A stretch of 64,000 nt of DNA from Basidiobolus meristosporus CBS 931.73 (GCA_002104905.1 MCFE01000148.1:1-64000); one strand, 5' to 3'. Positions 1 to 64,000 are shown, counted from the stretch's first letter. Program-made: numbers and translations. Notes: generated from the letters alone by a model not told the origin.

Positions 1-1
1 T

Positions 2-990
2 GTTGTCCCTGTACTGGAATTTGACTTACCACTTCTCTCTCTTACTTCTAGAGACTGCACTAAGCTTGGCAAGTTTGCTGTCTGGTGCATTACCTCCTTG
101 GGGCCTCATCTGCCTGAATGCCCCTACAGACATGCTATTCTTGGTGCTTTTGGGTTTATGCCCTATAAGATCAGACTTCTCTATCTTAGAGCCAGATTAT
201 ATCTCAGACCTCACCACTGCAACAACCCACTGATCAAGACCTAAAAGAGAACACACCATACAACACCTGGCTCCTGCTGGAGAACAATACTTGGAGATCC
301 TGAAGTCAAGAAGTTTGCTCAATGTATTCTGCAGTCAGAAAAGCCCAAGATGTTCTATCTAAAGTACTTGACAGACCTTTGGCAGCAATATCTGAAGCAG
401 CACACTCCATTTATGATGAATATCAATCATTATCATATTCCTTTCATCAATGTTGTTGACAAATCATTCTTACCCCTCTTGCTACCACCCTTCCCACTAA
501 ACAGTGTCTTGAGTACAGAAGAACTATCATTTCTCCTTAATAACCTACCTACAGATCCCCCTCAGCTACACACTCTTGTATCAAAGCTACAACAGTAGTC
601 CTGGCTTCTTTGTTTCAATTGAAATAAAGATTTCACCTGTTGGTGACTGTTTCCCCCCCCCATATCCCCAAACCCCTGCTTTTTTATTCTTTGGTGGACT
701 GCATCCCCTACACCCCCTGCTCTTCCAACCTCTTCTATTCCATAATTTAACACCTACAACCATATTTTCCTGCTATTCTTATCTGACCATCTCATTTGCA
801 GATTTAGAGAGGCCACCACTTCCTTTATTATCTCTACAATACAACTTGACTGTATTTTCACTCCTGTTGAACTTGGTCTCCCTTCTTGTAGGCTTGCACA
901 AGATGACCCTACTCTTTATTCACTTGTAAAAAAGCCACCCATTAAATACCTAGCTTCTCTACTTTAAGTTCTTTGAACAAGATTTTGCCT
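2..990 (+). mobile_element. Possible decayed non-LTR (LINE-like) retroelement ORF2 C-terminal region, truncated by window start
   Basis: One frame from nt 2 runs ~320 codons with only ~5 stops (VVPVLEFDLPLLSLTSRDCTKLGKF...AILGAFGFMPYKIRLLYLRARLYLR...FNTYNHIFL). Essentially no CpG. Resemblance to post-RT LINE sequence is an impression; no catalytic motif is visible. Confidence 0.35.
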
Positions 991-2963
991 GTTAGTTAAT
1001 GTAACTCCCCTCTCCTTATGTGTAATTGAATATGGTATCAAAAACCACACAACAATACTTTATGCTTGCAGGTAATTCCTGGCTTATGTGCTGGAATTTT
1101 TAATCTCTGTTGAGGCTAAATGTAGTGGTACTCAATTCACCCCTAATCACTATGTCATTGGTATTTTGGGTGAGATCTTAGCTGTACACTGCTGATTAAT
1201 GCTCAAGATGCTGACCAGTAATTGGAGTACTATGTTAGACACCTAATATATGTAGCTCTAGAAGTAGCAATTCTTGAGCTTAGAGAATAGTGATGAATGC
1301 ACTTAAATAAGCTTTACAGATGGTTACTTTGAATGAAATTTAAAGTAAAATGGCTTAGTTTAAATACTATAAGATACCATGGAAACTTGCGGCCTTATTT
1401 CATAGTGTAAAGTCTGAGTGCATCATACAAGCATTGACAAGCTCCAAAATCCATCTTGATAAATTAACTACCGTAAAGCTATGGGATGTCCGTTGTGCTA
1501 CCAAAACTAGCTTCACCTTTGCCGGCAAACCTTAGTGGCCTACTATTGTAAAGACGAACTGTATGTTGAGTTTTGCAGAATTTTGGGCTTGCAAATGTGA
1601 AAAATATATCTCTAGACAAATACACTGATATTGTAGTGGAACTGGATTCGGGATCGCAGTGCTTACTCCCGTAAAGTACTTTATTGAAAGATAGTCTGTC
1701 TGATTCGCAAAGTATTTGTACATTTCGTTCTGAAACTCCCGGGAGTGAGAAGGTCGGGATCCAAGATTTTTTTAAGACTTGTGAGGCACCCAAGATTATA
1801 AGTAAAATCAAACATGTGGTATGGCCTTCTGGGAGTCCATGGTTGCGCATATGCGCTTGAGGTGAACCCAGCATTGACTTTCTTTACACAAGGAGGGACT
1901 CTTTTGGAGACCACCATATTATGGGCGAATACATGGCAGATGGATATGCCGCTCACTTTGAGAGGATGGTGTAAAACAAGATGAAAGATTTTGAAGTAGC
2001 ACACGGGTATGACCATGTTGTCCACAAATACAACGCGATGGTGTCTCCAATGACCCCAAGTTGTTCCACTCTACAGCGCTTTCATACAGTTGTGGTAATA
2101 AGGATTTCTACCGGAGTAGTGGTAATGGTATTATCGGGCACATATTAAGCGGACGTGGCCATCGTACCAAGTTGTTTGGCGTTGATCTGTCTAAGAAACA
2201 CAAGAAATAGGTTGGTGCTATGCATTACGAAATTCGAACGTTTGAGAGTTATTTACATCAGCATATAATCAGTACTCCCACTTCCTGAAAAACGCTGTCT
2301 AAATAGACACCTGTTCAATATTGCTACAGGGCCGATACCGACCGGAAAAGAATATTTACCTCAGGCGTACTAACAACACCTCGTCCATCTAGAATATGCA
2401 TGTATATTTAGCTATAATATTCAGGGTGATGTCAATAATATCGAGATCCCACCGGGCTGAGAAAAACATCTAGCCAAAGTCAATACTTGTGGTGCTCGCT
2501 GGCAACAGGCGACGTCACTTTTGGTATGGTTACTCGTTGTGAGCATAAAGGTTCAGATGATTACTGGTTCGTGTTTGGGCTGGTTAAATATATTATCCCG
2601 CAATCATCAAGATGGCCGAGTAAATTATAAAACCTTCGGGAAAGCCAGATTATACACATATGTTGGAAAGAAAACTAGTCGCGCATTACCTCCACTGGAA
2701 ATTGCACTATACTCCCCCTACATGTACCAGGTAAGTGCATAAGTAACTTCCAAAATGGCTGTCCCGTGGGACTGGTCATGTCACTCTACTTCCCAAAAAT
2801 AGACTCTCTTGATAGAACAGTATTGGTGTGCATATGTAACGTTGATATTGTCAAGTGACTTGTCTAAGCCCCTTGACTCACCCTCTGGTCGAGTGTTGCA
2901 TATATTATCATAAATATACAGTCTTTTCTGATATCATTTTGTTTACCCTCTGTCGTCTTACTC

Positions 2964-5900
2964 ATGCCATCGCCGTTGAGTACCCATTCCTCAGAGCTAC
3001 CGGACGAAACTGACTCGACACATGGTTGGTTTATACCACTGCTGGGATGTCTACACAGCTATAGGCGGGCGACAGTTTGCTGTGGTGAAAACCGTGTAAA
3101 ATCAGTACCATACTTCTCTCTTTATCGCTTCGCATCGGGTTGTGACTATTTCTATATTCTGTACGTCCTGGCTTTTCCTTGTGGAGACCACTTCTCTTAA
3201 GCCTATCTGTTGATACTCCTTTGCATCCCTAGAATGGCAATTATCTGCTCGATAGCAGTCGGTATTGGGCAATCCTTGGTAGCACTGGCATACGGCAACA
3301 TTACTATCGATCTTACCTCCGCGGATGCGGGACCTCAGGTCTTACGCAGTGTGCTACTCTTTATTGGGATTGGCTTGGTGATTTTGGTAACTTCTTACGG
3401 TCAAATTTATTTCTGGACTCTCTCTGCTGAAAATCAGTGCAAACGCATTCGTGAAAGATACTTTCATGCGGTCCTTCGCCAGGACATGATATGGCATGAA
3501 GGCGGTGATAGTGGACTCGACGATGGGAGTCTGGGGAAGAACAATTCTCACTCTCTGGCCACCCGCTTAAGCGCGGATACACAAGTGATTTACGATGGGA
3601 TGGCGGAGAAGGTCGGCTTGGTCATCTCCAATTCAGTTACTTTTCTTGGCGGATATGTCATTGGCTTTACTCGAGGTTGGCACTTGGCCCTGGTGTTGCT
3701 GTCAATATTACCACTTATGCTTGGTAAGTATTTTGATGTGCCTTTCACTATGGATTTTATCAGTCAGAGATAATAACCCTTCAGTCTTGGACCACTCCGT
3801 GAACAGTTGGCTGCGTTGTCATCGCGAAATACCTCTCAGAAACATCTGCGGATGGGCAAGATGCATATTCCGCAGCCGGGCGGATAGCTGAACAAGCTAT
3901 CGCTTCCATTCGAACCGTGTATGCTTTCAATGGAGAGAAAAGGGAATGCGAAGCTTACGTGAAGCAACTCAAAATAGCGTACAAAAGCGGAGTGAAAAAG
4001 GCCATTGTCAGTGGTATCGGCTTTGGCTTCATCATGTTTTTAGGCTTTTCTCCTGATTCCCTCGCGTTTTGGTATGGTGCAAAGTTGATTCTGAGCCGGG
4101 AAATGACTGCCCAAGAGGTGATGACAGTCTTCATAGGGATAACTGTAGGCGCATACGCTCTTTGGGAAATTGCACCAAATATCGGAATTTTCGCCAGCGC
4201 ACAAGGCGCTGCATATCGCATCTTTCAAATCATCGAACGAACTCCACACATTGATATATCCAGCTGTGCGGGAGAGAGGCCTAACAATGTCAAGGGCCAT
4301 ATTACTCTTCAGGATGTGACATTTACTTATCCAACAAGACCAGAGATCCCGGTTTTAACAAATGTAAACATAGAAATTCTCCCTGGACAGACAGTGGCAT
4401 TGGTTGGTCACTCAGGAAGTGGCAAATCTACCATTATTGAGCTTATTCAACGGCTCTACGACTGTACTTGTAAGCTTTTGCCATCGGTTTATTTCGCTGA
4501 TCGATATACTTTTTGGCTAACGATGTCTGATGTATTTGTACGCAGCTGGCTCGATTACCATTGACAACCTCGATCTGGAGGCTTATAATGTACGATACCT
4601 GCGAGATATGATCGGGGTTGTTTCTCAAGAGCCGGTGCTCTTTAACGTAACAATCAAAGAAAATATTACACTTGGTATTCGCAGAGACCAGACACCTCCG
4701 ACTGACGAGGAGATTGAAGAAGTATGTGGCATCACTAATGCACACGATTTCATTAAAATGCTACCCATGAAGTACGATACCGTAGTTGGGGAGAAGGGCA
4801 TCGCTCTATCTGGTGGTCAGAAGCAGAGGATCGCAATTGCTCGAGCGCTGATCAAGAAACCCCATATTCTGTTGCTGGATGAGGCCACATCTGCGCTGGA
4901 TACAGAAACTGAGAGAATAGTCCAGGAAGCACTTGAAAGGGCATCAGCAGGCCGCACAACTATTGTAGTTGCACATAGACTCTCTACAGTAAAGAACGCT
5001 GACTGCATCTATGTTCTGGATAAAGGTGTAGTATTAGAATCAGGTACACATGAGTCATTACTGGCACAACAAGGATCCTATGCCGATCTTGTGGCAAAGC
5101 AACAACTTAAATCGGGTGGCATTCGTCAGAACATCGAGCCTTTTCAAGCAATGCCATCGTCTGTGTTTTTGGTATCACCAACAGATTCATCACCTGCCAC
5201 AACAATACTCAAACCAGCCTCAGACTACCAGTCGCAGCGTATACCTATAGGATCGGAAACAAAGTCTGAAGGGACGAAAAATACGAGTATCTTCATCGAA
5301 AAGAATGAATCCGCAGGCAAGGCAGGAGCAGGTGGCTGCAGAATACAAAACGCTCTTATCTTCCGTGTGGCTAAATACATGCGATCAGATTCTGGCTTGT
5401 TGTTAGTAGGGATTGTGCTTAGTGGAGCCTCCGGCACGGTAAGCGAGCACCAATCTCCGGAAAACCTTATCCTAACAAAACCATACCTTTCCTATTCAGA
5501 TTTTTCCGTTGTCGGCTAGATACTTTGGCCAAATATGGGACCTCCTGACGAGACCTGAAGTGCCTAACTGGAGTACTAGCATCAACTATAATGCCTTGAT
5601 GACGTTCGTTACTGCAGCTGCCGCTGGTGTGACTATGGGCGGCTCGGCAGCAATCTTTAACTGTATTGGTGAACGAATGGCCCTTCGAATGCGTGACCTC
5701 TGCTTCAGAGCCATTTTGGGCCAAGAAGTAGGTTTCTTCGATCAGGAAGACCACTCCACTGGAGCATTGTCTGCTCACTTAGCAACAGATGCCTATCAGA
5801 TGCATGAGCTCGTGTCTCAGATCTTCAGGACATATGTGCAGTCCATAGTGACAGTAACCATTAGTTTGGCACTCTCTTTCACCAACAGTTGGCGAATCGC

Positions 5901-7250
5901 TTCAGTAATCTTAAGCGTGCTACCATTTATGGTAGCAGCTGAATATTTTGAAGTTAGCGCTCTGGAAGCCCTAGATGAAGGAGCGCAGGAAGCTTACGAG
6001 TGCTCCGCTAGAATTGCAAGCGAGGCGATATTGAACGTCAAATCACTCGTGAGCCTAGCTGCTGAGTGGCAATTCGAAGCTCGATACCGTGCAGCCATCC
6101 ATGCATCTCACCAGTCAGTCATGAGGAAAGTATATTGGGGATCAATAGGCTTTGCCTTGTCACAAAGTATCCAGTACTGGATATACGCCGTAGGGTTCTA
6201 TGCTGGATATCGATTTGTGAGTGCAGGCTCAATGCAGTGGGGTGAGGTGTTCACGTAAGTCTAGTGTTATTTGAGCCCATATCTATATGCTCTGCCTATC
6301 CCTGTTGCTAACGCTGCTCTCGTAGTACAATGCTGTATGTGATCTATATGGCCATGAATCTGGGCCAGATGGCAGTTCAACTTCCGGCAATGGTCAAGGG
6401 GAAGCATTCCGCCAAGAATATTTTGGAGCTCCTCGACAAACGAACAGTAATCGATGCCTTCGCCGATGGCATCTCGTTCCATCAAGACAAGCCTCCATTG
6501 GGGGCCCTTGCGCTGGAGAGCGTCAGGTTCCATTATCCCACACGACTTGATGTAGACATCCTTCGGGACATCAACATGCGAGCAGAACCCGAGCAAACCA
6601 TAGCGCTAGTAGGTTCGTCGGGATGTGGCAAGTCTACCGTTATTGCACTTCTTGAGCGGTGGTACGACGTTGATGCAGGCCGGGTGGCAGTCGATGGCTA
6701 CGACCTGCGCGATCTACAACTTTCCAGCATACGAAGCCATATGGCCCTCGTTGGCCAGGAGCCTATTCTCTTTGACATGAGTATAGAGGATAATATTCGC
6801 TACGGAGTCTCCGAGGATTACCATATCAATCACGAGATGGTTGTCGCTGCAGCACAACTGTCGGACATACATCAGTTTATCTCCTCCTTACCCGATGGAT
6901 ATGATACTCAGGTTGGAGACAAGGGTTGCCAACTTTCTGGAGGTCAGAAGCAGCGAGTTGCCATTGCACGAGCGCTCATTCGCAATCCCAAGATCTTGCT
7001 GCTAGATGAGGCGACTTCGGCTTTGGATTCTGGATCTGAAAAATCGGTTCAGGACGCACTCGACCGGGCACGTGCCGGACGCACGACTATTGTGATTTCA
7101 CATCGCCTAAGTACAATCCAAGATGCAGACTTGATCCTTGTCATCAACAACGGCCAAATTGTCGAGTCTGGTCGACATGACGAGTTGACCGCCCTTAATG
7201 GTACGTATGCCAATCTGTGCCTGGACCAAGATCTGATAAATTACCATTAA
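2964..7250 (+). CDS. Full-length ABCB/MDR (P-glycoprotein-like) transporter, TMD-NBD-TMD-NBD; introns 3161-3232, 3724-3806, 4470-4545, 5439-5499, 6255-6325
   Basis: Walker A GHSGSGKST and GSSGCGKST, two LSGGQKQR signatures, two ILLLDEATSALD Walker B motifs. The five GT..AG introns join the ORF-track pieces in frame. Start ATG 2964 is the likeliest but unverified. Confidence 0.95.
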
Positions 7251-7668
7251 CTTCTGCGCGGGAATCTCCCTACCCACCTTTATTTGTATATCCCATTTTC
7301 CAGATTTCTGGCGTCCACTTTTTTGCTGTTGCCTGCAATTGCAGCTGCCCTTTGAGTTTGAAAATTTGAGGTGTGTTGATGTGCTTGTTTTTTTAGGTAG
7401 AAATCCCTAGCTGTTTACTATGTATTGAATAAATGGTATCTGATGCAATGAGCTGACATAATGTGCTAGGTGAGTTGTGTGCAGGATGAGGAAATCTGCT
7501 TGACTATAGGTGTGCTGAATGCTGTATGGTATTTATCACTTTCAATTGTGTATACAATCATGTTTTTGTGATCTTTCCTAGTGCGTTATTCTCACTTGCT
7601 CTGCATGAATTGCATGTGTTGTGTTTAAAAAAGTTGATATGCTAGCCCCACACCCAATTACTACCAGC

Positions 7669-7850
7669 CCCTATGAAGAATATTAAACCCAGATTTCATC
7701 TAGTATTCTGCTAGTATTTTGAGATACTTCTCTAATATTCTGCAGATTTTCTGAGGGCTATTCTTGCTCTAAGAGTATTGGAGGTATTGGAGGTATTGGA
7801 GGTATTGGAAGTGATTGGGCTTCACTTAATGATTTATTGAATGTCACTCA
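7669..7850 (+). mobile_element. 5' part of a non-autonomous CACTA-type element (CCCTA family)
   Basis: Begins CCCTATGAAGAA, then CTAGTATTCTGCTAGTATTTT; alignable with the copy at 28720-28890. Confidence 0.7.
7775..7810 (+). repeat. 9-bp tandem repeat (GTATTGGAG)x3 + GTATTGGAA
   Basis: Read directly; local expansion of a motif present once or twice in other copies of the dispersed element. Confidence 0.9.
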
Positions 7851-10325
7851 GACACAACACCTAGAGTGTATGTCTAGTTGCGTATAAGAAGGCTGGAACT
7901 TGCAATATTGGTTATAACTTTGAGGAAAATTGGTTTTCTGCCGGTTATATGATGATATTCTACTGATATTTGGTAAGTTCTCTTTTGTAAGGTAGGTTTG
8001 ACGTCTACATAGGTCATTACTCTACTAATCATTTGAATTATGATCACTGACCAGAGTTTTGGTTTGTATAATGCTGACTAGTATTATAATTCTATGTAAT
8101 AATGAATATATTTTGTAGAAGTTACAGGCATATGTAATTTTGCTCAAAAGACCCTGTACTTTGCATATCACTTCCAGGAGGTTCTCTCAATACTCTGCCC
8201 TTATTACTTTAACAAAGCTCACAAGAGTATCAATATCTAATTTTGACTCAGTATATTAATAAGTAAAGTCTATCCATACTTCTAGCTATTCCATATCACC
8301 TTCAAACTCTCACTGTCACACTCAATAACTTCAAAATTGAACTTGGTTGAAACAATTCTAACAACCCTTTGTGCTCACCAATGGTAATCATTAATGAAAT
8401 ATAAACTGATGAGTGCGAAGAAGTGCCTTATACTGCACCAATGCTCTAACATGCTGAGCTAAAAAACTGCAATGTGGCTTTGACTACTCCTAGAGCTCTT
8501 CTTTTGATCGCAATTCCAGAAGTTAATGTTCATTGTGGTTCAAAAATTTCAAGGCGTCATGTGTATATTAACAAATTTAACAGCGAATTTAAGCTACTTG
8601 TGCACCTCCCTAAACAAGATCCTGTACACAAATGACTTGGAATTTCTCGAAGGGTCGAATACTTAGTGTATCATTCACATGGGGTTCTCACACTTGACGG
8701 TATTCTAAATGCATGCCATATCATTTCGAATCATCCAGAAGGACCACACTTCAAAATTCCTTTCCAGAGCTTTTCAGCACACAGTTACAAGCTAAACACA
8801 ACCAACGGTATAAATAGCACCTGCTACTATATATGGGAAATCAGCTCCAAGTACCAATTTCCACTTCGAATATACAAAAAATGCGAAAATATCCGTATAG
8901 GTGCACCTCCTTCAACCATACGTCAGGTCAGTATGAATGCCAAGAGATTTTTTAGTGTCTCAACGGAGATTACTTGCCACAAGTGTTAATAATATCCATG
9001 TTTGTTAAATATTATAAGCTACGCTATTTCGGAAATTTCCCTGGCATGTGTTAATCCTAGTAGTGTCACCGCCGAGCTTATATTTGTTGGTTGAACAGGC
9101 AAAATCTGCTTTTCTTTTGGCCCTAGAAACACCAATTCAAGAGTCGGATTCCTAGGCTAACACTTTGAGTGCTGTAAGAAGTAGAGGTGAGAGGCAGCGG
9201 CATCATGGTGCAAAGCTTGCACCAAGCGAATGCAGTATGAATCCACAATAAAAGGAAAGAAAAAATGTACTCATACTTTTGCCTGGGTCATTACGCTATG
9301 TTGGTAAAATACTAACTAGTAAATTAGGATTTCCAATGGAGATACTTAATGGCTTGAGGCCATTGCCCAATATGCAGGGACAACACCCAATATCCAGAGC
9401 AAAAAAAATAGAGAGCATTACTTGGGCATCTAATTGGATGGCAGAAAACCAAACTTGCCAGTCGTTAGCACCCAGTCATCACTCACCAAGCCCAAGCATG
9501 ACATCGATCTCGAAATTTGGTTCAAACCACTCGCTTTGTAGATATGTACGGCGGCCGTAAAGGATATCCAGCTCAATTGGTGTGCATTTAAGGTTCAGCT
9601 AACCTATCAGTTTGGATTTGAGATTCAGCATTGGAAGCGAACCTTGTACCACCGGAAAAAGGAGAGAGTTAGATTTGTTCCAAAAATGGCCGACCAATAA
9701 GGTTTTGGCTTTTCCAGTTATATTATTATATCGATCTAAGTGTCTCTCATGAGTTGCCAATAATGTTATAAATTGATGGTTTTGGTTGTCACACAAGGCC
9801 AGTAGTAACACTGACACCACCTGCGCCTTGAGGCGGAAGGCGGATTCCATGCATAGAAAAACACCTACGGCAAGAAGGCTGCATCGATAAAGTGATTCGG
9901 CATGTGCACCTCCTGAAGTTTTATTACATTCTGGAACAGGTAATCAATGAACATCGGATGTGCTGGATTGTCATTTGATTTACATACGTATTATACAACA
10001 CCATAAAGTTAACTTTAGCGCGATTATGCTTGTGAGCTGGCAGAGAAAGCACTGCCTTGACTTCGATGTACAGAGTTAAACAGATCAATGAACAGTGGGA
10101 TGTGACTGGATGCGTGGGATAAAACAACTGAGATGACTTCGATGGGTTAAGGTCTAGCTTACGTCGGTATCACGTAATCGTCTGAGCTATACATGCGCAT
10201 ATGATGTTTGGTGCTTGCTTTGTTACGAGGTTTCGTTGGAGATTTCGTCTATGGGGTGTCAACATCCAGTGTCGAATAGATTACTTTGGAACCAAACGTC
10301 CCGTGGTGTGCTCCGGAAAAGATGA

Positions 10326-11150
10326 TCACAAAGCTTTGCTTGGGTCTTTCGGTTTCAATACTATGACGGGCGCTTCACATCTGCCGCTTTTGGAGAAGAT
10401 TCTTTTGCAGAGGGCGTACAGCCAGCCGCCGTTTAGGATGATGAGAGCAGACGAGAATACGCTACAAAACCAAGGGATTCGGAACATAGTCATATACCAT
10501 GGTTCTTGGTGTCTGAAGGCATATATCCAGTACATGAAATACACCATGTAGAGTCTGCAAGTGAAAAACAACCCAATCAAGCCGATATTCACACTCCACA
10601 ACCTAGCCCCTACTACGTTCATCTTCTCGAATAGCCAGCGTAGATGCAACAACGGAGTAGAGGCGTTCATCAAGAGAATCAGCGCAATGAAATAATCCCC
10701 CTTGGCAGGTCCACCGTATATGACCAAGTAATAGACTAGGCCTGTGGAGAATGCCAGGTGATGGATTAGAGTGACTTTGTCGTAGATTCCGAAGCGGGCC
10801 GCCTTGTACAGCTCTGATATGGTGTCTTGGAAAAGATAGCCCAACTCCAGACCCGAGACAAACTTAGTTTCGGGATGGTCGTTGTATATCAGGTGGAGTT
10901 GTGACCAGTCGCTCAGAAAGGCAATCCGTATTGCGCAGAAGGTGGCCACTGCAGCGTGCAGTGTCGCGACCAATTTGTTCCTAAGCTGGAATCGATGCAG
11001 CGGGCGCAACGACTGGTAAAACTTGTTGTAGCGAAATACGAAGTGCAGAAGGATGAAGAGTAGCGGATATCCGTAGCAGGCCAGGAAAACCGACTTCGGG
11101 AAAGCACGTCTGTGAGGAGCGGGGACAGAATCGGGGGTGTATGCTGTCAT
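10326..11150 (-). CDS. TLC (TRAM/LAG1/CLN8) domain membrane protein, TLCD/TMEM56-like, intronless, 274 aa
   Basis: Multiple hydrophobic segments with TLC motifs VATLHA, GYLFQD, LIHH, MNASTPLLHLRW, FFTCRL. Confidence 0.85.
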   Translation of the reverse strand: MTAYTPDSVPAPHRRAFPKSVFLACYGYPLLFILLHFVFRYNKFYQSLRPLHRFQLRNKLVATLHAAVATFCAIRIAFLSDWSQLHLIYNDHPETKFVSGLELGYLFQDTISELYKAARFGIYDKVTLIHHLAFSTGLVYYLVIYGGPAKGDYFIALILLMNASTPLLHLRWLFEKMNVVGARLWSVNIGLIGLFFTCRLYMVYFMYWIYAFRHQEPWYMTMFRIPWFCSVFSSALIILNGGWLYALCKRIFSKSGRCEAPVIVLKPKDPSKAL

Positions 11151-12120
11151 TGGAGCTTCAACAACAATAGGGATGGCTGAGGGATACGTAGGATAGGAAT
11201 GAGAAACTGAAGAGCTCGCGATCGATCTTATAGGGCGCTCACGAAGGAGAAAGGTGGAAAGGGTGTAATGTCTATCTTCAGAATTAGTCGGAGGGTTGGT
11301 GGGGGGAAAGCTAGATATATACCCAATTTAACAAGCCATGTTTACTGCATATCATTAAGCTTGGCATCAGGTTTAAGGGTATAGTCAGCTCCGAGTAGCA
11401 TGGCTGAAAATAGAATTCCTGCAAATTCCTACTAATCCACGGGATCCACCTATCAGCTGGCCGTTGTTCATGACAATTACCTAGACAGCACGAAAAACTG
11501 GATATGTTGGGGATTAGGAAGGAAGTCGGATCTGGTGTTTCACGACGGTGAAACAAATGCAAGCTTCCTCTACCTTTGCAGGGAGAGAATCACAATACTC
11601 CTCCAAGAGCCAATAACCAATGTAACCACGTACGTTGTTGCTAGATCAGCTGTGTGTTCTGAATGATCGACTTGAAGCAGAGCATCATGGGCCTAATCGG
11701 CACCATCAGCACTTGTGCGGCTGCTGTAATTCTGCTGACTGCTTCGTCATAGCTTCTTGCTTCCGAGGGCTGATTGGTGTCTTGGCCGCCATGAATGTGT
11801 ATTCAAGAGCTAGCTGATTTCCCTCCATGACATAAGCATAACTAATTGTGTTTAGCCCGCTGATCGACAATAGAATACTTAGTCATGGCATATGAAATGA
11901 TTACAAAATAAACTAAAAACAGTCAAGTGTTCGTTTCGTTTGTCACTTCTGACGGGGTGTTCCGGAATGTGGTGATCCAGATGTTGATGAACTGAATCAT
12001 GTGATCGTGCAGCCTGCATTTGGAGATCCATGACAGGTGTTTTGACTTGGATCCAGGCTAGATCTTGGCTGTTGCTGAATGAAAGAAAATCACCGGTCAT
12101 TTAACATTGGCATCTGGCTC

Positions 12121-12180
12121 GATTTCCATATTAAATGAGCTTAGATGGCCAATTTCCATACTAAATGAGCATGTCTGGTC
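12121..12180. repeat. Two-unit 30-bp imperfect tandem repeat
   Basis: GATTTCCATATTAAATGAGCTTAGATGGCC followed by AATTTCCATACTAAATGAGCATGTCTGGTC. Confidence 0.8.
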
Positions 12181-15100
12181 ATCGCAAATGTGATCGCAAT
12201 CATGTGTCTCATTCCGACATTCATATACCATATTGTATCGTGAAAAGATTGACTGTACAAGGGCGGTCTGATTCGAGTACGATGGATGAATCGGGTAAAG
12301 CCGCCCCGGTCGGAAACTCGGCATCAAGCAACGATAGCAAAGCTTCAAGCCATGTCGAGTGGCCTATTCGTGTGCTATTCTTGGATCATTGGCTCTTCTA
12401 AGGCAAACGCTGGTTCCACAGGCACCATCATTCTACACCAATGCTTATTAGACAACGCATTTCTAGGAAGCGATTTTGATACTGAATTGATCTTGATGAA
12501 GCTTATCTTGTGGTCCACCGCTAGCAAGTAATTGCTACCACCGTGTGTAACGGTATACACAATGAAAGGTGGTATTTGAGCCAGTTTTGAGCGGTGTATT
12601 CCCAGCGATTTGGAGTACCTCAGCCACAATAGGCGACAGACCTTTTTTGAATCGGTTCTCACAACTATAGATAATCATGAGGAGCGTGATCCAATTTGCT
12701 TGGGAGTAGGACAATGGTTGCTCAGACGAGAGCCGTCCGACAAAGTAATCAGTTGAGGTTGATAGGTACAAGCCATGCTGTGGCTCGCAAGAGCAGTAAA
12801 CGGGAACAACAACGTTGCGGTGGTTTATTTGAACAACAAGGCTTTGCCATGAGGATGAGAAAAGCCTACATGCGCGGTATCTGGTCAAGGGGAATATCCA
12901 CTGCTAGACAACGGAATCCAAATAACGGCGTGGGCTCGTTTTCCAATGAGTATTCTGATTTTTTATCGAGTGTGTTCGGTAAATTAACCAATCGAACACC
13001 AACCTGCGTGATCACACGCAGGTTGAGATCTTCGCCAAAACCGTCTCCCGCCTGAGGCTACGTTTCGAGTTGAGAGATTATATTGCTCTCACGACGAGCC
13101 TGATTGATAACTTTCAAGGGGTAATTTGTGTGGCAAAGATCCCACCGAGCTGCTACCACTCGCCCCAGTGTTACATGAACAACAATTGTGATCCAACGTG
13201 CTATTGCTCCTTCAAGTTATTGCAGGATCCGTTTGCAGACCACCCAAACAGATGGAATCTGAGCAGGTCAACAGTATCCGATAGGCACCATACCTCTGCC
13301 CAACATGGTGAACTCTAAATGCTTAAACCCGCGATAAGCCAACTTCCTACCATTTATGTTACCGTAAACAATAGAAGAGATTATATCTCCAAGATAAATT
13401 AAGCAATTCAGGATCGGGTTGCTCAAATCTTGGAGTTCCCCACTGTAAACACCAGATTCAGATTCCAGATTGTGGATGTTATGGATGTAACCCACCGAAT
13501 ATCCAAAACTCGAACTACCTGTTGCCAACTACGCCCGTATACCAGCGGGAAACGCAAGCAACAGGTACTATCCAAAACCACCAGTTTCATCGTGAGCCCG
13601 AGCCTCGAACTTGGTGAATCTTCCACTCACCAAAACCGGTTCAAACATCCTACTTCCAAGGTGCCTATCCTGGCTGCATGGGCGGATCTTTGCCGCTTGC
13701 CAGGAAGTACGATTCGAATAGGTTGTTCCCGGAGTAAACTCAGCCCCTCTGCGAATCTAAAATATACCTTTTCTTGGTGCGTACATTGGGGAGAAGGAAG
13801 CTCTGGAGAGGGGCTGGTAGCGTATCCCGTGTCCGAACTGGACATTGTTGGAGCTTTGTGAACCCGATCATTAACCAAATGCCTTCGAATAAAATGATAG
13901 TTTCGCTGGCAGAGGTCAAGATTAGATGAGAGTATAAAAACCGGAGTACCAGCACTTGTACCCTGGGCGGATTGTAGGGCTTCCGAAGGAATGGCCTGCT
14001 GTAGCCGCGCTCCATATATTGGTCGAAAATGTACTCATTGAACGGGCCCCTAGCATTCCCATAGTTTCGGGCATATCAAAGCAGTTGAGATAACCAGATT
14101 ATCGGGATGCTCTGAATTCACTGTGCCGGGGTTCGGTGGTTTTCCATGATTCCGAACATGGGGCATGGTCTAAATGATGGCTGAACCCCTCTAGATACTC
14201 TCGCCTAACTCCTTGTACCATCCTGTTTCACCTATAATCTTGCCCAAGCTCGCATGCAAATATCAAATATTCGGATCAGTGGCGTGCTCGTGCATGGAAA
14301 TCTCGCCAATCTGTTTCTGTTTCTGTTTACCAGTCTAGTAACCAGAAGAGCGGTTACATCTGGTGTAAATGTGTACAGGGAAATGATACGATATAGGGCT
14401 TGCAGGGTGGGCGGCGGGCTGAAAGCCGCGCTTCTTTCCATCATCCATCATTGCTAATCGCCCAAGGGGCATCGACAGAAATCGCATTCTATCGTATCGG
14501 AATACCAATGAAATCGGAGATTCTCGCTTTTAATGCTCATCAATTTCCGGATGGTAGCACAGAATGGCCAATGTCACTCTACTGAGGTCTCTAACAGCAC
14601 CTGTCTTCAACACTATCAATGCTTCATGTGATAGTCATCATGGGTGTGTCGACTGATACTTCCTATCACAGCTTGATAATGGAAGCCTTGGAGGCCGAGA
14701 ACAAATACGGTGGGCTATACGGAGCAATAGGCAATGTATTTTCACAGAACGCGGCCCTAGACTGAGTCCAAGTGAAGTAATTTGGGTAGGAAAAAAAATC
14801 AACGGTCTAGTTGGATGTGGCGGTCAAACAAATAACATCAAACAAACGCGTAATCTTGGCATAAACAATATTTGAAACTAAATGAGCTACATGTCCCAAA
14901 AAACGCATGGTTGTCACAAGTATGGCCACATTTGGCAAAAAAAGTTGGTAGCCCATACATCACTGATGAAGTATTTATTTGCTCTGCTGATGCTGCTCAA
15001 ACACACGTGAATAAGTAGGCATGGTGACAAGTATTGCTGATTCGAATGTTTGATAACGTTTCCCAAATACTCATCAAAAAGCTATTTCGTTTTACTGAAA

Positions 15101-15996
15101 CTCACGTAAGCACTTCTTCCACTTGATATTTCCTAGACCTTGGTCAATACTGACGCATATTTTATCACGCAGCTGAATCACTTTGGAGTACCATCCCAAC
15201 CTTTCCTGGTCTTGAGAACAATCCGGAAAATATAAGATAAGTTGGAAGCAAAACCGGGTCTTGGCAGTGCCTTAATAGTAATCTCTCTGATTTATTATCA
15301 CAGTATTAGTAAGTGTTTAGACTATTTATAGAATTTAGAACGGTGGTCAACCCCTGATACAAGTGAAATTTACACCACCGGAAATCCAAAACAAACGCAA
15401 CAATTATCGGACAATTGGTAAAAGGTTGGGGTCGGTGATGCAACATGCTAATACCGGGGACTCATGATATGAAACGAAAGTATATGTGCTCACCTGATAG
15501 TATATGGTGCTTAAATATCCTATTTTCACTGGTGAGGAAGATTCCCTACATATAAAAAATATCTGGAGGAAGGCCCTAAGAATTATTGAGGCGCAATTTG
15601 CACATTTTCCGTGAGAACTACAGCTTTCCCAATCCTGAAAAGCTTGTCACGCTCGAACCATTGGAAGATAATTTATAGGTGGTGAAAGTTTCATATCAAC
15701 ACCAACATATTAGTCATTGGGATTCTATTTTATTAGCCATATTATTTACAGATCAAATTCTTGGTAGGAACTTCAAGTATCTTCACCACAATGCTTGATA
15801 CTCAAAGAAGCCAAATGCTTCAGAGATCTGCTTACACATAGTGGCTTACATTTACTTTTCCAAGATCTTATAAAAGTACAATGCTACTATTTATTCAATA
15901 AGTCAATAGCTACCACATAGTTTGATTCACCATATCACTTCCAAGATCTCCAGAAATCCCACAGCCAAGATGCTTCTCAGGTTCATGTCACATATT

Positions 15997-16272
15997 CCCT
16001 ATGAAAAATCTCAAACTTGGAATTCATCTGATTTTCAGCTGGTGCTTTTGGTTCAAAATATCAAATGCAATTTTTGATAGAAGTAACAGGCCACTAGTTA
16101 CCAAATTTGGCATGGATGCTAGTTGGCCTAGTCTCCACCTGGGGAATCTGTTTGCTTGCCTGCCCATCAGCTAGCAACAGAGATATTGACAGTTGTCAAT
16201 TTTGAGAAACTTGGAATTCTGCTGATATTATGATGGTATTTTGCTGGCCTTTTCTTAATTTTTTTCTTAGGG
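15997..16272 (+). mobile_element. Complete 276-bp non-autonomous CACTA-type mini element with 3-bp TSD (ATT)
   Basis: ATT|CCCTATGAAAAATC ... TTTTTTTCTTAGGG|ATT; carries the AAACTTGGAATTC motif twice and the subterminal motif CTGCTGATATTATGATGG. Confidence 0.8.
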
Positions 16273-17397
16273 ATTGCTATAGTATGTCAAGTGTTGTAAG
16301 TGTTTTGGAGATAGTGGAAGTCATTGGGGGCACAAGTAGATGATGTGGCTTTCACTTGATAACTCATTGAATATACCCTAAGAAAAACAATCAAGATATG
16401 ACCTGTAGAATACCATCATAATATCAGATGGATTCCAGCTTTCCCAAAAGGTGAGTACTCTCAATATCTTAGGCACTAGCTCAGAACAGACAAGCCAACA
16501 TCCTTTCTAGGGGGAGATCAGGCTAACTAGCATTCATTTCAAATTTGATAATCAGCTGCTCATTACTTCCATCAACAGTTGCAACCAGAAATTTGAAGCA
16601 GAAATACCAGCTGTATACCAGCAAACTGTTGCAATTGTTGAGCTGTCACCTAAATACTCATGTTAACTTAGTCACATAGATCCTATTCTGTGATTAGCAT
16701 TCTATTTGGGCTAAATTTCTTGTTGGGACTTGGAATATTTTCACCAAATTATCAAGTACCCAGATTGAAACCTTCTTCAAAGCTGTCCAAAAGACTCAAA
16801 ACCTTGAACACACATTTTTGAGATCTTCCTTAGCAAACTCTACATGTTTATATGCCCTACTTTAGCAAATGTATAAATACCATCTTTTGATCAATAAATC
16901 TATAAGAGAGTAATGTATACATCCTCTAGTTCTCCATATCAATTCCAGTACTCCTCAGAGTATTGCAGCACAAATTACCATCAGAATACCAGCAAAAAGT
17001 TCAATAAGTTTCATCCTTGGGGATAAAGTAGTGTTTACACTCTACATAGACTTGGTAAAGTAAACACATAAGATATATTTTGCAAGGTCCCAATGACATG
17101 TGTGCAAAGTATGGAGCTGTGTGGACAACCTTGAGATTACTCATGCTTTCAGTATCTGATAACTTGGTGAGAATATGCTTAGTCAATTCAGCAATGAATT
17201 TGACCTAAATTCTCCCAAGATTTGCAGATAATGATGTAAGTGACCAAGTTGGGTGAATACTCAGGTATACTACAAGATTCACAATACTCCCCCAACTAAA
17301 AGCTCATACTTACTAGTCTCAATCATGATGGTAGTATTAAGTTTTGTTCTTAGCTCATGAATTTATAAATATGGCAGCAATCTTTTTTTTTCTAGGG
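16273..17397 (+). mobile_element. Non-autonomous CCCTA-family copy (16273-16375 plus 17026-17397) split by a self-insertion
   Basis: The two halves rejoin (CATTGAAT-ATA-AAGTAGTG) to match the uninterrupted copy at 28880-28910; ends TTTTTTTTTCTAGGG at 17397. Confidence 0.7.
16376..17022 (-). mobile_element. ~650-bp non-autonomous CCCTA-family element, reverse orientation, 3-bp TSD (ATA)
   Basis: ATA|CCCTAAGAAAAAC ... AAGTTTCATCCTTGGGG|ATA (second terminus degenerate); body is the reverse complement of 28740-29080. Confidence 0.7.
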
Positions 17398-17906
17398 CAA
17401 TAAACTAAGTTCACCAAGTAGTTCTCCACAGGTTCCAGTATGAGATAATGTTAAATATCACTTGCTTAGTTCTAGCATGAAAAGCTGGATTTCTACCCAA
17501 TTGCATACCTCAATGATTATATTAGAGTATTCTTGACACATACCTAAATTGTCAATGAGCTTTCTTTGCCACATTGATTTTTTGCAGCCTTTCTGGCTGC
17601 CACATACACTGCCTCTCTGGTGGAAAGTTCAATGATCAGTTGCTTGCTGGAATTCCATGATATTACTTCTCTACAGGAGAGATAGGTATCTCCTGATGTG
17701 GATCATCTGTCTTCTAGATTCTGGCCCCAGTCTGCAATGAATAATCACAAATTATCCTGTGCTGAGTCCTTATTAGTGTTTCTTGAGTCAGTATTAGCAA
17801 TTGTTGTATCCAAGAGAAAAGTGTAATAAAACTCTTGAATGAGTTAACTGAACCTAAGTGACAACTAAGCACAGAATCTTAGAATTGTCAAGGGTGACAG
17901 AAATTT

Positions 17907-18280
17907 TTGTGCATCCACATTTAAAACTTAGCTAATTTCACTCCATTAGAAAATCTAGTACCCTTACTGATTTTCCCTAACCCAAACATAACTAATCCCT
18001 GTTATTGTATATTTATCACTTCTTGGAATCTATGTCTTGGCAACTACTAAGTGGTTGAATAGATCTCAGATAACTAATCCTTTGGAAAGGCTTAGTAGAT
18101 CAGTTGAGGATGTAATGACCACATGAAAATTGATCAGGTGTGACAGCTGAAAATAGCTTCTGAGAAGTGATAAAATAAACCATAACAGGGATTAGTTATG
18201 CTTGGGTTAGGGAAAATCAGTTAGGGTACTAGATGTTCTAATGGAGTAAAATTGGTTAAGTTTTAAATGTTGATGCACAA
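17907..18280. mobile_element. MITE/foldback-like element with ~125-bp inverted arms, inserted between copia RT and RNase H
   Basis: 17907-18030 is the near-perfect reverse complement of 18155-18280 (TTGTGCATCCACATTTAAAACTT... vs ...AAGTTTTAAATGTTGATGCACAA). Exact termini and TSD uncertain. Confidence 0.8.
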
Positions 18281-19299
18281 CAGCAATTCTCTTTGAGTAT
18301 TAAACAATCTGCTTAACTATTGCTATGTGCTCACATTTGTAATTCTATTTGTGCTGCCTAATTGCTCCCACAAAATATGACATATATGGTCATGGTCCTG
18401 TCATAATATACACTGAACTGCCAACCATATATTGGTAAAGGATATCTGAGCTTTGTATGGTACCAAGTTCCTTTATTCAATTAGGTTTTGACCAAGTCAA
18501 AATTTGTCACTGTTGGGGTAGCTGCAAGCATACATATTCCATTGTGCACTTCTTAATATATCTTGAATTTACTAAGACTGGCTAAAAGTCAAATGGCTGG
18601 GGTACCTATGTTTATAGAGAGCCATATCCCTGAGTAGATAGTGAGCACTTGTAGATCAGATATCTTCAACTGCTGAATAAGGCTATATTTAGTTGTTTCA
18701 AGTGTTTTTTATTTATTGGTTGTTGTCATAAAATCATCAACTTGCAGGACTAATAGAGTTGAGTGTGCTCTATCTGGCTAATAGCAGATACCATTGTCTG
18801 CAGTGCAGCTTTGCATATGCAGGGGCTCCAAGTATGTGTCTATCTTGTAAATCAAACCTCTCAGTGATGATTGAGACAAGCTATGACTTTCTCAAGCTTG
18901 CAAGCCCAATGGGAGCAATGCTGATCAATAAACTCATCTGGCCAGCTCATAAACATGTACTTGTTAGGCTTGCATCAAAGTATGTGGCTTGACATTGATT
19001 TGGTTAATGAGAAAGTTGGATTTTACTGCAATAGCCAGCATCAATCTGATGGAATTGAACCTTGCAACTGGCACAAAGATTCAGGTGTAGTCCAGTACTT
19101 TTGTTTGAGAGTATTCATTAGCTGTGTTTACTTTGACAGTGGCACCAGCTTTGTATTTTGTCTTTATACCTGTCTGCATCCAACTGAGTTACATTTGGTT
19201 AGTAAATTGACTTGGTCCCAAATTTTATTTTTCATCAAAGTCTAGTATTCCACACTTTTTGCAGATGGCCAAAGGTTTGTCTGAGGCTATTTATGTTGT

Positions 19300-19945
19300 G
19301 AAATTTGTAATTCCACCTAAATATTCACCTAACTTAGTCACTTAGATCATTACCTTCAAATCCTAGAGAATACTGACCAAATTCCTTATTGTGATTTACT
19401 TGGAATATTTTCACCAAAATACCAGGTACCCATAACATGAAAGTTCTCAAAGTTGTCCAAGCAGCCCCAGACTTTGCACACATGTTCTTGGGACCTTCCT
19501 CAATCTATTCTACATGTGTTTTATGCCAAGATCATGTAAAAGTATAAATACTACTTTTACATTCAATAAATCATTAAGTGAAAACCACATAATCTACCTG
19601 TCCTCCCAATCACTTCCAATATCTCCAAGACTTTTACAGCAATTTAGAGCCTCTTCACTGTATGGGGCTTGTCAACATGAGCTGAATAGGCATAGACTTG
19701 TTGTAATTGTTAAGTTATCACCTAAATATTCATGCCAACTTGCCACATAGATCTTACTCTGTGATTAGCATTCTGTCCTTACCAAATTTCTTGCTGGGAT
19801 TTACTTGGATTATTTTTACCAAATTTTCAGATACCTAGATTAAGACCTTGCCCAAAGTTGTCCAAAAGACCCCAGACTTTGTGCATACTCTTGGGAACCT
19901 CCTTAACAAACTCAATATGCTTACTTGTCTTACTTTATCCAAAGT
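19300..19945 (-). mobile_element. Two tandem partial copies of the non-autonomous CCCTA-family element, inside the copia relic
   Basis: 19300-19690 and 19690-19945 both contain CACCTAAATATTCA...GATTTACTTGGA...CCCCAGACTTTG...CTTGGGA, the reverse complement of the 28970-29070 core. Confidence 0.8.
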
Positions 19946-21039
19946 ATGAATACCAAATACTGACTCTGTAATCTAGGCTATTTCTAATTTAGTTGGACCT
20001 TCTGCCTTGTGGCACAGGAATAAACACTTCTGGGTTATTCCTGACTATTAGCTGAGGCTGCACCACTGCTGCATAGTCCATAGGTATGGTAAATTTGTAT
20101 ATTTATGCTCTGATTCAATGCTGAATGTTTGCAGACTTGGAATTGGACTTTTGTTATCATAAGATGTCAATTTTTGTGAGATTTTTGAGTTTCCTCAGGC
20201 AGATATTGCCTTGACTTGCTCAGTCCCTTTACTTTGGTATTTCAGAGTCTCTAAATCCTATTTACATTGCAGTAGCCCAAAAATATGCATTTACACTATT
20301 TAGCTACTGTTCTCACTCACTTCTAGGCAGCTTTTTGGCATACGCTGTGCAACTAAGTATTTTCAGGTGTACTGCCTTTGGTTTGTATTGGTACCATGTC
20401 TCAATTGGAGTAAAATCATCAGGTATTTCCCTAAAACATTGATTTTTAGAGTATGTAGCATTGTTAATTGATTTCATGCATATATCATTGGATAATTTTG
20501 ATCATGGTTCATGGATGTTGCCATTTCATTTATAGATATGTCTCCATACACCAGCACTCCATTTTGCTGTTGAGAGTATGGTGTAGCAGCTTCTTGTCTT
20601 ATCTTATGAATTTTGCAGAAATAGATTAAGAGTATTGAGGTGTATTCTCCACCATTATCTGAGCATATTTGCCTGAATTTCTCACCAGTGTCTCTCTCCT
20701 CCATTCCCTGAAGCTTCCAGAGCTTACAAAGTGCTTCTTCCTTTCTTTACATGAAGTAAGCCTACATTTATCTTGTATGATCATCAATCAAAAAGATTGA
20801 ATATTCTATTCTGCAAAAGGATAAATCTTGCAAAGGTCAACATAAATTTGACTGAACTCAGATTAATCTTTTCTTAGATTTGATTAATGCAGACCTCTTG
20901 CATGGTTGTCTCAGTTGTTTCCCATATATGTGGACCCCACATTACTCCAAATTTATGTCAAAGTATTGGTATTTCTTTCTTTGAGTTACTGACATGTGCC
21001 TCTCGCACAATGCTTTATTGAATCTAACAGTAGTGTGGA

Positions 21040-21280
21040 TACCTTTGCATGCATTGGCAATACAAACCTGTAGAATATGCCTAGTAATGTCCAAAGAGCA
21101 TGTGTGCAAAGTGTGGGGTTACTTAGACAACTTGGAGATTTCCCATGCTTTTGGTACACAATATTCTGATGAAAGTATTATCAGTAAGTCCCAACAGGCA
21201 ATTTGGGCAGAGTTCTCCAAGATCTTATGATAATGATCTAAGTGACAAAACTAATTCCATACTTTGGTATAATGACAAAA
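21040..21280 (+). mobile_element. Partial copy of the non-autonomous CCCTA-family element
   Basis: Core GAGCATGTGTGCAAAGTGTGGGG...GACAACTTGGAG matches other copies. Confidence 0.75.
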
Positions 21281-22034
21281 GTTACAGCACCAGGTACACC
21301 TCATTGTGCAAGCCACTTGGTATTCGAAGTAATTAATGTGTCATTGTAGAGTGGAGAGTATATGGTCAGGAGCTAATTAAGCTACTACTGCTACATTGCA
21401 ATACTACTTCTGGGTTCATTCCAGATTTAATTGCCAAGTTTCCTACAGTTATGAGCAAATATTTTCAAACAGCTTATGGATTACTTTTTATAGATACAGC
21501 CCAAGCCAATGGTGTTGATGTTGCAAGTTTCATAATTTACCTGTTAACTCCATTTACATGGTAGCTCATATTGTAGCATATACTACTTCCTACCCTTAGG
21601 GTTAGCTTGTCACCCAAATATTACGTATCCCGATTGTTGATATTTTCAAAGCTATTTGGAGGCCCCCCAGCTTTACTGACATGCTTTTGGAATTTTTCGA
21701 AGCAAAAATAGCATGCTTGTCTTGTCAATACATAGTTGAAGCACATACGCCACCTGTACATCAATTGATAACTGAGTATCTCAGATGGCCTACTGGTGCA
21801 CTCATCTGCCTCTAATATTTCCAAGACTCCCACTGCTATTAGCATTACTGTCATGACACAAGTCAGGCTTCCAATATTCACTTTGAAATGGAATATTTGG
21901 TGCTCATCCCTCTTTCATATGGCCTTGTAATGGTGCTCCACTACATCAGTCATCCACCTTAGAGTACTTACACTAACTGGCATCATTGATAATTACACCT
22001 TTTTAGCAATAGCATCAATGCCTACACACTTTAT

Positions 22035-22110
22035 CCCTATAAAAAATCTCAAACTTGGAATTCAGCTGGTATTCTGTTGGTGTTTTGCTGGTATTCAGCT
22101 GGTACTTTAG
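22035..22110 (+). mobile_element. Isolated 5' terminus of the CCCTA-family element
   Basis: CCCTATAAAAAATCTCAAACTTGGAATTCAGCTGGTATTCTG, nearly identical to 15997-16040. Confidence 0.75.
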
Positions 22111-24184
22111 GTACAGAAGAACGGGTAACGTCCAGGCGACCCGAAGTGTATACTATCGATTGGAATTTATATACTGCAATGGAGGTACTCCTTGCAATTA
22201 TATCATTGCTTTGGATGGTGCTTGCGGTGCGATACAGTGGATAACCTCCAAAGGCTGTGTTGGGTCTCGGGGAAGTGGTAACTGGACAAATTAGTCTGGC
22301 CAACATCGCCACACTACTGAAGTTGAAATAATTTGGATATAGAGGTGCTGGCAAGGTCTCTGGTTGAAGACCAAGTGTGTCTATCATCCTCAGAGGCATA
22401 CAAGCTTATCCAAGGGAAAACAGTGAGTCCAAAGATGGGTTTCGTAAAGTGTGGGAGCTTTTGGGTAACCAGGAAAGCCTCCATTACATCATGATTGCCA
22501 TATGATCTTCGAAGGTGGCATAATGGAATCAAGAATTTTGTTTGTTTTGTTAAATTGTTGGCAACACTTCAGGTATTTGGTTTGGATCCTGGAGCATATC
22601 GAGCGAATTCCTCGTGTCAGCAGCCATTCCCAGGCATAGTACACCTGATTGGCATCTTGAGCAAACAAGGCCGGATGTCTAATTGGATTGTGGATCAAGG
22701 ATTTCCGGTTCGAGAGATGAAGAGTTCTGCATCCCATCAGGATGATAGGTGGTTCACTATCCATCCACCCAGCGTCCAATGTGCTACAACCGAAATTCTG
22801 CCCATCGATTGGACATTAGGGTTTGTTTCAAACAGTGATACTAGTGCGTTCATATTCATTTCAGACAATTTAATGTAACAGGGAATTGGCCAGGCTCTTT
22901 CCAATGAAGCCTGAGATACGTAGGGGGTTGGAAAGGATTCCTTGCTCTGGGCAGGTCTGGAATATCAGGCTCAAAGTTTATGAGGCGCCGAACACGGTGT
23001 CGGGTGACGAGAAGAGACTGGTACTTACTGGTTTATGAGGTTGAGGCGAGATATTTCTTGAGTGCCTATTGTACTTTGGGTTGCCCCGCCAGGTTGGTTT
23101 GGAGTTTGGATTTGCGGAAACCGTAGAGGTGAGCAGTCTATTTAGATCACCCACTGACTCCCGGACGATGCTTCTGGGAATCCCTTGTTAGTCAGATGAC
23201 AATGCTCGAAAACCTGACGGCCGTATTCTTTACAACACTGACCCATCCAAGCAGCCGATGAGCATCAAGAAGGATACACCATCCAGGGTTCGCTGTAGTG
23301 TATGTCAGGTTGGAAGGCATGTGTCCGATTCGCACTGGGGCAAACGATCGCACCCTAAATTGTATTGAATCCCCCTCAATTGGAGTGAATGGTGAGTGCC
23401 ATCGGAGTACACCATATCACAGACTGGTGGCAAAAGGTGAGCATAGTGTGGAGTACACGATCCGTGTGTATCCGCTACCTGAATGATACAATTCCCAAGA
23501 AGAAATGCGTGCATGTCGGAGACGTACTGGCCAATTTACCGAAGATGGGAATTAGTAATCTCAAACATGGCCATCCTTACCCACTACAAATCTGGCTGGA
23601 TCGAGCAAATCAGCTGCCGAGGATGTTCTGGTTATTTATAGAGCATGATTAATCCTACTCTCATGGTGTTACCAGGGCCTCCCTCATCTGACCATTCCAG
23701 GCATACATGCTCAGATTGGCTTTTTTTCACCACCGCGATGGCTAGAGTGGGTTTCCAGTGCCACCCCATGCGGATGTGAAAAATCGACGTCATCTCGCCT
23801 CTGCTCATAAGTCAGCAATCTATCCAAGAATGGTGCGCGCTTTCTACGCACTCTGGCACCCGCATCCAATTCTACCAAAACGGACCCCTCTGGCTAGTGG
23901 AGCAGATAGCGAAGTGTTTCCCTACCGCCCGACGTGACACCCGAAACAAAAAAGAAGCGTCTCTAAAGCCACCAGCCTGTCTTTCTGACCAAGATGTTTA
24001 TATGATGCTGTACAAAAAAGTTCCATGTTGCTCGAGTTAAGCATCTTCGGGTAGGTGGTTAGGATGAGTCGGGGGGATTGGGCAAAATTAATGGCTGATA
24101 TGGGTTGCTATGCCTACTTGTGTGCCAAGATGGGATGGGTTAGATGAAAAGATATACACATTAAGACTGGAAAGATAAGGTTGG

Positions 24185-25831
24185 TTATGCATGAGAAGTG
24201 ATGTTTTTCGATTGAATGGCAGCCATGACCTCCCCGGCGGGGCACCCAGCAGGCGCAAAGTGGACGACGAAGTTCCCGGGGACGTAACTGTTGGGGAAGG
24301 TATTGAACACGCTGGAGTCGCCGAAAATGTGCGCTCCATCAGCCCACTTGGGATTCCTGGTCACCTCCCACATAGCCTTCTGCTCGTAGTACACGGTGTT
24401 GTAGTTTTCCTGTCTGTGTTGTACCGCCCGCAGGAAGTCAAATGCCCACGGGCTGTTCTTCAGAAGGAACACTCCCGCGTTGAACATCGGGTCCCTTCTT
24501 GGCTTCGTGATGAATAGACTCTTCTTGGCGAATTCCTCATCACCCAGCTCCTGACGGAACCTCTCGAGGATATCTTCGAGCCGGATCTCCTCGTTCATGA
24601 CCACCGCGTCCATGTCCAGCCAGAACAGCCAGTCATACTCCGGCAGGATCTTCTCGATGGCATCGATTTTCCCCCACACAATCCGACGGCCTCGATACAC
24701 CTGTTGCGCGAATTCGTCGGACCGGGCGACGAAGTAGTAGCCGTGCTTTGCGGCGTAGTTACGCTTGTTGATGGCGCTCAATAGGCCGGCGTCCATCATG
24801 CATCCATCCTTGTAGATGTAGCTACTAGTGATGACACCGATCTTGCCCTCTTGGCGAGTGTCCACGCAGAGCGGTGGCTGGTTGGATGGGAGGCGCGCGG
24901 TGAGTTGAACGAACTCGTCCAGCTGATAGATCATTGAAACGGCGATGGTACTTTTCGGAACCAGGCTGGCGCTGTTGGGCCACTCGATGAACCGTTTGTC
25001 GTTGATCATGGAGATGTGGGCAACCTCTTTGTCGGTCCTGCGGCTCAAAAGATAGGGGACGATGGAAGATCTCCAGGTCGGGGGTGGGAGCAGCGAGGGC
25101 GAGGTCAAAAGCTCCTCCACAAGATGCGCACCAAGCACCACCGCACGGGTCTGATCGCCTTCGAGCTCGAGGTTCCCCCACAATACGGATAGCTTCTCAG
25201 GATCGGTGGCCTCCTGAGCCATGTAGTCCAGCTCAGAGAGGATCTGGTCAAAGCGCACATAGGAGTGGGAATCCAAGAGCATGACATGGCGGAAATCGAA
25301 CGACTCCTCGGTGTCCCTCGACGTCGATACCCATCGAAGCATGGCGTACTCCTTCTTCCTAGGGGAGGACTTTGGCAGGGTGATGATATCATCATACTCC
25401 ATCAGCTCCGATCGAAATTGACGCTGATCTTCGTTACTCAGGTCGCTCTCGGTCACGAAGAATTTGTAGTGGATACGACCATTGGCTTTCAAACAGGGCT
25501 TAAGATTGTTGGTCATGCCGAACAGCTCCTTGCGGAGGAGCTTTCTGTTGGCGAAGTAGTTCATCTCTGAGGCGATGAGAACCACCAGGTCGTATTTAGG
25601 AAGGGCAGCAGTGGCCTCATCGTCGCCAGGCAAGCCGTCGTAGTAATCGTCGGAGCCTTGCGGGGTCACCGCCGGGTATCCGTTGGGTGTTTGTGAGGAA
25701 TGGTCGAGTGCGTCTAGCGATAGGTTCCACTGGCCCGCTCCATCCAATGTGTTGAGGTAGCTGAATCCAAAGAACAGACACAACGCAATCACGAAGATGG
25801 TGATCAGTATCACGCGGACCTTTCGCGTCAT
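24185..25831 (-). CDS. Type II membrane glycosyltransferase: degenerate GT31-like domain fused to a GT34 (MNN10/GMA12 family) domain, intronless
   Basis: N-terminal TM after MTRKVRVILITIFVIALCLFFGF (ATG 25831; the ORF track extends 19 codons upstream). C-terminal INKRNYAAKHGY, WGKIDAI, YDWLFWLDMD (DxD), FNAGVFLLKNSPWAFDFL, EQKAM, FVVHFA are GT34 hallmarks. Middle domain resembles GT31. Confidence 0.9.
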   Translation of the reverse strand: MTRKVRVILITIFVIALCLFFGFSYLNTLDGAGQWNLSLDALDHSSQTPNGYPAVTPQGSDDYYDGLPGDDEATAALPKYDLVVLIASEMNYFANRKLLRKELFGMTNNLKPCLKANGRIHYKFFVTESDLSNEDQRQFRSELMEYDDIITLPKSSPRKKEYAMLRWVSTSRDTEESFDFRHVMLLDSHSYVRFDQILSELDYMAQEATDPEKLSVLWGNLELEGDQTRAVVLGAHLVEELLTSPSLLPPPTWRSSIVPYLLSRRTDKEVAHISMINDKRFIEWPNSASLVPKSTIAVSMIYQLDEFVQLTARLPSNQPPLCVDTRQEGKIGVITSSYIYKDGCMMDAGLLSAINKRNYAAKHGYYFVARSDEFAQQVYRGRRIVWGKIDAIEKILPEYDWLFWLDMDAVVMNEEIRLEDILERFRQELGDEEFAKKSLFITKPRRDPMFNAGVFLLKNSPWAFDFLRAVQHRQENYNTVYYEQKAMWEVTRNPKWADGAHIFGDSSVFNTFPNSYVPGNFVVHFAPAGCPAGEVMAAIQSKNITSHA

Positions 25832-28719
25832 CTTATAGTTGATGTGAGTAGAGGTGGTGCAAGGGATGGGTTGAATGGCCCAAGACAATGGGGGATGCGG
25901 ACTTCTCGAAGTCGGACAGCCCCGTTATATAGGTTTGGTCCGATTGAGACAGCCAGCAGCCAATTTTCAAGTGCAACCTGCGCAACTGATTAATTTAGCG
26001 TGAAGGGAACGTAATTGGCTTAATCGCCGCGGCGTAATCGGTTTCTATATCCATGATTTCTAGAATGCTCATAAATCCCGATGGAGTTAATTCGCACAAC
26101 TTTGGGCAAGTGTCTGTTGGCTAAGGTGTACCGCTTTCACGAATGTGTAACCGTCGGGTGTGGGGCGCTCAATCTGAGTGAAGGCACTGAGGATTCAGTT
26201 GGCTAACTGGTTGCCATACGAGGCATCGCCCTCGTCGCGACTGGGAGACAAACACCATGCCCACTGCATTGAGTGCGCCTTGATGACCCAACCAAGGCCC
26301 CATCCACCTGCCTCGAGTTGCGCACGTCTCATTCGGATGAAAAACCAGATTCACGGCGTCCACGGCAATGGCTGCCACATCGAATTCCGACTCAATCACG
26401 GGGTTGCGGATATTAAATCCTTCATTGACTTGTAGGCGCCCCTGAGTGGAGGGAAGTATTTTCCGCCCAAGAGGTTGCTGGCTCTGGTTGGTCCTCGCGC
26501 CTCGCAGAATGCGCACCTCGGCGGAGCATCGAGGGGGTGGCTACCGGCGAGTGACGAGAGGACTCTTCAGTCGCAGAACCATTACGCCAGCCAGTAGAGT
26601 AATCAGCAGGAAGCATAAATGGTTTACTTTCCACATGAACTACCAATGGGTGGTCTCATGAAAAATTTCCTTCATTTAGAATGGATGAACCGTTCATCCA
26701 GATGAGCACCAACAGATAAATCAAAACGTCATTCTAGTCAACCGACGGGTTGTTCAGAGTGGGACGCTCTAACCTTAATCGCGATGCAGCAGGCATTGAG
26801 GCATCATTGCCTGCATCACATGCAGCATGAGCTAGTGTGTAACCTTGGAGGGACGCCGGATGGGATCTATTTTTAGATGAGATAAATATTTCGCCCATTC
26901 TCACTGGACTCCGATGAAGTGAGTGCGGCGCTCCAATTGGCCCGCGCTAACTTGAGAGGATCTCGAGGAAACATGAAGTTGGCGAGGGTTTGATATTTTG
27001 GCGCCAAACAACCTGCCTCAAGCCAGTACGGGCCAACAGCCAACCGCTGGTATTGCCTGGCCTAGCATGGTGCTGCACTGACTCCGTGCGCAAATTGAAT
27101 CGATTGGGTGCCGATGCCATCAGACTCGATGAGGGTTGTATTGTGTGAAAGTGCACCATGGTTCTACACAGCATGGCTAAAGGATCAGGCGGCCGAACAC
27201 AGCCACCGTTGATATTCGCATGGATTCGAGAACGCCTTGCGCAACGCTGATCTACATATCCAAGGAGACAAGGCCCTTTTTGGAAGCGTCTGTGTTGCTT
27301 AGGTGCCTCCTCATCAGATCAGTCTAATTGGCAGAGATGTGACACAGAGTTTATTGGGCGGGAGGGAGTTGTCATTTGAACACGGTGGATCTAATCACTC
27401 CACGATTCGATAGATAATCCCAACCTGAAACTGACTCTCAATATCGGCGGTTTTGCTAGCGCCCAAGTCCGGATGGACTGCCTTCAGGTGAATATCGAGT
27501 TTTAACATCTTTATCCAGTGGAAACCACTTCTCAACAGGAAGGTGCAGGTCGCAGACGCATGTCACTCTCTGTGGTGTACGAGGGAGATCCGGCCTCAGT
27601 CGAATGGAATATTCTTTTCTCGAAGCAGCCGATGCAACTTGGAGTGTTTATTTAGTTTACAAATCGATTTCCTGTCTGCAGAATCTACCGGCTTGAGGAT
27701 GAGCGCATATTACGCCATTCTCAACCTGGTCCATCTCATTAGAGAATGTGCAGTTTCTCCAGTCCCGATTGCTCCATTGTGCCATCCTTGTGCATCCTGT
27801 CTTTTCGAGATTTGCGTCCTCCCTCGAATTATTGCAGACGACAAGATGAAGGAATGGAGCAATCTGCATCTCATGAACCAGTAAACCCGTTAATATCCTC
27901 GTCACTTTTTTAGATTGCCAAGCCTGCAGCTGACCTTGATACCTAACACTGGCGAAGACCTCGTCCCCTTTCTTGGGTCAATGGCCAGAGCCTTTGGGCT
28001 TAGTGGCGAAAAGACTTATGAGGGTGGATATAGGGTTTGGACTCACAGATATGCCCAGCGCTCGCGCATTCCCAAAATCCTGTTGGGTGATTATAATCGA
28101 TGTGTGGTTTTGAGCCACATCGTATCAGTGAAGTCTCGCCAAGTAATTGGATGAGAAACCGGATTCCGTTGATTCAGGCATCATGTGGCTCAGTGGTTAA
28201 GCTGAAACATATGAGTATCATGTGCGCGGAAGTCTGTTAATGAAGTGCTTGATAGGTACCATAGTGGGGGGGGAGGGTTGAAAGGCCTGTACCGATAAAC
28301 AATTCTGTAAATGTATATATATCTTGAGAAGCTAAGCTCAAAATAGGAGTTTGAATTGGCAATTGTCAACCACGAAATTAGAGGCGATTCTGATTACTAT
28401 CAACATTGCAAAAGTGCCATTGTCCGTTTTATTCTTCGATGCTGTAAATCCCCCTTAAATGGATTCTGTTTGCTTTTACTATTGTAAAGATTTTCTTCAA
28501 AGTTCACCAGCTGAAATTGACATACTTGAAACTTTCCTCAATCAATGATCCTCCGCACTACTATGAAATGCACCGGTGCCCATCATTCCAACAACATCTT
28601 CCACAATACGATCATTCCAAGCTTATACAGTTACCATCTTCCTAGCGCATCTTCCCTCAAATTGCGCCTGGGCTTTGCATTCTCTACTTCTGTTATAAAT
28701 AGCTGGTTTCACCTATCTA

Positions 28720-29085
28720 TTCCTCTATCAAGGATTAAACTCACATTTCATCTGGTATTCTGCTGGTATTTGGAGGTACTTCTCTGATATTCTGCAGATG
28801 TTCTGAGGGCAGTTTTTGTTGTATGAGTATTGGAGATATTAGAAGTGATTGGGAGAATTAGTAGATTATGTGGTTTTCACTCAATGATTTATCGAATGCA
28901 AAGGTAGTAATTATACTTTCACAGGGACTTGGCAAAGCAAACACATAGAATACGTTTAGGAAGGTCCCAAGAGTATGTGTGCAAAGTTTGGGGCTGTTTG
29001 GTCAACTTTGTGATATTTTATGTTCTGGGTGCCTGATGGTTTGGTGAAAATATTCCAAGTAAATCCCAACAAGGGTTTTGTTTAA
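28720..29085 (+). mobile_element. Least-decayed copy of the non-autonomous CCCTA-family element (3' part missing)
   Basis: CTGGTATTCTGCTGGTATTTGG head plus GGAAGGTCCCAAGAGTATGTGTGCAAAGTTTGGGG core shared with >=8 other loci in the window. Confidence 0.8.
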
Positions 29086-29721
29086 ATGAGACGAACAGTT
29101 TCTATGAATTAGTGGAGTCTACAGATCTTTCAGACTCATCCATGTCTCCTATGTTTGACCATGGTTTTTTAGAGCCTTCCTAAGAACAGTCCCATCCTTA
29201 CATTCACGAAATTTCAAACTCCACAAACCACCAAGTCTCGTACCATTTTTTGCTGGTTATAGAACTTGGATGAAGCTGATTCCCAGTGGGTATTCCAACA
29301 TTGACAATGATACTTACCCTGCACAATCATCAATGAAGAGATGTTTTCTAAACCATAGGAAAGTGTATACTATCCGGGTATATGGAGTATCAGGTCCCAC
29401 ATGATTAACCATTTGATTCATCTGTTCATGCCACATTCCCAGTTCCAGGAATTATTCTCCTGGTAAAGGCTTGGTATATCGTTGATTGGCAACTGCCTTC
29501 CAATGATCATTTCATACACGCGATCTTGGGTCAGGAATTGGACGAATCAGGTGACCCAAGGGGTTGATTTGTGACGACATACTGGGAGGGATTTTTTTAC
29601 AGTATGCCAGGCAACATTCACTCAAGTGGCGGGGGGGGGTCCGGTTGAGGCAAAACCTTTCACGCGGTATACGTGAACGGTTTCTTCCACCTGACTGAAC
29701 GAAGCAACCCGTGACCACACC

Positions 29722-30534
29722 ATGTCGAACAACGATTCCTCCGAGGAAGAGGACTATCTATCGATGGACCTCACCGGGCTCGTCGAGCAGCCTAAAGAGG
29801 CGACCTACTCGGAGCGGAGAAAGCAGAAGACCATCGAGCAACGACAAAGAGGCATCATAAAACCCCTGCGCCAGGCCGAGAAGGAGACACGTGAGGCGGG
29901 CTTATCCACCCGGATCGAAGCGGATAACAAAGGGTACGAGCTATTGAAGAAGATGGGCTATTCCGAAGGGATGTCCCTGGGGAGATCTATGCCGGGAAGA
30001 GCCGAGCCCATTCCAATAGTCATTCGAACCAAACATTCCGGGCTGGGCCACGAGGAAGAGCTGAAGCGAAAGCGGGATGCCGAACTTGAAAAGATGAAAG
30101 TCATCGAGAAGAAGAGGAAGGAGGAGGAAGAGGAGGAGCGTGGCGACTTCCGGGAGAGAATGATGAGCAGGTTCGCCGAGAAGCAGATCAAAGGGGATAC
30201 CTGGAAATCAAGGATCGCCTGCGAACAATTAGACAAAGCTAAAGGATTGGAAGAGAGCCCGTTTTGGCCCAGGAGAAAGGCGGAAGAGGTGGCCGAGAGG
30301 GAAGGTGGTGACGACGATGAGGTTGAGAGTCGGGTCAAGAGTGAGGTGGTGGAGGAAGAGCCCACAGAGGAGAGCCCATCTGAATTTGAACTTCTCGAGC
30401 CAAAGGAGCAATTGGCCCAAGTCACCGCGTATCTGCGTGAAGTGCATCTTTATTGTCTTTGGTGTGGCGAAGGATTTGAGAGCATGGAGGATATGGAAGA
30501 GAAGTGTCCAGGCAACACTGCTGATGTACATTAG
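29722..30534 (+). CDS. GPATCH11: G-patch domain protein 11 (CCDC75)-like, 270 aa, intronless
   Basis: N-terminal EEEDYLSMD; G-patch NKGYELLKKMGYSEGMSLG...EPI...GLG; C-terminal DUF4187-type YLREVHLYCLWCG...CPG...H. Confidence 0.9.
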   Translation: MSNNDSSEEEDYLSMDLTGLVEQPKEATYSERRKQKTIEQRQRGIIKPLRQAEKETREAGLSTRIEADNKGYELLKKMGYSEGMSLGRSMPGRAEPIPIVIRTKHSGLGHEEELKRKRDAELEKMKVIEKKRKEEEEEERGDFRERMMSRFAEKQIKGDTWKSRIACEQLDKAKGLEESPFWPRRKAEEVAEREGGDDDEVESRVKSEVVEEEPTEESPSEFELLEPKEQLAQVTAYLREVHLYCLWCGEGFESMEDMEEKCPGNTADVH

Positions 30535-30895
30535 CCAGCTTAAATAAAGAAACGAGTAAAATTGATCCGGTGCTTTCGGGACTTTGGACCTCTTTACGTG
30601 AGGCTATGGGTTACGTGTGGTCCGTCTCCAAGATTGCTATTACATGGACTCGATCCTCTGCCCGGTAACAAATTGAAGATTTAACCACTTTATTCCGGTC
30701 TAAAATTAGCATACTCTGGGTAGGAAAGTTGGTGTCAAATGTAACCACATTATCTAAACGGTATATATGTACATTTGTTTTTCACGCTACAGGGAATGAC
30801 TGCTCTAGTTACTCAAAACGTTGCTCTACGCAAATACAAGGGGGGTGAGGTCTAAGAAAATTCAATTGGGCTTTGGAAGCTGGGTGAATCGGTCG

Positions 30896-32368
30896 TTACA
30901 GCAATAAAGGCGAGCCAGAGTCGTCGAAATCCAGCTCACCCATGCCCGGATTCGAAGTGGGCGGTGAGACGGCGAACACCTCTTCGGTGTGGGCTCTCAA
31001 GTGGTGATGGAAGCTGTCCAACTGGTAAAAGCTCTGCTCGCAGTTCTCCATTGGACAGGCGAATGGTTTGGCTTCAGCGAAAACCTCGCCATACCTTGGC
31101 AGATGCCCGTAGCGCTTTGCTTTCCTTGGATAGTGGGCTTGCTTAATGGGAGGTGACCTTGCATCCTTGATTGAATCAGCAGAGTGCGGAGCAATGCCCA
31201 TGAACGGACTGGGATAGGGGTTGGCCCACACGCCTTGATGGATCATCAGGTTTTTCCTACGCTGTTTGTAACTTGGGGAGCCGTCAAGCCCATGGATCAT
31301 GTTGAAGACTGGGTTCATGGAGTTGCTCAGAGGGAGCGATTGGAACATGTCCACAGAGAATTGCAGGTCCGAGGGATTCATGGGCAACCCATGGTTAGGA
31401 AAAGCGGCACCCAGAAGCAGACCATCTCTTTCACTCGAGAGCTCCGATTCAGACTTGGCCCGGCTATTGTCATCATAACCGGCACGGAAGATCGGTTCCG
31501 GTGTGGAAAAGAAATTGCTCCCTTGGCTCAACGAGTTAGGCGTATCGGGGGTGTACTGCTTTGCAGGGTAGGCGATGGACCCGCTAGAGGACGAGTCGAT
31601 TTCACCGGGATTCTCTGTATGATCAATCAAAGCTAAGGGGTCCGAGCTCGGACAAGAGGAGCCAGAAGCCAACCAACTATCCATGGACTGATCGATAGCG
31701 TTCAACAGATCTTGTTCAGCCTTGGCTTGATGCTGGAACTCCTCGGCAACGCTTGATATCTGATCAGAGATGGTGCTTTTGAGATCGGACATCAGTCCTG
31801 ATGGGTGGACGGCTTCGTTACAGGGCTCCAGCTGGATACCGTTGTATTGAAATGCTGGAGGCGATGATGTTGCCAAGGAGTAAGGGTTAACCTGAGAGTT
31901 GAGTGGAGTGGTAGTAGGCTCGGCGCCCAAGGCCTCCCGCTTCAGGTCCCTCTCAAGAGCATCCATAAAGAGGCGATCGTGTGGAACCGAATACCAGTAG
32001 AAGACCTTCTGCTTTTTTTGAGTCCGGATACAGTTGTTCTTGTAGAGCATCTCCAGGAACTCCGACCTCGGCTCCTCAAGGGTAGCGTCAATGCCAGGCT
32101 TTAGATTGCGAAGGTCACTGAAGATCCCCTCTTCAAATTTCTTGATGTTTTTGACTGGTCTCCCGAATGCCTGGAACCGAAAGACCAGACACCTTACAAT
32201 ATCCGTTCCGGTAATGTGGAACAGATTTTTCCAAAGGGTACACGAAACATACTCGCCATTGGGAAGCATGAATTTCCGGATGGACTGTTCAGGTCTCCAG
32301 TTGGCTGGTGCAGTAGCCAGAAAGTACTTGAGCTGCTCTAGTTGCTCTAAAATTTCGGCGTTTACCAT
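30896..32368 (-). CDS. STE12: Ste12-like transcription factor (STE domain plus one C2H2 finger), 490 aa, intronless
   Basis: LKYFLATAPANW, ITGTDIVRCLVFRFQAFGR, KKFEEGIFSDLRNLK, CIRTQKKQKVFYWYSVPHDRLFMDALERDLKRE = STE domain; CPMENC...HLRAH finger near C-terminus. Confidence 0.95.
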   Translation of the reverse strand: MVNAEILEQLEQLKYFLATAPANWRPEQSIRKFMLPNGEYVSCTLWKNLFHITGTDIVRCLVFRFQAFGRPVKNIKKFEEGIFSDLRNLKPGIDATLEEPRSEFLEMLYKNNCIRTQKKQKVFYWYSVPHDRLFMDALERDLKREALGAEPTTTPLNSQVNPYSLATSSPPAFQYNGIQLEPCNEAVHPSGLMSDLKSTISDQISSVAEEFQHQAKAEQDLLNAIDQSMDSWLASGSSCPSSDPLALIDHTENPGEIDSSSSGSIAYPAKQYTPDTPNSLSQGSNFFSTPEPIFRAGYDDNSRAKSESELSSERDGLLLGAAFPNHGLPMNPSDLQFSVDMFQSLPLSNSMNPVFNMIHGLDGSPSYKQRRKNLMIHQGVWANPYPSPFMGIAPHSADSIKDARSPPIKQAHYPRKAKRYGHLPRYGEVFAEAKPFACPMENCEQSFYQLDSFHHHLRAHTEEVFAVSPPTSNPGMGELDFDDSGSPLLL

Positions 32369-33102
32369 ATTAGTGTGTATATTATATATATGTGTGCGGA
32401 AGGAGGGGATCTATTGTCTATTGAATCAGAGAGGAACTCAAGGCTTGGCAAAGAATGGGGTGATCTTCGTCTGATTAGGATTCACTAAGGAGGCGAAAGG
32501 TCAACGAGTAGCAGCAAACTTGGCTGGTTGGTCGAGGTCTATATGGCAGAAGCACAGGTTGGAGAGTAAAAACGGGGCGATCTTGGAGTGGCGAAAATCC
32601 GGGGAATGGCTGTCTTTTTATGTGTCGAATGGACAGCCTAGAGATGTAGATCGCTAGCGCACATCCACAGTGGCCCTAGTAATTGAGGCATAATGAAAGC
32701 ATCCTGCAGATTTGCTGTTTGACAATGGGATCCCAACCTGTTAGAATCCCCGCACTTGAGATTTGTTTGGGTAGACATGGTGATCAACAAGCACGCGCAT
32801 CTTGCTGTTGGCCCGATCCTCATTTCCAGATAAATTCCGATGGATATCCAAAGAATGCCTATTCTCTAACGAGTGTAATGGAGTTTGAATAACAATCCGC
32901 CATCATGTTTGAATGGATTGTATTCAATAATCAAGTCCACCTGGATCGTTAACGGTCGTTGTGAGACAATATGCACATTTAATAACAGTTCGAACAAGAT
33001 CTAATTAGTCCTAGATTAACTGTCACAATCAACAAATCGACAACTAACCCTTATATCGGAAATATAAAGTTGGTACCATTGCTGACCTATGCGCCAATTC
33101 AT

Positions 33103-33133
33103 TGAAACAACAAGAAACGCCCATTTCGAAACA
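33103..33133. promoter_or_regulatory. Possible Ste12 binding-site (PRE-like) cluster upstream of the Ste12-like gene
   Basis: TGAAACA, AGAAACG and CGAAACA within 31 bp, ~740 bp upstream of the start codon. Motif match only. Confidence 0.25.
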
Positions 33134-33650
33134 ACAGCAGAAATTCCCGCCGCTTGGTTAGTATGCAATTAATTCCGATCGTCGACAATATCCCTCTGAA
33201 GCTAGCAATGCTCATTATTGAAAAAGACTATGACTCTTGTCTCTTACAATCCTTTCATATTATGATGAGTCGAATTATGATCTCCTTCATATCATTATCC
33301 TGGAGGTCGCCTCTAAACTCACCATAATCCACGAATTCAATCCCCCACAGTCTCTCCATACGGGCGGCACGTGAACGACTAATTGTTTTCCGCTTAAACA
33401 GGGATAACATAATTTGCTGTTGAGAGTTTATTTTCTGTTCGGCAGGCGAGTTGCAGGTGGACTGCATGAACTCCATACCAAACTGTTGTGCTTAGTGCGA
33501 AGCTAGTTGATTTCAGTACTTGGTGCTGTTCAGCTTCCATCCCAGCGTCCAGTGTGAATGCTTACATTAGATCAGCTTTTTACAATTTCCAGTCAGCAGA
33601 GTTCATCTAGATTCAATATATATGTATAAACCTGGATAACTGTTGGAACA

Positions 33651-36600
33651 TCAATCAGGTAAAATAGGCCCATGAGTAGAGTTCACATTATGAATAGCCC
33701 CCTTAGGGCGGTCCATTTTCTCCCCAACAATTTTGAGTAACATATCTGAGAATTTTTCCAGCTCACTTGTTGGCCAAGGGTTGGTCAATCCTGCAGTAGC
33801 CGTATTCTGTAATCGAGGTGGTTTGCATTTCGTATCGTTCATATATTTCGAATCCGGACCTTCGGTGGGATGAATGTTCGGACTGGCCACCCCGGCTTTC
33901 ATCTGTGTAGTATCTGGCATATTACTTGCAGCGGATGATATGGATGGATTCGCTTGTTGATTTGGTAAAGATTCAATTTGTACCAGTAGCTCCGTTAGTC
34001 CACGGCATACCTGTTCGAATAGATTACTTTCTGGGCCACTAGAAGGTAAGGATTGAAACAAATGTTGCTGTGTTTCCAGAGCATTACTGAGATCACATTG
34101 AAGTTGATAGATTCTATTCAGTATTTTGACAGAATCTGATGGGTTTACACTTCTCGAATCTTGGCTCTCTTTTTGTTGTCGAGTTGGCTTATGCGAAGAG
34201 TGTGATGACGTTCGGTATGCAATCTTCCGAGGTAATATGGTTGGATAGGGAGGGTGGTTTCGTGCCGAAGGCTCATTCCTTGATGAATTAAGTGAGTGCA
34301 TTCCAGCACTTTGTAGATTCCTACGGACAACATCCACTTCTCGAGCTCTGTTAAGTCGTGGCGGAGACATGATTTGAAAAGTGTCAGAGGTATCGATTGG
34401 AAAACTAAGTGAGCAAGACCGTTTGTATGTTGCGGATTTTTTTTGTTCACAAAGTGCCGAGGAACTCCGATTCTAAATTTCAATATAATTAGTATCGCAA
34501 CCAACAAAGTATAGAGAAACTATTAAATCGTACTGGCAATTTGGTAAGTGATTTAGGAGATTCCCTACCATTAAGCTTAACTACAAATTGTTCAAAAATT
34601 ACTCAAACACAAGCAAATTGGGAAAATCAGGTTACTTGTTGCATTGTTCACTTGCTTAAAAGGCTCCTCGTCATCAAGTGCTTCGTTCATGGAGGCGTTA
34701 TACGCTATTTCAAATGCCATGTTTTCCTCTTGCTTCCCTTTGTCTGTTGAAGATTGTATCGTGCTCTCCTCAACGGGAAAGATACGTATTATAGGTGTGG
34801 CAGCCGTATTTTCTGAAGATTTGAGATATATTGTATTATCACATTCATCATCTTCAAACGAATCTGAACTGGTAAATTCCTCATCATCAGTGCTAAAATG
34901 GCCATGTAAGCAGGATGAGTTTAGCAGAGATCTGCGCATGTCTGATATAGATAGTGGGGTGCTAGATGAATCAAGCGTATAGCTGATTCCGGGAAAACTC
35001 AATGTCCTGCTAGCATTGAAAGAGCCCTTGAGCCAAATAGTTCAGTAACCTTATATACATGGCACACGAGCAGATTATTATTACCTCATTTTTAGGTAAT
35101 TTCAAGCTTTGGTGCTCTTTAAACTCTGATATCACTCGACGGGAGGTAGTTTCTGCTCTTTGGGCCAGATTTTTGGTTGACACCTTTCGTTTGGAAATTT
35201 CTCGGTCTGGCTTTACTTTCCCCTTTGGGCTAATCGCGGAGGATTGAAGCACAGTGTTTCTAAAGTCGTTCATTGAGCTAGTCGCTAAATGGTCCGGGTT
35301 TGAAGCGGAGAATATCTGTTGATTTCTTCGCATTTTCTTGGTGGTAGTTGGATCCAAGGACCATACGAATACACACCCATCAGCTGCTGTAGAGATCAGT
35401 CTGGTGCAATTCTTTGAGAATTTAGCCGAGGTGATCTGCTCCGAATGCCCATAAAGCTTGGCAATTAAATTTCCGCTGCGAATATCAAATATACAGATAC
35501 TTTTATCAGAGCAACAAGCCGCAACGAAGGTGCCAGATGGGTCGAGTGATATTTTCAAAATACTGATATTTGGATTGTTTTCATCCCAGGGCTGAGGTCG
35601 GTAGGAGGTTTCTAGTTTACCAGCATTGATACTGAATAGTTGAAAACATTTATCCTGAGTAACAGAGGCAACTAAAGGCTTCACGGGGTCTATATCCATA
35701 TCATGTACTGAGGCTTTAGCGCAATGGATCTGATAGCTTACAAAAAAAGGAATATCTGCCGACTTCAAAAGATTAATCAACAGCATATATATATGTGTGT
35801 GTGTATTAAATTTCTAGATACAAGATTTGATATTACCTTCATTGCTTTTCGAAATATAACACTTTGATCAGTGCTACAGCTTATGAGCACCTGCCCGCCG
35901 TTTGTAAATTTTAGCGAGGTGATGGCTGCCGAATGATCATCTAATGACTGTATCAGAGTAAATGAATTATTAACGTCAAAGATGTGAATCATTCTATCAC
36001 GTCCGGCAGTAGCAATCATTAGAGGAAACCCTGTATTCGCAAAAGTTTATATATTAGTGGGTATACGCATACAATGGATTGTTCAGTACCTGTTGTGGAA
36101 GGATCCGAAAAATCGATTGCTAACACGTCTCCGATATGCACTTCTTGCTCGGAAACTTGCTTCATTGTTAACAGGTCATGAACTCTAAATATAAAGACTT
36201 AACCACTACTTCAAGCTGATTAAAAAAAATTTTAAACCTCAAATTCCCTTCCTTGTCACCGGACGCTATATACCTTCCATCAGGGCTGATCTTTATCGTG
36301 CGAATAGCTGTGTTATTGCTTGTTTTTGGAATAAGTGGAGTTGCTTTATCAGAGTCTGCAAAAATAATATTAATAATTGCTATCGAGTAAATACAAATTA
36401 TGTTATTCAGATTTACTCTCAGGTTTGGCGGATTCGCCCGAATGCTGGCCAATAAATAGTATACTTCGCAACTCTCGACTAAAAATATTTCCACTATACT
36501 GGGTGGGCCAGATTGGACTTTCTGAGCGTGTGCTGATCGAAGAGGTCACGTGTAGACGCTCCAAGTTCCAAAATCGAATAGTACCATCAGATGAGCATGT

Positions 36601-38547
36601 AGCAAAGCTTTCGGGTGCAGCGCTATTATTGAGGTTCTTGAGATTTCCGGGGCAAGTCTAGTCGATTGACGGTTATTACCGTTGCAGTTTGCAGTAACAA
36701 CTTGCATGCATTCCACATTTACCTCGACGTTCCACACACAATCGCTATGGAACAAGAAACTTCTGTATTTACCGAGGTTTTTAAGATCTTGTATATCCCA
36801 TATAAAAATACTGCGATCACTATAGATACAAGCTATCTTTTCACTGTTGTGTGTTAGTTTGATTGCAACTGTATTCGGGTAAATCCTAGAAGCACTCGGC
36901 TTATAGCTGAAGTAGATTATTAGTACTATAAGACCTTGCTTTATCAAATGGAAGTTCTTACTTCGGTGAAGTCACATCGGCATCGAGTTGATGTGGTCTC
37001 GGAAGTGTTCCAACATATCTCAATGTTATAGGATCAAAGAGTCTAAGATTGATTAATTCATGGCTTTGAAGTGAACCAATGAGGGGTCACGCACACACCT
37101 TATTATTCCATTCTCGCATCCACACGCGATATACCGGTCGTCTACACAAAGTGAGTAGGCTTTTTTGACCTAAACGAAGTTATTGGATTGTCAATGCACA
37201 TCAATCATATTTAGGATTACCTGCAAATTTATCCACCTTTGAATTACTCTCTTCTCGCTAAGTTGGCAGAGAAGCCCGCTAGCAGTGATACAGTATATTA
37301 GAGAATCACCATTTCTGTCTTTACTGCAGGCAATATCAATGTATGTGTTGTTACTAAGGCTAGATAATATCCCAGATCGACCAATCATAACTTTCGTCGA
37401 CTAGAGGATTTATGGGTCCATTATTATCTCAAGCACTCGTAATGGGAAGTGTTTTACACATAGTTACCGATGAACCGCCAACTCCATGATGATCAAAATA
37501 CCAATACTTGATATGTCGAAGGCCTACTGTTATACAGTATGAGCCATTTTTTGCAAAGGCCAGGCCAAACACCTACCGAACAGAAAATCAACGAGTGTAC
37601 ATAATACATTTGTACAATATATCGGGTCTTCTACCTTCGATGAGATCTTGTTAGACGCGATTTTGACCTCTGCTCTCCAGTCCCAAGCAAAAAGAAACCC
37701 ATCATGCTATTGGATTGATTGATCTTTTAAGCTAATAAACATAAATTATGTATAAAGTTTACACTCATTTACCTGGAATCCCACTGACACCAAATACTTT
37801 GTACAAGGGGAAAACGCTAGATTGGAGATACCAAACTTATGGCCCAGTAATTCACCCATAACAATCGACCGCTTCCAGTCCCATATTATAACACGAGGTT
37901 GATACCCGCACTGTATGCTCCTAGCTTAGTTAAAAGGACAATTGGAATGCACCGTTCTCAATAACTACCTCACCAACTGCCAAGTACTCTCCATCGGGTG
38001 AGAAGGCCAAAGCAGTGACAGCTTTTGGAGTATTACTTGACGGTTTTCTAGAATGTGAGGGCCGAACACCAGGGTCCAGAGGGACAGTGGAGCTTGAAAG
38101 GAGACTTTCGACTGCAGCATTTGGCTGGTTGACTACAGCACCTATGGCTTGCAAAAAGCCGCACTGCTTATTTTTCTTATAATTGTACAACACGACAACG
38201 CAACCAGCACAATATGCGATAATATCTTGTGAAGGGTGTACGGTAAAGGCGGCGTTCTCGGTTGTGGTTAGACCAAGTATACGTTTAAGCGTAACCTTTT
38301 GAAACAATATATATGAGATAGCGAAGGATAATGAGTTCCTAAAAGGACGAACATTAGGCTTTTTGGTTGTTTTTTTCGTTTTGCGTCGAAGCGAGTGTAT
38401 AGGAGGCTTTCCGCACGGCGACCGGTTTACGTTTCTACCAGGGATGGGCTTTTGGCACGAGTGAAGATACTGAAGCATAGTATTCTAGTAAGGGCTCTTA
38501 ATAGAACTCGATATGTAAAAAAGCGAGTAAAGAGGACTTACTGACAT
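33651..38547 (-). CDS. WDR62/MAPKBP1-family WD40 protein, multi-exon
   Basis: Exons read VTLKRILGLT...AYCAGCVVVLYN, AFSPDGEYLAVGE, VIIWDW...GHKFGIS..AFSP..KYLVSVGFQ, ISPDGRYIASGDKEGNLR, ATAGRDRMIHIFD, LYGHSEQITSAKF, and a C-terminal helix ELEKFSDMLLKIVGEKM like the WDR62/MAPKBP1 tail. Start (ATG TCA then GTAAGT intron) and some exon limits are inferred. Confidence 0.88.
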
Positions 38548-40176
38548 AAGCCTTCGTGTGATATACCAGGCTGTGTTCCACTATGTCTGTTAGAACCAAA
38601 ATTTTCTGTATTATGCTTCCACAACGGTTGGATATGAAGAGAAGAGTAGTGCGACTTCTAAAATAGGAATCTTTTGCGTGGTTAAATGTCTCAGGCTACA
38701 CATGATTACATGCTTGTAGATTGAGCTCACCGAGGCTCGCGTGGATAATCAGCTAAATGCTCGTTCATTAAAGGCTCATAAAAGGAAGTGTCCTACTATG
38801 TCTGTGTTCTGGCTTTGTTCATGTCCCAGAATCTATGTTGCAAAACACGGAGACGGCGATTGGAAGCGATACATATATAATGACGCCATATGCATAGAAC
38901 GGACATTAGATGCTATGCAACTGGCTGATATATTTTGATGATGTTGGGACATTGATCTCAGGAAGTATTTGCATGGGCAGCCTATAGGTTTCAGTCCACT
39001 AAATAACGGTATTCTTAGAATTGTTTGTAGGCAATTCCAGTTTTGGGATGAAACCTGGTTTCCCAGGCTTTTTAGGGTTGGATCAGTGATCATGGTCGTG
39101 CTACCTGCATCATTGCATAAAACTGGATGTCCTCTTGAGGAACGAATAACTTGAGATCTGAGCATCATGTATTCCGATTCCTAATGCATTGGCTTTCGTA
39201 ACTAATCAAGATTAGCTTTCCTCAGCGCCCGGGACAGTTTTAATTATGAAAGATAAACCATTGGGGTGTTCTTAGCGAGGCTACTAAATATGGCCTTATT
39301 GTTTGCATTCGTCAGAGTACCACTTCATTAGTTATTGCAATTCATACACTCGTCGGTTTGTAAAGTAAACGCTGGTAAAGAATATCGAAAAATCAGCATG
39401 GTGTAAGGAACCGATTCGGAAGGCTCCGGGGCAGAGTCTTTGCTAAATTCAGTGCTTTTTATATGTATATCGGCGTGACTTGACAGAAGGCTGATATTCA
39501 ACAAATAAACGCCACTAAAGAACGGTTTGGTTTGCCGTTGGTAGGGATAGCAAAAGGAAGTTTTGGTCTAAAAATGCCTTGACATTTGATTTGACAGGTT
39601 GCTCTGTGGCTGAGTATACAAGCCTATGTATTGAACTACTTCCAATATTACTCTAGCATCCATGTCTAGTTCATACTTCAGGCTTGCTTTGCATGTGGGA
39701 TATCAATGTACTCCTTTAGAGATTGAGAGGGTGGTACCTATTGGCATGCGAATATGCGTGGCTCCAAGGTTTCAGAGCTTAATTTCCTCATCACCACGAT
39801 TTCCTGTATTCTTCGGACAAAACGTGGCGTCGATCTGAGTGCTTCATGTAATTAGCTTTTCTGCTGGGAGAATGAGGTTCCATATATCATTGTGTGTATA
39901 GGTGGGTCTTGAGCTTACGCCCAACAGTGTGAGATGAACTTGCGTTTTCTGGTTGCAGCTGCAACACAACATTCTACACTGACTGTACATACACGTTCAT
40001 GATCACCAGAACCATCATGAACTTCAAGATAGCTGATTCAACTCAAGATATGAATAATGATTTGTGCTGGGTTATGAAGTAATGAAATTAATTCTCATCA
40101 GTTTTGGCTTAAATACACCCTGACGTTCAGTTGGAAAGCAGGTGCCTCTACATTCTTCTGACCAGCTTTGCGTACC

Positions 40177-40647
40177 ATGCCCCGCATTCAAGATATAGCC
40201 AGTAGTGCTCAAGACAAAACTAAGGAAGGTCTAGATGAAATCAAAAGGCAAACTCAAGGCATAGCAGACTATACCGAGAAATCACCAATACTAAAGAGAT
40301 ATGGCTATGGAGTATTGACTCTTTCCACGGTTCCTGTGGTGATGTTTGTTGCTTATGCACTAGTCATTATTCTTGGGACGATAGGAGCAGCAGCTACTGG
40401 CTCTATTGCTGTTATCGGAACCTTCCTTGGCATAGGGACTCTTGTTCTACTCCCTGCCTTATTGTCAGCAGCCTTTATCGCTCTTGTGGGAGTTGGCACT
40501 TACGAAAGTTTCAAGTTTGGATTCGACTTACTCACCCGGCTATATCACCTGATCCGCCCAAAAGTAGAGTCTCTCTTTGATTCTGTTCAAGACACCGTTC
40601 ATCAAATTACGGAACCGGCCCAGGACACAGCCGACACTGATCAATAG
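40177..40647 (+). CDS. Promethin/LDAF1 (oleosin-like) lipid-droplet membrane protein, 156 aa
   Basis: ~65-residue uncharged hydrophobic stretch (GVLTLSTVPVVMFVAY...GTLVLLPALLSAAFIALVGVG) flanked by short amphipathic ends; ATG at 40177. Confidence 0.7.
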   Translation: MPRIQDIASSAQDKTKEGLDEIKRQTQGIADYTEKSPILKRYGYGVLTLSTVPVVMFVAYALVIILGTIGAAATGSIAVIGTFLGIGTLVLLPALLSAAFIALVGVGTYESFKFGFDLLTRLYHLIRPKVESLFDSVQDTVHQITEPAQDTADTDQ

Positions 40648-41214
40648 ACTCCAGGTGTTGGGAAAGGCACCGTGGTGGCTGCATGTATGGCCATGATATG
40701 TTGCTCATTGATCAATAAACTGTATCTTGATGGGTTGTCTATATTTTGATGCGCGTTTTGGCATACAAATGTTGCGGGGGAAATGAATAGTGAAATCTGA
40801 TCCCGAGGCACGAGCTGTTTTCTGGGATACACTTAGATTGGTTCTTTGCAATTGTCGATTTATGCTGGGCTGTGTATATATATATATTTATATATGCGTA
40901 GAGGTAACGTTGTCTCGTCGCTTCAATATATGCATGTTCACCGCAACCGCAAACCCCAGCTCAACATCATACAATCAAGACTTAACATTACTCGATAGAT
41001 TGACTATTTTTTTGCTTAATGTAACATTTGTGCTACCTCACCTCTTAGTTATTCTAAAGGCTGAAATTGCCCACTCATCCGTGTAAAGTAGATCTATGGT
41101 GCTCCAAAATTCACTTAAAATTTTGTGGGGTAGGAATGCGGAGCTAGAACAAAATCATATCTGATTTATCGTATGAACGGAACCTTGACCCATTCAACAA
41201 TATTCGGCACTTTC

Positions 41215-42093
41215 ATGTTTGTTGGAAGGAAAGGATTCCTAGCTTTGGGGGGAGCTCGTTGTCGGTCCTTTTGTACAAGAAGCCCCTTATTTTCGGCACA
41301 TATAGTGAAGGTATAAAGAGCTCAAGCCATCTTGAACATTGGAAGGAACTAAATCTCACCTTACTCTTATTTAAAGATAGAGGCTCCACTTGGAATAGGA
41401 AGTGGGACTATTGCCCGGAATTTAGCAAAGAAAACCCATTATCAATACATTCCCGTGCTGGAAGTTATGAAAGCTATCGTGTTTAAAGTTGTTTTACAGC
41501 TCATTCATCAGCTGCTCCTTCTTCTAATGTTCAACTTTTTAACCCAGGCCACAAACAAATCCCCAACTACCAAACAATTACAGCATCCCGAGAGAATCCT
41601 TCACTTCATTAAGAATTCCGAGGTTGATTGTATTCATGATCCAAAGTTAGATTACAAGATCATCGTGAATAATGATGATCTCACAACAGCCGCTGTTGGA
41701 TTGAAGGCTCTTGCTGTTCTTACTAAACGACTCCAGGAGAACCCTCTGGTTCAGAAGGAATTACTTGACCGTGTTACTCGGGTCATTTGTGAACATGAAG
41801 CTCAAGGAGTAGTTTTTTCAACGTACATGACAAAACTTCAAGTACCTTCTGATGTCTCGATATTTCTTCAAGCAGATATAGAAACCCGAGTGAAAATGGA
41901 ACTTCGTAGAGCCAAAACAAAGAATTTGCTTCTCGATTCTTCCCAAATTCGCAGGAGCCTATTGCATCACGACGAGATCAGTGGTGTGGCTAGTAAACTT
42001 CGCAATAGCACTCACACGTTAGATATATCAAATATGAAGTTGGCACATATCATTCACAAATGTCAAGAAATCATTAAGGCGTCAAACAAATAG
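41215..42093 (+). CDS. Bacterial-type cytidylate kinase (Cmk)-fold protein with degenerate active site and putative mitochondrial presequence; exons 41215-41310, 41377-41487, 41548-42093
   Basis: Two phase-0 GT..AG introns (66 and 60 nt) give ...HIVKIEAPLGIGSGTIARNLAKKTHYQYIP...IIVNNDDLT...NPLVQKELL...SDVSIFLQADIETRVKMELRR...HTLDISNMKLAHIIHKCQEII, colinear with Cmk. An in-frame ATG also exists at 41173. Confidence 0.75.
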
Positions 42094-42199
42094 AATTTTA
42101 CTGACACCCAAGAGACACTTGTCTGAACCATCTCTCCTATAGTCAATGCTGATTCTTGGGGCGCCGCCAATAATATATGCTGCATTAGAATATCATTCA

Positions 42200-42520
42200 C
42201 ATTATGTACAGTCAATAAAAACAGTATTCATCTTCCATGAATTTCACTTTACAGAAGCAATGACCATTTGTGGAGCAGACAGAGCTGCAATATTGGGTGT
42301 CTTACAGATGAATGCAGGTACGCTTACCTACTCAGATACTGGTACACGTGGCATCACAGCTTATTACTTTCATCGAGGCTATGAGACTTGCTTGGGTGGA
42401 GAGCACATTGATGCATTTATATTTTATGCAGCTAGCACTCTATAGTGACGTGCAGTTAGGGTGCTGGAATGGGCATCCAGTAACACAAGGCTTCATCTCT
42501 TGTAACCAAACTATACATTG
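42200..42520 (+). pseudogene. Possible highly diverged Hsp70-family ATPase-domain fragment
   Basis: IFHEFHFTEAMTICG...ILGVLQMNAGTLTYS...GYETCLGGEHID parallels IINEPTAAAIAYG...VLVFDLGGGTFDVS...GDTHLGGEDFD in spacing; stops follow. Confidence 0.35.
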
Positions 42521-45479
42521 AAAAATAGAACCATTCTATTGAATGAGCACATATCTGGGAAAGTGAGTGAAATGCACTGGCCAACTTCAGAATAGGACTG
42601 GGAAGTTCTCATGCTTTGATGCCAATTGTCTTCTCAATGCTATTTCAAAAGACTACTAACAGCTGTTCAATGATTCTACCACTGGAAAAAACTTCAGCAA
42701 AAATTCGGATTATTGATCTCTGACTGGCAGTCAAGCCTTGCCACATAATAGTAAAACCATATTCTTTCTGGTATCATTTGAGATTGCCAATATCAAGATT
42801 TTAAACATGACATTTTTAGTGCAATTCCTTGTCTCTGATCCTTCGAGTTGAGAATTGTCACTCAAGCCAAAGTTATGATTTTTGTTGTTTCCCAGCTATT
42901 CCCATGCGTACTCTTGCGCACCGTCTCAATATCTCAATACATAACGCAACACATTTCAAGACAACCTCATGACAATGGCTCATATACAATGTTGCTGCTT
43001 TCCACTCATATTAGTGACTGTGCTGATAATGTTCACTCCAACTGCGAATATGTACCAATGTCACACAAAAGTAAATAATGCAATTTGCACTATCCTGATA
43101 ATGTATATTTGGTTTGGATGAAGCATGTTTGACATTAGCAAGATGTGGCTATGGTCCTAAAGTATTTTTTAAAAGGAGACCTGGACGCAATATGAGCCTG
43201 GGCACATATTTCGTAGAAAGGTAGGGATGCCATATGAAATTAATAAAAATCCAAGCTTTGTTACACATACAACTTGAAAATAAGGATTGGCGTTTTCTCG
43301 GGGCATATTAGAAACACGGGATTTAAACAGACTCTTGCACATACAACCCATGTACGAAATACGAAACCTAGTCATTTACATTTCTCAATGGTTCGAGTTA
43401 TGCAAAATATCTTGCTACTAGGGGACTGGAAAAAGGTAGGAATGCCAGCAAAAGATGTATCAAATTCACATTAGTAATTTTTTGAAGGGTGGGCATACGA
43501 GGTGGAACGTTGGTTTCAAATTGATATATGAAACAATTAGAAAATACACATGCTCATTGCAGAACGTCGTAAACGCTTAATCTCCAAGGTAGACGAAAAG
43601 GCACCAAGCTATGCACTTCTCTTTGAAAGAGATTTTGTAACTGATTGTACGTAACTATCCATCCGAATTGACCAAGGATCGGACAGGGTTTAAAACATCA
43701 TAATACTTAGCCTGCGATCGTTTGGATGCTTCTTCAGAATTATGCATGCCACTGATCATAAGAACAATCGGGTTGGATGCGAATTATCTGAGCAATATTG
43801 TACCCATTGGAGAGGATCCCATGTTTTTTAAATAGCCAGACCACTGCTCTCACTCTCGTCAAGTTTCAGATGGCACCTCCCGCAGTTCGAACCACAGCCA
43901 TTGCCTTGGGTCAACATGGAATTCCTTATCTTCCGGTTGATCTTCGCTACGTAGGAATAATATACGCACCACATGAAATGTAGTAACAAGTCATGCGGAA
44001 ACATCCCTGTGCAATGGAGCTGATCTTATCCAAGCATGCATCATACGTGTTTGCAAAAGCAATAATCATTCCACCCTACACCCTACTAGATGTTGCATCC
44101 TTATCACTTTCAATTACGATTAACTCTAATATTCCGTAGGGTTACACGGAGCGAATAGGATCGAGAACTTGGAATTTTGAAGTCATCAGAGGATAGTGTA
44201 ATGTCTATAAGCGAGCTTGTCGATTTACTGAGTGAGAGTGGAGGGGCTTTTGTATCATTTGAATGATTCTCTCTTTGAACATTCCTGCATCCAATTGACA
44301 TTCGGCTGCATGGTGGCCTAGTTTAGAACTAGGTTTAGTTATCCGTGAGTAATGGGTTTACGAAGTACCCAGAGTCCAAATCTATGCCGAGCTTTTCATT
44401 TATCCCGGAATTCAGAAGAGATATTGAAAGCTTGAGAGTGAACCTAATCTCGCACTATTTAGCTAGATGTAAAAAACAAGCGAACAGTTGGGTGCGAAAC
44501 TACAGATGCTAGTTATCATCCAAGGGTAAAGTATTGGGATCTAGATGCAACGAATCATCTAAATATGTATGTGAATGTGGAAATTTCTACGCTTGCAGCT
44601 CTGTGCCCAGTGCCTACGAAAAAAATCCATGCCCTACCATGATTGTTTCAGAGGATGGAAGCCTCCACCAAACCTCAAGCCCATTGAGCTGGCTATCTTA
44701 CGGCGATCCCAACATGGGAGATTGGGATTTTCAATCTTATATGGAAGCCGATTTCTCCAAGACCCCTGAGCATCCATCCTACAGAAAACACCTACGCTCC
44801 CTCACCAATGGAAAAGCCGGCTCAAGGAAAGTTTCAGTTGTGTGTGCGTTCCATTCCAGATCGGTAGTGCAGCATCGGGCTCCTCTGACAGCGATTGAGA
44901 AAGCCGGCCCTCATCCAGATGGAGGACGCTCGATTACGCTTGGAGAGTAGGTACACTATCTGATGAGAACGTGCGAGTGGAACCAATATTTGTTACGAGA
45001 AACCATTGTTCAACACCCATGCAGAATCACCCCACCTCATCGATATTGGGATAGAAGTAAGGGACCTCTTGACTTAGGTCATGTCCGACGCTCCCGCTAC
45101 ACAGAGGGGCCTGATCAAACGGACAGCGAGACGTCTGTGTAAAACGCCCATCAGTAACGTGTGTGCCCATGAATCCAGGGTGGTACACTGAGAGTCCTCG
45201 ATCAATAGCCATCTGGATGGGATATGGCAAATCAAAATTTTTCTAGCATATATGCAGCCCTCGAGATTATTAATGTAGATAAGATGCCAATGAATATTCT
45301 TGACCTGTTTCATTTGGGGACCAATTGCGATGGCCTTGGTTGATACGGTGCGCTACATGCCACCCAATTCCTTTATAAAGGCCGTTCCTTCCGGACACAT
45401 CAAGAGGCTCCGGTGCTTTCCCATTCTGAGCCGATCTCAAGCATCAAATTCCACCACTTTCCAGACTTCGCTACGAAGT

Positions 45480-46766
45480 ATGAGATGCGACAATCCGTTG
45501 AGTCAGGTCATGATACTGGGCTTGATCTGCTGCTTCGTTGTGGGCGTCTATAACGTCTACTATGGTATTGGAACCCTGGGGAAGATGAGCGCCAGTGATT
45601 CCCGACGTGTGAATATAGCGCTTTATGCTACATGCGCAGTATGCAGCACCTTTGCAGGTTCGATTAACAATCTACTTGGCCCACGGATTTCTCTGATACT
45701 GGCAGGGCTGACCTACATTTTGTATGTATTCATCCTCTGGGCCTTTACCCGCATTGCCAATGCTGCCCTGACGATTGTCGGTGCGGTGATTGTGGGCTTT
45801 GGCTCTGCTCTACTGTGGGCCACTGTTGGCATGATCATCACTTCGTACCCGACGGAGAACCAAAAGGGGCGTTTCTTCGGTATCTTTTGGATCCTTTTTA
45901 ATATTGGTGCCTTTGTTGGAGGGTTTCTCCCGTTGCTGGACTTCAACTTTCAGGTTGTCACAATCAGTTTTATTAGCCTCATGGTCTGTGGGCTGTTCCT
46001 TATTCTCTTTCTAATTCCCTCCGCACAGGTGATCCGTGAAGATGGATCACGAGTCACCTCTAAAACGGGGTTCCGTCTTTCGCATGAGCTGCGCCAGCTG
46101 CTACGAGCTATCACCAACCGCAAACTCCTTCTGTTATGGCCTATATTCCTTTACTCCAATTGGTTTTACAGCTATAGATTCGGCGATCTCAATGTCACCT
46201 TCTTTACCCCAAGAACACGAACCTTTAATAATATCTTTTACTGGGCATCGCAGATGCTGGGTGCCTTCACTTTCGGCCAATTCCTGGACAACCCGCTTAT
46301 GTGTCGGTCAAAACGAGCCACGCTAGGGCTCGGGTTTATATTCCTGTTCTTCACCGCTTCATGGCTGGGCTGCCTGGTTGTCGAGATCAAAGACTTCATG
46401 GATGTGGACGTGCTGGACGACCAGTATGCAAGGTTTCTGGTGCTGTTTCTTCTCTCAGGATTCTCGGATGCCATGATCCAGACGTGGTGCTACTGGATCA
46501 TAGGCACCTTGACCAATAATGCGATGATCTTGTCTCGCTACTCAGGGATATATAAGGCCATCCAATCTGCGGGCACTGCCATCTCATGGTACTTGGATGC
46601 TACTTCCGTGGCTCCTACCGCTGTCGTTGGCATCAACTGGGCCCTCCTGTATATTGGAACCATTTTTGCATATATGATAGCACGCAAAGTGAGTGATACC
46701 AATTACTCGTTTAGGGAGTCCATTCGTTCACCACCAGAGACCTACAACCAATCTCAAGAATCGTAG
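45480..46766 (+). CDS. UNC-93-like MFS membrane protein, intronless
   Basis: SQVMILGLICCFVVGVYN, NIALYA...GSINNLLGPR, GSALLWATVG...YPTENQKGRF.GIFWILFNIGAFVGG, SNWFYSY, TRTFNN, D...QTWCYWIIG.L, YKAIQSAG.AISW. ATG 45480 fits the family N-terminus better than the 45300 TTG. Confidence 0.9.
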   Translation: MRCDNPLSQVMILGLICCFVVGVYNVYYGIGTLGKMSASDSRRVNIALYATCAVCSTFAGSINNLLGPRISLILAGLTYILYVFILWAFTRIANAALTIVGAVIVGFGSALLWATVGMIITSYPTENQKGRFFGIFWILFNIGAFVGGFLPLLDFNFQVVTISFISLMVCGLFLILFLIPSAQVIREDGSRVTSKTGFRLSHELRQLLRAITNRKLLLLWPIFLYSNWFYSYRFGDLNVTFFTPRTRTFNNIFYWASQMLGAFTFGQFLDNPLMCRSKRATLGLGFIFLFFTASWLGCLVVEIKDFMDVDVLDDQYARFLVLFLLSGFSDAMIQTWCYWIIGTLTNNAMILSRYSGIYKAIQSAGTAISWYLDATSVAPTAVVGINWALLYIGTIFAYMIARKVSDTNYSFRESIRSPPETYNQSQES

Positions 46767-47677
46767 TGCTCGCCATCAGCTCCCGCTCTCATCGTTTACC
46801 CGGCATGCGGCATCAACTCCACAAAGCTTGCGGGCTTGCCCTACCATACCTGAGGACCACATCTACACCAATTGCCTCATCTGATTTGCTTTACCCTAGA
46901 CCATCAGCATGCAATCTGCCAGTGGGGCTTCGATCTCCAAACATGACGTAGTATATTGCCTGCATGACGGTGTAACCTATTTTAAACCCGTATCACCTAT
47001 TCGTTTGGTTAGTCCAATGTTTCAAATAACCGTTTTGATCTGCCTTTCGCTCGATGGTTTTGATCGCGCATGGTGCTATTTGTGGAACACTTGAATGATG
47101 AAAAGGCCTGGGAGATTCTGGAAATATCCACCAGGCATGTCTGCCAATGGACCTACATTCAACAGCATGTTGGGTATTGGGACCAGATGCCCCTATATCT
47201 GTCATGACTACCGATGCCCCGTACTCTCTGTAGCATCCCGCCTTGCTACGGTACCCGAAGTGTAAATCAATGGATGACGCTTTGATCGGTTCCCATACTT
47301 GTTCAGGATATACTGAACGATGAGTGGCTGTTGGCTAAACTAAATAAAGTTGAATTTGAGGGCCAAATGCCATGTCTGCATTGCGACTTGACTTGATATC
47401 TCGAGATATCCAGATCCTTGAGTACACATCAATAAACAATAGTGCCGGAAATCATTACAAGTAGCATATGCAACGGTACACAGCACAGCTCCGATATTCC
47501 CAATTGAGGTTGTAGAATCCTGATTACATTTTGGGTATAACGATTTATTGATTAAAGCGATCGTGGTACAGAAATGAGGGCAGATTTGGTAGCAAATAAT
47601 CATAGTATTAGAATCTCTAAACTTCTCTTGTCACTCCTCGAATTCTTCATTCTATTCGGCTTGGGAAGGGAGGGGTC

Positions 47678-49595
47678 TCAATACAATGGGAATTCAGAAT
47701 CAACTTCTTTAGTCCATGCCACCAATCCCCCAGCAATATCCTTGACGTTGGTCCAGCCTTTACTCTGGAGCATACGGACGGCTTGTTGAGAGTCGTTACC
47801 ACGTCTACAAACAACATACACTAATGCAATGGATGAGGTAATGAGCCGTGTAAATTCAAAGCAATTTCACTAACCTGGCTTGGTACGGTCGTACTCGTTA
47901 AATCCATCAATCTGGCGTTCGAATTGGCTCCAGGGAATGTCTGCAAAATTCAGCAAGGTGTGAGGTTAGTCAGTGTGAGGGCGTCGGACTTCAGTGCTTA
48001 AGCTTACTTGTCGAGTTGGGTAGCTGGCAAATCTCAAACTGAACCTTCTCTCGGCAATCAAGCAGTAAATGCGAATTATCCTTGGTCATGATTTCGGAAT
48101 ACTCTGTACAGCTGACGCGCTCAGACGAATCTAGAATAGTCAGATCCTGAAGCTTTTGCGCATAATAATTAGATGATATATTGCATTGTTGGTCCCGAGC
48201 GAGAAATCTCCAACCTTATCCAGAGCGCCACTTCCACAAAACTGTACATAATCGATTAGGCTAGTGACAGTTGGCTCATCACCACACACTGCACAATCAT
48301 GCTTCTTGGCTCTGAGTTTGATAGAGCGGAAGGCTGGCGTATGAGCTGCGGAGAATACTAGTAGGTTGGGCTTGTAGTTGGCTAAGGGTATTTCCAGGTG
48401 TTATTCATTGCTGCCCCAACACTACATCAGCTCCTACTCCATACATACCATTCAGACCAGTGATCACCTTGATAGTCTCCAATGCCTCTAAACAGCCAAT
48501 GATTCCTGGCACTAAGGTTATGGCAAAGTATTAATATGGATGATACAGCTAAATCGTGGTTGTTAAAAGCTTACCGACTCCGAGAACCCCACCATCAGCA
48601 CAGTTGGTAACCGACTCTGGAGGAGGGGGAGTTGGGAATAGACAACGATAGCATGGGCCCCCGTTGTAATTATAGATAGTCAACTGCATTTCGATGTAAA
48701 CAGTAAGCGTTTGCATCGAAAACAACATAGCCAATGAGCTGTAAATACCTGTCCGTCCATACGAACTGCACTGCCAGAGACAAGCGGCTTTTTGGCCATG
48801 ACACAGGCATCGTTAATAAGATATCTAGTGGCGACATTATCGGTACAGTCTACTACAACATCATATCTAAACAGATCATCGTTAACGTAAGTAAGACCAT
48901 CAAATCTACCGGAATATTGCCTACTGTTGAATGATTTCTAAAGCGTTGTCGCTATTGAATAGAGTATCGTATATCTGAACATCGCAGAACGAGTTCAATC
49001 TATGGATAAGCTTAGCCACCAGCATATTAAAAAGAGGAAAGTAAATGGGATGTACTTGTTGCAGGAGTATTTAGCGGAGGCAGCTTTGGACATTCCTTCT
49101 CTGCGCTCGTCGTGAATGACCTGGCGATGAAGATTCGTATTATCGACCACGTCGTGGTCGACGATGCCAAGGCGACCTGAAGAAGTATAAGTACGCGTAT
49201 CGTAAATGCATCGCATACACGGGGAAACCTACCAACACCGGCAGCGCAGAGGTACAAAATACAAGGCGAACCCAAACCACCAGCACCAACAACCAATACT
49301 GAGGCATTCTTGAGCTTCTTTTGGCCTGGGAAGTCGAAGGGGGTGCAAAGAGTCAGCTTCGTGTCTTGAACTCTGATAAGCACGAAGAAAGCCTACCCTT
49401 AATGCCAATGTCGGGAAGAATCAGTTGGCGCCCATAACGTTGGATTTCCGCATTGGTCAGTCCCGCGCCTTCTTGGACTTGAGGAGGGATAGATTGAGCA
49501 GTTTCGTTCTGGCTTTTTAACAAGTCCAGCTCTCGCTTCACCTGCTCCAACTCTCTACGCAGTTCAGCATTTTCAAGTCTCAGTTGCTCTTCCAT
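47678..49595 (-). CDS. UBA4: Adenylyltransferase/sulfurtransferase MOCS3/Uba4 (ThiF + rhodanese), multi-exon
   Basis: [90 protein letters not shown], rhodanese CRRGNDSQ...KDIAGGL.AW...D.EFPLY*. Confidence 0.95.
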
Positions 49596-51404
49596 GATTC
49601 AGAAAAAAGGAGCACCAAGGTTTGGCTTTGAGTTAATTTCAGGTATTTATATGGTGAGAATGCCTAGACCATCAAATTCCGATTATCTTGCCATATTGGG
49701 GATTTCCAGAACCACCAGTCGGTGTGTGGTTGGTCGAAACGATTTCCTTCCTGGCGAACATTCAACACAACCCAAGACTTGAGAAATCACCTCACTCCTG
49801 CCAACGGTTATTAGTTCAAAAAAGCCGTCCTCAAAGCCAAGTGCGTTCGAATTGGCAACGTGTGATGCGAAATCTTTCTGGATATGTACGCGATTCCAAT
49901 CTGACCTCCACCGAATTGGGCCCGGTGGCAGCGATCGTGGACTGAACACCCAAAGCCTGGATTGCCCGTGGTGGTGGTTTTGGGAAAACGATTGCCATCA
50001 CAGGCTGATAGATACACTCCGTCATGATTCGTGAGCTTTTTTTGCCACTGGAGCTTCTGAAGTGCATAATTCATATCACGAAGGCATGGCTGGGACCTAA
50101 CGTTGGAGGCTACCAATCATAGTTGTGCTTACCAGCCAGATAGTCTGGGTAAGATGGCGACCAGGCAGAACAGAGATACCCAGCTAGAGGAGCAGTGAAT
50201 GCTTGGAAGCATAGGCGAGAAACACGCCTCCGAGCAGGGCGTCTAATGGCGACAGGGTACACTTGCTGGCTAATTCGCCATTGCCAACGGTCACGATCCA
50301 CTTGGGCAGAGTGCAGAGCTGTGGATAGCTACTCGCAATGAGTGTGGCATTGGAAAGTTTTCCCTTCGAGAGCGGGATCCAACGACGGCGAGGGCCAGAT
50401 GCTTAGTTTTGCTGGATCTGCGGCATCAAGAAGTCATCTGAGTATCTAGTAGCACTAAGGAGGAGTCTGTTTTGGTGTAGAAGCCATATTGGGCGAGGGT
50501 TAAACTGTTTTCCCAAAATGGCTTCATTGGTAGTTGAGCTACATGCGATTCTGCAATATTGCTAAAGTCTATACCAAATCGCGTAGTTGGGCTGGTATCA
50601 ATCAATCTCCAATGCACATTAGCTGCCACGAAGGACGCTCCCGCAGAGGGGTCATGCGGAGATTCCACTAGGATTGGGGTTGAAGCAGGCTCATTTAGAA
50701 AGCACCATCTTGGGTGCAAGGACTGTGTTTTATGAAACCTTACACCAAAAACGATTCCCCTCTGACTTGCCAGGAGTTCTCATGAACTGATCAGCTGGCG
50801 AATGCGCTGCTGATAGATTGGGGGGTAGGATCATGTGTGCATTCCAAGTGAAATTTATTCGGTAAATGATAGTTGTTTCCCCGAGGTTCACCCAGTTTCA
50901 TTGTTTTTGAATGTCTGGCATTCAAGTTTTTATCAAACTTTTGGCCTGCAGTGTTGTATGCAAGTTGACCTTTGGAATTGCTCCCCCGCAAAGAAATGCT
51001 TTGCTCGTACAGGGTGGGTTGTATCTCAAGGGCCTTATCCACTGGCAATCCTCTTCCTATGCACAAAACTAAATGATAGCCTATAGCATAATTGGCATGG
51101 GTAAAGTGCTGTTGATTTAGATCGGGAGAAATTATATTGGATCAGACACTTCGATACATTTGAAAATCACTTGGAAGTATATGGTTAGGTATGCGCAGAT
51201 CAGAATGCAACATAAATTATTACATTGTATGACTCTCTACTAAGCCAAATACAAACTTATGAAGTGGAATAGAAAAACAGGCTTGTTTATGTTGTAAATA
51301 TTGAGCTTACACCTGAACCATTCATATAGCATAATATTCTACCTAGCTTATTGTGTAGTTATGAATTATTTACTAAAGATCAAGTGTGTAAGGTATTGGC
51401 TAAC

Positions 51405-51505
51405 TTTTAGAATTAGCAAAGGTCTTGAGGTCATAAATATTCTCAGACTTGTCCAAAAGCCCCTAGGTCTTGGGCACAGCTTCTTGGGACCTTCCTAAAA
51501 GCATT
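51405..51505 (-). mobile_element. Core fragment of the non-autonomous CCCTA-family element
   Basis: TTGTCCAAAAGCCCC...CTTGGGACCTTCCTAA matches 19460-19500 and 19860-19900. Confidence 0.65.
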
Positions 51506-52169
51506 CTTCTCATTAGTTTTACAAAGCAAAAGAAAGTGAATATCATTCAACTCTTCTAGTTTTCAAATGACTTCTATTACTCCTGATAATTATGCAACAG
51601 GTTATAAGCCCCAAATTTGCTCCCCTTGGTTGCCTACCTTGCCTTAGTAAATGCTGCTGCTAGTCAAGAGAAAGACTGCCTTGCTCATACTACTATAGCA
51701 AAATAAACTATTACAACTGCTACTAGATGGACTATGTTGAGGGGGCATTGCTATGGAGACAAAGACTTTGCCTTTGAGAAGCTCAGAGAAGCCCTTCAGC
51801 TATGTCAGAAGGAGTATATCTGATGAATGCATAGTAAAGAAATATCAATGGTTCACAACCTATGCAAATATTATGCCAAAGGAATCAGTATAATTTCAGC
51901 CAGAAGCAAATTTTGGATTTGCTCACTGCATTGATTCAGTGATCCTGAAATACCTGTCTAAAAGTTTTGAATAGAATAGTAATCAAAGAAGCCAGAGAAG
52001 AGATAACTTCATATAATTGGATAAAAATGCTGTTAGGACACTGTGCCAAAACCTTTGAAAAAAATTGCTCCTCAGATTTCACAAAAACTTAGGCAAAATT
52101 TTTCTTCACAACAATACCTAAGTGGCTTTTGATTGGTTCTCTACCATTTCTCTCACTTTCTTATTTGCA

Positions 52170-54930
52170 CAGTTGCTCTTTTGCAGTAAAGAAAGGTGCA
52201 TCCTGTGGTGGATCTTCTGTCTTCTACATTTTGTCCCCAATCAGCCTCAGAGTATCCCATAAGATCCTGTTCTGAATCCTTGTAGGTGTACCTTTGGCAT
52301 ACATCAGTAATTCCTTTTAACTATCATAAATCTGCCTAACTGCTGCAATGTGATCAGATCTATAGTTCTGATTATGCTGGCTGACAACCACCACAGAATA
52401 TGAGATATATGGACATGTTCCAAGCATAAGTTACATCAGAATACTGACAATAGATTGGTAAGGGAACTGTGGGCTTTCAGATGACATCAAGCTCTTAATT
52501 AGGTTGAGTTTTGACCAAGTTGAGGCTTGTCTCCATCAGGGTAGCCACTGGTATACAGTGTTCCATTAGGTGTTTCTTTGTTATTTCTTGAGTATACTTA
52601 GACTGGCTTAAGGTTATAGTCTGGGTACTTCCATCCATGAGGAGCCTTATCCCTGAGTCCTAACTGAGTTCTCCTAGATTGGACATCTTGAACTCCTTAA
52701 ACAGAATGGATTAGTGTCTTCAAAAATTTCTTGGTTATAGGTGGCTACAATAAGATCACCCACATATAGAGCCAATAGAGCTGGAACTTCTCTATCCAGA
52801 ACATAGCATATACTATAGTCAGTGGTACTTCTTTAGAAACTCAAAGACTCCAAATTAGAATCTATCTTGTAATTCCAGGCTCTTAGCAGTTGTTTAAAAG
52901 TATATAGAGATTCTTAAACCTGATGACCAAATATGGGTTATCTTGGTCAGCAAACCCATCTGGCTGGTCCATGCACATATCCTCATCAGGTTATTCATTT
53001 TAAAAATGCAGTTTTTACATGCATTTGGTGCACAAAAAACTTGTAATTGGCTGCAGTAGCAAATACTAATTTGATGGAATTAAACTTGGCTGCTGGTGCA
53101 AAGGTCTCATTATAGACTGGTACTTTTGTTTGACAGTATCCTTTGACCACAAGTCTTGCTGTGTACTTTTCAATTGTACCATCAGCCTTGTATCTTGTCT
53201 TGAAGTCCCATCTGCATCCTGTTGATTTTAGCTCATTAGTAACTTGACCAAGTCCCAAGTTTGATTTTCCATCAGGGCCTAATACTCCTCAGTCATTGCA
53301 GATCTCCAAAACTTTGTCTCAGAGCTATTTAGGACCTCTTTACCATCTGGGGCTCATCAATATTGACTGAATAGGCATAGGCTAAATTGCTATCCTCATT
53401 TATATGGTAACTTGGACTATTTCTAGTCCAGGTATATCCCCTGGTTTGTAATACTAAAATGATCACTTCTGGGATACACCTGGACACTGATTCAAGCTGA
53501 ATCATGGTTGTGGAGTCCTCTGGAGTGAGAAATCTTTCAATGTTATGCTCTGATTCAATCCTCACTATTAGTGGACTTGAGATCAGATTTTTGCTATCAT
53601 CTGCTGTCTCTTTTGGTAAAATCTTATGTTCTTGTCAAACAGCACATCCCTGGACATGATCAGCTTCTTGGCTTTGATATTGTAGAGCCTTTATGCCTTA
53701 TTCTCATTACAGTAGCCCAAGAATGTACAGCTTACACTTTATGGCTCAAATTTTAACTGATTTCCAAATAGTTTCCTGGCATAAATTGTGCACCAAAATA
53801 TTGTTAGAAGCTCTGTACTTGGTCTGTATTAATACCATGACTCAAATGCAGCAGAAACACAAAGAATTCTACTATAATCCCTGTTTATGAGATATACAGC
53901 TGTGGTAACTGATTCAAGCCAAAACTCATAGAATACTTACAGGTCATCAATCATTGATCTTGCCACATCAGTAAATGCTCTGTTTGCACATTTGACTACT
54001 GCATTTTACTGTAGGAGTATGGTACAGTAAAATCTTGCATTATCCAATGAATTTTGAAGAAGGGGATGAACACCTTGGATGTATATTTTCCACCATTGTC
54101 AGGGCATAATTTATTGATTTTTTCACCAGTTTCTCTCTCCACCAAGTCATTGAACTCCCTGAAGTTAAACAGAACTTCTGCCTTTCTTTTCTTGCATTAC
54201 ATTATATGTATCTTGTATAATCATCAACAAAAGTGATTAAATACTGCATCCTGCCAAAGGATGAATTTTGCATAGGTCACCGCAGTTGTGAGTGAATTAG
54301 ATCTAGTTTGTTCTTAGTTTTGATTAGTCCAGAGCTCTTGAATGGTTGTCTAGCTTGTTTCCCCTGGATGCAGGCTTTGAAGTGCTCCAAACCAGGTGGG
54401 GGACCAATTTTTCTCTGGAAATTAGCTGATCTTTAATCAATTGTGCAAACAGTCCAAGTTGATGTGTCCAGATCTCCTGTACTAAAGCACTGGTGTTTCT
54501 TCATTTAAGTTACTTATATGGCTTCCAGTTGAGATGAATACTAGTCAACTTGTTAAAATTCTGATCTCTGATAACTGAGGCAATATGAGCATCATTTTGA
54601 TCAGTGATACTGTATCCAGAATTGTTAATACTGAAACTGAGCTCTTCTGCTGGGGACTTGCATACAGACAGTAGGCTCCTGGCTATCTCTGGTGTACTGA
54701 GTACTTCTTTACAGGTAATTGTGTGGCTTCCATTCTTTTTTTTGCCTTTGAGGCTTACATATATAGATCCTTCTCCAACTGCATCAAGTGTTTTATTGTC
54801 ACCCATCAAAACCTTCTTAATTGGAATATCTTCATATTTTGTGAAAGCTCCTGTTGGTGTGTGGAGTGCTGAGATGCTCCAGAATCAATACATCAAGTCC
54901 AAGAATCCTTGGTTGCGGTGATATTTAGTC
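52170..54930 (-). mobile_element. Decayed Ty1/copia pol (protease-integrase-RT-RNase H)
   Basis: CIDSGASQH (~54870), CPDNGGKY (~54100), RWDFKTRYKADGTIEKYTARLVVKGY...ETFAPAAKFNSIK (52995-53258), FKMSNLGELS...LSQSKY (~52600-52700), GYSEADWG...DRRSTTG (~52200-52260). Confidence 0.92.
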
Positions 54931-55009
54931 CAGATAGGAGTAGTCTATCTTCTTTAGTTACAGCATTTCCATATGCAGGCTTTTTTAGTATTATCTCTCT
55001 TGTTGAGGC

Positions 55010-55265
55010 AGCAAGTCTTGGAGATATTTGATGTGATTGGGAGAAATAGTATATTATACAGCTTTTACTTGAAAATTTATAAAATGCAAAAGTAGAACTT
55101 ATACTTTTACATGGTCCTAAGACAAAAAAACTGAATCTATTTAGGAAGGTCCCAACCACATTTGTGCAAAGTATGGGGCCATTAGGACAACTTTGAGAAT
55201 TTTCCTGTTGTGAATATCTCACATTTTGATAAAAATATTCCAAGCAAACCCTGACTAACTGATAG
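55010..55265 (+). mobile_element. Partial copy of the non-autonomous CCCTA-family element
   Basis: GGAGATATTTGATGTGATTGGGAG ... TTTAGGAAGGTCCCAA...GTGCAAAGTATGGGG, colinear with 28830-29060. Confidence 0.8.
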
Positions 55266-55289
55266 TCCTGTACTTTGATACTTTACTAA

Positions 55290-55625
55290 TTTACCTAATG
55301 GTACTTTCTTTTCTACCTGCCCTTGCATCATTTTTATATTCCACTGTAGAATTGTCCCTGTTTGTTTGCTTACCATTGCCACAATCCCCATCAATAATGA
55401 CTTGGTTCAATGGGTGGATATCAATCAGTATAAGCTGTTGTAAACCAGCAATGAGACCTTCACAATGCTGGCAGCTTGGGATTATTGACCCACTTCATAA
55501 TCTTAAAACAGAACTGTTATGGAATCTTGCTGATCTTACTGCTAAATGGAAAAATAAACTTGATGGTGTTTTGTTGATCCTTTGTGAGTATTTGCTTGGC
55601 CTTATTGCAGTCCTATTGTGGTGTA
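55290..55625 (-). mobile_element. Extra scrambled fragments of the CACTA element 3' region
   Basis: 55290-55380 resembles 56030-56110 and 60240-60320; 55387-55500 resembles the terminal 55628-55745. Confidence 0.55.
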
Positions 55626-55627
55626 TA

Positions 55628-58600
55628 CCCTATGAAAAATAATTTGGCCTGGCAGGTAGATCCAATCCAGATCAGCTATCAGGACCCCATTTAGAGACCA
55701 TCATAATACCAGCAGCTTGGAGTTAGTGACCCTCTTAACAATCTCTAGACAGGATCACAACAGTGTTTAGCTAATTTTACTACCAAATAAAGGTATAACC
55801 TTAACAGGGCTTAATTGGTGCAGTAGCAATAATTGCATGGCATTGTTGCAGTCCTAGTGCACTCTACAACTACTTTAAATGGATCTAACAGCCAGTTCAT
55901 CAAATTGCCTTATATGGAAAAAACTTGATGGTGCTTTGATGGCATCATTGCAAGTCTCTTATGGCATTATGACAGCAGTATGGTAGCCTATAGTTAGTTC
56001 TGTATAATGCTACCATACCAATTTACCAAATGGTATTTCCTTTTGCTACCTTCCCTTGGGCAATTCATATATTCCATTGTAGAGTCACCCCTCTTTATTT
56101 GCTTACCCACTACTACCTTGGGTATTCCACATATAGTTTGAATCAAAAAAAACTATGGCCTCCTGCTTACTAACCTCTACTATCATGCACACCTGCCGCA
56201 ATTGACATTCTTCTATCACCTCAGCTTTATGGCTTTTCAGTGTGATACTTGCAAAGTTGCCATATACAGTGCACTGCTGGTAGCATTTACATCTTGTAAA
56301 CATAAGCTTGGTTGCTGCCACTTCTGCCATGAATACCTCCTGAATATCTGCAAAGAGCTTGTTAGTACTTAGCCGATATATTCCTTCTCCCTGCTGGATT
56401 TTAGTCCCCATTATTGGTGTGCTCTGGCTCTTGTTTGTGTGAATTCCATATTGAACAGTGTAGAAGTTAGCTTGTGACCAAGAGAAACCTGGCATACTTT
56501 GGTGGCACTTTCCTAATAGAAACCAGTAGCTTGTTGCACCCAACCTAACTTTGCATTACTTAACTGATTACCCACACATTGGGGCTGCTTAGCTTCTTAA
56601 TTCCAAAGATGTAGGTGTCTCAATGTGCACATCTGTCCTCAGTATTTTCCAACTCTTCCACACTGTCCTCTATGTACCAACTTATCACATCCATCATGGA
56701 CTTGAAGGTAATATTCTTGATGAGATTGGGATATTGTAGAACCTGCAACTTGACTTGTCATCCTATCTCCCCATACACCCACTCCATAGGAAACTCCCAA
56801 AAGGTGCCGCAAGGCCCAATATTCTGCACACACCAAGCAAGATGGAGTGGAAAATGGATACAGTGGTGGCAGAAATCTACACATTCAGCTTTTTGTTGGT
56901 TGTATAGCCGCTCAAATCCCTTTACAAGTTTCTTACACAACCACTGTAGATGTATTAAGCTGGCATTAGTGATCTGCTTCTGGATAAATACTCCTACAAT
57001 GTCCACATATGACTCCCAATGCTTCCAATGTACTCTTGGTAGGAATGGCTTCAGAATGCCACTTGAATAAATACATATCCAGTTCATCCAGTCTTTGCAT
57101 TTGTATTGCTGAATATGTGTATTTAATAATGATTGGAGCCTGTAAGAAGTACTTAGGGTAGTGGATACTCTGTAATATCTTGCCAATTCTTTCAAATTTC
57201 TCTGGTATCTCAAAGGGCTCCTTTAGCTTGAAATGCCCCATGTACAACTTGGTCATCAATATAGGGATATTGGATATATGGAGAATAGTCTAAGTGAAAT
57301 AAACTATATATTGGAATTGTGGATGATGCAGATCTACCAGAAAGAAACTACATCATAACTTTGCCAATTATAGAGCAATTACACTCAAATAAGAAGCAGC
57401 AGCTACCTAATGGAAGGAAGTGTAATGGGATCTGGTTAGTATCCAAATGGTTACTCCAATTAAGTAGATGATACTTGTCCAGACATATTATGTGATGAGA
57501 TCAGTGTTCAGACTCAAAGTAATTTGATCTGAAGTGGGTGATAGACTTGTTCCATCATTCCAGCTGATCATAGTGCCCAATAGTGCCATAGCATGCCAGA
57601 TGGTGCCTGATCATGCCACAGAGTGCCAGATGGTGCCATACAGTGCCAATTTGGGATCAAAATTGACATACATATGACCTTAAAATATCAAATTAATAAC
57701 AAAGTATACAGCACTGTCTGGCACTATGATCAATGGTACAATGGTACAAGTCTAATTAGTAATATAGGCTTTAACTTAGCTATTACAGACAGTATGTAAT
57801 CCCTAGCATTTATTGGTGCATATATATTAGTCCAATAGGTTAGATGGTGAGTTGCAGGTTTAACTTCCACTGCATGATACACAACACCACAGCAAGTTCA
57901 GAAGTATATGAAAATACTATGTGAGTAGGAGTATTAATATAATTAGGAGTCCACCTAATTATTAATATACTATAAACTAGCACTTGGTCAAAGCACGTAT
58001 TCTAGCACATAGCAGCCATTTACTTGTGTCCCAATGGGCAGCACATAAAATTCATCCAGCAGTAGATACAGGTAGCAATCCAGGTTGAAAGGGGACTTAT
58101 GCCTAGATGTCATTGAGACTCCATCAGATTTCTGCACTGATACTCTAAGACTGGTGGCAGAGCCAGGCAGACAAGAATTAGTGGCCAGCAGGATTTGCTA
58201 GTAGAGTACCTTTTTAAGGAGAATCCATCATGAGCTAAGGCAAAGGCATGGTTCTATGTGCATTCAAAGTAGCCCTACTTCTTTGTTGTGTGTATTGTTT
58301 GCTATAAACTATATTGGAAATATTTGGATATGATTGATACTGAATGTAGTATTTTATAGCTTCACAATACTGTTTGGACATTTAGTAAATCCCAAGGCCC
58401 CCTTTACCAATCTTAGTAGCAACATACCACCTCTCTAGTCACAATACAGCATCTCCAACCAGTAAACTCATTACTGGGCTCACTTAGCTGCACAGGGTAT
58501 CATTGGCATTTGTTCCTACAAGCATTTGACTTGTTCCATTGTACCATGCCAGGCATGTGGTGCAATCTGTGATTTTTAAGAGCAATTGGGCAGGGTGTTG

Positions 58601-58760
58601 TAGCTACTAGTATGCATAATTGCACTTGGACAACTGTACATTATGTGGGACAATCTTGCATACTTTGTCACAATCTGACATGATGAGGCTGGCACAGACA
58701 GTTGCATCCATTGCAAATGTTTGCATCTTGTGCATGATAGGATACCACAATAATAGTAGG
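55628..58760 (-). mobile_element. CACTA/EnSpm (CMC) transposase relic, copy A, interrupted at ~57270-58000
   Basis: Terminus CCCTATGAAAAAT at 55628. Tnp2-like ALAHDGFSLKR...SCWPLILVCLALPP (~58140-58250) and LDCYLYLLLDE; C-terminal HCIHFPLHLAWCVQNIGPCGTFWEFPME (56758-57213). Right-hand terminus not located. Confidence 0.85.
57570..57649. repeat. Eight-unit 10-bp-period array with invariant TGCC core
   Basis: ATAGTGCCCA ATAGTGCCAT AGCATGCCAG ATGGTGCCTG ATCATGCCAC AGAGTGCCAG ATGGTGCCAT ACAGTGCCAA; inverted units at ~57709-57728. Confidence 0.9.
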
Positions 58761-59840
58761 TAAATTCCAGTATTTAGATATGTCTCTTTAATATAGGTTG
58801 TAGTGAGTGCGCATTACACTATAAGCTATACTGATACTTACTGTTTTAATTATCATCATACCAATTGGATGGAATGTCAGTGGCTGAGTGGTCTAAAAGT
58901 ATCCTGAAGCAGTAGGCCTCAAATGGGCTCATTGCCATAAACACAAGCTACCAGATTTGCCCTATATACTCCATTATGACTATTGAGCAAGTGAATCCCT
59001 GATTTTGGTCACTGGAAAAGGTGTCAGAGCCAGCACACAACCAATTAGGTAGCTGTAATCATATCAAATTGCTGCACAGGTGCTAAAAATGATATATAAG
59101 TATGCAGGGTGTTTTTTTCTCAAGAGTTCTGTCTCAAGTGTGGGACAACCTTGATGTTGACTGTGTCATAGACTATGTGATCATTTGGTGTGCAATGGTT
59201 TCATTGCAATTGCATAAAAGTTGTATAGTATAGATGGTAAAAAATGCTGCCTAATCACCACAATTGCATCATTTGCTCTTAGTTTTTCTCTTACTTGGAT
59301 TAAAACTGAAGCATTTGATGGTGATTCCCTTTGCATACCTAAAATATCTCTGTGTGACTATCTTATTGGCTATTTTGTACTTGTAGTCAATATTTTTCCT
59401 TGTGGCTGATGAATGCACATCAACTTGGGGTATAGTACCTTGGTCAAGGATGTTGGCATAGATTGGACTAACATGTGCTAGTGTGCTTGCATTAAGGGAC
59501 CTAGAGAGGAATCCATCAGGGCATGCTGGTGCAATCTTGAGGCAGTGGCTTGTGGTCTGTATTTGTCCTCTTGAAGTTTGCTTTTGGATATTTCAGAATA
59601 TTCACTTACACTCTGACTGATATTTGTATGTATATGCTCTTGGAAGCCACTCAGCTCAACCTATATATCATGCAGTGCATTAGTTCTTTGAGGCAAAAAT
59701 CATTAAAATACTCCTTGGTTCCAATGCTGAGGCACAAGCAGATGCATCTGGTCTGTACTGTGCCAGTTACACAGGTAATTGTTGGCACACAGCTTCCTCA
59801 TCAAGTCCCCTCAGTCCTAACTCATTCTTAACTTCAATAG

Positions 59841-62750
59841 CCCTATGAAATGTAACTTGATCACACTGGTGGATACTATCCAAATCAGCCATCAAGATCC
59901 TGCAATGAGGCCATCATAATACCAGCAGCTTAGAATTGTTGACCCTCTTCACAATATCACTATGGAGCTCTGATGGTGAGTTGCTGATTCTACTGCCAAT
60001 TAGGTAAGTAGGGTTGATGGAGTTTGGTTAATTCTTCAGCAAGATTTTGATGACATTCTGATGGTCTGATTGCAGCCTACACTTACTTGAGTGGGTCCAT
60101 CTTGCAAGTAAATGCATATGCCATTAATAAAAAGAATTGGCAGGGTATTAAAAGCCTTGATGTGGACATCAGTTAGCACATTACCAAAGTATAGCAGCAT
60201 ATGGCTAGTACTGTATAATGCTACTGTACCAATTGCCAAATGGTATTTCCTTTTGCTACATCCCCATGCTCTGTTCATATATGCCATTGTAGAATCACCC
60301 CAACCTATTCACCTACCCATAGCTACTATGGGTAGTCCACATACAGTTGAAATCCCAAAAAATATGGCTACTGGCTTACTACCATCTATATGCAAACACA
60401 CCTGCTGCAAAAGCACACTTCTTTCACCTTAACTTTGTGATTATCAGTGTGATACCTGCAAAGTACTGTATACCTTGTATTGCTGGTGACATATTTTATT
60501 CAAAGATATTGTCATGATCACATGACAACCATGAACACCCATGCCAAGTTTCAGCTTCCTAGCTCAATCTCTAAGAGATTCCTTCTGGAACCTTCTACCA
60601 CCTTCCAGAAAGTTCCTGACCATTCCAAACCATTGTTACACAATGGAACATTCCATGGAAGCTTTCCATCGTATTTTCCATAGTCCAGTACCATATATGG
60701 AAATACCAGGTCACATGACTTAGTCACATGATCAGGTGACCCATTCCATTTCCCCATCCTGTCTCAGTGCCGTGTCATCTATGTCATTATCCCCAGCACC
60801 ATTGCTGTGCCTCACCCTACAACCCCATTAGTATTAGCTAATATCTCTTGGCATCAGTATAGCCCAAAAGTATATATAGTCCTATCCCCCCTTAAGTATT
60901 CCTCAGTCTGATAAACACAGGTCTTGAATAAACAGCCTTGCCTTGGAAATCCGCCTTGCCTTGTTGATCCACACCTAAGTCCTTTCCTGGTCCTGCCTTG
61001 CCTAGCTCTACTCTCCTGCCTTGTGTCTATTCATAACAGATATGCTTGGTTGCCATCACTTTTGCCATAATTACCTCTTGCATTTCTGCAAAATGTTCTC
61101 TGATATTTCACCAATTTATTGTTTTTGCCTGCTGGATCTTTGTCACACTTTCTGACATGCTCTAATTCTGGTTTGAGTGAGTTTTGTATTGAATGGTGTA
61201 GAAACCAGCTTGTAAACAGGCAAAATACTGAGTACTTTAGTAAAACTATTCTACTAGTAGCTAGCTTCATGTTACATCCCTCCCATCATTGCATTATCTA
61301 ACTGATTACGCAAGCATCTGGGCTGCTTAGCCTCTTGATGCCATAGGCATAAGGGTCTCCATGTGAACATTTGTTGTCAGTTTCCTCCAAGTCTTCCCAG
61401 CTGTCCTCCATGTGCCAACTCATCACATCCATGATGGACATGAAGGTATTATTCTTGATGAGATTGGGATGTGGTGGTACTTGCTACTTTACTTGTCTTC
61501 CTATCTACCACACCTCTACTGCATTGGAAACTCCCAAAAGGGAAGGCATGGCACAATACTCTCCACATACCAAGCAAGGTTGAGTAGAGAATGGGAGAAG
61601 TAGTGGCAGAGATTGACACAAGCAGCCTTGTGCTTGTAGTATAGCTGCTCAAATCCAACATATCTCCTTGCATAAAAGCTGTAGATGCATCTGGTTGGCA
61701 TTGGTGATCTGCTTCTAAATATACACTCTGTCAATGTCAACATAAGACTCCCAATGCTTCCAATGTACTATTGGTAGTGATGACTTCAGAAGGCCACTTA
61801 AGTATATACACATCCAGCTTGTCCAGACCTTTCATTAGTTTTTTAGCATATGCCTATGAGTGTTGATTGGAGTTTACAAGAAATGCTTTAGGTAGACAAC
61901 ACTCTGTTATTTATTTCCAATTCTTTCAGATTCTGCCAGGGTCTCAAAGGACTTACTCAGCATGAAATGCCCCATCAACAACATGGTTATTAGTAGAGGG
62001 ATATTGCTGAAGAGCAAGTGCATTGCTCCCAGTGGAAAGATTTTGCTCTAACATGCTACTTCTATCTTCAGTATCTCTGGCTTGTGATAATTCCATATTT
62101 GGGCAAACTGCTTATAGCTTGCCAGCTTTGCTACAATTGAATGACAACTTTTATTTGTTTGCTGCATGAGTAGATGATGCTCTCAGTATTCTTCTTTAGA
62201 TAATTACTGTGAGTGTGAGTTATACAATAAATCCCCTGCATTTCACACATTCAACAGCAATTCCCTTTATTGTGTCCCAAGAGGCAGGCATTGAGCTTAT
62301 GGCTGCAGCATCTCCATGTAGATAACAATACGTGCCTTGATAAGATGTCCATTAGCAGCATTCTGCTGGAAAACCCACAATATTTGTCCAGTAATGGATA
62401 CAGGGAGCTGTCCAAGATGGACAGTGATTTAGACCAAGATACAAATGAAACAACCAGCAGATTTTTGCTGTAGTACTGTAAGATTTGTAGCATTAGGGTT
62501 AATAAGAATCAGTTACCAGCAGGAGTTGCTAGCAGATTACCTGTTCAGTGAGAATATATCAAGTGCCAAGGCAAAGGCATGGTCATATACCTCAATGTAG
62601 TCTTAACTCAGAGTTGATTGTGATATTTGCCATAAAGATTTTACTGACAATGCATATGCTTGATTGATACTGAGTGTGATGCTGCATAGCTTCATCATAT
62701 ATTCAATCACCTCCTACATCTGTGTGTACTGATTGGCTGTTGCTCTCTTT
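59841..62750 (-). mobile_element. CACTA/EnSpm (CMC) transposase relic, copy B, interrupted by a solo LTR
   Basis: Terminus CCCTATGAAA at 59841; colinear with copy A. YYSKNLLVVSFV...LDSSLYPLLD (62251-62493) and HSLLNLAWYVESIVPCLPFWEFPM (61516-61743). Confidence 0.85.
60510..61038 (+). mobile_element. Solo LTR, 529 bp, 5-bp TSD GATAT
   Basis: GATAT|TGTCATGA ... TCATAACA|GATAT (TG..CA with short inverted termini); internal TATATA box (~60872) and AATAAA (~60927). Removing it restores colinearity of CACTA copy B with copy A. Confidence 0.9.
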
Positions 62751-64000
62751 TACACTCCTTACTTCCTGACTCAACCAATACTCTAACTTTCATGCATAAA
62801 AGCTGATTTATTCTTATTGAAACATCAGTTATGCCTACATTGCCAATTCTATTAACCTATATTAGCCCTTATACACAACTCTAACAATAGGCCCAACCCC
62901 TCATTCAACAAGTAACTCCATTGAGATCCAGTAGTCAATAACTATTTCTGCTGTGGTGCCCTTTTTCTGTAACAATGAAAGGAACCCCACAGCTTTATGC
63001 CACTGCTCATTGACTAGTTTGCTTATGTCCTGGTCTTCAGCCAGTACTGCAAGGTCTAGCACCGCATCTGCCAATCTTTGAAATAAGTCCATGCAATATT
63101 CAAGTATGTTTTCTTAACCACTGCTATTGAAGGAGGGCTGCAACCTCTTAATGTGCCTATTGATGCTACAAAATTACATGGTAAGCATTTTAATAGTCTT
63201 TTGACTTCTTGACTTTGGTGCCTTGTCTGTCAGTGGAGTCTCTAACATATTCCTCTTCTCTGCAAGCTCATCTACCTCACTTGAGTGTAGCTCATATTGC
63301 TGCCTTGCAACCTCCTGAGAAAATAGCTTCTATCTTGTTGGTAATTCTCCTTGGCTATGACAGGACTCCAATTGCTCTGAGTAGACAGTGATAACTTGCA
63401 AGAACTAAAGCTTTTACTCACACATCTGTGTCTCTAGCTTGGGTAGTCCATTTTCTCTTAACCCTTGCCTTTATCACTGCCAAGTCTTTCACTGCTACTT
63501 TGACTGAGTACCACCTGTACTGTACTCTGTTTTCTCCCCAATAAATGCATCATAGATGCATCTGTTTCTGCCTGCTTGTCCCTAGCCACCAATCTTCTGG
63601 CTACCTGACAGTTCCTTGCTGCTGTTTTGGGGCTTTCAGCCTTGCTTGGGACAAGCTCTTGAAGAACCCACTGGTGTGTAGCTGGGAGACCCTTGTACTT
63701 CTGCCCTTCATTGATTCAGAGTTCATCTTCTAAGGCATTAGCAAGCTTTGGGTAGATCCTACCTGGTATATATATTTGTGTCTGATAAGGATCTGCTTAT
63801 TCATTTGCTGACTAATGCTACTGATTTGATAGATACTGCTGATATACTGATAAGATAAACATATAACTAATTGATATGACTAAAAGCTGATCTAACTTAA
63901 ACATTCTAGCAGCAGATTGTTATATTCTCCCCTACTAGAGTTGAGAGGGTTCTCATGAATTGCTTTTCTTGTGATACCAATATCTTAATGGTTCAGTATT

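Follow-up and report, generated by a model that had tools for sequence, protein, structure and literature searches.

The usual UMP-CMP kinase of eukaryotes is adenylate-kinase-like. A P-loop NMP kinase that has lost both its Walker-A lysine and its acceptor-binding arginines cannot carry out normal phosphotransfer. In metazoan complex I, the subunit NDUFA10 (deoxyribonucleoside-kinase family) is an example of a catalytically dead kinase fold that was recruited into a mitochondrial complex. The bacterial cytidylate kinases (Cmk) of type 1 (EC 2.7.4.25), such as those of E. coli (1CKE/2CMK) and M. smegmatis (3R20), have the Walker-A lysine and the DxGxxYR, GRD and RDxxDxxR motifs intact. Cmk-type proteins have also been described from eukaryotes. 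The one from Encephalitozoon cuniculi is called a kinase, and its crystal structure contains bound CDP (PDB 7l4a); the microsporidian cytidylate kinase of Trachipleistophora hominis, a candidate LGT, is suggested to be of bacterial descent (PMC3486916), and HGT of a 'Cytidylate kinase-like family' has been proposed for the anaerobic gut fungi, Neocallimastigomycota (bioRxiv 10.1101/487215). The fungal genus Basidiobolus is reported to be rich in bacterial gene acquisitions (PMC7466969); the gene described here is not mentioned in that report.

We analysed a stretch of 64,000 nucleotides from Basidiobolus meristosporus CBS 931.73 (MCFE01000148.1:1-64000), called here the window. It holds a gene whose product, the A form, resembles bacterial type 1 Cmk in its predicted fold over about 210 residues, in the NMP-binding insert, in length and in a homology that is detectable from the sequence; the invariant P-loop glycine and one LID arginine are also kept. 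It differs from the bacterial enzymes in that the motifs listed above are not intact, and it has in addition a leader of about 25 residues of eukaryotic character, two spliceosomal introns and a basic predicted mature pI of about 9.4. With the proteins of E. cuniculi, T. hominis and the Neocallimastigomycota it shares the presence of a Cmk-type protein in a eukaryote. Unlike 7l4a, the Basidiobolus proteins are without the binding residues, and they are set apart from the other fungus-related eukaryotic Cmk by their presequence-like leader and by forming a long-branch clade of their own, in a tree with bacterial Cmk. The likeness to NDUFA10 would be one of concept, i.e., a nucleotide-kinase fold that carries a putative presequence and would have a non-catalytic mitochondrial role; the family (dNK, not Cmk) and the lineage (metazoan) are different.

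When the window sequence was spliced by a script, a three-exon gene on the plus strand was obtained, with a spliced length of 753 nt (250 codons and a stop; Table 1). A sequence-only reading of the window had placed a hidden gene with a product of about 250 residues at this position. The exon and intron coordinates that it gave were found to be exact, both introns being GT..AG and phase 0, and the product is 250 residues long. The same reading had remarked that just a fragment appears in the ORF track, and indeed the ORF list gives 41455-42093 only, because intron 2 is in frame and free of stop codons. The public annotation (GCA_002104905.1) has no gene call between the Promethin-family gene, which ends at about 40647, and the UNC-93/MFS gene at 45480-46763 (428 aa). 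The window protein itself was absent from the protein database in a word-based search. An in-frame ATG upstream of the start is also present in the B. ranarum ortholog described below, 18 codons up. The upstream extensions of the two orthologs are dissimilar except for a common TLT, and the conserved sequence starts at MFV.

Table 1. Features of the A gene in the window, numbered from the first nucleotide of the window.
Feature	Coordinates	Strand	Description
Possible 14-codon N-terminal extension	41173..41214	+	upstream in-frame ATG (ORF 41173-41316); start codon ambiguous
Exon 1	41215..41310	+	32 codons; presequence-like N-terminal extension with RSFCT (putative cut between F and C), then residues leading into strand beta-1
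Intron 1	41311..41376	+	66 nt, phase 0, GT..AG, GTATAA...AAG
Exon 2	41377..41487	+	37 codons, 111 nt; strand beta-1, degenerate P-loop APLGIGSGT, helix alpha-1, region replacing the DxGxxYR CMP-binding motif
Intron 2	41488..41547	+	60 nt, phase 0, GT..AG, in frame without stop; weak GTTGTT donor, CAG acceptor
Exon 3	41548..42093	+	181 codons and stop; NMP-binding insert, core strands, LID remnant ETRVKMELRR, C-terminal helix

The word-based search returned a single close relative, K7432_009634 of B. ranarum (P0001, 250 aa). The alignment of P0001 with the spliced window product is gap-free, with 164 of 251 positions identical (65%). When the read-through translation was aligned instead, a single gap of 20 residues appeared, exactly at intron 2. 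Gene order around P0001 agrees with that in the window, as the Promethin-like, UNC-93/MFS and ThiF genes are neighbours in both. In B. ranarum the P0001 gene is also flanked by COX24_C (mS38) and SYS1 genes. Neither of these was found around the window gene, even at an E value of 10; hence no function was deduced from the neighbourhood.

When P0001 was used as the query of an exhaustive HMMER search, only one more match fell below 1e-10, namely P0002 (E 2.6e-14, 31% identity), which is ORY01216.1 of B. meristosporus, encoded on MCFE01000072.1. The possibility that P0002 is a displaced ortholog was rejected, since its locus is non-syntenic and its neighbours are unrelated to those of the window gene; it is therefore a paralog, referred to as B. 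The ortholog of B in B. ranarum (P0115, 77% identity to P0002 by BLASTP) adjoins the PX and Mis12 genes that also neighbour the B gene of B. meristosporus. The public annotation of the latter gene spans a frameshift with a 43-nt 'intron'. In an unrooted tree the four Basidiobolus proteins grouped together with SH-aLRT 99; the stem of this clade was long, at 1.75 changes per site, and the distance between A and B was about 4.4 changes per site. The two forms are alike in their two intron positions, the Lys-to-Ser replacement, the fold and the leader motif (R-S-F-S-T in B). They differ in sequence (about 30% identity) and in locus, and B has a more degenerate P-loop, a retained RARR in the LID and a near-neutral pI.

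Both introns of the P0001 gene are in phase 0 and lie at the same codons as those of the window gene. Their lengths, 68 and 61 nt, permit no read-through, so that splicing is required. In the two B genes, introns of 62 and 66 nt occupy the position of intron 1, and homologs of intron 2 were found at the same codon in all three other genes (61, 59 and 64 nt). Exon 2 is 111 nt long in each of the four. The two-intron splicing that had been proposed for the window gene thus has support from a comparison among four genes, and as judged from that comparison the locus is a real and functional, presumably expressed nuclear gene, overlooked by the public annotation of B. meristosporus.

Between the A orthologs, nucleotide identity was 67% in the exons and approximately 50-55% of the aligned columns in the introns and flanks; in intron 1, 42 of 76 aligned columns matched. 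The dN/dS ratio of the A pair was 0.07 (NG86), 0.14 (LWL85) or 0.12 (ML), with dS saturated, and that of the B pair was 0.06-0.07. Exon 2, which includes the degenerate P-loop, is the best-conserved segment of A (84% identity), and the P-loop motifs are identical between the two orthologs of each form. In exon 1 of the A pair dN was high (0.43; 44% identity), while composition and motif were kept. Hence strong purifying selection maintains both the A and the B form in the two species. The sequence-only reading would have taken the gene for a pseudogene if orthologs retained GK[ST] and this copy evolved neutrally; the ortholog P-loop reads GSGT as here, and neutral decay is not seen.

The family of the protein was examined with profiles and structures. 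Exons 2 and 3, read through intron 2, matched Pfam PF02224 (Cytidylate_kin) with an E value of 6e-8 and 33 bits, against a cut-off of 26; exon 3 alone scored 18.2 bits. The NCBIfam equivalog model for cmk, TIGR00017, matched end to end (E 2e-6), but its 27.8 bits were far below the equivalog cut-off of 135.55. The protein is thus a homolog within the family and no equivalog. When P0001 was searched against the PDB sequences, cytidylate kinases alone were returned, the best being M. smegmatis 3R20 (E 3e-6), followed by those of Yersinia and E. coli.

Structure was predicted with AlphaFold2 for P0001, which at 65% identity stands in for the window protein. The model, from an alignment of 81 sequences, had a mean pLDDT of 88 and a pTM of 0.83, with residues 1-20 disordered. 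The best 21 Foldseek matches of this model in the PDB were all Cmk (E 1.7e-13 to 4e-7). VIA-align, which is independent of Foldseek, aligned 203-211 residues of the model with five Cmk structures at Z 19.1-21.5, the next families (gluconate, shikimate and adenylate kinases) reaching Z 13.4 or less. ESM Atlas searches, by features and by shape, gave bacterial PF02224 clusters only. The B model (pLDDT 87.8) again had Cmk structures as its first matches. In the model of P0001 the Cmk-specific architecture, including the NMP-binding insert, is kept beyond the generic P-loop kinase core. It had been stated earlier that the protein follows Cmk along its whole length, and that a better match to some other P-loop family would speak against this. 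The profile and structure matches agree with the statement, and no such better match was obtained.

The motifs were compared in HMMER alignments to 3R20, 4E22 and 1CKE and in a MAFFT alignment with the bacterial hits. In both, the bacterial P-loop GPAGxGK(S/G)T is aligned with APLGIGSGT of the window protein, the Walker-A lysine being replaced by serine. Bacterial DTGAMYR corresponds to IPVLEVMK, the arginine of bacterial VR to a glutamine (VQ, in VQK), EGRDIGT to FSTYMT, the LID segment ERARRR to TRVKME and RDxxDSxR to HHDEISG. At each of the replaced positions, 90% or more of the 81 aligned sequences agree, and just two residues are invariant, fungal sequences included: the P-loop glycine before the lysine position and the first LID arginine. 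In the A form an aspartate equivalent to that of the RD motif persists. The CMP/phosphate-binding set is otherwise replaced save for the first LID arginine. The B form has the P-loop SSIKGGSFL, with serine at the lysine position and the glycine pattern lost; YR and GRD are absent, and RARR of the LID is kept.

The sequence-only reading had thus been right about the serine in place of the Walker-A lysine and about the absence of DxGxxYR and DGRD. Its claim that the LID arginines are lost stands in part, as most of them are replaced but the first (in ETR) is retained. To judge from the loss of motifs, we infer that the window protein can no longer transfer phosphate and is a pseudoenzyme. The catalytic motifs are gone while purifying selection acts on the protein, and the loss is common to two paralogs and to two species, as is consistent with the catalytically dead protein proposed at the outset. 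The A form retains the G-x-G-S-G-T loop in addition to the invariant LID arginine, and with these it may still bind nucleotide or have some unusual activity.

The leader was considered next to the mature part. All four proteins extend about 25 residues N-terminally beyond bacterial Cmk. The first 30 residues of the four are devoid of acidic residues and contain 2-5 R/K and 4-7 S/T. For the window protein, for which an arginine-rich, acid-free leader with a cleavage-like site had been claimed, the counts were 5 R/K, 0 D/E and 4 S/T, the first acidic residue being at position 34. The site itself is RSFCT in the window protein and RLFST, RSFST and RSFST in the three relatives. This R-x-F-S/C-T motif is similar to the yeast matrix-peptidase patterns R-3 and R-10. 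The leader is disordered in both models (A ortholog and B). Basic, hydroxylated and acid-free, with an R-2/R-3 motif, it has the composition of a presequence, a likeness of composition only. It evolves fast and yet keeps its character, like presequences. After the putative cut the predicted pI is 9.2-9.6 for the A form and 6.3-7.9, i.e., near neutral, for the B form; the median for the bacterial hits is 6.75.

From the composition of the leader and the conserved motif, a mitochondrial location of the A protein is a reasonable and rather likely deduction. The alternative is that the extension is a disordered tail or some other signal, and that a conserved pseudoenzyme of Cmk fold works in the nucleus or the cytosol. 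In keeping with this, the leader of the window protein has a modest amphipathic moment (0.35), and the upstream in-frame ATG could alter the N-terminus. However, both candidate upstream extensions are themselves free of acidic residues, a leader that bacterial Cmk does not have is found in all four proteins, and in all four it has kept an acid-free composition and a motif typical of matrix-peptidase sites despite its poor conservation. We therefore consider a non-mitochondrial pseudoenzyme unlikely.

The reading that we favour, and regard as probable, is that of a domesticated bacterial cmk, acquired before the genus diversified, which lost catalysis, was duplicated and was kept as a binding protein, probably of mitochondria. 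A bacterial cmk would have entered the ancestor of Basidiobolus, gained two spliceosomal introns and an N-terminal presequence of mitochondrial type, and lost the Walker-A lysine and catalysis. Duplication of the dead gene would have given the basic A form and the near-neutral B form before B. meristosporus and B. ranarum split. The protein would be imported into mitochondria, be cleaved near R-x-F, before the S/C, and act there by binding and not by catalysis. Its degenerate P-loop may hold an anionic ligand (nucleotide, phosphate or RNA backbone) or a partner protein, and the protein may have an accessory or regulatory role that is specific to this lineage, perhaps in concert with paralog B.

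As regards the function, the degenerate P-loop segment is the best-conserved part of the protein and so probably still holds an anionic ligand or a partner protein. This suggests that the old phosphate-binding site still matters, for whichever of the two it serves. The basic charge of the A form is compatible, if weakly so, with nucleic-acid contact. A more specific proposal is that A and B together form an accessory heterodimer of a mitochondrial machine (for example the mitoribosome, a respiratory complex or a nucleoid complex), in which A would touch RNA or DNA via the loop. Among the top structural matches from Foldseek and VIA-align, there was no chain of a mitochondrial complex. We hold this heterodimer to be quite unlikely. 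If true, it would be a datable case of a bacterial gene, acquired by HGT, that was turned into a structural component of an organelle complex in a eukaryote.

The acquisition that the domesticated cmk reading assumes was compared with the distribution of the family. Below P0002, the matches of P0001 were ordinary bacterial Cmk, with E values that began at 1.5e-9 and identities of about 20-29%. Among 1.8 billion representatives and 5.8 billion clusters, at the level of proteins, from which unannotated copies escape, no further relative was found that has these changes. A word search with the window piece, a search with P0002 and a profile of the four proteins yielded none beyond Basidiobolus and ordinary bacterial Cmk. 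The named matches outside Basidiobolus were bacterial (d)CMP kinases, and the nearest ones were metagenomic proteins. Because of this, and because the deep branches of the tree are unsupported, no donor lineage is named. The nearest Atlas clusters belong to Bacillota and Verrucomicrobiota, not to Alphaproteobacteria. The literature on HGT in Basidiobolus and in fungi, and on cytidylate kinase in connection with mitochondria, pseudoenzymes or the mitoribosome, contained no description of such a protein. The sequence-only reading, in which neither paralog B nor the Cmk of fungus-related eukaryotes such as E. cuniculi figured, knew of no described fungal protein of this kind, and our database and literature searches likewise brought up no characterised ortholog or paper.

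That reading had left the origin as endosymbiotic or horizontal. The horizontal half agrees with a family found in Basidiobolus only, while descent from an endosymbiont would imply that nearly all other eukaryotes have lost the gene. According to a view of vertical descent, the source of the gene is the endosymbiont that became the mitochondrion, or else a Cmk of early fungi such as that of Microsporidia, and the gene was lost in other lineages. In its favour, a Cmk of bacterial type exists in E. cuniculi, and 7l4a is among the best structural matches (Z 21.0 in VIA-align; also in Foldseek). The introns, the presequence and the old duplication imply that the gene is not recent, and the long stem prevents its placement among the bacteria. 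On sequence, however, 7l4a was not a match of P0001 at E 1 in the PDB search, in which bacterial Cmk do match. In the large protein searches, Basidiobolus was the only eukaryote found with relatives of this type, and the nearest Atlas clusters do not point to Alphaproteobacteria. Vertical descent is hence markedly improbable to us. Since the family was found in Basidiobolus only, horizontal acquisition within this lineage agrees better with the data than descent from the endosymbiont does, and it would be the more economical reading of the origin.

It may also be asked if the protein is a still-active (d)CMP kinase with a non-canonical P-loop, which supplies CDP or dCDP inside mitochondria. 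The B. ranarum orthologs carry the automatic UniRef name '(d)CMP kinase', the Pfam score exceeds its cut-off, and the fold is complete with the NMP insert. In A the glycine-rich loop and its threonine, the invariant LID arginine and the RD-equivalent aspartate are all kept, and the strong purifying selection would suit an enzyme. But serine replaces the Walker-A lysine in both paralogs, the Tyr-Arg pair, GRD and three further substrate-binding arginines are replaced as well, and the residues so replaced are found in 90% or more of the 77 aligned bacterial sequences. Moreover, the equivalog score falls far short and the B form has lost even the glycine pattern. An active kinase is, accordingly, very improbable.

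It is barely credible that annotators omitted the locus because it is a pseudogene in decay or an ORF that arose by chance: the missing gene call in GCA_002104905.1, the weak donor of intron 2 and the AAG acceptor of intron 1 would suit it, but the 250-codon frame is intact and gap-free with the ortholog, dN/dS is about 0.1 with saturated dS, the exons are more alike than the introns and flanks, the intron positions are kept in four genes, and the structure model of the ortholog is confident.

Two practical points follow for the records. The automatic '(d)CMP kinase' labels of the B. ranarum orthologs are probably wrong, and the annotation of B. meristosporus can be corrected for the missed A gene and for the frameshift-bridging 43-nt 'intron' in paralog B. 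Pseudoenzymes and bacterial gene acquisitions are each already known in fungi. What is unusual here, and what we found no description of, is their apparent combination in a Cmk of bacterial type that would have acquired introns and a leader of mitochondrial type, given up catalysis, been duplicated and stayed under tight selection. So far the family has been found in a single genus, and its wider importance is therefore moderate. It is a small and tractable case for the question of what use a kinase fold has once catalysis is gone.

Within the interval that carries the A gene, the three-exon gene with a cytidylate kinase (Cmk)-like fold, the public annotation has zero gene calls, despite the Cmk-like gene inside it. 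Genes for a COX24_C (mS38) protein and for SYS1 likewise lie in the equivalent interval of B. ranarum; neither was found by tblastn in the window interval. Since the adjacency of the A gene and the COX24_C gene in B. ranarum was not observed in the window, their closeness there may be a coincidence.

Retention of intron 2 of the A gene would add 20 very hydrophobic residues, VVLQLIHQLLLLLMFNFLTQ. Read-through is impossible for the three homologous introns, which are 61, 59, and 64 nt long.

In the B. meristosporus gene of paralog B, the second Cmk-like gene (ORY01216.1), the annotated third 'intron' seems to span a 1-nt frameshift. The +1 frame of the skipped stretch reads QFVKEAPIAVAPTSKFD, corresponding to VQFVKETSITVAPISKFD of B. 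ranarum. The frameshift is either an assembly error or genuine, and the deposited protein is consequently missing 14 residues of the Cmk-specific NMP-binding insert.

Features of the Cmk-like genes and their surroundings
Feature	Location	Remarks
Interval, Promethin-family gene to UNC-93/MFS gene	window:40648-45479	~4.8 kb
Intron 2 of A gene	window:41488-41547	60 nt, in frame, stop-free, weak GTTGTT donor
COX24_C-domain protein gene (mitoribosomal mS38 family)	L001:466-926, B. ranarum JASJQH010000607.1	same strand as A gene
B. ranarum A gene	L001:1431-2312, JASJQH010000607.1	~500 bp downstream of COX24_C gene, same strand
Annotated third 'intron' of paralog B (ORY01216.1)	L002:8392-8434, B. meristosporus MCFE01000072.1	43 nt

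The B. ranarum A-gene ortholog (P0001) and paralog B (P0115) both carry the automatic UniRef name '(d)CMP kinase', and both are devoid of the Walker-A lysine and of the substrate-binding residues. Judged by these residues, the label is probably an over-annotation for both proteins.
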